A stretch of DNA of 64,000 nucleotides from a virus (lineage: Duplodnaviria; Heunggongvirae; Uroviricota; Caudoviricetes): positions 577 to 64,576 of IMG/VR virus record IMGVR_UViG_3300050821_004987; one strand, given 5' to 3'. Under the pieces are notes generated by a model. The model ran no database searches. It worked only from the letters and a program-made list of their open reading frames with translations, and was not told where the DNA came from. This document shows, in pieces, positions 1-64,000 of this stretch (within the stretch, counting starts at the first letter, position 1; every line of letters begins with the position of its first letter). Both the position numbers and the translations under genes were made by a program.

Positions 1-6
1 CTGGTT

Positions 7-1023
7 GTGCTTACGGTTCATTTGTTGATCTCTGGGTTTCATATCGATGCTATCGGTCCAGTAGATTTGAGAAGATTTGGTCAGTGGGGTGTGCTGATGT
101 TTTTCGTCCACACCTGTTTGGTGTTGCTTTATTCTCTGGAACGAAAGCCAGAATTCTGGCCATTTCTCTTACGGAGGGTTTTCAGGATTTATCCTCTTAG
201 CATGATCACGGTGCTTATCGTTGTCGGGTTTTCTTTACCGATGGGTTACGCTGGAGATCATTTCGTTCTCGTATCTAGATCAGTCAAGAATGTGTTTCTC
301 AATCTAGCCTTACTCCAGAATCTTCATGGTGGGGAGTCTGTTATAGCTCCGCTGTGGAGCTTGCCTTACGAGATGCAGATGTATTTGTTGCTACCGGCCG
401 TGTTCTATCTTCTCAAGTGGAAAGAAAGATTTGTAGAGTATTTGCTTTGGATGGTAGGACTTTTCCTGGCTACGCATTCTCTATGGGCGGAAGCTCATGG
501 GTTGCCGGGTCTGACGTTCTTTCCCTGCTTTCTAGCTGGAGCGGTAGCTTACCGGGGATCACAGAAGTATACAGTCCCGTCCTGGCTCTGGCCGGTTGCC
601 GTAGTTGGTATCACTTTGTTGTTCGCAGCTCGACCATCGGGGCGTACCGGTTGGTTTTGTTGTTTGCTGCTTGGGATGGCCATTCCGAGATTCAAAGAGT
701 TGTCGAGTCCGTTTGTGAAACAGTGTGTGGCTACGATTGCAAAGTACTCGTATGGAATCTATTTGCTCCATCTTATTTGTATTTGGATTGCATTCGAAGA
801 GCTCAATATATTTCCGGTCGTCGTAAAGTGTCTTGCGTTCTTAGCTATGTTGGTCGGTTCAGTATATTTTGCCTACCACGTTATCGAGGCTCCTATGATT
901 CAGTTGGGATCGAGACTTGTGGGTTGGAAGAAAAAAGAACGCTTGACTTCATTAGTGGGAATAAACTATACTTCCGGCGTGGGGGACTTCGGTCGCTCCA
1001 CAAAATTTAGCATGAGGAGATGA
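7..1023 (+). CDS. Acyltransferase family 3 (OafA/OatA-like) membrane O-acyltransferase, probably 5'-truncated by the window edge
   Basis: Multi-TM protein with AT3 motifs GVLMFFV, RRVFRIYP, LWSLPYEMQMY, SYGIYLLH, YHVIEAP. Confidence 0.85.
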   Translation: MLTVHLLISGFHIDAIGPVDLRRFGQWGVLMFFVHTCLVLLYSLERKPEFWPFLLRRVFRIYPLSMITVLIVVGFSLPMGYAGDHFVLVSRSVKNVFLNLALLQNLHGGESVIAPLWSLPYEMQMYLLLPAVFYLLKWKERFVEYLLWMVGLFLATHSLWAEAHGLPGLTFFPCFLAGAVAYRGSQKYTVPSWLWPVAVVGITLLFAARPSGRTGWFCCLLLGMAIPRFKELSSPFVKQCVATIAKYSYGIYLLHLICIWIAFEELNIFPVVVKCLAFLAMLVGSVYFAYHVIEAPMIQLGSRLVGWKKKERLTSLVGINYTSGVGDFGRSTKFSMRR

Positions 1024-1024
1024 A

Positions 1025-1372
1025 ATGAAAACAACAGCAAGATTGTACATTACGAATCTATCCGACGAGAATGCAATGGAGTTGATGGCTGCATTGAAGC
1101 GGGAGCCTTCGTCACGTGGTGCAAAGTTCCAATTAGATCATCCAGATCCACCGGAGCTGTGCGAAAAGGAGTACGACCTTGTTGAGCATGCCAACGCTGA
1201 GTTAGAAGAGTCTGTAGACGACGTCGATGGGTATGGCGGTTCAGACACGAAGGGAGAAGTTTTTGCCGATATCAAGCGGCTCAGAAAGCACCAAGCCAGA
1301 ATCGAACAGAAGTTGGGCGCGTTTGGGCTTGCGATTACCAAGTTGGAAGTGGCTGCGAAGAAACTCCAGTAA
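1025..1372 (+). CDS. Hypothetical protein with C-terminal coiled coil
   Basis: 115-aa ORF starting right after the acyltransferase stop; no family motif recognised. Confidence 0.6.
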   Translation: MKTTARLYITNLSDENAMELMAALKREPSSRGAKFQLDHPDPPELCEKEYDLVEHANAELEESVDDVDGYGGSDTKGEVFADIKRLRKHQARIEQKLGAFGLAITKLEVAAKKLQ

Positions 1373-1386
1373 ATCCTCTCAACGAC

Positions 1387-1408
1387 AGGGGCCCCGGCCG
1401 GGGCCCCT
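1387..1408. repeat. Perfect 22-bp GC-rich palindrome AGGGGCCCCGGCCGGGGCCCCT
   Basis: Sequence equals its own reverse complement. Confidence 0.95.
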
Positions 1409-1436
1409 CAAACTCCCCTCAAAACAGTTCAGTAAG

Positions 1437-1496
1437 TCCTTTAGAATGACCACTTGCATTCGTTGAAACGGGTCTGAAATAACTCCTTTAGAATGA
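1437..1496. repeat. 13-bp direct repeat TCCTTTAGAATGA (1437-1449, 1484-1496)
   Basis: Read directly; ACTCCCCTCA is also repeated at 1412-1421 and 1594-1603. Confidence 0.9.
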
Positions 1497-1684
1497 ACAG
1501 ATAGCGATACCCTATGAGAACACCTATTCACCCTCGAACCCCTTGCATATCCAATCCCTAGCTCGTTTTTCGTGTATCCTGCCACTCGTTTAGACTCCCC
1601 TCATTCAGCTCCAGCCCGGGTATGGGTGTGTCTGGGTCACGGTAAGACGTAAACGTTTTCCAGTCGGACAGTTATACTCGGACA

Positions 1685-3679
1685 ATGGGAAGCTTGTGGA
1701 CGGGTCTCAAAGGACTGCACGACACGCTAGTTGCGCGTGTCGTTCGTTATTTCCGGGCAAAAGAAATCATCAAGACGTTGGCACCACTCCACGCTCACGA
1801 GCTGGCTAATACGCCGGTTAATCAGTGGGTTCAGAAGAAAGCCGAGCAGTCGAGGGAGATCGCAGCAGTCAAGTCGGGAGCATTCGCCAACACGATTGTA
1901 GACAGGCGGTCGTGGCAGTATCCTTACATTCCGGAAGCCCTTCATCGTTTGAACCAGCCCATCCTAAAAAACACGCCATACAATCTCCGCCGTTTTTCCG
2001 AGACTCCCATTCCAAGGCGAGCCGTTAATCTGATCAAGAACGCTCTGCTCGCTTTGCGTTGGCGGGTTTCGATCGACGAAGAGAACTACGACGAAGAAGA
2101 TCCGGATCTGCTGAAGAATGTAAAGATCGCTGAGTACTGCCTACAGCATCCGAATCTACAAGACAGCTATCGTACACTTTTCGAAGCCGTCATTGAAGAT
2201 TTCTTGATGGGTGGTTACGGGTGCATCGAGCCACAATTGACACCAGACTACCGAAGGCCGATAAAGATGTGGGCTGTCGACGGCTCGACGATTAGAATTT
2301 ATGCGGATTGGACAGAAGCGACACCAGATCGACCACACTACGCGCAGTTGACTGGATTGAAAGGTGAGCGTGGAATTATTTCCTTCCTAGATGATGAGCT
2401 GGTTTACATTCGAGACAACGTTCGCTCGTCGACTCCATTTGGTATCGGAAAGATGGAGACCTGTTTTCTGACGATCAATGCACTGCTCGGGGCACAAGAC
2501 ATGTCAGCGAGAGCAGCAGCAGATCAGATTCACAAGACTTGGCTGTGGTGGACAACGAACTTGCCGCCAGGGCAGTTCGAGACAGTACAACGCCATATCC
2601 AGAATGAAGCAGAAGGTCAGGCAAAACTCTCGTTGTCGACCGGCATGCCGAAGCCGGAAGTAATCGAAGTCCAGCCAGTAACTCCAGACGACCTACTGAT
2701 GGACTGGCAAACACTTTGTATCCGAATCATTGCCGCCGGTTTCGATCTCTCCCCGATGTCCTTGGGACTGGAGCGGGATGTAAACCGTTCCACAGCCGCA
2801 GTGATGTCGGAGCAGGATTTCAATTCCGCTATAGTCCCAGCAGCCAGAAAGTTAGAAGAGTCGATCACCAGATTGATTCTCCATCGTACGTTGGGTTGGA
2901 AGGAACTGAAGTTCGAGTTCGTCGGGCTGGAAGATCCAGACGAGATTATCCAGGCTCAGTTGATGGGACGACTGTATCCGATCAACGCCATCACGCCGGA
3001 TGAAATCCGAGATCGAATGCAGATCGGTCCTCCGCTACCCGGTGGTTGGGGAAAGATAACAGCTGGTCAGCTGCAACTGATGCAAGCTGCAGCTGCTGGT
3101 AAGCCACCGATGGGTGGTGGTGCCGGGGCATCGGGTGGTGGTGGGGGCATGGGTGGGTTCGGTGGCTCAATGGGTTCGATGGGCATGTCCGCCGATCCAG
3201 CGTACAAAAAGAGAACGCCTCAGATAGTAGCTTCTTTGGACGAGAGTCCTTTCTCAGCGGAAGATCTGGCACAGATGGACCCACAGGATCTGGAACAATT
3301 CCGTCAAGCCGGTGTCATTCCTTACGACCCACAAGATTTGCAGAATCAGATGGAAGCTCAGTCGCCGGGTATTCTCCAGACGATTTCAGAAGAGCTACAA
3401 GAGTACTTCGAATGGCTTGAGGAGCAGGAAGAGGCTCAAGTCGAGCAGCCTTCGAAGGTTACAGCCAAGGATCAAAAAGATCAACAAAAGAAATACAAGG
3501 AGCGCGAGAAGCGAATTGACGAGGTCGAGAAGACACAGAGGACAGCAGATAAGTTCACGTCCGGTTACGAGTCCAGAAATTTCCGGGGACCATTTCCAAA
3601 GAAATCCGTGATGCCGAAAGGACTGGGTAAGAAAAGAAAACCTAAGGTTCCAGCGAATTTTACGGGTAGGACGCGATGA
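1685..3679 (+). CDS. Phage portal protein with long C-terminal extension
   Basis: First gene of head module; portal-like segments (EDFLMGGYGCIE, IKMWAVDGSTI, STPFGIGKME, AGFDLSPMSLGLERDVNRSTA, AITPDEIR). Confidence 0.85.
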   Translation: MGSLWTGLKGLHDTLVARVVRYFRAKEIIKTLAPLHAHELANTPVNQWVQKKAEQSREIAAVKSGAFANTIVDRRSWQYPYIPEALHRLNQPILKNTPYNLRRFSETPIPRRAVNLIKNALLALRWRVSIDEENYDEEDPDLLKNVKIAEYCLQHPNLQDSYRTLFEAVIEDFLMGGYGCIEPQLTPDYRRPIKMWAVDGSTIRIYADWTEATPDRPHYAQLTGLKGERGIISFLDDELVYIRDNVRSSTPFGIGKMETCFLTINALLGAQDMSARAAADQIHKTWLWWTTNLPPGQFETVQRHIQNEAEGQAKLSLSTGMPKPEVIEVQPVTPDDLLMDWQTLCIRIIAAGFDLSPMSLGLERDVNRSTAAVMSEQDFNSAIVPAARKLEESITRLILHRTLGWKELKFEFVGLEDPDEIIQAQLMGRLYPINAITPDEIRDRMQIGPPLPGGWGKITAGQLQLMQAAAAGKPPMGGGAGASGGGGGMGGFGGSMGSMGMSADPAYKKRTPQIVASLDESPFSAEDLAQMDPQDLEQFRQAGVIPYDPQDLQNQMEAQSPGILQTISEELQEYFEWLEEQEEAQVEQPSKVTAKDQKDQQKKYKEREKRIDEVEKTQRTADKFTSGYESRNFRGPFPKKSVMPKGLGKKRKPKVPANFTGRTR

Positions 3680-4347
3680 TTTGCAAGACTGGAAATTGCT
3701 CGACATCGTTTTCGTTATGGGCACAGAAGTCTGTCGACATAACGGATCTAGATATCCAGGATGGCGATCATCCGAATCTAGCGCCGTTTAAAGGAACACT
3801 TTTACTTTTGGATCAGCCGTCAAATCAGCCACCGCATGGAAGCGAAGGTCATACGATATTCGTTCCTACGCAGGTAGCAGTGAAACGGTTGGATACTTTG
3901 CCTGGCATGGGGATCAATTATCAGAACGACCTAGAGGGACACAATCCAGCAAAAAAGATAGGGGTGATATCGAAGGCATGGGTGGAAGGTAAAAAAGTCA
4001 AAGTGGAAGGCGTCATTTGGAAAAAGGATTTTCCTGAGGCTCTGAGAACATTCCGCATGAACAGGGGAAGGCTCGGGATGTCGATGGAATTAGGGGATGT
4101 ATACGTAAGAGACAAGGACGAGGATGTGTGGCACCTTGAGGATTTTCACTTTACTGGCGCAACCGTGCTGCGGAGAGATCATGCCGCGTACGAGAATACA
4201 GAACTCTCAGCTTCAAAAGGTCATTTTATAAATGCTATGGCAGCGGCTCGGTCCGCGGTGAAGATTAGTTCAGTACCTAGCTGGGTTTTTGGTCTTGAGT
4301 TTGAGATTGCTGAGATAACAAAGAAAGCTTTGGGGGTAAAAGAATGA
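3676..4347 (+). CDS. Prohead (capsid maturation) protease
   Basis: Position after portal; H..KKIGVI, GMSME and FTGATVL...AAY motifs typical of herpes/HK97-fold phage proteases. Confidence 0.7.
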   Translation: MICKTGNCSTSFSLWAQKSVDITDLDIQDGDHPNLAPFKGTLLLLDQPSNQPPHGSEGHTIFVPTQVAVKRLDTLPGMGINYQNDLEGHNPAKKIGVISKAWVEGKKVKVEGVIWKKDFPEALRTFRMNRGRLGMSMELGDVYVRDKDEDVWHLEDFHFTGATVLRRDHAAYENTELSASKGHFINAMAAARSAVKISSVPSWVFGLEFEIAEITKKALGVKE

Positions 4348-4868
4348 GATGGCGCGAAGTAGCCGGCGGGTTTTACGAAGTGTCTGATACGGGATTGGTT
4401 CGAAGGAAGAAACCATCAAGTCGGCCGGGAATGTCTAGACCAGGTAGGCTTTGTAAGAGACATCCAGATAATGATGGTTATTGGGTTGTTTACTTCTCTT
4501 GCGATGGCGTTTTTACGAAGCATTTTGTACACAAGCTTGTGGCCGAAGCTTTTCTCGGTCCGTGTCCTCCAGGAAAGGAAGTGAATCATAAAGATACGAA
4601 CAAAGCGAATCCTCATTGGAAAAATTTGGAGTATCTAACAAAGAGCCAGAATGCTCTTCACGCAGTTGCACATGGCTTGTGGCCGATGCACAATTTGCCA
4701 GTAAAGCGTGGGAGTGATCATGGAATGTCAAAGTTAACTGAGAACGATGTGCGTCGTATTAGGCGAATCGGTCACCGTCTGGCGCAGAATGAAATAGGAC
4801 GAAGGTTTGGAGTTTGTGGAGCTACGATTGGGCAAGTTTTAGATAGCAAGACGTGGCGCCACGTTTAA
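4344..4868 (+). CDS. NUMOD4-HNH homing endonuclease with C-terminal HTH
   Basis: YEVSDTGLVR (NUMOD4), VHKLVAEAFLGPCPPGKEVNHKDTNKANPHWKNLEY (HNH), KLTENDVRRIR. Confidence 0.9.
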   Translation: MRWREVAGGFYEVSDTGLVRRKKPSSRPGMSRPGRLCKRHPDNDGYWVVYFSCDGVFTKHFVHKLVAEAFLGPCPPGKEVNHKDTNKANPHWKNLEYLTKSQNALHAVAHGLWPMHNLPVKRGSDHGMSKLTENDVRRIRRIGHRLAQNEIGRRFGVCGATIGQVLDSKTWRHV

Positions 4869-4889
4869 TTGAGAGGGAGGAAGCCAGAA

Positions 4890-5828
4890 ATGGCCGATGA
4901 AAAGAAAAAGAAACAACAGTCATCCAATGGTCAAGCTTTGGTTACCGCAATTTCTGCTGCTGTAGGGAAAGGCTTGACAGAGGGTTTGTCGTCTTTCATT
5001 AAAGAGCAGAAAGAAACGAACAAGGCTACCTTGGATGCGTTGAAGAGCATCAGCGCTTCGCAAGAAGAGTTGGTGAAGGGAATCCATGCGATGGCAACGA
5101 CCGAGATCGACGCCGCGTCTGAGGAAGAAGAAGACGAGGAAGTCGAGATCGACGCAGCCATGTCGAATCCATCAGACGCAACGATGGCTTCGGCAAGGAA
5201 GAAAGACGCTTCCAACGCCTCAGACGCCACGGATGCAACCGATCCTTCGGATGCTACGGATGTAGACGCCGGAATTGATCCGACGAACTTCACTTCCGAC
5301 AAACAAGGTGACGATGCAACGCCGGGTGATCTGAACCAAGACGCCACTTCACACTACGACGAGCAGTCGAAAGGTCCAGCCTCGTCCCAGATCCAGAAGA
5401 CTGGAAAAGACGGGAAGAGCCGGGGCATCGCTGCTTCGAAAGACAAGAAGGGAAATGGAGTAATGCTCAAGTCACTAGCATCAGCAGCGGTGAAGATCCG
5501 AACGTTGATGGCGGCAAATCAAAAGATGGCAGAAGAGAACAAGCGCTTCCGTAACCGGGTAGCTGCTTTGGAAGCGTCCGTCGAACGTTACGCGGAGCGG
5601 GTCGAGCGGAGAACCATCACGCCCGAGATCGCCTCGTTGTTGGAGAAGGGTGGGCACGATGTCCGTGAACTGATGGCCTCGAAGCAGAGGTTGACGGTAG
5701 CGGAAGTCGACGATCTCTTCTTGAAGAGCAATATCCAGCTGGAGCCGGCGATGCGAGCAGCTTTCAAGAACCAGCTCTTGCAGGCGGGCCTGATGGAACA
5801 AGGTGAAGTGAGACGTTGGGCGAATTAG
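4890..5828 (+). CDS. Capsid scaffolding protein
   Basis: GGGAGG RBS before ATG 4890; acidic low-complexity middle, coiled-coil C-terminus; directly upstream of major capsid gene. Confidence 0.7.
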   Translation: MADEKKKKQQSSNGQALVTAISAAVGKGLTEGLSSFIKEQKETNKATLDALKSISASQEELVKGIHAMATTEIDAASEEEEDEEVEIDAAMSNPSDATMASARKKDASNASDATDATDPSDATDVDAGIDPTNFTSDKQGDDATPGDLNQDATSHYDEQSKGPASSQIQKTGKDGKSRGIAASKDKKGNGVMLKSLASAAVKIRTLMAANQKMAEENKRFRNRVAALEASVERYAERVERRTITPEIASLLEKGGHDVRELMASKQRLTVAEVDDLFLKSNIQLEPAMRAAFKNQLLQAGLMEQGEVRRWAN

Positions 5829-5874
5829 CACGGCGGCAGAGTAGTTCAAATTTGAAAGGGAGGAACAAAAAGAG

Positions 5875-6864
5875 ATGTCGGGAAATTTGAAACCGGCAGT
5901 ATTCGTAGGTGATGTCTCTGCCGCTGCGGATTATCTGGCACCGGGCGCGATCGAGATCAACCGTTACCAAGCCGAAATCTTTGACTTGGTCCGGCGTCGG
6001 TTCGTACTCGGACAGAGAATCAATCAAGTACCAGCCACGGGCCAACCGTCGCGGTACTTCGAGCAGTTGGCAATCCCGACGGCAGCGTTTACGGATCCGC
6101 GTACGATAGCGGCCACCGCAACACAGCCGTCCCGTGTCGAGAGGGTAGTCACGCTGAAGGCCTTGGTGGCCCAGATCAACTACTCCATTTTCGACGTCGA
6201 AGTAAACCAGCAGCAGGGGCAGTTCGCTTACCTGGAAGCGAAGGATCTGACAGATACTGTCGACTCTGTGCTGAAGTTGCATGATACGGCGCTGTGGAAC
6301 GGAAACGATACGAGCCTGGTCGTTCCCACGACGGTGCAGTATTTTGGCATATCCGGTCAGATCGCCACAGCAGCGACGGTTGGGGCTTACGCTCCGACGT
6401 ATCCCATCGCCACGGCAGGTTCGTTGGTCGATGGTTACAAGACGGCAGTGGCCCAGATGGTCACGAGGCAGGATTATGAAGTCCGGCCGAGCGCGATCTA
6501 TCTGAATCCGTTGCTGGCCGATTTGTTCGACCAGGAAGCAAAGACAGTCCAGTTGTATTTCAACGAAGTGGAAGTAGTGCCTGGCACCATCGTCAAAGCA
6601 CTACCGACACAAGCCGGCGTGCTGCCGTTGGTTCCGGACGCGGGGTTGGGAACAATCGCGGGATCTGGATCGACGACACAGTATGTGGGCTTCATCCTTT
6701 CCGAGGAGTTCGTCGAGTACCATTGGTTGACCAGTCCGGTGCCGCGAGTATTCCAGCTCGGCTTAGTTGGGAACCTTGCAGGGCAATTTGTTGTGCTGAA
6801 GTTCGGTGGCCTTGTGGTCAAGGGGCCAGGTTATGCCCACCGTTTGGTGGCAACTAACCGGTAG
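5875..6864 (+). CDS. Major capsid protein (HK97-like fold inferred)
   Basis: 329 aa, strong RBS (AAAGGGAGGA), follows scaffold, followed by a terminator. Confidence 0.75.
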   Translation: MSGNLKPAVFVGDVSAAADYLAPGAIEINRYQAEIFDLVRRRFVLGQRINQVPATGQPSRYFEQLAIPTAAFTDPRTIAATATQPSRVERVVTLKALVAQINYSIFDVEVNQQQGQFAYLEAKDLTDTVDSVLKLHDTALWNGNDTSLVVPTTVQYFGISGQIATAATVGAYAPTYPIATAGSLVDGYKTAVAQMVTRQDYEVRPSAIYLNPLLADLFDQEAKTVQLYFNEVEVVPGTIVKALPTQAGVLPLVPDAGLGTIAGSGSTTQYVGFILSEEFVEYHWLTSPVPRVFQLGLVGNLAGQFVVLKFGGLVVKGPGYAHRLVATNR

Positions 6865-6893
6865 GTATAACTAGCTCGTGACTTGTCTTATAT

Positions 6894-6942
6894 AATCTAA
6901 ATGGGGAGTGGCGAAGAAGGTTGGCTCCCCATTTAGATTTTT
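6894..6942 (+). terminator. Intrinsic terminator after major capsid gene
   Basis: 15-bp stem AATCTAAATGGGGAG / CTCCCCATTTAGATT ending in a T run. Confidence 0.8.
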
Positions 6943-6954
6943 AGGAGACTGGGA

Positions 6955-7716
6955 ATGAAGAAAGAACGTCGAGTGGATCCCATTAGAAGTGCTGCAATGA
7001 AGAATGTTTGGAAACGGAAGGGCTTTAGAAAAAGGATGATGGTGGCAAGGAAAGAAATGTATTCAAGTTTGGAGTGGCGAGATCGCTGCGGCGTTTCAAA
7101 TAAAGGACGCGCTCCATGGAATAAAGGTGAGACAAAAGAAACACATCCATCAATTTTGCACATGAGTAAAGTGCGTGAAGAGGAGTGGAGAACGAATACC
7201 GAGTTGACAGATAAAAGAGTATCAGCTATTCGAGAAGTATGCGCTACTCCAGAGTGGAAAAAGAAATCTGGAGAATCTCATCTTGGAAAGCCATCTTGGA
7301 GTGCAGGGAAAACGAAAGAAACACATCCTTCTTTAGCAGAGTTGTCCAGAAGGTTCAGAGGAAGGATTCCTAGATGGAATGGTTACGTTTGTTACTACGA
7401 AGGTCAGAATGGGCGAGTCAGGATGCGCTCTAGTTGGGAAGTGAAGTTTGCTGAATGGTGTGATGGGAAAGGTTTTGAGTGGGAGTATGAGCCTGCTTTC
7501 TTTATAGTAGGTAAAGGAGACTGGGACGGAGAAACCTATACACCAGATTTCTATCTTCCAGTTATCGATTGCTGGATTGATATAAAAGGTTTTTATTCAA
7601 ATAAGAATAGGAGAAAGATTCAAGCCTTCATAAACAAGTTTTCAGATTTACACTTTTGGTTACTCAGAAAAAAGCATTTGAGAGTATTGGGTGTAGATCT
7701 TAGAAAGGCTGCCTAG
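6955..7716 (+). CDS. Free-standing homing-type endonuclease (NUMOD3-like repeats plus PD-(D/E)xK domain)
   Basis: Repeats PWNKGETKETHPSI / SWSAGKTKETHPSL; RSSWE...WEYEP...YTPDFYL...IDIKG catalytic domain. Confidence 0.8.
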   Translation: MKKERRVDPIRSAAMKNVWKRKGFRKRMMVARKEMYSSLEWRDRCGVSNKGRAPWNKGETKETHPSILHMSKVREEEWRTNTELTDKRVSAIREVCATPEWKKKSGESHLGKPSWSAGKTKETHPSLAELSRRFRGRIPRWNGYVCYYEGQNGRVRMRSSWEVKFAEWCDGKGFEWEYEPAFFIVGKGDWDGETYTPDFYLPVIDCWIDIKGFYSNKNRRKIQAFINKFSDLHFWLLRKKHLRVLGVDLRKAA

Positions 7717-7718
7717 AA

Positions 7719-8540
7719 ATGAATGGGGTTCATCCATACCAGCCTCGCTTCATAGATGAATCTGATTTGATTAAGTATGGGCTGCCGGATGTTACTCAAG
7801 TGCCAGATATTTTGACTCAAGTTGATAGGGCGTCTACTCTTATAGACGAGTTTTGTGCCAGGGCTGATGTCGACGGACAGGGATCGTTAGCGTACACAAC
7901 ATACACGGAAAGGTTATTTCTGCCGGTAGGAAGAAATATCTTCCGAGTGTCGTTTAGGCCCTTGGCTGTAGTATCAGCGGCGACGGTAGCCGAGTTGGCT
8001 GCGTCGGGTAGTCAGGTAGATAACGATGGGAATCCAGTATCGAATAATTACTACACGGGCGTGTTACCTTCCGGGATTCAGACACAGGCGAATACGATCT
8101 CGCCTGTGATCAGTTGTTCTGGGCGGTATGGATATGCGAGACGTGGACAACAGCAAACTTACCCTGACCTAAATTATGCAGCAAATGTGTTACAAATAGC
8201 TTCGTTCTTCGGAGGACCTCCAGCTTTCACTAACATTGATGTCACACAAATTGACTTTGATAACAGAACAGGAGAAATGTGGGTTCCGGCGGGCTTATAC
8301 CTAAGCCAATACACAGAGGTTGTGATAAGTTATAACTCAGGATTTGATCCTAGACATATGCCACCAGCCATTAAACACGCAACAGCGAGCTTGGTTCGAA
8401 ACTTGCTTTCGAGAGGTGGGGGAGCGACAGGGTTAAAAAGTTTTCAAGCGGGAAGAATTCGTGCAGATTTCACTGACGAATTAATAGATGTTAACATTCA
8501 GAATCTCCTTCAAGCATACAGAACCGTTCGTGCTTCGTAG
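7719..8540 (+). CDS. Head-tail connector/adaptor protein
   Basis: Position; RASTLIDEFC N-terminus and YNSGF...MPPAIKHAT...KSFQAG C-terminus typical of adaptor proteins. Confidence 0.7.
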   Translation: MNGVHPYQPRFIDESDLIKYGLPDVTQVPDILTQVDRASTLIDEFCARADVDGQGSLAYTTYTERLFLPVGRNIFRVSFRPLAVVSAATVAELAASGSQVDNDGNPVSNNYYTGVLPSGIQTQANTISPVISCSGRYGYARRGQQQTYPDLNYAANVLQIASFFGGPPAFTNIDVTQIDFDNRTGEMWVPAGLYLSQYTEVVISYNSGFDPRHMPPAIKHATASLVRNLLSRGGGATGLKSFQAGRIRADFTDELIDVNIQNLLQAYRTVRAS

Positions 8541-8580
8541 GTAGAAATAGTTTATAATAGGACGATGGGAGGCTGTTCAA

Positions 8581-9126
8581 ATGAGAGAAGAATGGAGACC
8601 AGTAGAAGAAGGTGTGTACGAAGTTTCTAGTCTTGGCTGTGTTAGAAGAGCTGTGCCAGGACAAGGGACTTGGGTTGGAAGGATTTTGAAGCCAGCCTTG
8701 CATGGAAGAAAAAGACCAGACGGAACGATAGATGGGTACTGGCGAGTTTCTGTGACGATAGGTGGAAAGAGAAAATGGAAATTGGTTCATGTTCTTGTGG
8801 CTTTAGCTTTCCTTGGGCCTTGCCCTCCGGGAAAAGAAGTGAATCATAAGGATGGTGTGAAGACAAATTGTAAGTGGACAAATTTGGAGTATAAGACCAG
8901 CTCTGGAAATGCCCAACACGCTTACGATACGGGATTACGACGAGCACATCCTAGTCCAGGAAGTAGAAATGGCATGGCTAAGATAACTTTCAAGAAAGCT
9001 CAAGAGATAAGAAAGCTCTACAAGACTGGGATGTATTTTCAGCATGATTTAGGAAGGATGTTTGGATTATCAGGAGCTACGGTTGGGCAGATCGTACGAA
9101 ATGAAAATTGGTTGGTAGACTCATGA
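8581..9126 (+). CDS. NUMOD4-HNH homing endonuclease, paralog of 4344..4868
   Basis: YEVSSLGCVR, VHVLVALAFLGPCPPGKEVNHKDGVKTNCKWTNLEY. Confidence 0.9.
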   Translation: MREEWRPVEEGVYEVSSLGCVRRAVPGQGTWVGRILKPALHGRKRPDGTIDGYWRVSVTIGGKRKWKLVHVLVALAFLGPCPPGKEVNHKDGVKTNCKWTNLEYKTSSGNAQHAYDTGLRRAHPSPGSRNGMAKITFKKAQEIRKLYKTGMYFQHDLGRMFGLSGATVGQIVRNENWLVDS

Positions 9127-9560
9127 CAGAGAATCCACAAGATCGATTGAAGAGACTAATTCGTAAGGCAGTGGATGAGTGCTGCTTGAGAGATGCCGTC
9201 AACAGCTCCTGGCTGGCGAATCCGATAGAAGCCGAGCAGCACTTGATCGACGAGCTGTTGCCATTCGCACCTGAGTTTCCTCAGACAGATAAGCAAGAGA
9301 GCGTGTCCGAGTCGATGAAGAAGTTGCAAGAGCTGGGCAGACGGTTCCAGCATCTGGTAGCCTACGCCGAGAAAGCGAATACGGAAGTGACAGTGACAGA
9401 TGTCCAGCTGGACGTAGCCAGGTTGAAGGCTAAGCTGGAGATATTGGACTGGGTAATCGAGTTTGATCTTCCTGAGAAGGCAGCGATGACGGTAGAGGCC
9501 AAGGTAACAGAAACAAAAAGGCAGCTAAACGCCTTGGAGCAGGTGATGCAATGCACGTAG
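9123..9560 (+). CDS. Hypothetical head-module protein
   Basis: ATG overlaps HNH stop; helical; no family motif. Confidence 0.55.
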   Translation: MTENPQDRLKRLIRKAVDECCLRDAVNSSWLANPIEAEQHLIDELLPFAPEFPQTDKQESVSESMKKLQELGRRFQHLVAYAEKANTEVTVTDVQLDVARLKAKLEILDWVIEFDLPEKAAMTVEAKVTETKRQLNALEQVMQCT

Positions 9561-9976
9561 CCGACTGCATAGAGTTGTATCTAGCTCATCATGAGATGCC
9601 ACGGGCGAGATTGAACGCAGCCTGGACGACCCAGCTGGAGCAGTCGCAGGAAGGTTCGCTTAATGCTTACGGGACTTCCGAAGGTGCTGAAGATGGATGG
9701 GATACACGTGGGCGTGGAAGAAAGACAATGGAGACAGCTCAGTATCGTGGATACAGAGTAGCGGGCAGACAAGTCAAGTCGAATGATCCTAATGTAAAGA
9801 TGCGAGCTGGTAATAGACAGACACTGAAAGTGAACGATGATGGTTCTTGGTTTCATACACACCCAGATCACGGGAATGCTTCGGGGGATAACGCTGGGGA
9901 TTTAAGAACACATTTGGATGATATCGATGTTTTGGACAGGCAGCAAGAAGATAGACTAGACAGAGGCTCTAGATAA
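9551..9976 (+). CDS. Hypothetical virion-associated protein
   Basis: Contains AYGTSEGAEDGWDTRGRG; lies in head-neck module. Confidence 0.55.
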   Translation: MHVADCIELYLAHHEMPRARLNAAWTTQLEQSQEGSLNAYGTSEGAEDGWDTRGRGRKTMETAQYRGYRVAGRQVKSNDPNVKMRAGNRQTLKVNDDGSWFHTHPDHGNASGDNAGDLRTHLDDIDVLDRQQEDRLDRGSR

Positions 9977-9980
9977 GTAA

Positions 9981-10463
9981 ATGGGAACCGGTGGAGCATC
10001 GGCATGGGGCATACGAAGTCTAGCAGATAATTTTCTGCGTTACTTCCAGCCCGGTTTGCCCTGCTGCTTGCGATCACAGGTAGTCGATGCGAACGGAACA
10101 CCGTATGGACAGATCGGATTTATGCCAGCAGTGACGGGAGCACTATCGGGATTCAACGATGTATTGATAGATCCACCAGCAGATGTAACAGAAGTTTCTT
10201 TGCACAATATTGGCATTATGGGTGGTAAGTTGATGTTCGGGGCTAGACGTTTTCTGATTTCGAATCTGTTTGTGATAAATCAGATGGAGTTGCAGAATTT
10301 GACGGATCCTTATAAAGTGTGGAGAGGACCGTTGGTGATGGGAATTCTTTACAACCAGCGGCTATTTTCGATCGAGAGCATTACACACGAAGATGTTGGG
10401 AGTGAGACGACACTTTGGAATCTGGTTTGTAACGCAAATGAATTGCCAGCACCAAGTTCTTAG
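9981..10463 (+). CDS. Putative head-closure protein
   Basis: Size, position and beta-rich C-terminus (LFSIESITHEDV...LWNLVCN). Confidence 0.45.
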   Translation: MGTGGASAWGIRSLADNFLRYFQPGLPCCLRSQVVDANGTPYGQIGFMPAVTGALSGFNDVLIDPPADVTEVSLHNIGIMGGKLMFGARRFLISNLFVINQMELQNLTDPYKVWRGPLVMGILYNQRLFSIESITHEDVGSETTLWNLVCNANELPAPSS

Positions 10464-10477
10464 TAAGGAGAAAAACA

Positions 10478-10744
10478 ATGACAGACGAAATTAAGAAAGA
10501 TGACCAGGTAATGGTAAAGACAAAAGTACGATCCGGGAATCTAATCCGTTACGGTTCTGTGTTGAAGATCGATGGAGCAGGTGACGATGCCATGGCACGT
10601 GTTCACTTTCCAATTGATCACACACAAGCCGTAATACCAGTGAGTCAATTAGTAAAAACAAGCACGAGGTATGGTACGAGCGGCTACGTACGCGTTCAGT
10701 CGGATCCCGGTAGGCGGTCGTTTACGCAGCTGAGAAACAAATAA
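10478..10744 (+). CDS. Small hypothetical protein, SH3/KOW-like barrel suspected
   Basis: AAGGAG RBS; IKKDDQVMVK...GSVLKI...ARVHF...IPVSQL pattern. Confidence 0.55.
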   Translation: MTDEIKKDDQVMVKTKVRSGNLIRYGSVLKIDGAGDDAMARVHFPIDHTQAVIPVSQLVKTSTRYGTSGYVRVQSDPGRRSFTQLRNK

Positions 10745-10762
10745 AAGAAAAGGAGAAACTAA

Positions 10763-11083
10763 GTGGCAAACTCAACGCAGGTAATCACGGATTTGGGTTC
10801 AGTCATTACGAATGGCCCTTCCTCGGCGACATTGGCTAATGCCATCAATCCTTCCGGCCTTACGGCTACGGGTGGGGCTGGCAACTTGTCGGGTGGAACG
10901 GGAGTTTATGGCTCTGGAACGTATTACGGTGGGATCATGGACTACAACGGCTGCGTCAAGCTGTGCCAGTTGAAGGCACAAGAGATCGCAGTCCTCTTGG
11001 CAAGAGTATTGGTCGATACGGACGCTTTGACAGATCAGACGAATAGCGCTTTGATCGCCAAAGTGTTGAACGTATTCCAGTAG
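10763..11083 (+). CDS. Hypothetical structural protein
   Basis: AAGGAG RBS, GTG start, Gly/Thr-rich. Confidence 0.6.
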   Translation: MANSTQVITDLGSVITNGPSSATLANAINPSGLTATGGAGNLSGGTGVYGSGTYYGGIMDYNGCVKLCQLKAQEIAVLLARVLVDTDALTDQTNSALIAKVLNVFQ

Positions 11084-11089
11084 AAAGCG

Positions 11090-11608
11090 ATGTTCATCCT
11101 GGACATACCTTTGCCGGGGTTCGATGAGCCTACGACAAAGCAAGTACAGAAACTGCTAGTCGGCTACAAGGAAGCAGCCGAAGCGGGTCCGGTGAGGGGC
11201 GGCATTGTCGTAGAAGGCGATGCCGCCGCTTACGCTTTAGTCTGGGAATGGGGAAATGTTCGCCAAGTAAAGCAGGGACCAAAGACGGTCAAAGGAATCA
11301 ATCCGGACGGAAGCGAAGTCTGGATGTCGATTCAGGCACCGTCGGGTTACATAGCAATTCACGAAACCGAGTTTCTCCAGATCATCAATTATCAGCTTGG
11401 GCAGATCGATCTATCGGAAGCCGAGACTGGGAAAGATATCCGGGACGAGATGAAGAAAGCATCATTGGCTTCTGCCAGGATGATAGCAGAGATCATCCGG
11501 GACTTCGCACCAGTAGACAAAGGTGCTTTGAGAGAAGGTATTGAAGCAGCCGATCCAGACGATCCAGATTTGGCAGTAGAGGACGACGACATCGAGTTGG
11601 GAGACTAG
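11090..11608 (+). CDS. HK97 gp10-like neck/tail-completion protein
   Basis: IRDFAPVDKGALREGI matches the APVDTG.LR.SI motif of this family. Confidence 0.65.
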   Translation: MFILDIPLPGFDEPTTKQVQKLLVGYKEAAEAGPVRGGIVVEGDAAAYALVWEWGNVRQVKQGPKTVKGINPDGSEVWMSIQAPSGYIAIHETEFLQIINYQLGQIDLSEAETGKDIRDEMKKASLASARMIAEIIRDFAPVDKGALREGIEAADPDDPDLAVEDDDIELGD

Positions 11609-11609
11609 T

Positions 11610-12095
11610 ATGACGACGAATGCGACGAATGGCAAGATAGATCAGAAGGAAGTGAAAATTTTCATCAATCGAAAGTTCTACGATGTCGATTTCTCTGGGA
11701 AAGACTTGACGCATGCGGACTTCCGTGGCTCGACGTTGGTAAACTGCAGTTTCGACAACGCTGATCTCAGCTACGCAAATTTCGAAGGAGCGAATTGCTA
11801 TCGGAGTACCTATCGGCAGGCAAGACTCTATCACACATCTTTCAAAGATGCCGTCTTGGCAGAGACGAATTTGGATCCGAGAGACATGTTCGGGATGACG
11901 ATATCAGTCAGCTGCGATACATTCGACAAAATGCGACTTGGACCGATTTGGCTGGCAGCCTGGCTATTCTTGCCGACGTTGGCAGTGATTCCGGATGAAG
12001 TCAGGGCAGACTTGCACAAGATTTTGGAGAAAGTTCTCGGTAGCGAAGAGCGGGTGAAGCAGATGGAGAGGACGTTCGCGAACAGGCAGATTTAG
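11610..12095 (+). CDS. Pentapeptide repeat protein
   Basis: DFSGK DLTHA DFRGS TLVNC SFDNA DLSYA NFEGA NCYRS TYRQA RLYHT SFKDA VLAET. Confidence 0.9.
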   Translation: MTTNATNGKIDQKEVKIFINRKFYDVDFSGKDLTHADFRGSTLVNCSFDNADLSYANFEGANCYRSTYRQARLYHTSFKDAVLAETNLDPRDMFGMTISVSCDTFDKMRLGPIWLAAWLFLPTLAVIPDEVRADLHKILEKVLGSEERVKQMERTFANRQI

Positions 12096-12635
12096 ATGCT
12101 AGCGTGCATAGACAGTTACTTCGAGTATATAGCGGCCGGGATAAAGCAAATAAATCCCAGCAGGCAAGTGGTGGGAATTGCAGATTCCATGGATTGGCCG
12201 CCGAAGCAAGTTGTAATGAATGCCTTCTATCTTTTGATCCTTGGAGAGCGGGGCATCACAGGAAAAAGTTTCTGGTCTTCTGCAATTCCAGTAATAGTAC
12301 ATACGTTGCAGTGGACCTGGATCATTCAAGGAAGCGATTTAACAAAAGGAACAGTAGGACGGAGCCGGGGCGACCGGTACAGAACAAATATCACGATGCG
12401 GGAGGAGTTGCTAAAGGCTACTTTTCAAGCTTGGTTTACTGAGAAGCTTGATTGGTCGGTAGTTGGCAACACGCCTTCCGGTTTAGCTTTACAGTCGAAT
12501 CCAAAATCGCCAACGGAATTCTTTTGGTGGTCACCGTTGACGTTTTTGAACAGGCTAGATAAAGATAGTGGTGTCGTATACGGAGCTGCAACGGTGCAGG
12601 TAACGGATATGACACAAGAGCTAGTTGGTCATTAA
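12096..12635 (+). CDS. Putative tail terminator protein
   Basis: Size and position directly before the major tail protein. Confidence 0.5.
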   Translation: MLACIDSYFEYIAAGIKQINPSRQVVGIADSMDWPPKQVVMNAFYLLILGERGITGKSFWSSAIPVIVHTLQWTWIIQGSDLTKGTVGRSRGDRYRTNITMREELLKATFQAWFTEKLDWSVVGNTPSGLALQSNPKSPTEFFWWSPLTFLNRLDKDSGVVYGAATVQVTDMTQELVGH

Positions 12636-12742
12636 GAAGGGCAGAGAGGCCGGATGACGGCTAGGCCTTTGGTTAGCGCCTCTCCCCATAAAAGAGATTA
12701 GAAAGACGGCGAGGAGTGGAACTGAAGTAGGGAGAAGAATAA

Positions 12743-13816
12743 ATGGCGCTAAGCAAGGCATTAGTTCAGCCATTCAGGAAAAACGTACTCCTGATTGGAG
12801 CAGGTTGGAGATCGTTCTTCGCCCCGTATAACCCAGCATTGGGTTCTGCGGTAGCAAGCACGGTTCTCGGCCCAACGATTTTGGATTTACAGACGTTTGG
12901 TCCTTTCAATACGAACGCACCGCCGACGGGTTGGACAGACTTGGGATGGATCAAAGATTTCAAGTTGACTCCGGGTTCCAAGATCGGTCAAGTCCGGTCG
13001 GGTTACAGAGGAGCAGTCCGGGCCCAGTACAGAGGTGAGGTCGGAGAGTCATTCGACTTCACGTTTCGTGAGCCGGCCAGAATGCAATGGAAGGTGGCGA
13101 CGGGAACAGATCCTTTTAACTTGATCGTCGGTGGGTCAGCAACGACACTCGGTCCTCTATCAGCTTCTGGTGGTCCGAGAACTTCGATGGTTTCCTACAC
13201 GCCCGGACCGCCAGCATTGTTGACGGTGACGTCGTCGGCAGCTATCAATATCAGCGGTGGACAGAACTCGGAGTACATCGTAGTAGACGCCGACTATGTG
13301 CCGGGGCAATCGGGAATAGTCGGTTCAGCAGGTATTCCGATTCAGCCATTCGCTGTAACAGACGTAGACTACATCAGAAAGACTTCCGACTTCGTGGGTC
13401 GAGTGGTTTCGGTAGCCAACAACGTATTGACTTTGGATCAGCCGCTAGTCGGTGGTGGTTCAAGTTCGACGTTGATCGCTCCCGGATTTGCTCAGCCACC
13501 AGCTAACTCTAACGTCCAGAAGATTTCGGGTTGGGCGGCGAGAGAAGGTGGGACGTTCATTTCCGAGTGGTCGGCGCTGTTCATCATGGACACGATCGAC
13601 GCAGCACAGATCGCCGTGTATTACCCGCACGTATCTATCGCCCAGTTCAAGGATGCGGCTGCATGGGCGATCGAGAACGTGGGTACGACAGACGAGACTG
13701 GATACGAGTTGCAGGCTTCCTACAACGCACTGGCCTTTGACGACCCGATCGATGGTGAGACGGTCGTAGGGTACAAGGCGTTTTATCCGAGGCCTGGACA
13801 GTCAATCGGGATCTAA
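12743..13816 (+). CDS. Major tail (tube) protein
   Basis: PPTGWTDLGWIK motif; precedes chaperone and tape measure genes. Confidence 0.75.
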   Translation: MALSKALVQPFRKNVLLIGAGWRSFFAPYNPALGSAVASTVLGPTILDLQTFGPFNTNAPPTGWTDLGWIKDFKLTPGSKIGQVRSGYRGAVRAQYRGEVGESFDFTFREPARMQWKVATGTDPFNLIVGGSATTLGPLSASGGPRTSMVSYTPGPPALLTVTSSAAINISGGQNSEYIVVDADYVPGQSGIVGSAGIPIQPFAVTDVDYIRKTSDFVGRVVSVANNVLTLDQPLVGGGSSSTLIAPGFAQPPANSNVQKISGWAAREGGTFISEWSALFIMDTIDAAQIAVYYPHVSIAQFKDAAAWAIENVGTTDETGYELQASYNALAFDDPIDGETVVGYKAFYPRPGQSIGI

Positions 13817-13845
13817 TGATTCTAACTTTCAAACAAGAACTGTTG

Positions 13846-13872
13846 CGGGGGGCTGGAAACGGTCCCCCGTTT
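13846..13872 (+). terminator. GC-rich hairpin after major tail gene, possible weak terminator
   Basis: CGGGGGGCT-GGAAAC-GGTCCCCCG then TTT. Confidence 0.5.
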
Positions 13873-13891
13873 ACAAAAAAGGAGAAGACTG

Positions 13892-14545
13892 ATGGATGAG
13901 AACGAAAAGACGGTGTTGACAGAAGATCTAGAACTAGACATTGAGAACCGCCTAAGGACGAAGCTTCAAGAAGAGTACGATACCCGCCTAGCAGCACAAG
14001 TTCAGAAAATTTCAGCAGATATGCAGGTTGAGAACAAGAAAGCGGTGGAAGCTGCGATCGAACGCTTCCGGAAAGAGTTAGCTCCGCCTGCAGAAGAAGA
14101 CATCCAGAAACTTCTTGAACAAGAGTATGTCGAGTTCAAGATCGACATACGAGACGGAAAAGGGCGAGAAGCAAAGGTAAAGAACTTCATCATTGCCGAA
14201 CTCCCGATCGCAGTAGAGAAGAAAATTTTCAAAAAGATAAAAGATATTCTTGTTCCATTCGCCTCAGAGATAGCTTCGTTGTCGATGAATATGCTGGAGG
14301 GAGACGCAGCGAAGAAGGTTGTCCAGCTGATGAATACGTTCGAGCCGGTGCTAGACGCTATGGTCAGCGTTACAGCTGTGATTTTGAATCCTTACAACGA
14401 AGACGAAGAAGTGACAGATGATTGGGTACGGAATCATTTGAACGCCACGAGAATTGTAAAGGTCGTTACAGCTCAGATGGAGGCACAGAGGATGCGGGAT
14501 TTTTTCTCGCTTCTCTTCCACAACACGAGACTACTGAGTCGCTAA
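13892..14545 (+). CDS. Tail assembly chaperone (lambda gpG-like)
   Basis: Between major tail and tape measure genes; slippery site near 3' end. Confidence 0.75.
   Translation: MDENEKTVLTEDLELDIENRLRTKLQEEYDTRLAAQVQKISADMQVENKKAVEAAIERFRKELAPPAEEDIQKLLEQEYVEFKIDIRDGKGREAKVKNFIIAELPIAVEKKIFKKIKDILVPFASEIASLSMNMLEGDAAKKVVQLMNTFEPVLDAMVSVTAVILNPYNEDEEVTDDWVRNHLNATRIVKVVTAQMEAQRMRDFFSLLFHNTRLLSR
14500..14506 (+). other. Programmed -1 frameshift heptamer T TTT TTC
   Basis: Frame 0 reads GAT TTT TTC; the -1 frame is open to 14886 (ORF 14422..14886), giving a gpGT-like fusion. Confidence 0.8.
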
Positions 14546-14886
14546 AATCACAGTTCCCAGCATTGTCCAGCTTAGCGGCTCAGATAGAGATGTTCGGGTT
14601 ATCGAAGAGAGAGATGGAAGCGAAGTTCCGGCGTTCCGAGTTGATCATCATGGCTTGGCGGTCGCAAGAGGTCTCAGCTTCTTTGAAGATGCAGACAGAT
14701 GGGACAACACAACCGCCAGCCGGTAGGAAGAAGAAGACTTATTCAGATGCACAGGTGCCACAAGGGCTACCAGACAAGTTTTATAACAAGGATGGGGAGA
14801 TTGACTTGAGACAAGTGACAGGGCCCGAGGCCTATCAATTTATGATGTCGCAAGGGATCAAGCTTCCGATATTCGGCAGGGGGTAG
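14500..14886 (+). CDS. Tail assembly chaperone extension (gpT-like), reached by -1 frameshift
   Basis: Open -1 frame from the slippery site to 3 nt before the tape measure ATG. Confidence 0.7.
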   Translation, partial: FFLASLPQHETTESLKSQFPALSSLAAQIEMFGLSKREMEAKFRRSELIIMAWRSQEVSASLKMQTDGTTQPPAGRKKKTYSDAQVPQGLPDKFYNKDGEIDLRQVTGPEAYQFMMSQGIKLPIFGRG

Positions 14887-14889
14887 TCG

Positions 14890-17800
14890 ATGCCCGGTCC
14901 GACGGTAAAAGAAATATTATTGAAATGGGGAATTGATAACAGCAATTGGAAGAAAGCTATCGGTGAGCTTGCCCAGTTACTCGAGAAAACGAATAAGGAC
15001 TCAGCCAAGGCACAATCTCAGGCAGCTTCCAGACTAGAAGCCCAGAAAGCAAAACTCAAGGAGGTTGTGGCTGCCAGGAAGTCTGAGACGGAAGAAATAA
15101 ACAAACAGATCGGTCAGTTGAAAGTACAAGCTGCGACTGCCGGTGCTGTAAAAGCAGAAGCTGTATCAAAGTTAGCAGCAGAAAAGGCAGCCTCAGCAGA
15201 AGCTGGGAAACAAGCAGCTCTACAGAAGACCCTACAGACGATCCAGAAAACTCTCCAGCAGGAAGTCTACACGAAGTTGATGAATGAAAAGCTGGTGACT
15301 GCCGAGATCAATCGGCAGAATGCAGCACTACGTCTACAGACTGCCCAGCAACGGGCAGCATCGGGAGCGGGTGGTCGGGGTGGTGCTGGAGGGGGTGGGG
15401 GTGGTGCTGGAGGGGGATTTCTAGGAGGGTTGTTCGGAGGACTGGGAAGTAAGTTTGGTGGTACACTTACGACGGGTGTAGCGGCTGGTGAACTTCTTGC
15501 ACATACGATCGAAGGCTTGATCCAGAAGATAACGACTTTCATTAAGGACAGTGGACCACTTGAGCAGGTTCGTCAACAGTTTGAGAAACTTGCACAGATT
15601 AAGGGTTTGGACTCTGTCAAGTTTATAGACGACCTTAGAAAAGCTACACACAATCTTGTAAACGATATTGACTTGTATCGTATCGCCAACAAATTCATGC
15701 AGTCAGGCATCAAAGCTTCCGAACCAGACATCATCAAGTTGACACAAGCAACAGTTGGGTTGGCAAGAGCCCAAGGTCGTGATGCTACGCAAGCATTGAA
15801 TGCCTTGAGTATGGGGTTGGCAACTGGAAGATTCCAGAGATTGGCCTATATAACTGGGTTGACGAGAGAAGAACTGACAGTGCGTGGGTTATCAGCCACG
15901 ATGTCCGCAGCACAGAGAAATCAGGCTCAGTTCGATCGAGCACTTTCACAGATAACAAAAAGATATCAAGAGTTCGGTGAGCCAGCACTAACGGTTACAG
16001 ATTTACTGAGGCAGATGGATGTAATCAGTAACAGACTCTTTGAAGCTTTTGGAAGAGGTATTGTTCAGTCTCGTGGTATGGCTGTAGCATTTCAGTTCTT
16101 GCAAGAGATAATGACTGAGCTTAATTCTGGAGAAGGAGGAGTAGCTACCTTAGGACAGAAGTTTGGGGACGCGTTGATTGTTTTTGTGGAAGTAGCAAAA
16201 GCCTTGGGTAGTATAGCTACGACCTCAGCAGATTTATGGAAGAAATTAGTAGAGACATTCGCACCAAAAACAATTTCAGATGACTTTATTTCCAGATTGA
16301 CTACGTTAACTGGTTTATTAAAAACAGCTGCCGGTGCAGCTGTTTTAGTTAAAGGCACTTTTAGGGAGATGGCCCTACGGGCAGAGTACACTGGAAAGGA
16401 AGCTAAAGTAGTTGGACAGCAAGATTATAAAAGGTTAGGATCTCTAGTTGGTATTCCCGGACCTGCTGGTGGATATCATGGTGTAGCGGATCTTCATACA
16501 GAATTTGACGCGAAGTTGGAAAAGATAAATGAAGAACAGGATAAGGAATTAGCAGCTTTAGAAGCTTTATTCAAAGCGTCACAGAAACCAACTGAGTCGG
16601 GGGCTACAGGTATTGGGAAACCGGGTGCCCAGACACCAGAGGAGGTTATAGCTCTAGAACGTCAGCAACGCCAGCTGGCTTTGAAAGGAAAAGAGGCGGA
16701 TGCAAAGATAGAGCTTGCCCTTGAGAAGGGAAAGCTTGAGCAGTTGAAGCAGGCGAATGAGGAGTTTTACGACGCTGGCTTAGAGTCTCTCCAAGATTAC
16801 ATCCAGAAGAAAAAAGATTTACAGCAAAGAGAGTTGCAAGATACTCTGAAAGAGATAGCCGACGAGGCAAAAGCAAAGCAACAAGCCCTGACGTTGCAGA
16901 GTCAAGAAGAGTTCATGGATCCGAAGTCTTTGGCGATGAGTCGAGCCAACATTGCCAAAGAAGCTCAGCAAAAAGAAATAGATGCCAGAAATGCTACCCA
17001 GAGAGCTTTATCGGCTCTGGATATGAAAGGCATCACAGATCAGCTTGCTGCCAGAAAGAAACTGGCAGATACGATCGATGCTTTGGAGAAGGCACAGATA
17101 GAACGCTCCAGGCAGAATACAGAAGAGGAGTTCAAGCAGGGAGAGATTGGAGCCCAAGAGTATCTGGATAAGAGAATCCAGTATATAGAAGAGGATTACG
17201 AAGCGACAAAGACAGCCGAGCAAAAGAAGCTAGAGGAGAATAAGAATTCCGAGACGGCGAAAGAAGAGTTCGCCCAGAAGATGGCGAAGGCTGCCGAGGA
17301 CAGAGAGAAAGCCTTAACGACGCTGGCTTTGAATGAAATAGACATTCGTACGAAGGCAACGGAGCAATCCTACGATCGCGCACAAAAGCTAATCGAAGGT
17401 CAGCTACAGTACCAGCAGAGTTTGAATAAGACAACAGACTTCGGAGGGGGAAGACAAGAAGAGCAAGCACTTATCCAGGAACAGATAGAGTTGCTCAGGA
17501 GTAGGTTGGAAGAAGAAGCAAAATCCTTGAAGTTGACGCAGGAAGGTTCAGAAGCCTGGTTCCAGCAGCTGGAAAAAATACAGTCTACAAAAGAGGCCTT
17601 GGTCAAGTACAACGAAGAGTTGGCCAAGTCCCAGGAATGGGCCAGTGGGGTGGCTTCTGCTTTGAAAGAGATGTCGCAGGCTGCTGCGACGTTCCCGAAA
17701 ATAGGAGCTCAGAGGGTTTCGAAAGGATTAGACACACTAGCTAAAGGTCTAGAGGAGCAGGAGCAGGCAAGACAGAGAATAGCCCAAAGAAAAGCAGCAC

Positions 17801-20115
17801 AAACAGCTAGAGCGCAAGGTCAGACAGTAGCTCCAGTCACACCAGATCAAATTTTCAAATCACTGCAGAAAGCTTCTCAGGACGCCGGAGATAGTCTTGG
17901 CAAACATCTAGAGGCCGCATCTACTTCTGTAGATGATTGGCGAGTAAAGCTAATACAAGCTACGCAAGCTTTGACTGACTTCATAGATAGAGCTACTGGA
18001 GGAAAATCTTCGGGAAATGCAAAAGGTGGAGGTACCGGTTCCGGTCCAGCTACCGCAGCCAATCCATTAGGAACAACAACGTCGTCAGATATGATGATGT
18101 TGACGCCAGCTGAAGTGACAAGTGCTAAAAGTCCAGCAGAAGCTGGGTTAGCTTTATCAGCTGCGTTATCCTCGACAACAGTAGCGGCGTCTTCTCTGCA
18201 AAAGGGCTTTACGAGTCTATTGACAGATTCTCTTGGTAATAATGGCTTGTTGGGATTCTTTAAGAATCTGGGAAAGAACACACAAGCCGCTTCCGACGAC
18301 TTGAGTAATTTCGCCGACTCGATTAGTTCGATTGGTAGTGAAGTTGGCGGACTAGTTTCAGCTGCGAAAGGAACTGGTGGAGCCTTTGAAGCTGGAATGC
18401 AGGGAATGCAGGCTGGTGGTGGGCTGGGAGGTAGTATAGGTGGGATGTTTGGTCCGATGGGTGCTATGATCGGACAAGGTGTAGGTATGGCAGTCGGAGG
18501 AGTGATCGGTATCTTCTCTGGTAAGGCAAAGACAGAGGCTGAGAAACTAGCGAAACAAATTACAGCACAGTTCAATGCCGTGTTGGTGGAGGTGCAGGCT
18601 GGGACGTTGGGTCTCGGTAATGCTGTCACACAAGAGATTCAGATAATCCAAGAAGCCGTAGATCAGTTGTCTGGGAAAAAAGGAGGGCGTTCCGAGTTAC
18701 AACAGATGCTGCCACAGATGGAGCAGCAACTGGAGGCTTTACAGCAGCAACAACAGCAAGTAATCAAGTCTTTCGATACCACGATGGAGCAGATCAGTGC
18801 ACCAGAAGCCTCCCAAGCATTGGTACAGCCGATCCAAGCGATTATCCAGTCCTATCAGCAATATATCTTGGCTGGTGGAAATGTTGCGACGGCGAATCAA
18901 TTCCTGCAAGCTTCGTTCCAGAACTTAGTCACGCAGGGATTGAATACACTCAACAATGCCGAGCAGTCGGCAGTAAATAATGCGCTGAACTACAACAATC
19001 TTCTGCTACAGAGACAGCAGCTGATTCAGAGTACGAACCAACAGATTCAAGATGTAATGTCGCAGGGTGTCGCTGTCCAACAGATGCCAGAGGGTGTGCA
19101 GAAAGCACAAGAGTTGGAACAGATTCAGATCAATTCTCAGAATCAGATGGATCAGTTGGATCAACAGATAGCCGTTTCAAATCACCAGTTGCAAAATGAA
19201 CAGAAGATATTCCAGTTGGCGACGACAAGGGTCGGCTTGGAGACACAGTTGGTTCAGTTGCAAGACGCCCAGTTAGATCAACAAGATGCTTCGACGGCTG
19301 CTTTGATGCAGGAAGTGGCTGCTTTCTCTGGGGCTACGCCGACGAATCTTCCGACAGCTTTGAATATGATCGGGCTTGGTGGGCAGTATATCAATCCATC
19401 GACAGAGCCTGGATTGATGCCAACGCCTCCTGTTCCTACGGGTATTGCGGCGATTGATGAACAGAATGAACTCCAGTACCAGCAAGCGTTGGCTTACTAC
19501 AATCAGCAGGCAAATTTGAGTGGATCGGCCACGATTGGCTCGACGACTGGAAATATCATCGGTGGAGCGCAAGGAGTTACTCCGGCCGGGTCGTCAGATA
19601 CAGCTCTCACCGCTTCGTTTCAGACGCTGGGAAGTAATCTAGATGCGCTGGCTTCTAATCTAACAGCCTTTCCAGCAGCGTTACAGACAGCGCTGACGAC
19701 GATGTTTACCAGTCCGACGACAATCTTAAATGTCGGCGGCGCTCTGTTGACCAGCATAGCCTCAGCGCTCGGTGCTGCAGTGACGACGACGAGTGGGGCT
19801 GCTGCTGCGAGTATCGGACAATCTTCCAGCACTTTGGTAGCTTCGACAGCGACGAGACAAGCGATAGAGCAGAATATCAGTACGCTGTCATCAACGAGAG
19901 TCCAGAATGAAACGCAGTTGGTCAATTTGAAGATGCAAGAGATAGCAGCAGACATGGAAAGAATTAAGGCTTGGTCCACTCTGTTGAACTCTCCAACTGT
20001 GACCGGAACGAATTCACAGACGTTGGAAGATATGATGAACAGTTTGTACCAAACAAGATCGCGCCAAGGCTTTGGAGGTTTCCAAGGAGAAATTAATAAT
20101 CCAACGCCTATCTGA
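14890..20115 (+). CDS. Tape measure protein
   Basis: 1741 aa, helical Ala/Gln/Lys-rich with Gly-rich hydrophobic segments; follows chaperones. Confidence 0.92.
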   Translation: MPGPTVKEILLKWGIDNSNWKKAIGELAQLLEKTNKDSAKAQSQAASRLEAQKAKLKEVVAARKSETEEINKQIGQLKVQAATAGAVKAEAVSKLAAEKAASAEAGKQAALQKTLQTIQKTLQQEVYTKLMNEKLVTAEINRQNAALRLQTAQQRAASGAGGRGGAGGGGGGAGGGFLGGLFGGLGSKFGGTLTTGVAAGELLAHTIEGLIQKITTFIKDSGPLEQVRQQFEKLAQIKGLDSVKFIDDLRKATHNLVNDIDLYRIANKFMQSGIKASEPDIIKLTQATVGLARAQGRDATQALNALSMGLATGRFQRLAYITGLTREELTVRGLSATMSAAQRNQAQFDRALSQITKRYQEFGEPALTVTDLLRQMDVISNRLFEAFGRGIVQSRGMAVAFQFLQEIMTELNSGEGGVATLGQKFGDALIVFVEVAKALGSIATTSADLWKKLVETFAPKTISDDFISRLTTLTGLLKTAAGAAVLVKGTFREMALRAEYTGKEAKVVGQQDYKRLGSLVGIPGPAGGYHGVADLHTEFDAKLEKINEEQDKELAALEALFKASQKPTESGATGIGKPGAQTPEEVIALERQQRQLALKGKEADAKIELALEKGKLEQLKQANEEFYDAGLESLQDYIQKKKDLQQRELQDTLKEIADEAKAKQQALTLQSQEEFMDPKSLAMSRANIAKEAQQKEIDARNATQRALSALDMKGITDQLAARKKLADTIDALEKAQIERSRQNTEEEFKQGEIGAQEYLDKRIQYIEEDYEATKTAEQKKLEENKNSETAKEEFAQKMAKAAEDREKALTTLALNEIDIRTKATEQSYDRAQKLIEGQLQYQQSLNKTTDFGGGRQEEQALIQEQIELLRSRLEEEAKSLKLTQEGSEAWFQQLEKIQSTKEALVKYNEELAKSQEWASGVASALKEMSQAAATFPKIGAQRVSKGLDTLAKGLEEQEQARQRIAQRKAAQTARAQGQTVAPVTPDQIFKSLQKASQDAGDSLGKHLEAASTSVDDWRVKLIQATQALTDFIDRATGGKSSGNAKGGGTGSGPATAANPLGTTTSSDMMMLTPAEVTSAKSPAEAGLALSAALSSTTVAASSLQKGFTSLLTDSLGNNGLLGFFKNLGKNTQAASDDLSNFADSISSIGSEVGGLVSAAKGTGGAFEAGMQGMQAGGGLGGSIGGMFGPMGAMIGQGVGMAVGGVIGIFSGKAKTEAEKLAKQITAQFNAVLVEVQAGTLGLGNAVTQEIQIIQEAVDQLSGKKGGRSELQQMLPQMEQQLEALQQQQQQVIKSFDTTMEQISAPEASQALVQPIQAIIQSYQQYILAGGNVATANQFLQASFQNLVTQGLNTLNNAEQSAVNNALNYNNLLLQRQQLIQSTNQQIQDVMSQGVAVQQMPEGVQKAQELEQIQINSQNQMDQLDQQIAVSNHQLQNEQKIFQLATTRVGLETQLVQLQDAQLDQQDASTAALMQEVAAFSGATPTNLPTALNMIGLGGQYINPSTEPGLMPTPPVPTGIAAIDEQNELQYQQALAYYNQQANLSGSATIGSTTGNIIGGAQGVTPAGSSDTALTASFQTLGSNLDALASNLTAFPAALQTALTTMFTSPTTILNVGGALLTSIASALGAAVTTTSGAAAASIGQSSSTLVASTATRQAIEQNISTLSSTRVQNETQLVNLKMQEIAADMERIKAWSTLLNSPTVTGTNSQTLEDMMNSLYQTRSRQGFGGFQGEINNPTPI

Positions 20116-20146
20116 TTCTATTATAATTGCTGTAGAGGTTTTTCCT

Positions 20147-20908
20147 ATGCTATGTCGTTGTGGGTGTGGACAAAATACGAGTGGTCCAACTAGAAAATTT
20201 TTACCGGGTCATCACATGCGCTTGCAGAAGTATAAGGTTTTGATTGGTGAGCAATCATCGAGGACGGTTAAGGAGTTGTGGGAAGAGGATTCTTATAGAA
20301 CTGCACAAGAGCAGGGTAGGAATTTGAAGTTGAAGAGTAGAGTGATGAAAGAGGTTTGGAAGAGGCCTGGATATCGAGAAAGGGTATCAGCTAGTGTTTC
20401 TGACGGGGTTTCAAAAACATACAGAACGAAGCGTGGGTTGAAAAGAAGAATAGGTCGGGCGACTACAGAACTTTGGAAAGATCTAGAGTATAGAAAGAAG
20501 CAGAAGCTCGCTAGAGAAACACCAGAATATCAACAGAGAATGTCTGAGTCTGGTCGAGAGACAATTTTGAAGAAAAGACCAAAGCCTAATAATTCTGAGA
20601 GGGCGTTGAAAAAGCTTCTAGACAAGAATTTTCCGGGTGAGTTCAGACTAAATGTTAAAGGGCAAGTTACCGTCGGTGGTAAGATCCCGGATTTTGTGAA
20701 TGTGAATGGTAAGAAGGCTTTGGTTGAGCTATTTGGTGTTCATTGGCATTCTGTTATTCCTAAACAGACCAGAGAGGAAGCCGAGAGGGTTCGAAAAAAC
20801 TGCTTTAGGAAGTGGGGCTTCAAGACTTTAGTAGTTTGGGATGATGTTTTAAGAGAGAATCCAGAAATCGTTTTGAAAAGGCTGAAGAGTTTCCTAGAAT
20901 CATGTTAA
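20147..20908 (+). CDS. Free-standing homing-type endonuclease (Vsr/DUF559-like C-terminus)
   Basis: N-terminal CRCGCG...KFLPGH; C-terminal PNNSE...IPDFV...LVELFGVHWH. Confidence 0.8.
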   Translation: MLCRCGCGQNTSGPTRKFLPGHHMRLQKYKVLIGEQSSRTVKELWEEDSYRTAQEQGRNLKLKSRVMKEVWKRPGYRERVSASVSDGVSKTYRTKRGLKRRIGRATTELWKDLEYRKKQKLARETPEYQQRMSESGRETILKKRPKPNNSERALKKLLDKNFPGEFRLNVKGQVTVGGKIPDFVNVNGKKALVELFGVHWHSVIPKQTREEAERVRKNCFRKWGFKTLVVWDDVLRENPEIVLKRLKSFLESC

Positions 20909-23811
20909 AGCTTCTCATCAATAACGGGGACGGCAAAGGAAACGTAGATTACACACACTATGTAATCTCGTCGTCGATCAATATTCAGGATTCACTGAAC
21001 ACACCAGCTTTGTTCAGCTTCACGCTATCGAACGTCGATGGGCAGTTTAAAGCTCCAGTTCGTTCAGCCTACGTCCAGTTTCAAAGTACGATGAGTCCTT
21101 TGTCGGTCTCTGGTGCGAATATAATCACAGGCTTCGTTACAAACTCCCCTCAGTGGAGATTCATTGGCGTTGGTCCAAGAGCTTCTGCACAACGTTTCCA
21201 GCATTACGAGTTGGATATAAAGGTTACATCGGACGAGTACTTGTTGAACATGAAGTCGGTTCCGTTTGTGGCTGCTTATGTCAATCAGACGATGGGTCAG
21301 ATACTGGCGAACATAGCCGAGTCAATAGCTCCGGGATACTTCGACTTGTCCGGCATTCAGGATGCAGATATCGTTCCGTTCTATTCCTACGATCCAACAC
21401 AGACATGGTCGGATGTGGCGAAAGCGTTCGGGGATCAGTCGCAGTATCACTACTATTCGCTGGGAAAGAAAATCTACTTCGTTCCTTACGGTGACCAGCC
21501 GCTTGGGATAACCTACAACGAAGTCACACAGACACAAGAGCAGTTCGTACCCGGTGCTCTGAACACGGGTGTGCTGGCTGTTCCGATTGTGAATGATTGC
21601 ATTTGTATCGGAGACGTCGAACCACAGCAGTGTCGGGATGACTATTTCGTAGGAGATGGGTTTACGGGTAGCTTCCCGTTGAAGTATTCCATGTTTCACG
21701 GGGAGAACGATATCGTACTCCAGGACGACTGGACAGAGAATCAGTTCAATACGTCGCTGTGGAGCGTGCAAGATCCACTTGGACAATTCTTACTGGCTGG
21801 AGCACTGAACTCGATTGGAGTATCTGGAGCAATCGGGCAGTCTTACATTTTGGCGCAGAGTGGTGTGGAGCTAGGTGGTAGCTTGGTACTCCAACACGGA
21901 GAGTTCCAGTTCAACGATGTCAGCGTTGGAATATTGGGTGGGCTCTATGGTAGTCTCGGTGGTTTGACACAGCAGTTGACGCCACAGAATTGCTTAGCCG
22001 GCTTCGATGTACGGACAGCACCGAATACGACAGTAACGATAACGGCTTCCGGAGCGAACGGTATCCAGATCTCGCCGATGATATCTGGAGCGTTGGTCGG
22101 TACGCCGGTAGTCTCGAAGCAGAATCATCATTACATTTTACAGACGAGTATTTCGGCTAGGTTTGCTACACGATACCAGCCGATCTATAGGAATTTGGCC
22201 GGGACGGTTTTCGGAAATCAGTATCTCCCGTCGGTAGCTGAAGTAACGTTTACGATAACAGACGTAGATTTGGCACAGGCATACAACATAGCTACCTTGA
22301 ACAATCCATTTGTGCCACAGTACACGCCAGCGATCACGACCTACACGAGTTCAGCACAGAATTTGCCTTCTTTTGCTGCGTACGCGATATTGAATTCACA
22401 GTTTTTGAATCTGACATTGAACTACACGCTGGGTTTCCAGTCACCGACAGCTCTGTTGCAGGTTGCGGCCTTGACGGGAGCACAGGTGACGAATCCGATT
22501 GCCTTGACAGGAGGTCAGTTACCGCCCTACGATCCAGACGATCCGCTGTCAATGCCTTTGGGCATTCCGATTGGTCCGTATTATCACTATCCATTAGGCT
22601 TTGGAATGGAGAACGTCACAGCTACGATTGCACAGAATGGGGATACAGATCAGCTGCAGTTCTATTCGATAAGAATACCAGGAGTGGGTGCACGGATACG
22701 TTTTCAAGCCTGGCAGAAAGGGCACGCTGTTTCCAGGATTCAGGATCCTGTTTCTATAGCTCAAGAAGCGTTGATTGTAGGAGACGATGGGCACAGGACT
22801 GCCGTCGTATCGGATTTGTCACCATTACCAAGAACTAGCTACGAGTGCGATTATGCGGCTCAGGCTTACATCACAGACAGAGAAGCGGTGCAGTACGATG
22901 GAGACTACAACGTAGAAAGCTACTTTGCGAATCCATTCAATGACTATCCAAGATCAGGAAGATTTTTCAATGTGACAGCACCACAGAGGGGCTTGAGTGG
23001 GGAGCAGCTGCTGGTCCGGTCGGTTACTACGACGGTGTTGGAGCTGTATCAAGAAATTTTGCAGTACGATGTTTCTTTCGGGCAGGATTTGTACCTAGAG
23101 AAAACGCTGAAGAGATTTTTGCCAGTCAGTCCAGCGAACACATTGACGCCGACTGAGACAGCCATAGCGCCAAATCCACAGAACCTGCCAGTGGGTAGTC
23201 AAGTATTTACGACGTACTTGGATAATCTAGAGAACGCCAAGCTGAGTTTCATCAGTGGTACACAGGTGACGGTAGATCTGGGGGCACCACCGATAACGGG
23301 AGTAGAGGTAAGACGGTCGGATACGGGTTGGGGTTTCAACAAGATTAATGTAATCGGTACATTCACGACACAGAAGTTTACCTTGCCACGCACGCTGTTG
23401 GATCAGACGTGGTATATGAGGATGGTGAACGGGACACAGTCGTCCAGATTTACCAGAGCGTTCCGGGTAAACTATCCGATGGTGCCACAGCCGCCGCCAT
23501 ATGCTTTTGTCTTTCCGGGGGCTTCGATAGGTGGAGTGCAGCTGACTCAGCCAGAGCTTACGGCAGCTTTGCCCTTAACATTCGATAAAAATATCTATGG
23601 CTTGCAAGTAGACACGGGTCCTCTGATATTTCCGAATGGTATCCAAGTTCAAGTAGTCTCGGATCAGGCTGGTGATACGAGAACGGTTTCGGTGCTGGGT
23701 ACAGATGTAAACGGTAAGGCGGTAGTTTCACAGGTGCAGTTGAACGGAACGACACCGGTGGTTGTGCCACAAGTTTTCTACACGTTGACGCAAGCGGACA
23801 TATTGGTTTGA
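20902..23811 (+). CDS. Large tail tip/hub protein
   Basis: 969 aa, beta-rich, after tape measure gene. Confidence 0.65.
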   Translation: MLKLLINNGDGKGNVDYTHYVISSSINIQDSLNTPALFSFTLSNVDGQFKAPVRSAYVQFQSTMSPLSVSGANIITGFVTNSPQWRFIGVGPRASAQRFQHYELDIKVTSDEYLLNMKSVPFVAAYVNQTMGQILANIAESIAPGYFDLSGIQDADIVPFYSYDPTQTWSDVAKAFGDQSQYHYYSLGKKIYFVPYGDQPLGITYNEVTQTQEQFVPGALNTGVLAVPIVNDCICIGDVEPQQCRDDYFVGDGFTGSFPLKYSMFHGENDIVLQDDWTENQFNTSLWSVQDPLGQFLLAGALNSIGVSGAIGQSYILAQSGVELGGSLVLQHGEFQFNDVSVGILGGLYGSLGGLTQQLTPQNCLAGFDVRTAPNTTVTITASGANGIQISPMISGALVGTPVVSKQNHHYILQTSISARFATRYQPIYRNLAGTVFGNQYLPSVAEVTFTITDVDLAQAYNIATLNNPFVPQYTPAITTYTSSAQNLPSFAAYAILNSQFLNLTLNYTLGFQSPTALLQVAALTGAQVTNPIALTGGQLPPYDPDDPLSMPLGIPIGPYYHYPLGFGMENVTATIAQNGDTDQLQFYSIRIPGVGARIRFQAWQKGHAVSRIQDPVSIAQEALIVGDDGHRTAVVSDLSPLPRTSYECDYAAQAYITDREAVQYDGDYNVESYFANPFNDYPRSGRFFNVTAPQRGLSGEQLLVRSVTTTVLELYQEILQYDVSFGQDLYLEKTLKRFLPVSPANTLTPTETAIAPNPQNLPVGSQVFTTYLDNLENAKLSFISGTQVTVDLGAPPITGVEVRRSDTGWGFNKINVIGTFTTQKFTLPRTLLDQTWYMRMVNGTQSSRFTRAFRVNYPMVPQPPPYAFVFPGASIGGVQLTQPELTAALPLTFDKNIYGLQVDTGPLIFPNGIQVQVVSDQAGDTRTVSVLGTDVNGKAVVSQVQLNGTTPVVVPQVFYTLTQADILV

Positions 23812-23812
23812 T

Positions 23813-26464
23813 ATGGCGATAGGAAACGTAACAATCGAGCCAGCAGGCGGGGGAAATGTTCTCGGTGTGATTCAGACATCGGGAGATGGTGTATTCTTTC
23901 CGACCGTTCTTTACCGCTATGCCAATCTGACATTGCCATACAGTCCGAATGATCCTGGATTGACATTTACGTACGATAACTCTTCGCTAGCACCGACAGT
24001 TCTTTTGTACGCCAGATTTTTCAATTTGCTGAATGAAGCTTCACAGACGCCGCTGATCGTGAACGTCGGGACATCGGCTTTCGTAGTGACTGGTGGGCCT
24101 ACGTTTACCGGCTCGACTAGTTGTTTGGATGTCCGGGGTTTTGGTGCGGTAGGAGATGGTGTAACAGATGATACAGCCGCGATTCAGAGAGCTTTGAATC
24201 AGGCGTATCAGAACTACTTGGGAAATCTAACAGCAGCGAATCAACATAACGGAGTACCAGCACAGTTGGTGCAGTCTATTCCTGGTGGTGTGCAGAACGG
24301 TTCTAGTTCTACGTTACTTCTATCTCTGCCTGTTCCAGCTACGAAAGGAAATACGTTTATAGTGGCTTTCAGTGCTTTCGATTACGGAGCAGGTCCAGGC
24401 CATCCAGCGACTCCAGTGGTTTCGGATAATCAAGGGAATGCTTCTTATGCACAAGACTCTGTCATAGCGAACGGGGAAGAATTGTTATATGTGTATCATG
24501 CTCCCGTTGGTGTATCTGCTTTGACGACAGTAAAGATTGTGATACCACAGTTACAGTTCAATTCGTACATTTCTGCAGTCTTGATGGAATGGTCGGGTTT
24601 GTTGTCACCGACTACTGTGGATGGATCCAATAGCGTAGTGGTTCCGACCAGTAATTTTCAAGCACCATCTTTGTCAGCAACGAACGAACCAGATTTGGTA
24701 ATTTACGCGACGGAGCTTAGCTTCGCTCACGGACAAACTCCTACGCCTCCCGGAGATTTCAAGTTCGTAGCAGCTCAGCCAGCTTTTCCACCGAACGGCT
24801 TAAACAGTCAGGTACCAGTGATGGCGGTAGCTTATCAGAATTGGACTGGTAAACAAGGACTGGGAACAGCTTCTGGTGCGAATGAAAATTGGCAGGCACC
24901 GGGTTACGATGGGGTAGCTTCGATGGTGGCTTACAGATTAATGCCAACGACGCCAGCTCCTCCGGGAAAGACAACAGTTTGTATTCCCCAAGGCGTGAGT
25001 TGTATGGTCTCGCCTCAGATAACACTGGATCATAATCTAGGACCGGATAGTTCTGGTTTCAAGTTGCCTTGGGCATCCCAGAACAGTCTTTTTACTTTGC
25101 AATGTCAGCGTTATACTTCGATGGCCTATTCCTTGGTCATGTTTGATGGGATAACGCTAGAGATAGATGGGGCAGTTGTTGCTAATCCGAGTACAAATGC
25201 GGATGTTATTTCTGGTGGCTTGAATGAAGGTGGTGAGTTTGGTTGGGCTTTGTTCATGAATTCGGCTTGGTTGTTGAATACGACATTGGGGACTCAGCTA
25301 ATCAAACCAGATTTAGGAAATTCGGATATTCCATGGAACAGCTACTTAGCTGGACAAGCTTTTAATGAAGGTCCCAGAAATACGGGGTTTAGGATAACTG
25401 GTAGTGGGAAAGTCTATTTGAACGGACAGATTCAAGCGGCTTTGCCAACAGATGTTTTTGATGGTGTGACCCACTGTGGGTTTCCAAACGTCTCTTTGGC
25501 CCGTTTCTACTGTGCTGATAATTCTTCGATAGACGGTATCGAGATTTTGAATCCGTGGGGACTGGCAATTGAATGGGGACACAGCGATAACGTTAGTATA
25601 GATAATCTTTACATTCACGACGCTCCAAATATTCCATCGGCTGAGATAGGATCTACGACAGCCCAGACGACGGGTATCATAGAGATGGACATGCTGCGGA
25701 GTTCAAAGATCACGAACAATAGGATTGTGAACTGTCCTGTTTGTATCGGTACAATAGACTGGGCGGGATTTCAGAATTTAATCATCGGAAATGAATGGAA
25801 CAATTGTTTGGGCGGCTATCAGTATAATGATATGGGAGGAGAATGGCCATGGGTTTTTGGTCCTCCATTGATAAACGGGACCTACCAACCATCGTATCAG
25901 GGAAATACGTATTCAAGCGTGACTCACAACACAGAGATCGCACAGAATACAGCAATAAATTGTGTTACGGCTCCAGCGAGTGTTGAGACGTTTACACAGA
26001 GTCCTCCTGGTCAGGCGGCTATTATCTTAGATTTTGGAAGTGATGGTTTTGGTTTTGAAGCTGGCAGCTGGTTTTTCTTGCCAGCAGGTGGCTTTGTGGA
26101 AGCTTTGTTCGTAACGGGTACGGGATTTCACGATAATATAGCTAGTGGAAGCTCAACAGATATTTTCTTTGGACCGTTGATGGCGTTCAAATCTAATTTG
26201 AATAATGGCACTGGGGGAAGTCCAGTTACGAACGGAACAAATACGGTCACGAATGAAGTACCATCGGGAGTAATAGATGGTACGAATAAGATTTTTACTT
26301 TCGCTCATATACCAGTAGCTGGTAGTTTGGTTTTGCTCTTGAACGGGCTGACAGAAGCTTCTGGGTCAGATTACTTGCCAAACGGAAATCAAATTACGAT
26401 GGTGGTGGCTCCAAATCCGGGTAGTACCCTGACGGGTAGTTATCAGTACCTTGCGGGAAACTGA
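23813..26464 (+). CDS. Tail spike/fibre with pectate-lyase-like beta-helix (putative depolymerase)
   Basis: DVRGFGAVGDGVTDDTAAIQRAL motif; later parallel beta-helix repeats (SIDGIEILNP, SIDNLYIHDAP, KITNNRIVNC). Confidence 0.8.
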   Translation: MAIGNVTIEPAGGGNVLGVIQTSGDGVFFPTVLYRYANLTLPYSPNDPGLTFTYDNSSLAPTVLLYARFFNLLNEASQTPLIVNVGTSAFVVTGGPTFTGSTSCLDVRGFGAVGDGVTDDTAAIQRALNQAYQNYLGNLTAANQHNGVPAQLVQSIPGGVQNGSSSTLLLSLPVPATKGNTFIVAFSAFDYGAGPGHPATPVVSDNQGNASYAQDSVIANGEELLYVYHAPVGVSALTTVKIVIPQLQFNSYISAVLMEWSGLLSPTTVDGSNSVVVPTSNFQAPSLSATNEPDLVIYATELSFAHGQTPTPPGDFKFVAAQPAFPPNGLNSQVPVMAVAYQNWTGKQGLGTASGANENWQAPGYDGVASMVAYRLMPTTPAPPGKTTVCIPQGVSCMVSPQITLDHNLGPDSSGFKLPWASQNSLFTLQCQRYTSMAYSLVMFDGITLEIDGAVVANPSTNADVISGGLNEGGEFGWALFMNSAWLLNTTLGTQLIKPDLGNSDIPWNSYLAGQAFNEGPRNTGFRITGSGKVYLNGQIQAALPTDVFDGVTHCGFPNVSLARFYCADNSSIDGIEILNPWGLAIEWGHSDNVSIDNLYIHDAPNIPSAEIGSTTAQTTGIIEMDMLRSSKITNNRIVNCPVCIGTIDWAGFQNLIIGNEWNNCLGGYQYNDMGGEWPWVFGPPLINGTYQPSYQGNTYSSVTHNTEIAQNTAINCVTAPASVETFTQSPPGQAAIILDFGSDGFGFEAGSWFFLPAGGFVEALFVTGTGFHDNIASGSSTDIFFGPLMAFKSNLNNGTGGSPVTNGTNTVTNEVPSGVIDGTNKIFTFAHIPVAGSLVLLLNGLTEASGSDYLPNGNQITMVVAPNPGSTLTGSYQYLAGN

Positions 26465-26466
26465 GT

Positions 26467-27048
26467 ATGGGACAGAAGATAGACTTAACGAGACAGGTGC
26501 AAGGGATTCTTCCAGAGACGAATGGAGGAGCTGGGCCAAATATTGGTCAGAGGTTTTCTGATGCAGAAGTACCTTCCGGCACGATCAATGGCTCGAATGT
26601 AACTTTTACTTTAGCTCACGCACCGAATCCAGCTTTGAGTTTGCTTTTGTTTCTGGTGGGGACCGGGAGTAGGCTGCTACAGATTCAGGGAATAGACTAC
26701 ACACTGTCGGGAAGTACGATAACGATGTCAGTCGCTCCGACTTCGTCACCAGCAGAATCTTTGATATCTTGGTATCGTTATCTGACTTTCAATTTAGCAC
26801 TATCCTTTTCAGAAGGGCTTGTTTTATCTGATGCAGTTTCTGTAGATGCTCCAGCTGCTAGACTGCCTTTGGGAATGGTAGATCAGATAATATTGGCAGA
26901 CTTTTTGAAGTTTACGATGGGTCCGATAGTTTTCATGGATCAATTGTTGATGTCAGACTCTTTCTCGTTTACGCTTGGGGTGCCATTGACACTCACAGAT
27001 TCCAAGTTCCCGACTATGGGAGATGCTTTTGCCAAAACACTAGCGTAA
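26467..27048 (+). CDS. Minor tail protein sharing a domain with the spike C-terminus
   Basis: EVPSGTINGSNVTFTLAHAP resembles EVPSGVIDGTNKIFTFAHIP of the upstream gene. Confidence 0.65.
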   Translation: MGQKIDLTRQVQGILPETNGGAGPNIGQRFSDAEVPSGTINGSNVTFTLAHAPNPALSLLLFLVGTGSRLLQIQGIDYTLSGSTITMSVAPTSSPAESLISWYRYLTFNLALSFSEGLVLSDAVSVDAPAARLPLGMVDQIILADFLKFTMGPIVFMDQLLMSDSFSFTLGVPLTLTDSKFPTMGDAFAKTLA

Positions 27049-27058
27049 AAGATTTCGC

Positions 27059-27086
27059 TTGCTTTTTGAAAAGTTTTCTGTATAAT
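27059..27086 (+). promoter_or_regulatory. Sigma70-like promoter opening the replication region
   Basis: TTGCTT-N16-TATAAT in the intergenic gap at the tail/replication boundary. Confidence 0.6.
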
Positions 27087-27154
27087 ACCTTCGAGGTCGT
27101 TCGGGCCTCAAACGCGCGCTCCTAAAAAGAAGCAGAATAGAAAGGTCCAAGCAG

Positions 27155-28702
27155 ATGGCTCGGACCGTTTTAGTTTTACTCACGAACAGAAAAGCGACTC
27201 TGGATTGTCACGGGAGTCTGTCTGATGAGTTCTATGAATTTTTCAAGTACAGGAAGCCAGGCTGGGAATATTCTCCACAAGGAAGGGCTTACATCGAGTG
27301 GCAGGCAGCAGTAGGAAAAGGAACAGCAGACGAAGACGAGCCACAAGGGTGGGATGGATATATTCATTTGATGCAGCGTGGTAGGATCGGGACTGGTTTA
27401 TTCCTAGCTCTCCGGGAAGAGATGGAAAAGAAATTCGATGTCAAGTTCAAGGTAGACGATCAACGACGTGGGCCTGAGATCGAGTGGCGAGTACATGGAG
27501 AGACAGAAGACAAGATACGAGGCTATCAGAAAGACTGCTACGAGGCGATGGTAGCTGCCTCAGCTACTGGTGGACTCATTCTCAATGCCACGGGAACGGG
27601 AAAGACCTTTTCGACGGGAATCTATTTGAAGTGTCTGAAAGGGCCAGCACTGTTCCTAGTTGACGAGTTAACCCTCTTAAAGCAGGCGATAAACGAGCTA
27701 CGCACCGTACTGCAAGAGGATATAGGGGAGATCGGGAATTCAGTCTATAACCCTAAGCGGGTCACTGTAGCAACGATTCAAACAATCCACAGACATCGTT
27801 TCGATCAGAGTTATGTGCCTTGGACGAGAACGCTAAAGGCAATCATCATTGACGAAGTGCATTTGGCTCTCAATCGAAGAAACTTCCAGACGATAGCAGT
27901 CATTCGGCCCCCAGTAATCTTCGGACTCACAGCCACACTTGAGCTAAAGAAAAAGAATGTAGCCTATCGGGCATACGATCTCTGTGGACCGGTTGTGTTC
28001 AAGTATCCACTGGAGCAGGGAGTGCAGGAAGGCTTCCTATCAAAAGGAGTCGCCGTCTCAGTTCAGGTGGAACAGGAAATAAAGGCTGAAGCAATCAGAG
28101 GGAATCCTAGATGGGCTTGGGTACGGGCAAGATACAAGGCGCAGTACGCCGAGCTGTACAGAGACGTGATCGTAGAGGGAAAGAAAAGAAATCAGTTCAT
28201 TCTCGACATGATCAAAGTTGCCTATGAGAAAGGCAAACACATTGTTGTATTATTGAACCGGGTACAACATTTGAAAGATCTGAGCGACAGTCTGGACGGG
28301 GTGAAACATCAGTTGGTCTTCGGAGAGGTCCATGTTTCAGACAGAGTTAGGGCTCAGAGGAGAATGGAAGAGTCGAAGTTACGGGTCATTCTGACCAACG
28401 TAGTTTTTAAGAAGGGCATCAACATCAAGAAACTGGATCTCATCATAGACGGCGCTGGGATGAAGTCGAAGAACGATGCCGTTCAGAAATATGGGAGAGG
28501 GGTACGGTTGGCCGATGGGAAGGACGGGCTGATTTACGTAGACATTTCAGACATCGGTAACAAGTTCGAGAAAGCCTCGATGAGTCGTCGATCAGCACTG
28601 AAGAGACTGGGTGTTCCAATTTACAAAGTATCCAGCGAGCTGGGAGCAGAGAAGATCCTTGAGTTGGCTGAGGCCAAGTTGAAGAAGGAGTTGGAACGAT
28701 GA
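27155..28702 (+). CDS. Superfamily 2 helicase (UvsW/XPB-like)
   Basis: ATGTGKT, IIIDEVH, GLTAT, KKGINI, QKYGRGVR motifs. Confidence 0.92.
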   Translation: MARTVLVLLTNRKATLDCHGSLSDEFYEFFKYRKPGWEYSPQGRAYIEWQAAVGKGTADEDEPQGWDGYIHLMQRGRIGTGLFLALREEMEKKFDVKFKVDDQRRGPEIEWRVHGETEDKIRGYQKDCYEAMVAASATGGLILNATGTGKTFSTGIYLKCLKGPALFLVDELTLLKQAINELRTVLQEDIGEIGNSVYNPKRVTVATIQTIHRHRFDQSYVPWTRTLKAIIIDEVHLALNRRNFQTIAVIRPPVIFGLTATLELKKKNVAYRAYDLCGPVVFKYPLEQGVQEGFLSKGVAVSVQVEQEIKAEAIRGNPRWAWVRARYKAQYAELYRDVIVEGKKRNQFILDMIKVAYEKGKHIVVLLNRVQHLKDLSDSLDGVKHQLVFGEVHVSDRVRAQRRMEESKLRVILTNVVFKKGINIKKLDLIIDGAGMKSKNDAVQKYGRGVRLADGKDGLIYVDISDIGNKFEKASMSRRSALKRLGVPIYKVSSELGAEKILELAEAKLKKELER

Positions 28703-28989
28703 AGTTCTATTTCATGAAGGCTCATCTTATGATGCCTAAGTTCACGGAAGTGAATTTAGAACAAGGAACTTATGAGTCTGAGATAATTCCTGTGTTTGAT
28801 ATTGTTTGGACGGTACAGAAACACAGTCGTTGGTTGACTTTTTATTTTTTCAATTACATTAGCTTTCAGATCGTTTGGACTGAGCGTTGCAAATGTGCGA
28901 TGTGTAGAAGGAATAGACTTCGAGCGTTGCTGTTTTTGAAACCAGTCGACTTAGAAGGAAATCCTTTGAAGAAAGTGATCGGACAGTGA
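28699..28989 (+). CDS. Hypothetical protein
   Basis: ATGA overlap with helicase stop. Confidence 0.5.
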   Translation: MKFYFMKAHLMMPKFTEVNLEQGTYESEIIPVFDIVWTVQKHSRWLTFYFFNYISFQIVWTERCKCAMCRRNRLRALLFLKPVDLEGNPLKKVIGQ

Positions 28990-29204
28990 CGCCATCACAA
29001 AGATCGATCGAGTGGATAGAGAAGACCATGGAACTGGCCGGTCTCAGTCAGACAAAGTTGGCTGCCCGTCTGGGAATAAAACGTACCAGCGTGACCCGTG
29101 CCCTGAACCATACGAAAGATATGAACGTGAGTACGCTATTTCGCTATATCGAAGCGTGTGGCTACGAGATTACAGAACTCCGGGTGAGAAAGAAGGAACG
29201 ATGA
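28986..29204 (+). CDS. XRE-family HTH transcriptional regulator
   Basis: GLSQTKLAARLGIKRTSVTRAL. Confidence 0.85.
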   Translation: MTPSQRSIEWIEKTMELAGLSQTKLAARLGIKRTSVTRALNHTKDMNVSTLFRYIEACGYEITELRVRKKER

Positions 29205-29518
29205 CCAGAGAATTAAAGAAAGTAATAATTCCTGCTAGGACAGATGAAAAGATTTTCGTCAAGTGCTCTTTTTGTAGACGAGAAGCCTTTAATCCCCAGT
29301 CAAGCGATAGAGATGTAGATTGGAGAAAAAAGCAATTTGAGATTGCTGAGACTGGGATTTTCATGAAGACAGGAAATAGCTATCCAGAAGGTGGTAGTGG
29401 GACTGAGTTAGTCCTTCACGTTTGTCCAGATTGTTTCAAAGAGAAAGTGATTCCAGTCTTAGAGAGTTGTGCTTTACCAGAAGGTGTGAAATTTGAAGAA
29501 GTGCAATGGGATTGGTAG
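29201..29518 (+). CDS. Hypothetical protein with CxxC pairs
   Basis: CSFC and CPDC; ATGA coupling. Confidence 0.6.
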   Translation: MTRELKKVIIPARTDEKIFVKCSFCRREAFNPQSSDRDVDWRKKQFEIAETGIFMKTGNSYPEGGSGTELVLHVCPDCFKEKVIPVLESCALPEGVKFEEVQWDW

Positions 29519-29520
29519 TC

Positions 29521-29805
29521 ATGAGTCTAGAACAAGAACTAAGGGATGGGGCTGCCGAGTTGATCAAACTGGCTGACGATTTGAAGTTTGGGAGAGCCAG
29601 AGAGGTACCACAGGAATTTGGCCACGTCTATCGACATTTCTGGAACGAACAGAAGGCACCATCAGCCTTTACAAAAGGTGGTGTTGAGATAGCAATGATA
29701 CAGAGAGAGGAATGTGTTGATTTCCTAAAACTTTGGGGAATTTGGTACTACATCGCGACTTGCCCAAGAACGGGCATCCGCTTTGTGGAAGGAGTGAAGA
29801 GATGA
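29521..29805 (+). CDS. Hypothetical protein
   Basis: ORF in operon. Confidence 0.5.
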   Translation: MSLEQELRDGAAELIKLADDLKFGRAREVPQEFGHVYRHFWNEQKAPSAFTKGGVEIAMIQREECVDFLKLWGIWYYIATCPRTGIRFVEGVKR

Positions 29806-29857
29806 GCTGGACGCCTCTTCTTTAGAAGGGAAACATACTGGGAAATGATACAACACA

Positions 29858-29882
29858 ATCACTATAGGGTAATAATAGTGAT
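29858..29882. promoter_or_regulatory. Operator-like inverted repeat ATCACTAT-N9-ATAGTGAT
   Basis: Perfect 8-bp arms in an AT-rich gap; XRE gene lies 650 bp upstream. Confidence 0.4.
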
Positions 29883-29888
29883 ATTGAT

Positions 29889-30413
29889 ATGAATATTATG
29901 ATAGGAAAAATTGATAGGCGGGTGAGACAGATAGCTGGACGAGTCGAGCAGATCGTCAAGGAAGAGTTTGGTGTGAACTACTGGAATCTGAAAGAGGAAG
30001 ACGAAATCCGCTGCCTCAGACTCCAGCAATGGGAAGATCGTTACAAGGTCAGCTTGCGATTTATCCTCAAGACGATCGTTCCGATTTGGAAACAGAAATT
30101 CGCCCGTTACACGACGGGAGCGTTTGGAGTCAAGATACCGACACTGGTTGGAGACAAGAGCGAAGAGATCTTGAAACAGAAAGTACTGGAGCTGTTCCCA
30201 GACGGAGAGAATATCCGTCAATGGAAATCGATCAAACAGCAAGCCCAGTGGAATCATTATCGTGAGGGCATCCGACAGAAAGAGAATTGGGAGAGTCCCA
30301 GAGATGCCGTGAGAGAGTACCAGCAGAGAATGAACAGGGAACGAGAGTTGAGGAAAGAGTTCGAGAAAGCAGCACGACTCAGACCGTACAGGAATAATCC
30401 TTGGGTTTCTTGA
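29889..30413 (+). CDS. Hypothetical protein, possibly replication-associated
   Basis: Located just upstream of the DnaB-like helicase. Confidence 0.55.
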   Translation: MNIMIGKIDRRVRQIAGRVEQIVKEEFGVNYWNLKEEDEIRCLRLQQWEDRYKVSLRFILKTIVPIWKQKFARYTTGAFGVKIPTLVGDKSEEILKQKVLELFPDGENIRQWKSIKQQAQWNHYREGIRQKENWESPRDAVREYQQRMNRERELRKEFEKAARLRPYRNNPWVS

Positions 30414-30464
30414 AACTTTTTGTATTATTAAGCACGCAGGGAATAAAAAAGGAGCCATCGCGCA

Positions 30465-30749
30465 ATGGCAAAAGAGCCTAAACCAAAATTTTACAGTGCT
30501 GAGTTAACAAAGCTTAGGATCTTGCAAAAGCAAGCAGCAGTAAAATTACGATTAGCAGAACAAACTCGTGATAGGATTATAGAAGAAGCCGAGCAGTCAG
30601 TATATGAGAAGAGACGAGAATGGGAGAAGGTGTTGTTGAAGTATCTTGACGAAGCAGAGCGTCAGGGCTTGTGTCGGTTCTGCTTGAAGCCTCTAAACGA
30701 AGGCACACATGATGGTGTAGATCATATTGCGATGGCGGTTGCTATATGA
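30465..30749 (+). CDS. Hypothetical coiled-coil protein with CxxC
   Basis: AAGGAG RBS; CRFC. Confidence 0.6.
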   Translation: MAKEPKPKFYSAELTKLRILQKQAAVKLRLAEQTRDRIIEEAEQSVYEKRREWEKVLLKYLDEAERQGLCRFCLKPLNEGTHDGVDHIAMAVAI

Positions 30750-32116
30750 GTAAGGAAGACTCATTTTTACAAGATCCACATTTTTGCGATACCTTACTCA
30801 GCTTCCTGATCCACGATCGGGAGTTCTGTAAGACGGCCAGTCATATGCTGACGAGAGAAGATTTCAAAGGGTTAGACAAAGGAGCCGGAAATGAACGCAT
30901 GGCTGTCGCTGGTCTTGCGCTTGATTTTTATCATCGCTATCGGCAACCTGTGGGTCGTATGCTTAGAGTTGAGCTTATTGAGTACGCTAAAAAGACGGGC
31001 TGGAAAGATGCCAACAAGTCCAGACTACTTGAGTATGGCGATAGCTTCCTCAACAATGGTCACCAAAGGATTGCTCCAGATGCTGCGTTGGAGAAAGTAA
31101 AAAGCTACAAGACAGAATTGGAATTGGCCCGGGCGATCGATAATATGCAGAACCATCTGGAGACGGGATCACTCTCCATGGATGAGTTCCTGAGGATCGC
31201 CCGGGAGGCCAGTGAGAAGGTGCAGTTCAACACAGACAGGCCGACGAATATCTTCTCAGACAAAGAGCTGGAGAAGAGAATGGCCAGACGGGAAATCCAA
31301 TCTCACCGAACGAGGTTCCCAGCACTACTGATCGACCCGCTGGATCGAATGATCAGGATCATAGCCAGGAAACATCTGGGCTTGATTTTGGCGCCATACA
31401 AGAGAGGCAAGACGATGCTCTTCGTATGGCTTGCACTGGCCTACGTTCTCCAGCATATGAATGTGCTGCACTTTACACTAGAGGATCCGAAGGAAGATAT
31501 AGAAGACCGGTTCGACGCCGCGATCACAAATCTACCGATGTCGAGGCTGACCGAAAATCCAGAACGAACAAGAACGAGATTCCAGCGGTACAAGAAATAC
31601 GCCAGATCAAAATTGAAGGTAGTTGAAGCGACGGGTGGTGAGTGTTCGGTTCCATTCATCGAGAACATATTCGAGCAGGAACGATCAAGGGGTTTCGTAG
31701 CCGATGTAATCTTGATCGACTACGATGACGAGATCAGACCGATGAAGAAGCAGTCTGAAAGACGGATGGAGTTTGCAGATATCTATCGGGACTTCCGGGC
31801 CCTGTTAGCCAGACATGAGTTAATCGGCTGGACAGCATCCCAGACCTCGAAGAAGGCAGACGAGATGAAGATAATCTCAGGCAAGTATGTAGCGGAAGAT
31901 ATCTCCAAGATCAGAAAAGCAAGTTTCGCTCTCAGCTTGGGTCAGGGTGAGTGGGGAGACGATTCAATTTTTCTTTGGGTGGCCGCGCATAGGTATGATA
32001 GACAATTCGTCGGTGGGAACATAATTACCAACAAAGAGAAGAGTCTGTTCTACGACCGGGAAGCCACATTGGCACGGGAAAAGATCGAGCTGGCGAAACA
32101 GGAGGATGTAGAGTGA
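30746..32116 (+). CDS. dnaB: Replicative DNA helicase (DnaB-like, SF4)
   Basis: Walker A APYKRGKT, HFTLE, ILIDY, WTASQT, AEDISKIR. Confidence 0.88.
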   Translation: MSKEDSFLQDPHFCDTLLSFLIHDREFCKTASHMLTREDFKGLDKGAGNERMAVAGLALDFYHRYRQPVGRMLRVELIEYAKKTGWKDANKSRLLEYGDSFLNNGHQRIAPDAALEKVKSYKTELELARAIDNMQNHLETGSLSMDEFLRIAREASEKVQFNTDRPTNIFSDKELEKRMARREIQSHRTRFPALLIDPLDRMIRIIARKHLGLILAPYKRGKTMLFVWLALAYVLQHMNVLHFTLEDPKEDIEDRFDAAITNLPMSRLTENPERTRTRFQRYKKYARSKLKVVEATGGECSVPFIENIFEQERSRGFVADVILIDYDDEIRPMKKQSERRMEFADIYRDFRALLARHELIGWTASQTSKKADEMKIISGKYVAEDISKIRKASFALSLGQGEWGDDSIFLWVAAHRYDRQFVGGNIITNKEKSLFYDREATLAREKIELAKQEDVE

Positions 32117-32376
32117 TGACCTGTTATGCGATTGAGATTTGTGATCGTTGGAATCACTGGCACGTAGCAAAGAATGCCTATACGAATAGTCTAATGGTCT
32201 TTGCTTCCAAGAAAGATGCATTCGATCAGTTGACGATTTGGAGATCACAAGAGAAGGGCTTAGTCAAGCAAGGAGTAGAGTGGGCGGGAATAATGTATGG
32301 AGTCCGACCATTCAGAGAAGATCGGGTAGAGATAAGGAAAAGAGCGAGGCCACTAAAAGAAAGGAAAAAGAAATGA
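32113..32376 (+). CDS. Hypothetical protein
   Basis: Coupled ORF. Confidence 0.5.
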   Translation: MMTCYAIEICDRWNHWHVAKNAYTNSLMVFASKKDAFDQLTIWRSQEKGLVKQGVEWAGIMYGVRPFREDRVEIRKRARPLKERKKK

Positions 32377-32735
32377 CAGGACCGGGACTAGCAGTAGCAT
32401 TGGGATCAAAAGCGAAAGCGTTGATGGTCGGAATGCGAGAACGAGTCAAACGTGATCCAGACGGAGCGGATTTCGCATCAGCTTTCACCTTGGTGTTGCA
32501 GGAGCATGACGTGACGGAGCGTCAAGCAATGGAATCAGAGCCTCAGTGCATCGAGAAAGCGATGAAGAGGGGCGATACAATGTTTACGCTGGTTGGACAA
32601 GACGTAACAGCTCCAGCTGTTCTCTGTGAGTGGATCAAACTGAACATTGAATCCGCTCCACCAGACAAGTTGAGAAACGCATTGGAGCAAGCACTCAAGA
32701 TGCGAAAGACGAAAAACAGAAAGTGCCCAGACTGA
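32373..32735 (+). CDS. Hypothetical protein
   Basis: ATGA-coupled; FTLVGQDVTAPAVLCEWI. Confidence 0.55.
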   Translation: MTGPGLAVALGSKAKALMVGMRERVKRDPDGADFASAFTLVLQEHDVTERQAMESEPQCIEKAMKRGDTMFTLVGQDVTAPAVLCEWIKLNIESAPPDKLRNALEQALKMRKTKNRKCPD

Positions 32736-32738
32736 GCT

Positions 32739-33014
32739 GTGAAAAAGAAACCTAGAAAAAGATCAGCTCCACCAAAAGAAGTTGTACAATTAATGGAGAA
32801 GGTCAAGAGTCAGTTGGCCAGTTTCAAAAAGCCAGTAGAGGTCTGGGCGGAGTCAACGATCTGGGACGAGCCATGGAGATTCAGATCCAAGTCTCAGCAG
32901 CAAGAGTTGGATGTCTTTGATTACATGCAGATGGATCCTTTTTGGATGTCGACGATGGGTGGTCAGTTTGCCGGAAGGGTAGTTAATAGAACGAAAGAGA
33001 GGAGCATCAGATGA
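32739..33014 (+). CDS. Hypothetical protein
   Basis: ORF in operon. Confidence 0.5.
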   Translation: MKKKPRKRSAPPKEVVQLMEKVKSQLASFKKPVEVWAESTIWDEPWRFRSKSQQQELDVFDYMQMDPFWMSTMGGQFAGRVVNRTKERSIR

Positions 33015-33274
33015 CTAGGGCAGGGTTTTTTAGGCTATTTACTTCAATACTTTCATTGACAGGATGTATGGGGCAAAATTCACAGAAGTCTGTTCCGAAG
33101 GCTTCTAATCTTTGTGGCTCCATGGACAAATGTCCTTTCGGGCATTGTCAGCCATCCGACTCCGATGCATTCTGGCTCAATCGAGACTTCGTTTCCAATG
33201 GGCCTATAGCCAGCGCGACACGGGCAATTTCCTGCGATACGTGTGGCGTGTTGTATATTCCGGTAGATCGTTAG
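33011..33274 (+). CDS. Putative Cys-rich lipoprotein
   Basis: MTRAGFFRLFTSILSLTG-C lipobox; C..GHC and CDTC motifs. Confidence 0.5.
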   Translation: MTRAGFFRLFTSILSLTGCMGQNSQKSVPKASNLCGSMDKCPFGHCQPSDSDAFWLNRDFVSNGPIASATRAISCDTCGVLYIPVDR

Positions 33275-33303
33275 GGTTCAGAAAGAGTGGTGGAGCGCAA
33301 GCG

Positions 33304-33501
33304 ATGAGGCGTTTATCACAAATTGAGCTGAATCCACCATTCGCTTTTGTAGGCGTTTGCTATTTGAGTGCGGTTGGCTCGCAGTTGAACGGAGGGACCG
33401 TGACTTTGCATTGGCCATACAACGTAGCATGGATTGTTCTTACTTTGGGCGGGGCAATTCTGCTGGAAGCGGTAAACCAGTTTCAAGAGGAAACTCCATG
33501 A
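33304..33501 (+). CDS. Small membrane protein
   Basis: Two hydrophobic segments. Confidence 0.45.
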   Translation: MRRLSQIELNPPFAFVGVCYLSAVGSQLNGGTVTLHWPYNVAWIVLTLGGAILLEAVNQFQEETP

Positions 33502-33878
33502 CTCCTCTCACTGAGCGACTAGCGGAGTTGGTCGGCCTGCCTGGAAAGTGGCGCGAGCGCGTGGACGGTGTAAAGAAGGTAGAGGCTCAGGCACGAGAAA
33601 ATGGATTCAAAGATGTGGCCGACATGCTGAAATGCGTCCGCTTAGAGCAATCTCGTTGCGCCGACGAACTCGAACCGCTCGTCTCCGGCCTCGACTCGCA
33701 GATAGGCACTTACGAATTGGGATTCAAGGATGGCAACGATGCTGGTCGAAGTGCCGGGATGGAGGAAGCGGCGCGGATAGTGGTCAGGAATGGCGACCGA
33801 GTAAATTATCCTCGGCACATTCGAGCCGCATTAAGCACGGCGGCAGCCGCGATTCGCAAAGCGATGGAGGAGAAATGA
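33498..33878 (+). CDS. Hypothetical protein
   Basis: GAGG RBS, ATGA coupling. Confidence 0.55.
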   Translation: MTPLTERLAELVGLPGKWRERVDGVKKVEAQARENGFKDVADMLKCVRLEQSRCADELEPLVSGLDSQIGTYELGFKDGNDAGRSAGMEEAARIVVRNGDRVNYPRHIRAALSTAAAAIRKAMEEK

Positions 33879-34102
33879 GCAACGAAACTGGTAAAGAATC
33901 GCAGACTTACGGGGTGGCGATGGTCTGCCTGAATTGCGGTTGTGAGCGCACTATATATTTCAAGAAGGGCAAGGAAGTACCACGCAAAGAAATCTGCCCA
34001 AATTGTAGCGTCTGCCAGATGGTCAAAAAGATGTACTCGCCACGAAATCAATTGGTGGAATGCATGGATGTATTTTTCAACGGAAGGCCGATGCGCCCAT
34101 GA
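33875..34102 (+). CDS. Zinc-ribbon protein
   Basis: CLNC...CPNC. Confidence 0.55.
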   Translation: MSNETGKESQTYGVAMVCLNCGCERTIYFKKGKEVPRKEICPNCSVCQMVKKMYSPRNQLVECMDVFFNGRPMRP

Positions 34103-35136
34103 GCGGCAGGCCAACCAGAAATGAGGCTCGAATGACAACTAGCGATAGGCTAACAATGGACCGAGCGCGAGATTTGGCTCGTTCATATCTATACGGTGCG
34201 ATGGGGCACTTGGGAATAACTGTCATGACGGATGAAGCGGTAGAGAGTGTCGCTTCACGTCTTTTCTCAGACTTCGCTATCCATCCCGTCCTAGCAGAGG
34301 GGGTGCAAGACCGCTGTCCAAAACATACTCGCACCTTACGAGAAGGTAAATTGCTTTGCGAACTTCCAATAAATCATGAAGGAAATCACAGGGAAGGCCC
34401 ACTAGAGTGGAATAGTTTTGGAGTAGTCGCCCAGCCCGCTGAGAGCGCAGCGCCAGCCGAGTCACTAATCAAGCACATGGTGAACCGCTTCCTTTCGTGG
34501 CGACTGCCTGAAAACTTCAAGCCAGACGGCGGGATTAGCTTCAAGAGGACTTTCAACGAGCATACCGCGCATCCGATGAAAGCTGAACCAACAGGGACCA
34601 ATCTACTTGACGCTACGCAAGCAGAAGAGATGATTCGTTATCTGTTTGCAGCCGCGCCAGCCGTTCAGGAGGCGGGGACGGGGCAGGTGGGAAATGAATG
34701 TCATGGGTGTGGTTGCGTAGGTAAAACACAAGAATGGGCGTCCATTAACGTTCTTCTTTCTGATAAGCATGGTCAAAAAATAATCCCTGTAGGCCAAATG
34801 TGCGAACGCTGTAAAAAGCATCCTTGGGCGTGGAGCGGCTATCAGTTCCCCGATTCGCTCTACACGGAGAATGAAATCCTAGTGGCTCTTGGTCTTGAAG
34901 GAGAACGCTTGGTGCCACCATTCCCGCTTGAAAAGCACATAGCGGATATTCAGAAATGGCTGGCCGCAGCCCACCAGCCGAGTGAGCGGTTTTCTTGTGG
35001 TAAGCACTACGGATTGAGCTGGACTGGACGAAGTATGTGCCCACAGTGTCAAGCCGAGCAGGAAGAGTTTGTTAGGCAAAGAGAGGCGGATTTCGGTGCT
35101 AGATTGCAGGACGTGCGAAAAGAATTTATGCGTTGA
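34099..35136 (+). CDS. Mosaic hypothetical protein with several Cys motifs
   Basis: 358-aa ORF; MVNRFLSWRLPENFKPDGGISF module and CxxC motifs. Confidence 0.55.
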   Translation: MSGRPTRNEARMTTSDRLTMDRARDLARSYLYGAMGHLGITVMTDEAVESVASRLFSDFAIHPVLAEGVQDRCPKHTRTLREGKLLCELPINHEGNHREGPLEWNSFGVVAQPAESAAPAESLIKHMVNRFLSWRLPENFKPDGGISFKRTFNEHTAHPMKAEPTGTNLLDATQAEEMIRYLFAAAPAVQEAGTGQVGNECHGCGCVGKTQEWASINVLLSDKHGQKIIPVGQMCERCKKHPWAWSGYQFPDSLYTENEILVALGLEGERLVPPFPLEKHIADIQKWLAAAHQPSERFSCGKHYGLSWTGRSMCPQCQAEQEEFVRQREADFGARLQDVRKEFMR

Positions 35137-35181
35137 AGCCGCCCTCGTCAGCCAGGAGCCAGACAAGGAGGCGAAAGCCGG

Positions 35182-35334
35182 ATGAGCGGTCTTCTAGACA
35201 AGATAGCAGATGTATTGGAGGAAGCGATGGCAGAGCGTTGGTGTCAAGTTTGTGGTCACGGTCGGCCACTCGTTCCTGGAGCAATTCTGATTCGCTGCGG
35301 TAATTGTGGCGTTGTCAGCCATTGCGATAACTAG
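35182..35334 (+). CDS. Small zinc-finger protein
   Basis: Own translation: MSGLLDKIADVLEEAMAERWCQVC...CGNC; GGAGG upstream. Confidence 0.45.
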   Translation: MSGLLDKIADVLEEAMAERWCQVCGHGRPLVPGAILIRCGNCGVVSHCDN

Positions 35335-35365
35335 AATTGTGAGCCGCGAAAGAAAGAGGCTAAGA

Positions 35366-35557
35366 ATGTCAAAAAGAATAAACGGGTGGGACGAACGCGA
35401 CTATAAATTATGGTCCGCATTGCAGTCTTTGCCTCATTACGGACTAGTTGCGAACCAAAGCAACAATCCTATGCTTGCTCGCAAAGACGTAGAACAGTTA
35501 TTGGAAAAGTTTGCCGAGGAGAGATTTGAGTCGGAGCGCCCGCCCAAGCAATCCTGA
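35366..35557 (+). CDS. Hypothetical protein
   Basis: GAGG RBS. Confidence 0.45.
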   Translation: MSKRINGWDERDYKLWSALQSLPHYGLVANQSNNPMLARKDVEQLLEKFAEERFESERPPKQS

Positions 35558-35829
35558 GCGCGGGCCAGAGAGGAGCGAGAGAGTGGACAAAATAGGTAAC
35601 TTGGCTTGCGATGCAGAAGAAGCTCTCGACAAAATGGAGCAATGGCTTGACCGCATGAAAGATTCGCCGATGGGCGCCGACATTAACAAATTGATGAATT
35701 TTGACGCCATAGCATTGAAGAGAGTCCTGCTAATAGCTGTGATGAGTTATAAGAAATTCGTGCAGTAGCTGGCCGAGCGGCCTAGCAGCTAACGAGTGAG
35801 CCAACAGGCAAAGCAGAGGAGAAGAAGCC

Positions 35830-36786
35830 TTGATCGATTTCTTTACACAGATGACTTTGAAAGGTGTCGAAGTCAGAGAGCATTCGACAGAGCCAGACGA
35901 ATTCAAGATCTGTTGTTTGTTCTGTCCGGAGAGAAATCGTGGGATCGATTTCGAGTTTAAGCTCGGATTTAATATCAAGTCCGGATTGGGTCATTGCTTT
36001 CGCTGTGGTTGGAGTTCCAGAAAGGTACTACTGGATATCCTAAGACAGCTCGGTTCAGATAGCTTCGAAGAGATACGAGCAGAAGCTTTCACACAAAAGA
36101 CCAGAACGAGACCAGATCCAGTAGATTTTCCAGTAGGCTTTGAAAAGCTGAAAGACGTGACAGACAACGATCCATTATTCGGAAGAGCTAGGCAGTATGT
36201 CCGGAAAAGAGGTATCACGCCTAGACAGCTTAGAACGCATGAGATCGGTGCAACGGTGCAAGATGACAAGTTTCATCACATGATCATTTTTCCAGTCCGT
36301 TATGGTGATATGTTGGCTGGTATGGTTGGGAGAGACTGGACGGGGCAGAGATTCTTGCAGTATGAGAATTCAGTTGGGAACAAATGCGCATATAACGTTC
36401 ATCCCGAGAAATACGAGATGGGTACGAAGATTGTAGTAGTCTCGGAAGGGATACCGAAAGCGCTGGCAATAGAGAGAGCGACGGAGTATAAGATGGTCTC
36501 TTCGGCGACGATGGGAAATGCGATTACAGCGATCCAATCAAACCAGCTGAAACAATTTGACGAAGTGGTTCTCTTCGTTGATCCAGATGTAATCGGTATG
36601 AAGGGCTATTTGGCTGCTGCCGATAACTTACAGCCGTTGGTAAAGAAGGTCAGTATGGTCTGGCCTTGGCCTGAGCAGCAAGCAGATGAGATGCATGACT
36701 CAGAGATTAGGGAACTTCTGGCAGCTAGAAAAGAGATAACACCACTGCTGCGCATGAGAATAAAATCACTGATGAGAGACAGATGA
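35830..36786 (+). CDS. DNA primase (Zn-binding plus TOPRIM)
   Basis: CCLFC...HCFRC zinc domain; VVVSEG and LFVDPD TOPRIM motifs. Confidence 0.88.
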   Translation: MIDFFTQMTLKGVEVREHSTEPDEFKICCLFCPERNRGIDFEFKLGFNIKSGLGHCFRCGWSSRKVLLDILRQLGSDSFEEIRAEAFTQKTRTRPDPVDFPVGFEKLKDVTDNDPLFGRARQYVRKRGITPRQLRTHEIGATVQDDKFHHMIIFPVRYGDMLAGMVGRDWTGQRFLQYENSVGNKCAYNVHPEKYEMGTKIVVVSEGIPKALAIERATEYKMVSSATMGNAITAIQSNQLKQFDEVVLFVDPDVIGMKGYLAAADNLQPLVKKVSMVWPWPEQQADEMHDSEIRELLAARKEITPLLRMRIKSLMRDR

Positions 36787-36900
36787 GTTTGGTGCGGCGT
36801 GGTGAGCTGTGGTGTGGTTAGGCAAGGTGGTGTATGGTAAGGTTTGGTGTGGTGTGGTACAGTTGGCTAAGGTTGGGTCATGTTTGGTAAGGTGAGGTAA
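36786..36900 (+). repeat. In-phase GGTNN pentamer array 1 (23 units including leading AGTTT)
   Basis: agttt ggtgc ggcgt ggtga gctgt ggtgt ggtta ggcaa ... ggtaa ggtga ggtaa. Confidence 0.92.
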
Positions 36901-36909
36901 GGAGAAAAA

Positions 36910-37176
36910 ATGATAAAGGACGTGTACTTATTTACAGACGGCTCGTTGGCAGTCTTTGATGGGGCCGGGAAAGAAAGAGCAGATCTAGAAGGAAAATTGA
37001 CACCAGAGCTACAAGGGAAGATACTGGCTGAGTGCGAAGAAGGAACTCGGATTACGCTAGCTCGTTGGAAGAGAGGCTTCTTTGAGCTGACTAGAAAAGA
37101 GTTCGAAGGTACTTCTATGGTTGGTAGTCTACTAAATGTAAAATTCTGGATGCCAGGTGAAAAGAGCAGTGACTAA
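36910..37176 (+). CDS. Hypothetical protein
   Basis: AAGGAG RBS at end of array 1. Confidence 0.6.
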   Translation: MIKDVYLFTDGSLAVFDGAGKERADLEGKLTPELQGKILAECEEGTRITLARWKRGFFELTRKEFEGTSMVGSLLNVKFWMPGEKSSD

Positions 37177-38080
37177 GCAAATTGTAATTATCGACGGAAA
37201 GTGGTGTGCGTATAGACATCACTTCGCCCATTTGAAATTGAGTTCAGGTGGGAAGCCGACCGGTATGTTCTACGGGTTTCTGACTGAGCTGCTCAAGATT
37301 AACAAAAAGCTGCCAGAGGCTAGGATCATCATTTGCTGGGACGGAGAAAAGAAAACATGGAGGCATAAAGCGTATCCAGCCTACAAAGCAAATAGGGCTT
37401 TCAATCCTGAGTATGAGAAGATGCAGTGGCAGATACATCAGCTGATTCCGATTTTGCGATTGCTCGGATTATGGGTCCTCCAGCTAGATGAAGTAGAAGC
37501 GGACGATATGATCGGTATGGTGGCTAGTAACTTAGCCAGACATGGGCATGAAGTTCGAATTTTCTCAAAAGATCGAGATCTGTTTCAGCTATTGGATAAC
37601 AACGTATGGGCTTGGCACGATTTAGATCAGAAGCCTTTGAAAGTGAAGGATGTAGAGAGATGGCTTGGGGCTCCGATGAATGCTTTTTTAGATATCAGGG
37701 CGATGGCCGGAGATCCAGGTGATGGTTTGAAAGGGCTGCCCGGAGTTGGGCTAAAGACGGCAGTCAAGTTATGGAAGCAAGGATTGAGAGTGGTGGGTTT
37801 TTATGCATCGGGTTCTGCTTTAGTAAAGAAATACGATGAGCACTGGCGTAGAGTTTTCAAAGAAAGACAGATGGCAAAGATCATCACAGATCCGAGAAGC
37901 GAGGTATGGACGAAAGAGACAAGTAGTGTTTTGGTAGACTTACTGAAGAGAGTAGCTACCAGACCAGGAAGGGATGGTGAGTGGGCTGAGAGACACAGAA
38001 GAGAGATTTACGGGTTCTTGGGTCAGTACGAGTTGAAAGAGCTGTTAGCAGAGAGGCATAAGCTATTCAGGTTGCCTTGA
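37157..38080 (+). CDS. 5'-3' exonuclease/flap endonuclease (PolI N-terminal/T4 RNase H-like)
   Basis: IIDG, ICWDG, YKANR, EADDMIG, SKDRDLFQL, GDPGDGLKGLPGVGLKTA. Confidence 0.92.
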   Translation: MKRAVTKQIVIIDGKWCAYRHHFAHLKLSSGGKPTGMFYGFLTELLKINKKLPEARIIICWDGEKKTWRHKAYPAYKANRAFNPEYEKMQWQIHQLIPILRLLGLWVLQLDEVEADDMIGMVASNLARHGHEVRIFSKDRDLFQLLDNNVWAWHDLDQKPLKVKDVERWLGAPMNAFLDIRAMAGDPGDGLKGLPGVGLKTAVKLWKQGLRVVGFYASGSALVKKYDEHWRRVFKERQMAKIITDPRSEVWTKETSSVLVDLLKRVATRPGRDGEWAERHRREIYGFLGQYELKELLAERHKLFRLP

Positions 38081-38105
38081 CATTAGGGGGATTGTACTAT
38101 ATAAT
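38077..38105 (+). promoter_or_regulatory. Perfect sigma70 consensus promoter
   Basis: TTGACA (38077-82) - 17 bp - TATAAT (38100-05). Confidence 0.88.
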
Positions 38106-38127
38106 CTCGCAGGGGGAGACTCGACTA

Positions 38128-38685
38128 ATGGCAAAAAGAACGTGGAGTGAGACAGACGAAGTAATCATCGAGAAGTACAAAGGCATGATCTATCAGCTGG
38201 CTTTCAAAAGTTGGAGACAGCTACCAGCTTCGGTCAAGATGTGGGTAGAGCCAGAAGATCTGGTAGCTGACGCTTACGTAGCTATCCTGGCAAACGCAAA
38301 ATTCAGATACAGGAAAGCTCAATCGAGTGTTTCCACGTTTCTATGGATCGGAGTCTCTAACCTATTTCTGAATTTCGCACTCAAGCACCAAGTCAAAAAG
38401 AGAATGGGTTGGCGAGTACCACTGGAAGACATCGAGTGGTTCGGCAAGCCAGATACAAAGATAGCTGAGAAAGAAGCATTAGACGCGCTGGCCAGAACCT
38501 ACTACGAAGCGTCAGAGGACTGTCGGCAGAGAATCAAGAAATGGTTCGGTCAGGTTCCTGTGAGAGCCAAGAGATCAGAGAAAGAGAAGCAGTTCTACGT
38601 AGAGTTCTGTCAGCTAGCAAAGAAAAACGGGTTAACCAAGAACGACTGTCGGGAGCTGATGCGGGGTGGTGTTTGGATACCGTAG
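38128..38685 (+). CDS. Phage sigma70-family RNA polymerase sigma factor (region 2-like)
   Basis: IEKYKGMIYQLA, EDLVADAYVAIL, SSVSTFLWIGVSN resemble sigma region 2. Confidence 0.7.
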   Translation: MAKRTWSETDEVIIEKYKGMIYQLAFKSWRQLPASVKMWVEPEDLVADAYVAILANAKFRYRKAQSSVSTFLWIGVSNLFLNFALKHQVKKRMGWRVPLEDIEWFGKPDTKIAEKEALDALARTYYEASEDCRQRIKKWFGQVPVRAKRSEKEKQFYVEFCQLAKKNGLTKNDCRELMRGGVWIP

Positions 38686-38969
38686 GCAAGAAGCTGCTCT
38701 GGTGCTTGATCTGCGATGAGAAATTCTCACTAGAGGATATCGAGAAAGGAACCTACATAGCAGTCACCGGGATTTGTAAAGCCTGTTACCAGAAGATGGC
38801 CAAGGACGAGCAGACCTGTTTCGGAAAGAAGGAGGTGTATGACAAGACGACGCTCGAGTGCTCAACGTTCTGTCCAGACCGCCAAGTGTGCCCAGACTTT
38901 CAGAAAGGGAACAGCAAGGCAGAAAGCGTTCGAGTTTCTGAGCACAGCAAGGACATTGGAAGAGTTTAA
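38673..38969 (+). CDS. Cys-rich putative zinc-binding protein
   Basis: CLIC, CKAC, CFG...EC...CPD...C. Confidence 0.55.
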   Translation: MDTVGKKLLWCLICDEKFSLEDIEKGTYIAVTGICKACYQKMAKDEQTCFGKKEVYDKTTLECSTFCPDRQVCPDFQKGNSKAESVRVSEHSKDIGRV

Positions 38970-39099
38970 CAAATGGGCCAAACGAATCGGAGCCAATCCA
39001 CAGAACCTTTTGCGAGCGTTACGGAAGTCAGGTAAGCTGGTAGAGTATAATGGCATACTTTGCATGATGGCACATCCAGAATGGAGCAAACTAGTATGA
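38839..39099 (+). CDS. Small basic putative DNA-binding protein overlapping the previous ORF
   Basis: AAGGAGGT just before ATG 38839; FRKGTARQKAFEFL...GANPQNLLRAL; ATGA-coupled to next gene. Confidence 0.45.
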   Translation: MTRRRSSAQRSVQTAKCAQTFRKGTARQKAFEFLSTARTLEEFNKWAKRIGANPQNLLRALRKSGKLVEYNGILCMMAHPEWSKLV

Positions 39100-40136
39100 T
39101 GGGCGGAGCAAAGAACAGAGCAACACCAAGAAAAAGAGAAACGTTAGTTCTAGCGAACGGTCCACATCCAAAAATCGTACCCCAGACAGATGAGTTGCCG
39201 AGAATTCATCTATCTCACACAGTTGTGCACGCAAAGGAGCTGGAAGAAGAGTTCTTGAAATGCTCCGGTGTACGGTATCGCTGCTTTTCCTTCGTCTATA
39301 TAGATCCAGAAGCCATCTATTGGTCTTCGAGAGCGCTAGAGTCTTTCGAAGTAAACGTAGCTCACGGCAATCCAATCATGTTAGATTCCGGGGCTTTCTC
39401 ATTCCATATTTTCGCTCTCAAGAACAAGAACGTCGGCAATATAGAGAAGCTTAGAGAGAAGACGATCGAGCTGTATGTCCGCTTTGTCAAAAAGCACAGC
39501 AAAGATATTTCGTGGTGCGTTACGTTCGACTGGACGCAAGACGTTAGGGTGGTCTGGGGCGTCACCAAGATTCTGGAAGAACATGGGCTGAAGCCGGTGC
39601 CAGTCTATCACGGCGATGATTCGCTGGACTGGCTGAAGAAGTATCTCGACGCCGGTTATACCAGAATCGGTATCTCGAGTTTGGCCAGAAGGAAATCAGA
39701 CTACAAGAAGACCAGGTTCTATCTCGATCAGGTGTTCCGGGCTGTAGAGGGATATAAAGTGAAACTGCACGGATTTGCTGTAACATCTATTGCACTCGCT
39801 TACGCATATCCTTGGCATTCAGTCGACTCGAGCAGCTGGTCCAGGACGGCGTCGTACGGTGCGATTTATGCATTGGAGCCGGACAGGGGCTCAATGACAG
39901 CTCAGCATGTTTCGCTGACGGGTGGGCTGAAAAGCTCGACGAGATCAACGACAGAGCTTTCACCAGCAGCAATGAAGTCGATAAGGCAGCAGGTGGAGAA
40001 GAATGGGTTCGACTTCGAGTTGTTACAGAGATCGTTGGCCTATCGTTTCGTCTACAACGGATGGATCTTTGCACACATGAATCAGTGGAAGGACACTTTC
40101 AGAGACAGATACATGAAGATGGAGCCAATACTGTGA
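39096..40136 (+). CDS. dpdA: TGT-like 7-deazaguanine DNA transglycosylase (DpdA-like)
   Basis: MLDSGAFS, VTFD, PVPVYHG, KLHGFA, SVDSSSW motifs; adjacent to folE. Confidence 0.72.
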   Translation: MMGGAKNRATPRKRETLVLANGPHPKIVPQTDELPRIHLSHTVVHAKELEEEFLKCSGVRYRCFSFVYIDPEAIYWSSRALESFEVNVAHGNPIMLDSGAFSFHIFALKNKNVGNIEKLREKTIELYVRFVKKHSKDISWCVTFDWTQDVRVVWGVTKILEEHGLKPVPVYHGDDSLDWLKKYLDAGYTRIGISSLARRKSDYKKTRFYLDQVFRAVEGYKVKLHGFAVTSIALAYAYPWHSVDSSSWSRTASYGAIYALEPDRGSMTAQHVSLTGGLKSSTRSTTELSPAAMKSIRQQVEKNGFDFELLQRSLAYRFVYNGWIFAHMNQWKDTFRDRYMKMEPIL

Positions 40137-40777
40137 TAACGAAGAATCATTGGAAGAGAAAGAACGAAGAGCAAGTACGAGAGAATGCTGTATTTATGTT
40201 CAAAAGGGAAGTAGCCGCAAGTATCGCTGAGATCTTACAAAGTTTGCAGCGAGTCTCTCATGGGAAGGTTAGACGTTACGGTCCGAACTTCGAAGATACA
40301 CCAGAAAGAGTAGCTAGAGCCTATGCAGAAATTTTCGATGGGCTGTTTGATGATGGAACCAAACTAACCGAAATCCTTAGCAAAACATTTCCGGCTAAAT
40401 CAGATGAGATGATCACAGTGGGTCCGATCCAGTTGTGGTCGATGTGCCCACATCATTTTTTGCCCGTGATGATGCGGATTTGGATCGCTTACATCCCAAA
40501 GAAAAAAGTGTTGGGGTTGTCTAAGCTGGCTCGATTGGCTGAGTTAGTAGCCAAGAAGCCTGCTCTCCAGGAAGATACGACAGCAGAGATCGCTCAGTTA
40601 CTCCAGAAAGGTCTCCAGCCGAAAGGCGCCGCTTGTTTAATTCGTGGTCGTCATTTGTGCATGGAGATGCGTGGAGTGAAGAAAGAAGCTTGGACAACGA
40701 CGACGGCGTTGGAGGGAGCTTTCAAAGAAGCAACAGCACGGGCTGAGTTTCTGGCAGCTGTGAGAGGAGAACGATGA
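40133..40777 (+). CDS. folE: GTP cyclohydrolase I
   Basis: TPERVARAY, SMCPHHFLP, GLSKLARL, LQE, HLCMEMRGV; GTGA overlap with upstream stop. Confidence 0.93.
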   Translation: MITKNHWKRKNEEQVRENAVFMFKREVAASIAEILQSLQRVSHGKVRRYGPNFEDTPERVARAYAEIFDGLFDDGTKLTEILSKTFPAKSDEMITVGPIQLWSMCPHHFLPVMMRIWIAYIPKKKVLGLSKLARLAELVAKKPALQEDTTAEIAQLLQKGLQPKGAACLIRGRHLCMEMRGVKKEAWTTTTALEGAFKEATARAEFLAAVRGER

Positions 40778-40983
40778 TGAAGATGTCAGTCAGCGATTGG
40801 AATTTGCTGGTAACACAGAAAGATATGATAGAAGACTTATCAGCTGAGATGCCAGATGCTTTTCTTATGTGGGGACAGACGATGAAAGCCAAGATCCGAT
40901 GGCATGGAAAAGTTTTCTTCGCTACTGGATGGGCTCCACCGTCGGGAAAGCCTTACGTGGAGTTAGTGGAGCAATCAGCATGA
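40774..40983 (+). CDS. Hypothetical protein
   Basis: ATGA-coupled ORF. Confidence 0.5.
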   Translation: MMKMSVSDWNLLVTQKDMIEDLSAEMPDAFLMWGQTMKAKIRWHGKVFFATGWAPPSGKPYVELVEQSA

Positions 40984-41159
40984 GAAGAAAACAATTAGAG
41001 ATAAGCGACTTGGAACATTCTAAAGAGGCCTTGGTTAGAATGTTTGGAATCCGTGGGGAGATTTTCTTTAAGTTGATACAGTGCGAAGGAAAAGCTATCT
41101 GGATTCCAAAATTTGTGAATTCTTTGTTTATAGATTATGTCCTGAGAAGGAAGCGATGA
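40980..41159 (+). CDS. Small protein, weak Mor-activator-like pattern
   Basis: LVRMFG...EGKAIWIPK. Confidence 0.4.
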   Translation: MRRKQLEISDLEHSKEALVRMFGIRGEIFFKLIQCEGKAIWIPKFVNSLFIDYVLRRKR

Positions 41160-42253
41160 GCTGGGTAGAAGCCGATAAGAAAGCAATGATCACAGCTGTG
41201 GATGTGCTGAGTCTTGTTCCACAACGAGCCGGGATTCCTTCATCAGACTTTGTCCGAGTACTGACAAAAAAGAATGCAATCGAGATGTCACTTTCATCGA
41301 CGGTGACCGGTGTGGTTCGGGTTCCTTTGACCGATACATTGACGCCGGGACCATTTTTTGTCGACAAAGGATTATTTACAGCCTACATTCAAGCCGGAAA
41401 AAGCTGGAAGGGCAATTTCAAGATGGCTTTGACAGAAGATAAATGGTTGATCAGACAGGGCAGTCGTAAGGCAGACTTCTCGATGAGAAAAGAGCCAGTG
41501 AGTGGCTACGGAGTCTGGCGAGATCGAGACAAGTCGAAAGAGATAAAGCTATCAGAGGGCTTGAGAAAACTGCTACTGGCTTCGAATCACTGTTCGACAG
41601 CCGATCCAGCGTTGCCGCATCTAAATTGTGTCTACATCGGTGGCAAGTTGGTGCTATCGACGAATCTGATTTCACTATTCGTTGGAGTACGAGACCAAGA
41701 AGATGCATTGAGAATTCCATTTCCAGTCGGCATCATTCCGCTATTAGGTGACAGTCTGGTGCAAGCAGTTGGAGTGGAGAACGATCGAGTCATGCTGGAT
41801 TGTGGTTGTGGATTCATAGAAGGAACGATTTCGGCAGTAGCTCAGAAATCGTTTCCAAAGAAGGACGTAGTGGAGAAGATACAGAAAGGACGGACATGGC
41901 CACTACTCACCAGACTGCCAGCCGAGAAGCTCTCAAAGATGCTAGCCAGATTGGCCAGCTACTTGGGTGGAGTGAAGAGGGAAGACTGGATTGTGGAGAT
42001 GGCGATCGATCAAGGAGTAGTCAAAGCATCAGTACGAGTTCAGCAGGGAAAGTTCGAAGAGCAGATGGAGATTGAGAACGGGACAGTAGAAGGAACGATC
42101 AGATGGCCACTGGAGTTAGCTTTAGCAGTTGTTGATTACATGGCCCAGAATGGTGAGTGGATCAAAGTACGAGTGGACGAACAGAAGAATACACCTTATC
42201 TTCTATCCGGTGGTGGGGTGGAGATGATGGTGGCGAGACAGATTGGTAAATAA
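41156..42253 (+). CDS. dnaN: DNA polymerase III beta-type sliding clamp
   Basis: 365 aa; three-domain beta-clamp pattern including STADPALPHLNCVYI (cf. dpsRpvLnGv); replication context with DnaX. Confidence 0.68.
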   Translation: MSWVEADKKAMITAVDVLSLVPQRAGIPSSDFVRVLTKKNAIEMSLSSTVTGVVRVPLTDTLTPGPFFVDKGLFTAYIQAGKSWKGNFKMALTEDKWLIRQGSRKADFSMRKEPVSGYGVWRDRDKSKEIKLSEGLRKLLLASNHCSTADPALPHLNCVYIGGKLVLSTNLISLFVGVRDQEDALRIPFPVGIIPLLGDSLVQAVGVENDRVMLDCGCGFIEGTISAVAQKSFPKKDVVEKIQKGRTWPLLTRLPAEKLSKMLARLASYLGGVKREDWIVEMAIDQGVVKASVRVQQGKFEEQMEIENGTVEGTIRWPLELALAVVDYMAQNGEWIKVRVDEQKNTPYLLSGGGVEMMVARQIGK

Positions 42254-42402
42254 GTTTGGCATGGTAGGGTTTGGTAAGCTAAGGTGATGTATGGTGCGGT
42301 GATGTCTGGTGAGCTGCGGCATGGTCTGGTAAGGTAGGGTGAGGCGAGGTGAGGTCTGGTAATGTAATGTCTGGTAGGCTAAGGTCGGGTGAGGTAGGGT
42401 GA
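42253..42402 (+). repeat. In-phase GGTNN pentamer array 2 (30 units including leading AGTTT)
   Basis: agttt ggcat ggtag ggttt ggtaa gctaa ggtga tgtat ... ggtga ggtag ggtga. Confidence 0.92.
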
Positions 42403-42406
42403 AGAA

Positions 42407-42703
42407 ATGAGTTATCCAATTCTATTTGGACAAACTGAAGAGTTTCACGCAGCTCGTCGAAATCGCACACCGTATCCGGTTTCGTTTCCACGTGAGTTGC
42501 TTAAGGGACATGAAGAGCAAGCTCAGCATAATCATTCTCAGACTCTAGAACGCTTAGCAGAACGTGGAGGTCTGAGCCCTAAAGAACTTTGGTGCGTCGT
42601 ACATGATACGGATTTTTACGGTCCACTTGGAAGAACGATGACGGAAGCAAAAGCAATTGAGTGGCTAGGAACTATAGAGGATGTTGTTTGGCGAGTTCCA
42701 TGA
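42407..42703 (+). CDS. Hypothetical phage protein
   Basis: HEEQAQHNHSQTLERLAERGGLSPKEL. Confidence 0.65.
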   Translation: MSYPILFGQTEEFHAARRNRTPYPVSFPRELLKGHEEQAQHNHSQTLERLAERGGLSPKELWCVVHDTDFYGPLGRTMTEAKAIEWLGTIEDVVWRVP

Positions 42704-44580
42704 AATTTCAAAACGTGTTGCAGTTCGACGAGAACAAAAAGACTTTCGATCCTGTGCCCGAAAAGGGTGAGCGAAAGCCAAGGAAAGATCAGAATCGTGG
42801 CTGTGGTTTCTGTCCTTTGGATAAGATCAAAGGGCTGAAGAAGATCAAGAATCTGGACAAGCTACAGGGTAAGTCAATCATGATCTGGGCTCAGAATCCA
42901 GGCTCAGAAGAAAACAGATTAGGGAAAGAACTAGTGGGTCCAGCTGGTAAGTTTCTTTGGGAGCATGCAGCGTCGGTTGGGTTAACGAGAGAGATGTGCG
43001 ATATACAGAATGTAGTCCGCTGCGCTACAGTCTCAGAGAACGAGTTCGAGCAGTGGGAGTTCCATAATCCAACGAAGGAAGAGCTACACGCTTGCTCGAT
43101 CTATACAGAAGAAGCTTTGGAGAAGGTGCAAGGTCAGACTAAAGTACATATTGTCTTCGGACAGGTGGCTGCGAAAGCTCTTCTCAAAGGCGAGTACCGG
43201 AAGGATCAGAAGACTTTCTATTCAGAAAAGCTGAAGGCTTGGGTCATTCTTACTTATCATCCCAGCTACTTCTTACGAGGTGCGCCGAGATCAAAGATTA
43301 AGGAGTTCCGGGAAGCGTTGGCGATAGCAGTAGAGAAGGCAAAAGGTGCGACTGGGAAATTTTCCTACATTCAAAGTCAAGAGTATGTGACATTGGGTGC
43401 TCGTGCTTTGAAGACTGGGCTTGATGAGCCGATAAGGGTGGCAGCTGCAAAAGGAATTGTTGTATCTGTAGATATAGAGGATGGAACAAACGCTGAAGGA
43501 AAGAATGTAATTGTGTATGTTGGCTTTTCATGGGAGAAAGGAAAATCAAGAGGAGTTTTCTTTGACCATCACGATCTGAAAAATACACCAGACGAACAGC
43601 AAGCAAAATTTCATTTCGTATCAGATCTTCTGACAGATCCGAAGATCAAAAAAGCATTTCAGAACGGAGTCTACGATGTCTGGAAGTTAGAGAAGCTATG
43701 GGGTGTTAAGGTCAAAGGCTTCGTACACGATACGATGCTTTCGGAGTATTTGAGATTCTCCGGTCGTAGAGCCTTCGGGTTAGAAGCGACAGCTGATATC
43801 AGGTTCAGAGAGTTCGCCGGGTACAAAGATATTCTAGATCATTACAAGGACGAGAAGACCGGGCTGGTAAACTTCTGGACCGTGCCGATGAAGATCATCC
43901 GGGTCTACAATGGCGCGGACTGTGATTTGACGAAGAGAATTCAGAGGAGCAACAAAGGGAAGGTAAACGAGGCGCTGCTAAAAGTTCTCATTTTAGTAGC
44001 TCCAGTGCTGGCGAAGATGGAGTTGGAGCGTGGTCCGTTACTAGACTTTCAGCATGCCGATCTACTAGATACCTGGCTACCGATCAAGATAGCCTCGCTG
44101 AAAAAAGAGTTACAGAAGCTGGCTGGATATAAGTTCAATCCAAATTCACCACAACAGGTAGTCAAGATCATTTACGACGAATTGAAGCTGGGCAAGCATC
44201 TGGATGCCGAGTGGAAGAAAGATTTTCCTAGATCAACAAACAAAGAGACGATGGCCTTACTAGCAGACTTCCATCCATTTCCAAAACGGTTGACCGAGTT
44301 TAGGAAGATAGCAAAAAAGAAATCGACGTATCTCGATGCTTACCGTCGATCGGCTACATTACACGGTGGACGGGTCCGGACGAAGTGGTGGCTAACTGGT
44401 ACGATCACTTGTCGGCTCAGATCGGGTGGAGAGAAGGTGAAAAAGAAAGGAGAGCCTTCGGATAAGTCAAAAGGCATTGTAAATTTGCAAAACATCCACG
44501 GTGCTGAAGAAATAGAATGTTTATTGGTATCAGACTTGAGGTGGCGAGACCTATATAAAGAATGGAGAGAACAGCAATGA
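42700..44580 (+). CDS. polA: Family A DNA polymerase, N-terminal part: UDG-like domain, 3'-5' exonuclease and first part of polymerase domain
   Basis: CGFCPL, NPG..E, NVVRC, TYHPS (family-4 UDG-like); DIEDG, QNGVYD, HDTML, YNGAD (Exo I-III); FNPNSPQQ, ST.KE, GTITCRLRS, NLQNI. Confidence 0.9.
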   Translation: MKFQNVLQFDENKKTFDPVPEKGERKPRKDQNRGCGFCPLDKIKGLKKIKNLDKLQGKSIMIWAQNPGSEENRLGKELVGPAGKFLWEHAASVGLTREMCDIQNVVRCATVSENEFEQWEFHNPTKEELHACSIYTEEALEKVQGQTKVHIVFGQVAAKALLKGEYRKDQKTFYSEKLKAWVILTYHPSYFLRGAPRSKIKEFREALAIAVEKAKGATGKFSYIQSQEYVTLGARALKTGLDEPIRVAAAKGIVVSVDIEDGTNAEGKNVIVYVGFSWEKGKSRGVFFDHHDLKNTPDEQQAKFHFVSDLLTDPKIKKAFQNGVYDVWKLEKLWGVKVKGFVHDTMLSEYLRFSGRRAFGLEATADIRFREFAGYKDILDHYKDEKTGLVNFWTVPMKIIRVYNGADCDLTKRIQRSNKGKVNEALLKVLILVAPVLAKMELERGPLLDFQHADLLDTWLPIKIASLKKELQKLAGYKFNPNSPQQVVKIIYDELKLGKHLDAEWKKDFPRSTNKETMALLADFHPFPKRLTEFRKIAKKKSTYLDAYRRSATLHGGRVRTKWWLTGTITCRLRSGGEKVKKKGEPSDKSKGIVNLQNIHGAEEIECLLVSDLRWRDLYKEWREQQ

Positions 44581-44999
44581 TCCTCAGTGGACGAGATCTG
44601 AAGTGGTACATCGAGACCGGAAAGCTAAAAATAATTCCAGTTAGAGATGATCAGTTTCAACAGAATGGGATCGACTTGATTTTGGACGAAGTTAAGCCGA
44701 TGGTCGGTATATTCTCATTGGGTTGTACAAGAGAAGTACTTGAGCTCCCAGATGATTTGATGGCCTTTGTCGAGTTGAGAAGCTCGTGGGCAAGGAAAGG
44801 ATTCTTTCTTCCACCAACGATCGTAGATGCCGGGTTCAAGGGAAATTTGACGCTGGAGATGCTCTCGTTTATGGTTCCACCACAAGAGGCGATTGGAGAG
44901 CGCTTTGCTCATTTGATCTTCGCCAAGACGACCAGTCCTTGTGAGCCGTACAGAGGGATGTACACAGATCAGAGAGGGATTACGGAGTCAAAGCTATGA
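44577..44999 (+). CDS. dcd: dCTP deaminase (trimeric dUTPase superfamily)
   Basis: MILSGRDL, QQNGIDL, LRSSWAR, TIVDAGFKGNLTLE, YRGMY..QRG. Confidence 0.85.
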   Translation: MILSGRDLKWYIETGKLKIIPVRDDQFQQNGIDLILDEVKPMVGIFSLGCTREVLELPDDLMAFVELRSSWARKGFFLPPTIVDAGFKGNLTLEMLSFMVPPQEAIGERFAHLIFAKTTSPCEPYRGMYTDQRGITESKL

Positions 45000-45478
45000 G
45001 AAATACTAGCGTGTTGCAAGATTGGTTGGTCCAGATTCCAATTCGGATGCAGTCGACGTTGATTCTTGGGCTGCGTGGGCCAGATACGCACTGTACGCCG
45101 GGAGTCAAGACAATCACACGGTGGCTTCGCGGGCTAGCGTTCAAGCCAGGGAATCCAGATAACGTCAGAGAGTTTATGACGAAAGAGCCGGAGCTGATTT
45201 TGGAGAAAGGTCCAACAGCTAAAGAATTAGAATTCTGTACCCAACATTTCTACAGCCATCTGATGCATTCGTTGGAGGTGGTTGCTTATTGTCATCCAGA
45301 TAGAGAGATATCCCGGGTAGCGCACGATCGATATACAGCGATGTGTGCGGCTTTTCATTTACCCATCGAGTCGGTACAAGAGTTTACAGAAAGACTTGGG
45401 CATAGAAGTTGGCCGGGTGGGAGTCAGCCAGATACGTTTGAAGATGCGATTAGTTTGTTGGATGGAGAAGTAAAATGA
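44996..45478 (+). CDS. Hypothetical phage protein
   Basis: SVLQDW...MQSTL...RGPD; HFYSHLMHSLEVVAYCHP. Confidence 0.65.
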   Translation: MRNTSVLQDWLVQIPIRMQSTLILGLRGPDTHCTPGVKTITRWLRGLAFKPGNPDNVREFMTKEPELILEKGPTAKELEFCTQHFYSHLMHSLEVVAYCHPDREISRVAHDRYTAMCAAFHLPIESVQEFTERLGHRSWPGGSQPDTFEDAISLLDGEVK

Positions 45479-45678
45479 GTTTTTGGGTAGGGGTTCTTAA
45501 AGGTCAATATGAGAATCATGAAGTTTTTTCTTCTAGTAAAGATCCTGAGCCAGAAGATTTTCCAAAGTATGATTATGTAGTTGGACCATTCAGTAAAAAG
45601 AAAGAAGCCGAAAAGAAAGCTAGAGAAGAAAAGAATCAGACCGGAATGTTTCATCCTTTTCCAGGACATCCAAGATGA
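45475..45678 (+). CDS. Small hypothetical protein
   Basis: ATGA-coupled on both ends. Confidence 0.55.
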   Translation: MSFWVGVLKGQYENHEVFSSSKDPEPEDFPKYDYVVGPFSKKKEAEKKAREEKNQTGMFHPFPGHPR

Positions 45679-46565
45679 GTCTAGTCAGCAAATTCGGCGA
45701 TCTTGATGTCTATCTTGGAGCAGATCACAGCCAGTTAGAGATTCGTGTGCTGGCTCAGATGTCAAAAGACAAGAGGCTGATCGAGCTAATCCAATCGGGA
45801 GAAGATATCCACGCATCAGTCGGACATGAGTTAACCGGGCAGCCGATTGCAAAGATCATGAAAGACAGGCCTCTCAGAACAGCAATCAAAGGGCTACACT
45901 TCGGAATCATTTACGGGTTAACAGAAGAATCGCTGTACTACCATTTGCTGAATGAGGCTTTGGAACGTGGTGAGCCATTCAACATGTCGAAGGAAGACGT
46001 AGCCAAGCTGTGGAAAGCCTATTTCAAGAGGTTCTCTGGAGTAGCAGAATTCATCGAGCACCAGCATCAGTTTGCACAAGACAATGCCTATGTGGAAACT
46101 TTGTTTGGTTTCGTCAGAGAGATTGCCATTGCTGGAGATGAGACGAGAACAACATTCTGGGCAAACCAAGCAGTTAACAGCCCAATTCAGGGAACAGCTC
46201 ATCAGTTGATGTTGATTGCGATGGCGATCATCGGGATTAAGCCACAGACATACAATTTGCTCCAGCGGCCATCGATGGAAGTGCATGATTCGCTATATGT
46301 TTTCGTCAAGCTATTGAAGCTGGTAGAAGCGTACAAGCAATTTAATCAGCTGATGGAGAAAGAGATTCTGGTCTACGTAGCTAAATGGTGGCCAGAAGTA
46401 AAGTGGGTCGTTCCGTTGAAATCTGAAGCTAAAGCCGGATTCAGACTGGGAGTGATGGTCGAGTATGCTGGTGAGCCACCAGAAGAGTTTGTCGAGAAGT
46501 GGTGCCAGAAGAACCAACAGTTTCAGATTAAACTTCAAAAGGAAATGAAAAAGGAAGTTGTATAA
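45675..46565 (+). CDS. polA: Family A DNA polymerase, C-terminal catalytic part (motifs A, B, C)
   Basis: ADHSQLEIR (A), RTAIKGLHFGIIYG (B), NSPIQGTA, VHDSL (C). Confidence 0.92.
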   Translation: MSLVSKFGDLDVYLGADHSQLEIRVLAQMSKDKRLIELIQSGEDIHASVGHELTGQPIAKIMKDRPLRTAIKGLHFGIIYGLTEESLYYHLLNEALERGEPFNMSKEDVAKLWKAYFKRFSGVAEFIEHQHQFAQDNAYVETLFGFVREIAIAGDETRTTFWANQAVNSPIQGTAHQLMLIAMAIIGIKPQTYNLLQRPSMEVHDSLYVFVKLLKLVEAYKQFNQLMEKEILVYVAKWWPEVKWVVPLKSEAKAGFRLGVMVEYAGEPPEEFVEKWCQKNQQFQIKLQKEMKKEVV

Positions 46566-46574
46566 TCAATTGTC

Positions 46575-47072
46575 ATGCCAAAGAAACCATTGATCGGCGA
46601 AGTAGACGTGCATGAGCTGCTAGATCATCTGGCTTTTGCACAAGAAGAGACAGAGTTAGCGGCTCTTGAGCAAGCGAAATGTTATATGGCTGCCGTCACT
46701 TATCGAATCAAGAAGATGCGCATCCGACAAGAAGCTGAGATGCACGCTGACAATCTGAGAACAGACTACAGTTTGAAGATGAGATTCAAGCACAAAGGGA
46801 AAAAGGGAACGACAGAACGAATGATCAGTGAGTTGGTCGAACGAGTCCCAGAACTACGGACAGCAGTAGAAGAGTTGGCAACGGCGAAGAGAATAGAAGA
46901 ATGGGCGAAGGGGCTGTTGGATGCCTATGAGCACAGACGTAGTTCAATCAAAGTGTTAGCTCAGTACGCATTCATGCAAGATAATTTTAGTGGTCAGCAT
47001 ACAGTCGAGCAGATGAAGAACAAGCGGGAACGTTTGAAAAGATCGATGGGGAAAGAAGAGGTAGAGGAATGA
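46575..47072 (+). CDS. UvsY-like recombination mediator
   Basis: Helical; TERMISELV...LLDAYEHR pattern; next to SSB and RecA. Confidence 0.55.
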   Translation: MPKKPLIGEVDVHELLDHLAFAQEETELAALEQAKCYMAAVTYRIKKMRIRQEAEMHADNLRTDYSLKMRFKHKGKKGTTERMISELVERVPELRTAVEELATAKRIEEWAKGLLDAYEHRRSSIKVLAQYAFMQDNFSGQHTVEQMKNKRERLKRSMGKEEVEE

Positions 47073-47287
47073 GTGTGGTAGATTGGTTTGCAATTTTCTT
47101 TATAACAGTCACCAGTCTTACGGCTATTGGTTGCATGGCTCAAGTTTTGTTGGGGACAGTAACTAAGCATGCGAAAGAACTTATCGAGTTTTATTTGACT
47201 CGGAAGAAGGAGATGATTGAAGCGTTGGAAGCTGAGATGGAGGCGGATCAAACAACACAAAGTGGGAAAAAATTTCGTAGTAACTAA
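47069..47287 (+). CDS. Small membrane-anchored protein
   Basis: N-terminal hydrophobic helix. Confidence 0.55.
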   Translation: MSVVDWFAIFFITVTSLTAIGCMAQVLLGTVTKHAKELIEFYLTRKKEMIEALEAEMEADQTTQSGKKFRSN

Positions 47288-47308
47288 TCACGAAAGGAAA
47301 AAAGCAAG

Positions 47309-48349
47309 ATGGATAAAAAGGAAGCAGCAAAGGCAAAACTAAACGAGCGATCGGCAGGGAAACGATTCAAGTTGCCGGAAGGCGATACGACGTTTCGAGT
47401 CATGCCGAACGCACGTGGGACAGAGAAGGCCGAGTACATCGAGTACAGGATGCATTCGAACGTCGGCGCCCGGAAGGCTTATCTTCGTTGTGGAAAGAAG
47501 ATGAGTGGAGAGGGCGAATGCTGGTTGTGTGATGAGCAGATTCCGAAGTTGGAGAAGTCACCTAAATCCCCACACAAGGCGGCAGCAGAAGCCCTAGCAG
47601 CGAAAGAGTGCTTTGCCGTCCAGATCATTTACGTCATGGATGGCAAGTGGGTCGGGCCAACGCTTTGGGAGATGTCGGGTGGGGTAGCCAACAAGCTGTT
47701 GGGTGTGATGTCGAGACGAGACGTCAGCGATCCAAAGAAGGGATATAACCTAACGATCTCTCGTAAAGGCACGACGATGACGACCACGAAGTACGGCGAC
47801 ATCGATCGAGACGACGAGAAGTCGGAAGTCCCAGAGAAGTTGCTGGCCAAGCTCAAGCCATTCAAGGAAGTGCTCAAGGCTTATGACGAAGCTGTCATGA
47901 AGGCCGAGTACTACGGACATGAGCAGGAGCCAGACGAACCAGAAGAGCCTGCTGAGGAAGAAGAAGTCAAACCAAAGAAGCCAAAGAAACCAGTAGTCGA
48001 GGAAGAGGAGGAGACAACAGAAGAAGAGACAACAGAGGGGGAGACCGAAGAGGAAGAAGCTCCACCGAAAAAACCAGCCAAGAAAAAGCCGGTAGTTGAA
48101 GAAGAGGAAGAAGAAGCCGGCGAGACAGAAGAGGACATCCCTGAGTTAGAGGAAGAGGAAGAAGCTCCACCGAAGAAAAAGAAACCGAAGCCAGCTGAAG
48201 AGGAGGAAGAGAGTGAGTCAACCGAAGAGGAAGAAGAAGCGCCAAAAAAGCCAGCAAAGAAAAAGCCAGTCGTTGAAGAAGACGAAGAAGAGCCTGCTCC
48301 AACGTCAAAGAAAAAGCCCAAGCCAGCCCCAGAAGACGACGACGAGTAG
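47309..48349 (+). CDS. Single-stranded DNA-binding protein (gp32-like) with very long acidic/lysine repeat tail
   Basis: FKLPEGDTTFRVMP, C..CWLC, GYNLTISRKG; tail with EEEAPPKKPAKKKPVVEEEE repeats. Confidence 0.75.
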   Translation: MDKKEAAKAKLNERSAGKRFKLPEGDTTFRVMPNARGTEKAEYIEYRMHSNVGARKAYLRCGKKMSGEGECWLCDEQIPKLEKSPKSPHKAAAEALAAKECFAVQIIYVMDGKWVGPTLWEMSGGVANKLLGVMSRRDVSDPKKGYNLTISRKGTTMTTTKYGDIDRDDEKSEVPEKLLAKLKPFKEVLKAYDEAVMKAEYYGHEQEPDEPEEPAEEEEVKPKKPKKPVVEEEEETTEEETTEGETEEEEAPPKKPAKKKPVVEEEEEEAGETEEDIPELEEEEEAPPKKKKPKPAEEEEESESTEEEEEAPKKPAKKKPVVEEDEEEPAPTSKKKPKPAPEDDDE

Positions 48350-48454
48350 TCCCGGTGAGATCGTTGATAACGATCCATTGGGTGTGGGAGAAGACGTCGA
48401 AGGGGATGGAGGGGTCACAGACGAGATGTTGAAAGAGAACGAAGAAGATACGAA

Positions 48455-49378
48455 ATGAAACAACAACAATCAACCAAGACGCCTCGTCCGCTCTCACCAG
48501 CGGACGAGGTAGCTCTTATCAGAAAAAAGCTGAAGCATTTCACGACCGAGAAACAGGTCAAGTACTGGCTAGATACCGGGAGTCCCAGACTAAACAGTAT
48601 CTATGGATCAGAAGAGATGGGCATTCCCTACGGAAAGATGTTCGAGACATCCGGCTTCGAGTCTCAGGGCAAAACAGCCCAGATGAAAAAGATCGCTGGG
48701 ATAGCTCAACGAGATGGAGCAAAAGTAATCTGGGTAGACTTGGAAGATAGTTGGGATCCAACGTGGGCATTGACACTCGGTTTGAATCCAGACGAAGTTT
48801 ATCTTTTCCAGCCACAGATCGGAACGTTTGGGAAAGAGACCGAACAGAGACAGCACACCGCAGAAGAGCTGCTCATGGAAGTAGAGGAGCTAATCAAAAA
48901 GCTGGGTAAAGAGAATCCAGAGGGGCGGATATTCTGTTGTATAGATTCTATAGCTGCCATGCTGACAGAAGAGGAAGCGGCAGCTGGGATTCAAGAACAG
49001 AATATGAGAACGAAGGTTTCGTTAGCATCATTTCTTTCTCAGCTGCTCAGGCGGTGGGTAGCTTTCGTAGCCAACTACAATGTGATGATGATGTTCATCA
49101 ATCAGTTGCGAGTAGCTCCGGGTGCTTGGGGAAATCCAGAGTACACGCCGGGTGGTAATGCTGTCAGACTCTACGCAGCTGTTCGAGTCCGGATGCGTAG
49201 AAAATCGAAGAAGATTTTGAAAGGTGGAGAACAGATCGGTATCAAAGGTACGATATCGAACTGGAAGAACAAAGCCGGTGCTGGATCGAGAGAGGGTCTC
49301 AGGATCGGTTACAAGCTCTATTTCATCGGCAAGATAAAATACATCGACGCCGAAGATGTAAAGACAGAAGGGGAGTAA
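48455..49378 (+). CDS. recA: RecA/UvsX recombinase
   Basis: DTGSPRLN, GIPYG, SGFESQGKT, IDSIAAM, FINQLR, TPGGNAVRLYAAVRV. Confidence 0.92.
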   Translation: MKQQQSTKTPRPLSPADEVALIRKKLKHFTTEKQVKYWLDTGSPRLNSIYGSEEMGIPYGKMFETSGFESQGKTAQMKKIAGIAQRDGAKVIWVDLEDSWDPTWALTLGLNPDEVYLFQPQIGTFGKETEQRQHTAEELLMEVEELIKKLGKENPEGRIFCCIDSIAAMLTEEEAAAGIQEQNMRTKVSLASFLSQLLRRWVAFVANYNVMMMFINQLRVAPGAWGNPEYTPGGNAVRLYAAVRVRMRRKSKKILKGGEQIGIKGTISNWKNKAGAGSREGLRIGYKLYFIGKIKYIDAEDVKTEGE

Positions 49379-49381
49379 GGA

Positions 49382-49687
49382 ATGGCCGAGCAGCAAGTAG
49401 AACGTTCAAATAGTGGAGTACCATCGCGCACACAATTTTCCAGCAAAGCTTTGACCGAGCGTGCTTTGAAGAGGAAGATCGATAGCGTACTTCGTCTTCA
49501 CGTCATAAAAGACCGAAACTTCATTCCAGAGGCGTCGACGCTGGTTTTGAAGAGGTGGCTCAACGGCTTGGAGTTGACGATCGCTGAAAGAGAGATCGCT
49601 TGGAGAATGACAGACGAGATTCTTTCGATGTATGAAAGAAGAATGAAACAGCTACGGACAGCGATTATAGAGTTGATGTGTAAATAA
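49382..49687 (+). CDS. Hypothetical protein
   Basis: ORF with RBS. Confidence 0.55.
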   Translation: MAEQQVERSNSGVPSRTQFSSKALTERALKRKIDSVLRLHVIKDRNFIPEASTLVLKRWLNGLELTIAEREIAWRMTDEILSMYERRMKQLRTAIIELMCK

Positions 49688-49700
49688 AAAGGAGAATGAG

Positions 49701-49964
49701 ATGGCAACGAAAGCAGACAAGGACAAGATCGCAGTTGAAAAGACGACGTCACAGCAGGAAGTAGTTTTGAAATTGTGGGTGGCCGTGGCTTCTGGTGAGA
49801 TGTCGATGCAGATAGCAGAGAAGCAGCTGCGTGATTACGTCGACTCACTGCCAGAAGATCAGAAGGAAGAGTTCCGGTTCAAGGCGAGAACATTCGGTCG
49901 GCTGTTGATGTCAGTGACAGAAGCCTTTTCCCAGGTGTTGACCGTAATAGCAGCTGGGCAATGA
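49701..49964 (+). CDS. Hypothetical protein
   Basis: AAGGAG RBS. Confidence 0.6.
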   Translation: MATKADKDKIAVEKTTSQQEVVLKLWVAVASGEMSMQIAEKQLRDYVDSLPEDQKEEFRFKARTFGRLLMSVTEAFSQVLTVIAAGQ

Positions 49965-50048
49965 GTTTGGCAAGGTAAGGTGTGGCAAGGTTTGGTAAGC
50001 TCGGGTGTGGTTGGGTTAGGTCTGCTAGTGTGGGGTAAGGTGGGGATA
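49964..50048 (+). repeat. In-phase GGTNN pentamer array 3 (17 units including leading AGTTT)
   Basis: agttt ggcaa ggtaa ggtgt ggcaa ggttt ggtaa gctcg ... ggtaa ggtgg ggata. Confidence 0.9.
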
Positions 50049-50049
50049 A

Positions 50050-50175
50050 ATGATCGAGACTTGGATTCTGAATCATAAGATACTAGCACCAGTATTGGCT
50101 CTGGTGCTGTCGTTTGGTTTTGTCGAAGGGGTACACAGGCTGGTTTGGTGGCACAGAAAGCATGGGAGTAAGTGA
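50050..50175 (+). CDS. Small membrane peptide
   Basis: Own translation MIETWILNHKILAPVLALVLSFGFVEGVHRLVWWHRKHGSK; coupled to next gene. Confidence 0.4.
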   Translation: MIETWILNHKILAPVLALVLSFGFVEGVHRLVWWHRKHGSK

Positions 50176-50837
50176 TGGAAGAGAAAGAGTTGATCGATTC
50201 TTTTCATCGTCTCTGGTACTCGAAGGGCCAGCTCCAGATGAGAATTGGAGAAGGTGACGATCAAGTTGTCGTGCAGTTGGATGCGAACTATTGTGGTAAG
50301 TATCTCATTCAGAAGAATCCGCTCGATCTCTGGATCTACCAGGAAATTCTGTGGGAGTGTAAGCCAGATTTGATAGTAGAGATGGGTACAGCATCAGGAG
50401 CCTCAGCATTGTTCATGGCTCATGTTTTGGATTTGATTGGCAACGGGCAGATCATTACAGTCGACATTGACAATCGGCTGGGGATTGTGCCACCACACGA
50501 TCGGATTACTTACGTCGTCGGGGATTCAGTCAATCCATTGATACGTGACGAGATCCAGAACAGGACAGATGGAAAGAAAGTGATGGTCATTCTAGATGAC
50601 GATCATAGTACGCCACATGTGATTCAAGAGTTGATGATGTATTGGAGGTTGGTGACATCAGGTCAGTATTTGATTGTGGAGGACACGAACGTGGACGCTC
50701 CTCTAAATTTCGGTTATGGACCAGGTTGGGCGGTAAAAGAGTTTCTTAGTTTGTATAATGAACAGTTCGAGGTAGATCGAAGACGTGAGAAGTTTTTGAT
50801 GACTTGGAATCCGGGTGGGTATCTTAGAAGAAAATAG
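50172..50837 (+). CDS. CmcI/cephalosporin hydroxylase-family (rhamnosyl O-) methyltransferase
   Basis: IQKNPLDLWIYQEILWECKPDLIVEMGTASGAS, ILDDDH, LIVEDT, TWNPGGYL. Confidence 0.88.
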   Translation: MMEEKELIDSFHRLWYSKGQLQMRIGEGDDQVVVQLDANYCGKYLIQKNPLDLWIYQEILWECKPDLIVEMGTASGASALFMAHVLDLIGNGQIITVDIDNRLGIVPPHDRITYVVGDSVNPLIRDEIQNRTDGKKVMVILDDDHSTPHVIQELMMYWRLVTSGQYLIVEDTNVDAPLNFGYGPGWAVKEFLSLYNEQFEVDRRREKFLMTWNPGGYLRRK

Positions 50838-50854
50838 CACGAAGGGATAGCACG

Positions 50855-51883
50855 ATGAAACGTACGTTAGCCCATACATTACGTCCTAAACGTCTCAGCC
50901 AGTTGATTGGGCAAGACACGCTGGTCGCGACAATCAGAAATCAATACAGCAGTGGTAGAGAGCCATCGGCCTGGTTATTTGTCGGACCTACTGGTACGGG
51001 CAAAACATCAGTGGCTAGGATTTTGGCTGTCTCATTGCAATGTACACATGCCGAATTCGGTGAGCCTTGCGACGCTTGTCTGGAAAAGAAAAACGACTTC
51101 TCGATCAGAGAGATCAACGCCTCAGAAAATTCCGGTGTGGATGAGATCAGAAAGATAGCTCAGGGTTCGATGTATCTACCGTTAGAAGGTTCTAGACGAA
51201 ATGTTTTTATGTTAGATGAGGCGCAGAGACTTTCCAGAGATGCCCAGAATCTATCGCTCAAATATTTAGAGGACGCACCTGAGTCGACGGTATGGATTGT
51301 CGGTACGACAGAAGAGAATAAATTGCTGCCAGCAATTGTCAGGAGATGTGAGAGGGTGCAGTTGAAGTTGCTCCAGGCTGACAATATCTTGAAGTTGGTC
51401 AAGAGGGCTTTCAAGTTTGTAGGCGAGGTAAAGAAAAAACCTGAGCCGCTGGTAGCCAGTTTATGGGAAGGAAGGATTCAGTCGCCTGGATTGATTTTGA
51501 ATGCAGTGGAGTTATATCTAGCTGGACAGACTTCGAAAGAGGCAGTAAGGAATATCGGGTTTGGAGCAGACACGCTGGCAATTTGTAGATCATTGGAGAA
51601 AGGAGATTGGGATGCCATCCGTAAGGAAACGAAAGAAGCGACAGCTGATGACCTTCGAGGGATTCGTGCACAGGTTTCTGGATACTTGCGAAGATGTTTG
51701 GAGAGAGCGATACCGGGTCCACGCGCCGGAGAATTCGCAAAAGCCATTGGTAGAATGGCACAAGTTGATAGCTACACGGATGCGACACAGGGACCAGCAA
51801 CTGTTGCCGTACTTTATGAGCTCTGCCAGATTTTTGCGGGACCGATAGCAGATGACATAGATGAGGTCAAGCACGATGATTAA
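50855..51883 (+). CDS. dnaX: DNA polymerase III gamma/tau-like clamp loader ATPase
   Basis: LRPKRLSQLIGQ, GPTGTGKTS, C...PCDAC, EINAS, LDEAQRL, IVRRC. Confidence 0.9.
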   Translation: MKRTLAHTLRPKRLSQLIGQDTLVATIRNQYSSGREPSAWLFVGPTGTGKTSVARILAVSLQCTHAEFGEPCDACLEKKNDFSIREINASENSGVDEIRKIAQGSMYLPLEGSRRNVFMLDEAQRLSRDAQNLSLKYLEDAPESTVWIVGTTEENKLLPAIVRRCERVQLKLLQADNILKLVKRAFKFVGEVKKKPEPLVASLWEGRIQSPGLILNAVELYLAGQTSKEAVRNIGFGADTLAICRSLEKGDWDAIRKETKEATADDLRGIRAQVSGYLRRCLERAIPGPRAGEFAKAIGRMAQVDSYTDATQGPATVAVLYELCQIFAGPIADDIDEVKHDD

Positions 51884-52286
51884 AGTAAAAATGAAGGATG
51901 CTGAGGGCCACGGTTACTGGTTATACGAAGACGGGCAGTTTGTTTTAGCGCTCAGAGATAAGCCAGCAGTTGGAGCACAGTTCAGAACGATCGCATGGTT
52001 GCGAAAAGGAGTATATGCTCTCAGTCATCCTCACTGGCATAAACAACACAGTTGTTGGTACCCCAGTCGGTTCCCACTGCTGAAGACAGTTTCGTATGGG
52101 ATAGAGATCATTTTTGTAAATGAGTTGGTGGATGGTGAGACGTTCAGTGGCTTCGTTCATCCAAAGGTTTTGACAAAAAGAAACGTGCAGTGGCATTCAA
52201 CGGGCTATGAGATTCAGTTGAAGCTGATGCCGAAGGATTTGAAAAAGACGAAAGAAGAAGCGACTGAGTATTGGGAGAGTTTGTGA
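51876..52286 (+). CDS. Hypothetical protein
   Basis: Coupled ORF. Confidence 0.55.
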   Translation: MIKVKMKDAEGHGYWLYEDGQFVLALRDKPAVGAQFRTIAWLRKGVYALSHPHWHKQHSCWYPSRFPLLKTVSYGIEIIFVNELVDGETFSGFVHPKVLTKRNVQWHSTGYEIQLKLMPKDLKKTKEEATEYWESL

Positions 52287-55084
52287 AGGTTCTAGTCACA
52301 TCAGATTGGCAAGCAGACTACGAGAATCTAGATCTCTGTAAGCAAGCAGCTGAAGAAATTCTACAGCTACAAAGCAAGTATGGGTTTAAGGTTATCGTAC
52401 TAGCCGGAGATTTGAAACACGCATACAATCCAGTAGACGTCCGGGTTGTAAATTTCTGGTTGCGTACGATTGGTAAGTGGGAGAACGCTGGATTGCTTGT
52501 CGGTATTGATCTAGGCAATCACGATAGGGTGGGAATGCATGTCGACAAACAAAACTGGCTTCCAGTACTTCGTAAAGGCGGAGCAGCAGCTTTCGATGAT
52601 CCTGGATTCCTGGAAGTGGGAGGGGCCTATCGGGTTGCATTCCTTCCTTTTCGCAGCAATCCAATTTTGCTTAAAAGAGAAGCACATGACCTGGCAAAAC
52701 GTACAAGACCTGAGACAGATGTACTTATTTTTCACTCAGACTTGCAATCGGCGCGTTACAATGTATTGTCTTCCTCGCAATCGAAGGACGTGGTATCACC
52801 TGAAGATTTGTATCCAGGAAGGTACCTTTATTGTGTCGGCGGGCACATCCACTTTCAGCAAAGAGTGGCGGAGAAGGTATGGTATGTGGGTAGCCCGTTC
52901 GCGACCGATTGGGGCGAGGCAAATCAAAGAAAAGGTTACATCCTGATTGACTTCGAGAAGAAAACGCTCAAGAGAATTCGTTCTACTATTCCAGGTTGGT
53001 ACGATCCAGGTTGGCCAGGATTTGAAGAAGCGAAGCCAGAGAGTTGGCAAGGAGCCAAGATCAGAATCAAGGTTCCTTGCGAGGGAGTGCAACATGTCAG
53101 AGAGAATCTTGACAAAGCGCGACTTGAAGCTGTTAGAAAGTATGCAGGTGCTGAGATTGTTGTCGTACCTGAATTTATCGAAAGCAGTGGCTCAGCAGCT
53201 GGCAAAATTCGGCTCGACTTCCCAGACGAGAAAAAGATACGCGTCTTTGTACAAGAAACTTTGCCGGATGAATTGAGAACACATGAAAAAGCCATTAGAA
53301 AATATCTCGTTGAGCAGTTGGCGCTTGTCGGAGGGTTACAGAGGGAGTCTGGTGAACTCAAGTTCAGTAGCATTAAAGCTAGAAACTTTCTCAGTTACAA
53401 AGAGCTTGCCATTAGATTCGAGCCGGGACTCTGCGTTGTGGCTGGAGAGAATAGAGATTGGAAAGGAAGGTCAAACGGTGCCGGTAAATCTAGTTATCTC
53501 CAGCCAATAGCTGTCGCTCATTCTGGACAGACTTTCAAGCAACAGAAGCACGATGGTTGGATGAGAAGAGGTACGAAAAAAGGTGAGCTATGTGATGTGC
53601 GGCTTTGGTTCAGGGATGCTCAAGACAGAGAATGTTATCTGAGACGAGCACGTCAGCCAAAAGAGCTAAAGCTGAAAGTGGGTGGGGAAGTAGTCGAGTC
53701 CGGTAACAGACCAGAGAGCACACAGAAGCTGATTGAGCAGGTAACTGGCTACACTTGGGAGACGCTAGCGAATGCAATTTACATAGATCAAGCCAGTTCC
53801 CATTTGATGTTGACGGGAACTGAATCACAGCGGAAAGGGTTTCTGGCCAAGTTACAGAACCTGGAACGGTTTGAACGGGCAGAGAAAGCGATACGGGACC
53901 AGAAATCGGACTTCGAACGGAGATATGAGTTAGTTTGTGACAAGCTGCAATCGATTTCTACAGAGGAAAAGAACCTACTTTCAACAATATCCGATGCCAA
54001 ACAGATTTTGGCTGTAAACCGAGATGTGAAGGTTATTTTCAAACGTACGAAAGCTCAGCTTTTGGAGAAGAAAGAAGAGTTACGAGTCTGGGAATCAGAA
54101 GCTGAGACTCAGTTTGCAAAGCTGGAAAGAGAGATTGGGAAGTACGATGCCGCTGAGAAGGATTTGATCAAGAAGAGATCAACGACGAGTGAGCGGCTGA
54201 AGGTACTGGAGAACAGAATAGAAAAATTCAAGAAGCTAGAAGGGACTTGTCCAGTCTGTGAGCAGATCATAGACGAGAAGCTCATGAAGATTGCTATTCC
54301 AGCAATCGAGGAAGCTGCCAGAGCTTTGAGAAAGCAACTGGATGGCTACGCTGAGATGGACATGAAAATTACAGAGGCTGCTGGTAAGCTAGAAGAGAAG
54401 AAAGAGGCATGGCAAGAGAACGAAGAGCTGGAGATAAAGATAGCCAAGCTGAGTAGTGAGTTGGAGAAGCTCAGATTCGAATGGGAGCAATACCAAAAGC
54501 AACAGCAGCTGATCGACAGTCTGTTGAAGAAAGTAGTAGCTTGCCAGGAACGGGGTGGGAAGCTAACACAACAGAAGAACAAGATCGGTAAATGGCTCAA
54601 GGTGCTGAAATATGCACAGACAGTCTTTCAGAGAAACGGGCTACCAGCTTATCTCAATGAACAGATCTGTCCAGAGTTGAATCAATCAGCTGCAGAGTAT
54701 TCTGAGTTATTTGCACAAGGAGAGATTCAGGTTCGCTTTGCAGTAGACGAAGAAGGTATGACGGATGTGAGAGTAATTAACGCTCATGGTGGAGAGGAAG
54801 TAAAGGATCAGTCGGAAGGTGAAATGAAGATGGCTTCGTTGATTACGTCCTTCGCCGTCCGGTCGACAGCACCAAAGACGAATCTATTAATTCTGGATGA
54901 GCCAGGAGATGGGTTGGATGCTATCTCAGCTAGAAGTTTTGCGAGAGGATTGAAGAAGATAGTGGGGAGGTTCGGCACGATACTTTTAACTACACACAAT
55001 CCAGCAATTCTTTCTGAGCTAGCAGATGCCAAGTTGGTAGTAGTTAGAAAACAGAATGGAGTTAGCGAGGTGGTAGATGGTTAA
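52283..55084 (+). CDS. sbcCD: Fused SbcD/Mre11 nuclease - SbcC/Rad50 ATPase
   Basis: SDWQ, AGD, GNHD, GHIH, YVGSP (nuclease); NFLSY, NGAGKSS, zinc hook CPVC, QSEGE, LILDEP, TTH (ABC ATPase) in one frame. Confidence 0.9.
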   Translation: MKVLVTSDWQADYENLDLCKQAAEEILQLQSKYGFKVIVLAGDLKHAYNPVDVRVVNFWLRTIGKWENAGLLVGIDLGNHDRVGMHVDKQNWLPVLRKGGAAAFDDPGFLEVGGAYRVAFLPFRSNPILLKREAHDLAKRTRPETDVLIFHSDLQSARYNVLSSSQSKDVVSPEDLYPGRYLYCVGGHIHFQQRVAEKVWYVGSPFATDWGEANQRKGYILIDFEKKTLKRIRSTIPGWYDPGWPGFEEAKPESWQGAKIRIKVPCEGVQHVRENLDKARLEAVRKYAGAEIVVVPEFIESSGSAAGKIRLDFPDEKKIRVFVQETLPDELRTHEKAIRKYLVEQLALVGGLQRESGELKFSSIKARNFLSYKELAIRFEPGLCVVAGENRDWKGRSNGAGKSSYLQPIAVAHSGQTFKQQKHDGWMRRGTKKGELCDVRLWFRDAQDRECYLRRARQPKELKLKVGGEVVESGNRPESTQKLIEQVTGYTWETLANAIYIDQASSHLMLTGTESQRKGFLAKLQNLERFERAEKAIRDQKSDFERRYELVCDKLQSISTEEKNLLSTISDAKQILAVNRDVKVIFKRTKAQLLEKKEELRVWESEAETQFAKLEREIGKYDAAEKDLIKKRSTTSERLKVLENRIEKFKKLEGTCPVCEQIIDEKLMKIAIPAIEEAARALRKQLDGYAEMDMKITEAAGKLEEKKEAWQENEELEIKIAKLSSELEKLRFEWEQYQKQQQLIDSLLKKVVACQERGGKLTQQKNKIGKWLKVLKYAQTVFQRNGLPAYLNEQICPELNQSAAEYSELFAQGEIQVRFAVDEEGMTDVRVINAHGGEEVKDQSEGEMKMASLITSFAVRSTAPKTNLLILDEPGDGLDAISARSFARGLKKIVGRFGTILLTTHNPAILSELADAKLVVVRKQNGVSEVVDG

Positions 55085-55439
55085 GCGTGATTGTGGTATA
55101 TGCGTAAATTGTAGGAGACGAGCGGAGATGGATGAGGATGAGAACATAGTTGGGTTAGAGTGCTTGGATCCGATAGTACTCATGAAGAAAGCGGCTCAAA
55201 AAGAGCCAGAGAAAATTAATCACCCCAGCCATTACGGTGGCGACACAGTTTATGAAGCGATCAAAGTGATCGAGGCTTGGGGACTTGGATTCCATTTAGG
55301 GAATGCAGTGAAATACCTTTGTCGCTTCGGAAAGAAGGACGATAGAAGGGAGCCAATAGAAGATCTTCGCAAGGCGAGATGGTACATAGACAGAAAAATT
55401 CAAGAGATGGAGAAGGCAGATGTTCATCAAGATCACTAG
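55077..55439 (+). CDS. DUF3310 (SaV-like) domain protein
   Basis: INHPSHY...EAIKVI...FHLGNAVKYL.R...DLRKARWY. Confidence 0.85.
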   Translation: MVKRDCGICVNCRRRAEMDEDENIVGLECLDPIVLMKKAAQKEPEKINHPSHYGGDTVYEAIKVIEAWGLGFHLGNAVKYLCRFGKKDDRREPIEDLRKARWYIDRKIQEMEKADVHQDH

Positions 55440-55632
55440 GCTTTTGCCAGAAGGCAAGAAGACAATAGCGGTAATCAACACAGCCAACATTTCCTATGCT
55501 CAGCCTACGATGGGTACTCTAGATCTAGAACTAGATGGAATCTACATCAAGCTGATCAGTGGTGATGAGTTGGTAGTAGATGTAGCTGAGTTTGCACAGC
55601 TTTACCAAGAAAGACTTTCCAAGGAGGGGTGA
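55420..55632 (+). CDS. Hypothetical protein
   Basis: Coupled ORF. Confidence 0.5.
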   Translation: MFIKITRLLPEGKKTIAVINTANISYAQPTMGTLDLELDGIYIKLISGDELVVDVAEFAQLYQERLSKEG

Positions 55633-56048
55633 GCATGAACGTAGTGATCGTTGGGGCACGGGAAAGAATGCAAATCGATGGGCAGCCACTGGACAAAGAC
55701 AAGGAGGCAATCGAATCTTTAATCAAGAAGCTGGCACAGCAGTATGGTCGCAGTTTGAATATGATCTCAGTCGGCTGCGATAAAGGCATCGGCAAGATCG
55801 TCAGAGACTTTTGCATAGCCAACAGCATCATCTTTGTCGAGAACAGAATGAAGTTGGAGGGCAAAGATATTCCCAGAAGCTTTTTCGTGCACGTTTTCCA
55901 GGCCAGAAATGCCGCGTTGGTTGCTTTGGGAGATGAGTTCTATGTTTTCAAAGGACCAAATGAGAATGGGATTGTAGAAGGAATCATTCCGATGGCGATC
56001 GACAAAGTGAAAGAAGAAAGAGTGCATGTGATGGAGTCAGAACGATGA
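55629..56048 (+). CDS. SLOG-family (YspA/DUF2493-like) protein
   Basis: VVIVGAR...ISVGCDKGI...ARNAALV. Confidence 0.55.
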   Translation: MSMNVVIVGARERMQIDGQPLDKDKEAIESLIKKLAQQYGRSLNMISVGCDKGIGKIVRDFCIANSIIFVENRMKLEGKDIPRSFFVHVFQARNAALVALGDEFYVFKGPNENGIVEGIIPMAIDKVKEERVHVMESER

Positions 56049-56380
56049 AAGACGAGCAGTTTGCCAGTAGAGTCAACGAAGTTTTGCAAAAGGAATTAGA
56101 AACGCCAGAGAAATGGCTGTATGTTTCTTTCGCTACCGAGACGGAGTTTTGCGGTGCCGTTGTTATCCAGGCACATGGTTTGACAGACGCTTTGATGAAG
56201 ATCAATGCGCTTGGAATAAATCCGCATGGAGAAGTTTTGGCGTTTCCAATTCCTGACGACGGATCGTTTCAGATGCCAGAAGAGAAATTCAGGAATGTAT
56301 TGCTCAGCAAAAAGCAAGTAAAAGAGTTGTGGCCAGATGCGATGAGCATCAGGGAGTTCGAAGAAGAACAGAGGGGATAA
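56045..56380 (+). CDS. Hypothetical protein
   Basis: ATGA-coupled ORF. Confidence 0.55.
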   Translation: MKDEQFASRVNEVLQKELETPEKWLYVSFATETEFCGAVVIQAHGLTDALMKINALGINPHGEVLAFPIPDDGSFQMPEEKFRNVLLSKKQVKELWPDAMSIREFEEEQRG

Positions 56381-56406
56381 AAGAATAGAACGCAGAAATT
56401 CCAATC

Positions 56407-56706
56407 ATGGAGAATCCAGAGATGGGATTTATGCCCGGTCCGCTGAATCCGAATTGGAAGGGTGGGAAGACAACAACGACAGACGGTTACATCAGAATAA
56501 CAGCAGGAGAACACAGGGGAGAGTTGGAGCATAGAATGCTCTGGGAAAGGAAACACGGAAAGATTCCCAGAGGTTTTGATGTTCATCATGTCAATGAGAT
56601 CAGAAACGATAACAGGGATGAAAATTTCGAATTGAGAGAATCAACGCCACACAGAATGGAGGTAATCCAAAGGATCAACACAAAGAAAAGAAAAGGCTTG
56701 ACATAG
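56407..56706 (+). CDS. HNH endonuclease
   Basis: NPNWKGG, EHRMLWE...VHHVNEIRNDNRDENFEL. Confidence 0.85.
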   Translation: MENPEMGFMPGPLNPNWKGGKTTTTDGYIRITAGEHRGELEHRMLWERKHGKIPRGFDVHHVNEIRNDNRDENFELRESTPHRMEVIQRINTKKRKGLT

Positions 56707-56727
56707 TATGGTCAGTTATGTTATTCT
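56698..56727 (+). promoter_or_regulatory. Sigma70-like promoter
   Basis: TTGACA-N18-TATTCT with an extended -10 TG at 56719-20. Confidence 0.65.
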
Positions 56728-56732
56728 TTCGG

Positions 56733-56945
56733 CATCGGCCATAGAAGCCATTTGAGTCGACAAAAAACTGGTAGCTAGGTTGCGCGGCTTAGCTACCAGT
56801 CCCACTGTAACAAGAAGAAAAAGCTAGCACGGCGCAGTGATACAGCACGATGGGTGGCTGTCGAAAAGGTGCTAGTGCAAAGACGGTACCCCAGTCCTGT
56901 AAAGTCGCAGGGAAGACATTCTGTCTTCCCGATTCCAAAAATTTC
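56733..56945 (+). ncRNA. Candidate structured ncRNA or long 5' leader
   Basis: No credible + strand ORF; stems 56767-77/56790-800 (11 bp perfect), 56824-30/56869-75 with inner 56842-46/56857-61, and 56910-18/56922-30 (9 bp perfect). Confidence 0.5.
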
Positions 56946-56974
56946 CCAAACAGCAGTCTAGATAGAGGACGAGC

Positions 56975-57157
56975 ATGTCTGAACTAAAAAAACGAATTGA
57001 ACAGAACAGAAAGAACGGAGCCAAAGGAGGCAAGCAGACTGCCAAGCTGCTGGACGATGATGGAAAAGAGAATCGTGCCAGGGCGGGTGGCACAGAATGC
57101 TTGCTGAGATATGGTAGAGAGTTTTATCGTAGCATCAGAGCCATGCGAGTAGCGTAA
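56975..57157 (+). CDS. KGG-motif stress-induced small protein (GsiB/YciG-like)
   Basis: NGAKGGKQT and YGREFYRSI. Confidence 0.6.
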   Translation: MSELKKRIEQNRKNGAKGGKQTAKLLDDDGKENRARAGGTECLLRYGREFYRSIRAMRVA

Positions 57158-57158
57158 C

Positions 57159-57776
57159 ATGGCAACGAGTGCAAGAGCAGTGAAAGGAAAAGGACCAAAT
57201 TCCAGTAAAGCGGGACGAAATCCTGCAAAAAGCCGGGGAGGAACGTACGTAGGGATAGCTGAACAGATTAGAATGTGTGAGCAGTATGTAGCCGGTGGAC
57301 CGAATAACAGCATCAGAAAAATAGCCAAGAGATTCAAAAGAGATGAAGCTACCGTTGCAAAGATTGTCAAGTCAGAGACAATGGAGCAGATGGCAGAGAG
57401 TTGTAAGAAGTCTCTGATAATGAATGCAGCCGAGAAGATAGTGGAGAGACTGGATTATGAGTTGAGTAAGAAAGACAGCGTCAATGGAGCTCATGTAGCT
57501 TTAGAGTTGGCAGATCGTTTGGGCATAGCACCCAGGCTGAACAGATCAGGTATTCTAGAAGAGTATCTGAGAAAGATGAGAGAACGTGCTGGACAATCAG
57601 CTCCACCAGAAAGACAGCTACCAGAAGATGTGAGAGTAGCGGCAATAGTTAGCCGATTGACAGAGATGACATTAGAACGTGGAAGATTATTTGGCATGCC
57701 GATGCCCGAGCTGGATGAAGTTAAGGATGATATTCCGATCACGGTGAATGTGCTGAAGAAAGAGCAAGCCGAGTAG
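57159..57776 (+). CDS. HTH protein, possible terminase small subunit
   Basis: SIRKIAKRFKRDEATVAKIV HTH followed by helical region; function from size/architecture only. Confidence 0.45.
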   Translation: MATSARAVKGKGPNSSKAGRNPAKSRGGTYVGIAEQIRMCEQYVAGGPNNSIRKIAKRFKRDEATVAKIVKSETMEQMAESCKKSLIMNAAEKIVERLDYELSKKDSVNGAHVALELADRLGIAPRLNRSGILEEYLRKMRERAGQSAPPERQLPEDVRVAAIVSRLTEMTLERGRLFGMPMPELDEVKDDIPITVNVLKKEQAE

Positions 57777-57785
57777 GAGTCTCAG

Positions 57786-58268
57786 ATGGGCATCCCAGCT
57801 ACAGAGAAGGATAAAGCGACGGATTTGCTGTTAGAAAAGATCAATGGACTGGATCGTCTTACAGATAGCAGATTCAAAGCAGGGGAATCTGCTGTGATGG
57901 CTGCTTTGGCAGCTACGAAAGAGTTGACAGCAGCAGCATTCGCGGCCAGCAAAGAAGCCATCATTAAAGCAGAAGAGGCACAGAAGGCTTACAATGTCAG
58001 CCATAACGATTTGATTCGGAAACAAGAGATGATGATTCCAAGGCCAGAGTTTGATCGGGTAACAACAGACTGGAGAGATAAGTTCGATAATTTGAAAGAA
58101 GAGATAGCAGATTTGAGAGAATCCAGAAGTCAGCAGCAGGGAGGAGCGGTAGTGCAACAGAAATCCCAGACACAGAGCAATTGGATAATCGGATTATTGG
58201 TAGTGGCTGGATTGCAGCTGGTCGGTATGTTTATCGAGATCGCGATTCTGATTTTCAGAGGTAAATAA
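57786..58268 (+). CDS. Coiled-coil protein with C-terminal TM helix (holin-like?)
   Basis: ALAATKE...KAEEA coiled coil; WIIGLLVVAGLQLVGMFIEIAILIF. Confidence 0.6.
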   Translation: MGIPATEKDKATDLLLEKINGLDRLTDSRFKAGESAVMAALAATKELTAAAFAASKEAIIKAEEAQKAYNVSHNDLIRKQEMMIPRPEFDRVTTDWRDKFDNLKEEIADLRESRSQQQGGAVVQQKSQTQSNWIIGLLVVAGLQLVGMFIEIAILIFRGK

Positions 58269-58292
58269 ACAAGCTAGAGGGAATGGGGGAAA

Positions 58293-58619
58293 ATGGCGAC
58301 CACAACAGTTGTACGGGAAAGCGATCCACTTGGCTTTGTTCCACCGCCAAGATACCAGATCCAGCCGAGTCCTTGGATGACCGTTTTGGTAGTATTGATG
58401 ACATGGCTAATGAGCGCAGCCATGACGTATGGAATTCTTAGCACGAAGATCCAGTATCTGGAAGATAGAGTTACTACGTTGGAGAGGCATCAGCTGGAGA
58501 TGTTGGAGAATCAGCTGACCAGAGGTGAGTACGAAAGATATACGATGGAAAGAAAGGCCGAGGAAGAGAAACGGTTCGAATGGATACAAGAGAAGCTGGA
58601 AAAGCTTTCACGGAGATAG
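58293..58619 (+). CDS. Membrane-anchored coiled-coil protein
   Basis: TM segment WMTVLVVLMTWLMSAAMTYGIL followed by coiled coil. Confidence 0.6.
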   Translation: MATTTVVRESDPLGFVPPPRYQIQPSPWMTVLVVLMTWLMSAAMTYGILSTKIQYLEDRVTTLERHQLEMLENQLTRGEYERYTMERKAEEEKRFEWIQEKLEKLSRR

Positions 58620-58813
58620 ATCATGAACGATGCAATGAGTCAAGGCGATCAACTAGCTGTCAAACTAGACTGTGGACATCCAAACAAGAAAGCCGGCGAG
58701 TTGTGCGAGTTGTGTGGACGGACAGTACCGGGAGTAGCGGCTCAAGCAGCTGAGCCTACATCGCCCGAGTCAAAGCCTGAACCAGCAGCTCACTAAAGCA
58801 ATAGGAGTTCGGA

Positions 58814-59317
58814 ATGGAAGAGACGAGAGATATCTACAGTCAAAAACATGCCACGCAAGACATGATTCGCTTTCGTGGCTGCATTGAATTAGCCTTGCTC
58901 AACGCAGCAAATCACGATGTGTTGGAGAAGAGAAAGATCGAGAACACGGTCGTGACGTCTGGACGGGCATGGGTACTGTCGATGATCCTGAGCAGTTCGC
59001 CGGGCACATCGACGTTCAATGCCATCGCAGTCGGTACCAGCACCACAGCACCAGCGACGTCGGACACACTGCTTGGATCGGAAGCCTTGAGAATCTCGAT
59101 CAGCTCGTTTGCGACATCGGGATTGACGGCCAATCCACCCAGTTGGCAAGCTCAGGCGACTTTCGCAACGAACCAGGCCAACACAACACTCGGAGAAGCC
59201 GGCTTGTTCAACAGCACAGCAGCGAACGTTCAGACCATGTTGTCCCACGTAACTTTCGCCACGATCAACAAAACAACAAGCAACACACTCGCGATCAGCT
59301 ATACCATCAGCAATTAG
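58814..59317 (+). CDS. Tail-associated structural-type protein
   Basis: NTVVTSG...AIAVGTSTTAPATSDTLLGSE...LGEAGLFN...INKTTSNTLAISYTI is a common tail/baseplate module; AGGAG RBS. Confidence 0.65.
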   Translation: MEETRDIYSQKHATQDMIRFRGCIELALLNAANHDVLEKRKIENTVVTSGRAWVLSMILSSSPGTSTFNAIAVGTSTTAPATSDTLLGSEALRISISSFATSGLTANPPSWQAQATFATNQANTTLGEAGLFNSTAANVQTMLSHVTFATINKTTSNTLAISYTISN

Positions 59318-59334
59318 TACAGAGGAGCCAGCCC

Positions 59335-59502
59335 GATGGATTCCGACGCAGAAGTGAAGCGCAGGAAGACGGTCGCCTTTCTTGTCGTACTGACGATCGT
59401 CTTCATCGGAACGTTCTTTACGGGACATCCGATGGTGGACAAGATCAGCCACGCAGCGATAGTGGCTTTCATGGCCACGAGAATCTTCATCAGTTATCTG
59501 TA
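59335..59502 (+). CDS. Small two-TM membrane protein
   Basis: Own translation MDSDAEVKRRKTVAFLVVLTIVFIGTFF...; GAGGAG RBS. Confidence 0.45.
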
Positions 59503-59522
59503 GAAAGGAGACGGCTCAGTGC

Positions 59523-59705
59523 ATGAAATGCGAAGGTTGTGGGAAAGAAATTCCGATACAGGAACAGGAGTATGAAGAGATCGGAGGCGAAAGCATTCCC
59601 CGCCCGTGCAAAGATTGCCAAGAGAGACTAAAGAAAGAAAGCAAAGAGTACAACGAGAAGTATGAATCGCCAGCAAGGAGACAGAAGAAAAAGGGTAAGA
59701 ATTAA
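59523..59705 (+). CDS. Small zinc-ribbon protein
   Basis: CEGC...CKDC; AAGGAG RBS. Confidence 0.55.
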   Translation: MKCEGCGKEIPIQEQEYEEIGGESIPRPCKDCQERLKKESKEYNEKYESPARRQKKKGKN

Positions 59706-59824
59706 TGGGAAGACGATCATCTGGATTTGTATAATTGTACTGCTGGCGACGTGGTTGTTTGCAATTAGACTGAAGTACATGACAGAAGCACCGTAAAAAG
59801 GCCCAGCCCGGAAAAGAAGGTTTT

Positions 59825-60028
59825 ATGATTGGCTTCATGGTCGAGTTTGTAATCTTCGTAGTTTGTGTGGTGATCATCGTTCTCATATTCAGATGGGGAA
59901 TGGCCAAGTTGGGTTGGACGATAGATCCAACATTGAATATGATAATCGGGTTGGTCATTTTCTTGATCTGCTTGATGTTCTTCTTGAACTTGACTGGGCA
60001 TTTGACCGGTAACGGGTTCCGTTGGTAA
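59825..60028 (+). CDS. Small two-TM membrane protein
   Basis: Two hydrophobic helices. Confidence 0.6.
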   Translation: MIGFMVEFVIFVVCVVIIVLIFRWGMAKLGWTIDPTLNMIIGLVIFLICLMFFLNLTGHLTGNGFRW

Positions 60029-60039
60029 GGAGAGGACAC

Positions 60040-60297
60040 ATGGCAAACAAAAAGAAACTAAAGCCAGTAGCAAAGAAGATCAAGATCCTAAAGGTCGAGC
60101 CGGTAGAGGGCGAGCCAGAGAAGCAAAGAGTGGAGTTGGAAATAGAAGGCGCGCCAATAGCTCTACCAGATCATCCGATACAGTTGCCTGTCGAGTTGGC
60201 AGCACCAGAGTTCCTGGCCTTAGGAACATTAGACGCTCAGCATATCCCAGAAGAGAAGAAAGGAATCATCGCCTGGCTGAAGAGCTGGTGGGACTAA
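60040..60297 (+). CDS. Hypothetical protein
   Basis: GGAGAGGA RBS. Confidence 0.55.
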   Translation: MANKKKLKPVAKKIKILKVEPVEGEPEKQRVELEIEGAPIALPDHPIQLPVELAAPEFLALGTLDAQHIPEEKKGIIAWLKSWWD

Positions 60298-61377
60298 ATG
60301 AGAAAGACGCTGACAGATTTAACCAGCTTAACTCGCGTAGCTGCCCAGTCGCAGTTCCGGACGGTAGCGAACGCAGTCGAGTATGAGAGTCTGTCAGCGT
60401 ACAGTCCTCAGAACATTGCAGCCTGGTTGTCGCATGTAGGTATCAGTTGGTTCAAGCCGAGACATAAATTTCTGAGCTATACGCTTCCAGATACCGGAGT
60501 CTATCGGATGGAAGCTGTGGCTAAGATAGCTCTGGTAGCAGATTGGGGAACGGGAACAAACGAAGCCGAGAAGGTAGCAGCGCAGATCAATAAGTTCGCT
60601 CCAGATCATTCGATCCATTTGGGAGACGTGTACTACACGGGTACGGAGCAAGAGATCAATGAGAACTTTCTGGGAGTAAAGACGGGTAAGTATGAGCCGG
60701 TAGCCTTTCCACATGGAACAGAAAACACTTTCGCTCTTTGTGGCAATCACGAGATGTACACGAAAGGGAATGCCTACTACGACGTGCTGTTGCCAGCGAT
60801 TGGTCAGAAGGCCTGTTACTTTTGTCTAGAGAACGACTACTGGAGGATCATTGGTATAGATACAGCATGGAATTCCACGGGACTAGATCTCGGGCCTTTC
60901 CAGCCAAGCTGTAAGATGCCGGAGGAAGTGATGTCATGGTTGGCTACTTTAAAGCTGGAGAACGAAAAGAGGGGGCTCATCGTTCTCAGCCATTATCAGC
61001 CTTGGTCTTCTTTCGAGAGTTGGTACAGCAATGCAGCCAAGCAACTGGCACAGTTCATCAAGAAGACAGTTCTATGGTTCTGGGGGCATGAGCATAGGAT
61101 GGCAATCTACAAGAGGTATTCAGTCGGTGGACTTACAGCTCATGGAAGGCTGATCGGACATGGTGGGATGCCAGTTCAGTTGAAGAATCCAGACAACAGC
61201 AAATGCTATTGTAGCTTTACAGACTTGAGGGAGTATCCAAACGAAGAAGGTCTGACGGTCGGCTACAATGGTTTCGTCAGGTTGGCTTTATACAGAGAGA
61301 GTCTGGTAGCCGAGTACGTAGACTTGAATGGGACAGTGGTCATTACAGATCTATGGACGCCGGGAGACTTGGTTTGA
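60298..61377 (+). CDS. Calcineurin-like metallophosphoesterase
   Basis: ADWG, GDVYY, GNHE, SHY, GHEH. Confidence 0.88.
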   Translation: MRKTLTDLTSLTRVAAQSQFRTVANAVEYESLSAYSPQNIAAWLSHVGISWFKPRHKFLSYTLPDTGVYRMEAVAKIALVADWGTGTNEAEKVAAQINKFAPDHSIHLGDVYYTGTEQEINENFLGVKTGKYEPVAFPHGTENTFALCGNHEMYTKGNAYYDVLLPAIGQKACYFCLENDYWRIIGIDTAWNSTGLDLGPFQPSCKMPEEVMSWLATLKLENEKRGLIVLSHYQPWSSFESWYSNAAKQLAQFIKKTVLWFWGHEHRMAIYKRYSVGGLTAHGRLIGHGGMPVQLKNPDNSKCYCSFTDLREYPNEEGLTVGYNGFVRLALYRESLVAEYVDLNGTVVITDLWTPGDLV

Positions 61378-61544
61378 TCGTCAACAAGCAAGTAAGAACG
61401 AAAGGTTTGGGGTTGAAGGAGTTCCTGGCAAGGAAGAGAAATGCTGCATTGGTGGGCGATAACAGCAGCGGTATTGTATCTGATCTCGTTGGGGATTCTG
61501 TTGTGGTATCTGGGGAGAAAAAGAAGAAAGAGGAGAACAGGACG

Positions 61545-62408
61545 ATGAGCAAGTATCTTTGTACGTTCAGTGGTAAGTTCGGAGACATCTTGTGGAGTCT
61601 ACCGACAGCTAAGTTTATATCAGAACGGATAGTCAATGCGCGAGTAGACTTTGCAACGATGCCGTACTATCAGACGCTGCTGCCATTGTTGGTAGAGCAG
61701 AGTTACATTGAGAATGCATTCGTTATGGAAAGCTGGCTAAGGACGCACAGCAATCACGGCGATCAGCCTTGGCAGCCGCCAGAGAATGCCGAAGTGGCTA
61801 CAACCTTGTATGAGAGCTGTTGGCATCTGGGATACAGAGCCCATCCGGGCATCAGTGCTCCAAGCATGCCGCTGCTACAGTTTGTAGCCTATCAGCAGGG
61901 CATCCAGTTACCAGCTGAGTATGGAACGAATTTCATAGATGTATCAGATCAGCCAGCAGAGGAAGCCTACAAGATTATGTTCTCCAGTGGCTCAATGGAA
62001 CAAGTGATCAAAGAGAATCGGCTGGTAACGTATTCGTTCAACGAGCAGTACAAAGAACAGAAGCAAAGATTTCAGGAAGCGCTATGGTCGATCGGTAACA
62101 AAGAAGGCTTCGAATTTTTCAACGTCGGAGAGGTCGGATGGAAAGAGGCAGCATGGTTGATCAAAAAGAGTCTGGTGTATGTGGGCTGTAGGTCGGCAAA
62201 TTGGGTACTGGCGAACGGGGTGGGCAAAAAGACGATCACTTACGAGCCACATCCCAGCCGGCACAAGGCTTGTCATCTTGGCCCGGTATTCGGCAATCCG
62301 TTCGGCTCAGAGTTTGCACTACCGTTCAATATGTCAGAGTCCTTGGCAGCTGAGACGACAGTCAGCTTGATGAAAAAGATGCGGGAGGAGATGGGAGTTA
62401 GTGTCTAA
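61545..62408 (+). CDS. GT9-like (heptosyltransferase-fold) glycosyltransferase
   Basis: KFGDILWSLP N-terminus; AAWLIKKSLVYVGCRSANWVLANGVG C-terminus. Confidence 0.7.
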   Translation: MSKYLCTFSGKFGDILWSLPTAKFISERIVNARVDFATMPYYQTLLPLLVEQSYIENAFVMESWLRTHSNHGDQPWQPPENAEVATTLYESCWHLGYRAHPGISAPSMPLLQFVAYQQGIQLPAEYGTNFIDVSDQPAEEAYKIMFSSGSMEQVIKENRLVTYSFNEQYKEQKQRFQEALWSIGNKEGFEFFNVGEVGWKEAAWLIKKSLVYVGCRSANWVLANGVGKKTITYEPHPSRHKACHLGPVFGNPFGSEFALPFNMSESLAAETTVSLMKKMREEMGVSV

Positions 62409-62628
62409 GCCTTACGCACAGACGCAGCAGTACAAGCTTAAGAAAGGCGTGCTGAGTAGTCACTGTCTGGCTTGCATCTTGGGACATTCCGTCGAGCTAT
62501 TACAGAGTGGTAGACGGGTTCATTTCAGTAAAGACAGAGCTGGCTTTCATTTTTGTGGAGATGAGAACTGGAAAAGAATGAATCCAGATTACAGAATGCC
62601 TGAGCTGGAGAAAAGTACAGTTCAGTAA
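62401..62628 (+). CDS. Hypothetical protein
   Basis: Coupled ORF. Confidence 0.45.
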   Translation: MSKPYAQTQQYKLKKGVLSSHCLACILGHSVELLQSGRRVHFSKDRAGFHFCGDENWKRMNPDYRMPELEKSTVQ

Positions 62629-62761
62629 GGGGGAGAATATGAAATTCTTAGCATGGTATTTCGGATATTTGGTTTACCTATTTAAGCAAGGGTGTGGTGG
62701 CCACGCTTGGGTGGGAAAGAAAGAGAGCGTACCAGACGGGTGTTACGTCGGAGATAAGTAG

Positions 62762-63166
62762 ATGGAAAGATGTTCAGATCCATACGGCTGTGGTTGTAGA
62801 GGAGTAGCCGTGGCTGGGATGAGAGTCTGGACAATAAAGCATTATCCAGTCTTCAATGAGCCGATGGAGATCGAGCATTTGTGGATTAATCTTTGTCGAG
62901 ATTGTATGTATTGGAATTGTGATCACGATTGGGAAGGCGAGGCCAGATGGTCCAGCTGCGCCGACGAAAGCAATATCAAGATGTGTTGCGCTGAGCCAAT
63001 AAAAGCGGGTGAGTGGTGGAAAGATATCAGAGGCCAAGATCGATCAATAACGTTTGCCTCAGAGTCAGACGCATTACAGTTTCTAGCTCTGGGCAGACAG
63101 AACGTAGAGCCGGAGTTGCAAAGGATGTATGACGTAGTTCAGAAAAGAATGGAGACGACAAGATGA
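62762..63166 (+). CDS. Cys-rich hypothetical protein
   Basis: Multiple Cys motifs. Confidence 0.5.
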   Translation: MERCSDPYGCGCRGVAVAGMRVWTIKHYPVFNEPMEIEHLWINLCRDCMYWNCDHDWEGEARWSSCADESNIKMCCAEPIKAGEWWKDIRGQDRSITFASESDALQFLALGRQNVEPELQRMYDVVQKRMETTR

Positions 63167-63369
63167 AGAACTTCACAGACGTTGAGTTAACAGAACTAGC
63201 AGACTGGGCAGAGGCACAAGAACGATCGGAGCCACATCCGGATGCCAAGAAAGCTTTCGGAGCGATCAGACAAGGAGCCGATTGGCTACTGCGTTTCAGA
63301 ATCAAACAAGCGCAACAGAAGCTGGAGCAAGCCGGTAATCCAACAACGAAGACCGGGAAGACGCAATGA
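63163..63369 (+). CDS. Hypothetical protein
   Basis: ATGA-coupled. Confidence 0.55.
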   Translation: MKNFTDVELTELADWAEAQERSEPHPDAKKAFGAIRQGADWLLRFRIKQAQQKLEQAGNPTTKTGKTQ

Positions 63370-63578
63370 GTCAGACAGTCATCTGTGTCAAATGCAAAGA
63401 GTGTCAAAGACTAGCAACGACGAACATGAAGTGGATCACAGTGACGAAGACAGATCAGGACGAGAAGAAAGAGTTGTATTGCATCTGTGGTGGCAAGGAA
63501 TGGATCTTCGTTGAGATGGCTACAAACATGATCGGTCCGGAAGTATTGGTAATCAACAAAGAGATGATCAAGCTCTAG
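63366..63578 (+). CDS. Zinc-ribbon protein
   Basis: CVKCKEC...CIC. Confidence 0.55.
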   Translation: MSQTVICVKCKECQRLATTNMKWITVTKTDQDEKKELYCICGGKEWIFVEMATNMIGPEVLVINKEMIKL

Positions 63579-63728
63579 CCGTGGCAACGTGGAAACAATG
63601 GAAGCTGATGAAGAGAAATCAGCGAGAGAAAGAGAAACTAGTATCACCAGCTGGTAGACTGTTGAAGGATATGCCAGCTTGGCAAGTATCAGCAAAGAAA
63701 GCACAACCAAAAAGGAGAGCAGACTAGA

Positions 63729-64000
63729 ATGACGCAATATCCGAATCGCACAGGACTCATGGTTGGTGTTCCGCTATCTGGTAATCCATTGGTGCCGGAG
63801 TGGGCGTTTTCGTTTCATTCGCTGCACCCGCCGATGGATTACAACGTGGAATATGCCGTGATCACTGGACAGCCAGTAGATCAAGCGAGACAAACAATCG
63901 CTGAGTCAGCAGTTGCCAAGAAAGTGAAGTTCTTATTCTTCATCGACGAAGACGTAACGATCCCAGCTCATGCGATCAGACAGTTGATCTATCACATGGA
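63729..64000 (+). CDS. GT-A fold (GT2-like) glycosyltransferase, 3'-truncated by window end
   Basis: Own translation MTQYPNRTGLMVGVPLSG...VDQARQTIAESAVAKKVKFLFFIDEDV (DxD); AAGGAG RBS. Confidence 0.75.
   Translation, partial: MTQYPNRTGLMVGVPLSGNPLVPEWAFSFHSLHPPMDYNVEYAVITGQPVDQARQTIAESAVAKKVKFLFFIDEDVTIPAHAIRQLIYHM

What the first reader, a model, noticed from the sequence alone, without database searches (positions are those of the whole stretch)
42253..42402. GGTNN pentamer array 2 (longest) and the shared architecture: a candidate undescribed cis-acting system
Seen: 30 in-phase units starting at the clamp stop (TAA-GTTTGG) and ending 4 nt before the next ATG. All three arrays (36786, 42253, 49964; 23, 30 and 17 units) start with AGTTTGG whose first A is the last base of the upstream stop codon, fill the whole intergenic gap, lie on the coding strand and occur only in the replication region. 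Established analogy: TRAP binds (G/U)AG-NN repeats with 5-nt periodicity, and GG runs with 3-nt loops can form two-tier G-quadruplexes. Inference: landing pads for a ring-shaped RNA- or ssDNA-binding protein controlling translation coupling, termination or mRNA decay; alternatively primase/helicase/recombination loading sites or a stop-codon-targeted insertion element. I know of no functional description of such arrays.
Basis: partly seen in the sequence, partly recalled or inferred. Interest (0 to 1): 0.85.

Follow-up and report, generated by a model that had tools for sequence, protein, structure and literature searches.

The report
Scattered VIPR guide-RNA arrays in phage
The three GGTNN repeat arrays are most likely guide-RNA genes (vrRNAs) of VIPR, a CRISPR-like phage system first described in 2026. 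What is unusual is that they sit between essential replication genes, 70-84 kb from the gene for the protein that uses them.

Summary
Three in-phase GGYNN arrays of 23, 29 and 16 units fill the gaps after the primase-like gene, after the clamp gene and before the CmcI-like gene. All lie on the coding strand and are far beyond chance.

They are not an undescribed system. They have the form of VIPR vrRNAs (bioRxiv 10.64898/2026.04.26.720920). The same 128.6-kb phage genome encodes one Vipr protein, 57 kb beyond the window's end. It matches SUSP1 Vipr in the PDB and the discovery protein X1U2U4 by fold. All 37 homologous vipr loci fetched from IMG/VR carry the same kind of array beside the gene.

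The claim "only in the replication region" is wrong: the genome has nine arrays.

Three relatives have arrays at the same sites. They share the stop-codon-overlapping (A)GTTT leader but differ in their variable NN bases and in length.

The layout differs from the published one. The arrays are scattered, lie between genes of an operon, run into the next ribosome-binding site, have no structured 3' tail, and are longer (up to 46 units in a relative).

No target was found, and no RNA data exist.

This scan had already called six other arrays of this genome VIPR guides (e1-1880194), and it has many VIPR notes on other DNA.

The parts
35830..36786 (+). Primase-like (Toprim) gene whose TGA stop overlaps the leader of array 1
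   Evidence: Pfam Toprim and DNAG_N hits; ORF list
36786..36790 (+). Leader AGTTT of array 1; its A is the last base of the stop codon
   Evidence: TTT lies within 8 nt of the first unit in 23 of 25 arrays of this phage lineage, against an 8.8% background
36791..36905 (+). Array 1: 23 GGYNN units (17 GGY; variants GCT, TGT, AGT; last unit GGAGA is also the Shine-Dalgarno of the next gene)
36910..37176 (+). 88-aa ORF of unknown function directly after array 1; conserved in relatives L052 and L053
41081..42253 (+). DNA polymerase processivity factor (clamp) gene; its TAA overlaps the leader of array 2
   Evidence: PHROG 947, E 5.5e-5; homologues
42253..42257 (+). Leader AGTTT of array 2
   Evidence: The same stop+GTTTGG junction is present in relatives G001, L052 and L053
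42258..42402 (+). Array 2 (this finding): 29 GGYNN units (19 GGT, 3 GGC, 4 TGT, 3 GCT), ending 4 nt before the ATG
   Evidence: internal 15-nt duplication
42407..42703 (+). 98-aa ORF of unknown function after array 2; not conserved at this site in relatives
49701..49964 (+). 87-aa ORF whose TGA overlaps the leader of array 3
49964..49968 (+). Leader AGTTT of array 3
   Evidence: the same TGA-GTTTGG junction in G001
49969..50048 (+). Array 3: 16 units (15 plus a terminal GGATA), ending 1 nt before the ATG
50050..50175 (+). 41-aa hydrophobic ORF after array 3, upstream of the CmcI-like methyltransferase gene

Best explanation
The three arrays are vrRNA (guide RNA) genes of the phage's own VIPR system.

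Inferred mechanism:
1. The arrays are transcribed as part of the long + strand replication operons.
2. The 179-aa Vipr protein, a Cas7-like RAMP encoded 70-84 kb away, polymerises on the RNA, one protomer per 5-nt unit. It holds each GGY and exposes the two variable bases.
3. Host RNases trim the unprotected flanks. The conserved U-rich leader is a candidate cutting or nucleation site.
4. The filament reads double-stranded DNA of a competing element with one base skipped per unit (NNx) and silences it.

Shown here: the repeat architecture, the Vipr gene and its GGY-contact residues, the invariable pairing of this Vipr clade with such arrays, and positional conservation of the arrays with variable NN bases in relatives.

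Inferred only: transcription, processing, Vipr loading and the target.
For: (1) The units are GGY plus two variable bases, which is the published vrRNA definition.

(2) The genome has a single vipr gene at 121145-121684.
- phmmer against PDB 36pp 'SUSP1 Vipr protein': E 3e-9.
- Family profile against the same chain: E 1.8e-11 over 137 positions.
- AlphaFold2 model: pLDDT 88.
- Best AFDB-cluster hit: X1U2U4, E 7e-15, TM 0.86. This is the accession cited as the original Vipr.
- Best PDB fold hits: Csm3/Cas7 RAMPs.

(3) SUSP1 residues that hold GGY (R138, D177, W178, R179) align with R119, D158, Y159 and R160. R119 and D158 are invariant and R160 nearly invariant in the family.

(4) All 37 homologous vipr loci from IMG/VR have same-strand GG-phased arrays abutting the gene. 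There are 78 arrays, median 20 units, most ending in (GGYAR)2-GG. Arrays 1 and 3 resemble that ending.

(5) Relatives with 71-78% identical clamps carry arrays at the same sites. They share the stop+GTTT leader but have different NN bases and 10, 26 or 46 units. Relatives at 56-62% have none.

(6) Vipr orthologues (75-80% identical) come from the same samples as those relatives.

(7) Of 491 units in the lineage, the non-GGY variants at positions 1-2 are almost only TGT (38) and GCT (32). The transition products are nearly absent: AGT 2, GAT 0. This indicates selection on what the protein tolerates, not decay.

(8) No guide matches the phage's own genome above shuffled controls, as reported for real vrRNAs.
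Against: - No target was found.
- The arrays are not beside vipr.
- They lack the roughly 40-nt structured 3' tail of the characterised type II vrRNAs, and they exceed the 9-16 repeats reported there.
- Array 2 contains a near-duplicate 15-nt block, and GGTGA occurs 7 times in its 29 units. A guide matched to a unique target would not be expected to show this.
- No dedicated promoter or terminator flanks the arrays.
Confidence: 0.78

Rival explanations
1. The arrays are Vipr-binding cis elements of the phage's own mRNAs. A filament growing to the last unit (GGAGA, GGATA or GGTGA) would cover the ribosome-binding site of the next gene. It could also block RNases, and so tune translation or stability of the downstream genes. 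This could act instead of, or on top of, guide function.
For: In this lineage nearly every array ends 1-10 nt before a start codon, and its last unit doubles as the Shine-Dalgarno. There is no separate promoter or terminator. The NN content is repetitive, and no target was found.
Against: - In the wider Vipr clade the same arrays and the same 3' ending occur where no gene follows.
- The downstream genes are unrelated to one another.
- At the post-clamp site the downstream gene differs between relatives while the array stays.
- The published activity of Vipr-vrRNA is DNA binding in trans.
Confidence: 0.12
2. The arrays are decaying or selfishly expanding copies of vrRNA-like repeats, spread by slippage or recombination, with no present function.
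For: Internal duplications; 24% of units in the window arrays are not GGY; large length differences between relatives (10 to 46 units at one site); no target found.
Against: - The sites and the leader are conserved in four phages.
- Position 3 stays a pyrimidine in 66 of 67 units.
- The variant spectrum lacks transitions.
- There are no arrays on the minus strand in any locus examined.
Confidence: 0.06
3. The arrays are G-quadruplex or single-stranded-DNA elements that load replication or recombination proteins, or Chi-like sites.
For: They are G-rich with a regular spacing, and the window arrays lie in the replication module.
Against: - ViennaRNA with the G-quadruplex model predicts none. The MFE of the native sequences is within the range of shuffles.
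- There are no GGG runs by design of the unit.
- Six further arrays lie outside the replication module.
- No known Chi motif lies inside any array.
- This reading does not explain the fixed pyrimidine or the link with Vipr.
Confidence: 0.02
4. The arrays are binding sites for a TRAP-like or CsrA-like translational regulator.
For: The 5-nt periodicity resembles TRAP sites, and the GGA in the terminal units resembles CsrA sites.
Against: The fixed triplet is GGU/GGC, not (G/U)AG. The phage genome holds no TrpBP or CsrA homologue, while the control genomes were detected.
Confidence: 0.01

Closest known systems
VIPR type II, Escherichia phage SUSP1 and the P. fulva prophage (Vipr + vap1 + vrRNAs; bioRxiv 10.64898/2026.04.26.720920 and .720927)
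   Same: GGY/NN pentamer guide repeats. A small Cas7-like Vipr with conserved GGY-contact residues. Phage-encoded. No self-targets.
   Different: - 15-29 units here (up to 46 in a relative), against 9-16.
- No roughly 40-nt pseudoknot tail; only a short (GGYAR)2-GG ending that merges with the next gene's ribosome-binding site.
- No vap neighbour found.
- Arrays scattered over the genome inside operons rather than flanking vipr.
- TGT and GCT units tolerated.
- Vipr is only about 25-40% identical over the C-terminal half.
Solo (orphan) vrRNAs of satellites and vipr-null SUSP1-like phages (bioRxiv 10.64898/2026.10.15.759431)
   Same: vrRNA genes with no adjacent vipr.
   Different: Those elements lack vipr altogether and borrow or misdirect another element's Vipr. 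Their solo vrRNAs sit at the former vipr locus and keep the tail. Here the same genome keeps vipr, and the remote arrays lie between replication genes.
The Vipr clade of X1U2U4-like ~177-aa proteins in IMG/VR contigs (37 loci fetched here)
   Same: Same protein family (30-61% identity). Same array style: median 20 units, the same 3' ending, and the same rare TGY/GCY variant units.
   Different: In those loci all arrays lie within about 1.5 kb of vipr. In this phage and its close relatives they are dispersed (2-84 kb away), start at a stop codon with a GTTT leader, and end at a start codon.
TRAP binding sites in Bacillus trp leader RNAs
   Same: An RNA repeat with about 5-nt spacing, read by an oligomeric protein.
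   Different: The triplet is (G/U)AG with 11 repeats and the protein is a ring. No TRAP gene is present here. This is a resemblance in spacing only.

Membership tests
VIPR vrRNA | Tandem 5-nt units (at least 4) with conserved GGY and hypervariable NN | tested here: met
   67 units scored in the three arrays. Entropy is 0.5-0.6 bits at positions 1-3 and 1.7-1.8 bits at positions 4-5. The NN bases differ completely between relatives at the same site.
VIPR vrRNA | A Vipr (ancestral RAMP) protein is available, normally encoded by the same element | tested here: met
   Single gene at genome 121145-121684. PDB 36pp SUSP1 Vipr, E 3e-9 and profile E 1.8e-11. AFDB X1U2U4, TM 0.86. Csm3/Cas7 fold.
VIPR vrRNA | Vipr residues that grip G1, G2 and Y3 are conserved | tested here: met
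   R138/D177/W178/R179 of SUSP1 align with R119/D158/Y159/R160. R119 and D158 are invariant and R160 nearly invariant in 30 homologues. H17 probably corresponds to the invariant H19, but it lies outside the HMMER alignment.
VIPR vrRNA | The array lies in the intergenic DNA flanking vipr | tested here: not met
   The window arrays are 70-84 kb from vipr. Two other arrays of the genome do flank it. Adjacency is typical but not obligatory, since solo vrRNAs are published.
VIPR vrRNA (type II, SUSP1 clade) | An invariable structured 3' tail of about 40 nt after the repeats | tested here: not met
   The arrays end 1-4 nt before the next ATG. They fold no better than shuffles. There is no Rfam match. 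The clade has only a short (GGYAR)2-GG ending.
VIPR vrRNA (type II, SUSP1 clade) | 9-16 repeats per vrRNA | tested here: not met
   23, 29 and 16 units. The clade median is 20 and the range 9-83. Long arrays may be several guides; this was not resolved.
VIPR vrRNA | Expressed as a discrete small RNA that co-purifies with Vipr | not testable with these tools
   Only soil DNA runs hold the sequence; no RNA holder is listed.
VIPR vrRNA | A natural target with at least 80% NN match under the 1-nt-skip rule, and no self-target | tested here: inconclusive
   No self-target. Every hit failed extension.
VIPR locus | A vap accessory gene next to vipr | tested here: inconclusive
   No protein other than Vipr is shared between this genome and the neighbourhoods of the 37 homologous vipr genes, and those loci share no conserved neighbour among themselves. 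The paper lists six vap genes for seven types, so one type may have none.
TRAP-regulated leader | (G/U)AG triplets with 2-3 nt spacers, plus a TRAP (TrpBP) protein | tested here: not met
   The fixed triplet is GGY. PF02081 is absent from the genome, while the B. subtilis control was detected.

The most novel reading that the evidence does not exclude
In this phage lineage vrRNA arrays have become intercistronic parts of essential operons.
- They need no promoter, terminator or structured tail of their own.
- A conserved stop-overlapping RGUUU leader marks the 5' end, as a processing or Vipr-nucleation signal.
- The 3' handle has been co-opted as the Shine-Dalgarno of the next gene.

Vipr loading would then both release guides from mRNA and throttle translation of the downstream gene, giving a dual-use RNA element. 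It would also show that multiplexed VIPR guides can be embedded in ordinary mRNAs.
Probability: 0.2. Interest if true: 0.65.

Novelty: new variant of a known kind. Interest (0 to 1): 0.42.

Why it matters
VIPR is a newly described programmable DNA-recognition system, and natural variation shows what its guides really need.

- **What a guide needs.** These arrays suggest a guide can work without a structured tail, without its own promoter, far from vipr, with 15-46 units, and with TGY or GCY units mixed in. That bears on guide design and on multiplexing guides inside mRNAs.
- **Annotation.** Pipelines that look only around vipr would miss a third of this phage's arrays.
- **Biology.** Placing the arrays in the replication operons would make guides early in infection, when a rival element has to be silenced.

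Tried and rejected
**Target search (1-nt-skip rule, both strands)**
- Own genome, with skips of 0-3: the best scores equal shuffled guides, apart from the trivial self-match at skip 3.
- 41 fetched loci, and later the relatives' loci including their vipr regions: no score above shuffles.
- Relatives' arrays against this genome gave one marginal hit (21 of 24). It failed extension, 28 of 50 overall.
- Exact-pattern scans of IMG/VR for arrays 1, 2 (three windows), 3 and the distal array at 107972, of JGI metagenomes for array 3, and of GTDB genomes for array 2 gave 0-6 hits each.
- All hits were at chance level outside the pattern. The two in-frame hits lie in unrelated proteins.
- These scans need a perfect run of 9-11 units, so they would miss most 80-90% matches.

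**Other tests that led nowhere**
- NN composition against codon registers: the sense codon 1-2 register scores best of the six coding registers, but no better than strand background. Inconclusive.
- Expression: no RNA holder is listed for this DNA. Laying DNA contigs showed only that a second soil sample has array 2 unchanged.
- No Rfam family.
- Promoter-like and terminator-like sites are at shuffle level.
- No G-quadruplex or unusual fold.
- No Chi motifs in the arrays.
- No TRAP or CsrA gene.
- No vap candidate.
- PHROGs and Pfam give nothing for the small ORFs after the arrays.
- Whether the array-free relatives L054 and L055 lack vipr could not be checked, because those records are not held.
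- The VIPR type (I-VII) could not be assigned, because the papers' supplementary tables are not held.

Full report

- Array 2 starts with AGTTT at 42253. Its A is the last base of the TAA of the upstream gene, a DNA polymerase processivity factor (PHROG 947). It continues with 29 five-base units at 42258-42402 and stops 4 nt before the ATG at 42407.
- Array 1 (leader 36786, 23 units to 36905) follows a Toprim primase-like gene.
- Array 3 (leader 49964, 16 units to 50048) follows an 87-aa ORF. It precedes a 41-aa hydrophobic ORF and a CmcI-like methyltransferase gene.

Over the 67 units scored, positions 1-2 are G in 59 and 60 units, and position 3 is a pyrimidine in 66. Positions 4-5 are variable. 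The best 15-unit in-phase stretch has 12 GGY units. In 100 dinucleotide-preserving shuffles the mean was 4.6 and the maximum 6; the minus strand scores 3. Stops in every + frame of arrays 1 and 2 rule out coding.

The window is bases 577-64576 of a 128,576-bp virus record with direct terminal repeats. A phase scan of the whole genome finds nine arrays, all on the + strand and all intergenic. Six of them lie at 108-127 kb. The claim that the arrays are confined to the replication region is therefore wrong.

**Identity.** I took that as a lead and tested it.

The VIPR papers define vrRNAs as tandem YNNGG/GGYNN repeats. The GGY is held by a small ancestral RAMP protein, Vipr, one protomer per repeat. 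The NN dinucleotides read double-stranded DNA with one base skipped per unit.

The genome has exactly one Vipr homologue, a 179-aa ORF at 121145-121684.
- It matches PDB 36pp 'SUSP1 Vipr protein' (phmmer E 3e-9; family profile E 1.8e-11 over 137 positions).
- Its AlphaFold2 model (pLDDT 88) has X1U2U4 as best AFDB-cluster hit (E 7e-15, TM 0.86, full length). Another paper cites this accession as the originally reported Vipr.
- Its best solved-structure matches are Csm3/Cas7 subunits.
- The SUSP1 residues that grip GGY (R138, D177, W178, R179) align with R119, D158, Y159 and R160. R119 and D158 are invariant and R160 nearly invariant among 30 homologues.

**Association.** The family is large: 442 homologues at E<=0.001. 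In all 37 IMG/VR loci that encode a homologue, GG-phased 5-nt arrays lie directly upstream and/or downstream of the gene on its strand, and none lies on the other strand.

Those 78 arrays have a median of 20 units (range 9-83). Most end in (GGYAR)2-GG followed by unrelated sequence. This clade's guides are therefore longer than the 9-16 repeats of the characterised type II systems and have no long structured tail. The endings of arrays 1 and 3 (GGTAA GGTGA GGTAA GGAGA, and GGTAA GGTGG GGATA) resemble that signature. Array 2 ends GGTGA GGTAG GGTGA.

No other protein is shared between this genome and the neighbourhoods of those vipr genes, and those loci share no conserved neighbour with each other. 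No vap gene is therefore evident.

**Relatives.**
- IMG/VR contig G001 (clamp 78% identical) has arrays after the clamp gene and before the small-ORF/CmcI genes.
- Logan contigs L052 (78%) and L053 (71%) have arrays after the primase region and after the clamp. L052 also has the third array.
- At the post-clamp site all four phages begin stop-codon-A + GTTTGG, with TAA or TGA as the stop. Three of the four share the first unit GGCAT. The arrays then have 29, 10, 26 and 46 units with unrelated NN bases.
- More distant relatives (L054 at 62%, L055 at 56%) have no array within 10 kb.
- Vipr orthologues 75-80% identical come from the same sequencing samples as L052 and L053, in syntenic context and again with several scattered arrays.

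Across 25 arrays of this lineage, 23 have TTT within the 8 nt before the first unit, against an 8.8% background (binomial P about 1e-22). Most start within a few bases of the upstream stop and end 1-10 nt before the next start, often with GGAGA or GGAAA as the last unit.

Among 491 units the non-GGY forms at positions 1-2 are almost only TGT (38) and GCT (32). The transition products AGT (2) and GAT (0) are nearly absent. The wider clade shows the same TGY/GCY preference at lower frequency. That spectrum points to selection on what Vipr tolerates rather than to decay.

**Mechanism.** The best-supported reading is that the arrays are co-transcribed with the replication operons. No promoter or terminator excess flanks them. 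Vipr would then coat them, nucleases would trim them, and they would act as trans-acting guides against a competing element.

Those steps are inferred from the homologous SUSP1 system. None could be tested here, because only soil DNA runs hold this sequence.

The target is unknown. Every search I could run gave chance-level results (details under Tried and rejected). The public-collection scans require perfect 9-11-unit runs, so their sensitivity is low.

Two observations argue for some caution about a pure guide role. Array 2 carries a near-duplicate 15-nt block and seven GGTGA units. In addition, the arrays run straight into the ribosome-binding site of the next gene. A cis effect of Vipr loading on translation of that gene is therefore a live secondary hypothesis. 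Against it, the same array ending occurs in the wider clade where no gene follows.

**Rejected alternatives.**
- G-quadruplex or structured RNA: no G4 is predicted, and folding energy is within the range of shuffles.
- Known RNA families: no Rfam hit.
- Chi-like sites: none in the arrays.
- TRAP or CsrA regulators: no such gene, and the wrong triplet.

**Novelty.** The kind of element is known: three 2026 preprints describe VIPR, and a fourth recovers 99 VIPR-like clusters. This scan had already flagged VIPR on this genome and on many others.

What I did not find in the papers' main texts is this layout: a vipr-positive phage whose guides are scattered up to 84 kb from vipr. They sit as intercistronic inserts in conserved operons, with a conserved stop-overlapping U-rich leader, no tail, and a 3' end that doubles as a Shine-Dalgarno. 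I therefore rate it a new variant of a known kind, of moderate interest.

Noticed in passing
window 44996-45676: A contig from another soil sample (run X3) joins 44996 directly to 45676. It skips the 160-aa and 67-aa ORFs that lie between the two halves of the split family-A DNA polymerase, so a close variant lacks part of the insert.
   Followed up: no
window 42661-44580 and 45675-46565: The DNA polymerase A is split into two genes, and the N-terminal part also carries a uracil-DNA-glycosylase-superfamily domain (PF03167). Relatives L052-L055 show the same split with different inserted genes (HNH, dCMP deaminase-like).
   Followed up: partly
window 38077-38105: A perfect sigma-70 consensus (TTGACA, 17 nt, TATAAT; 12 of 12) on the + strand, inside the co-directional gene block between arrays 1 and 2.
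   Followed up: no
genome 121145-121684 (57 kb beyond the window's end): The single vipr gene. Arrays lie directly upstream (121039-121118) and downstream (121745-121824). No vap-like conserved neighbour was found.
   Followed up: yes
all arrays of the lineage (window 36791-36905, 42258-42402, 49969-50048; L051, L052, L053, L067, L069, L071): About 14% of units are TGT or GCT instead of GGY, while AGT, GAT and GGG are almost absent. This Vipr clade seems to accept K-G-Y and G-S-Y units. Their role (tolerated, punctuation, or avoiding slippage) is unexplained.
   Followed up: partly
L053:11096-11340: A relative's post-clamp array has 46 units and is followed by about 150 nt without a called gene. 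It is the longest array seen in this phage lineage.
   Followed up: no
window 15353-15416: A glycine-rich coding repeat (period 21 nt) gives a weak 5-nt GG phase signal. It is a false positive for array scans.
   Followed up: yes
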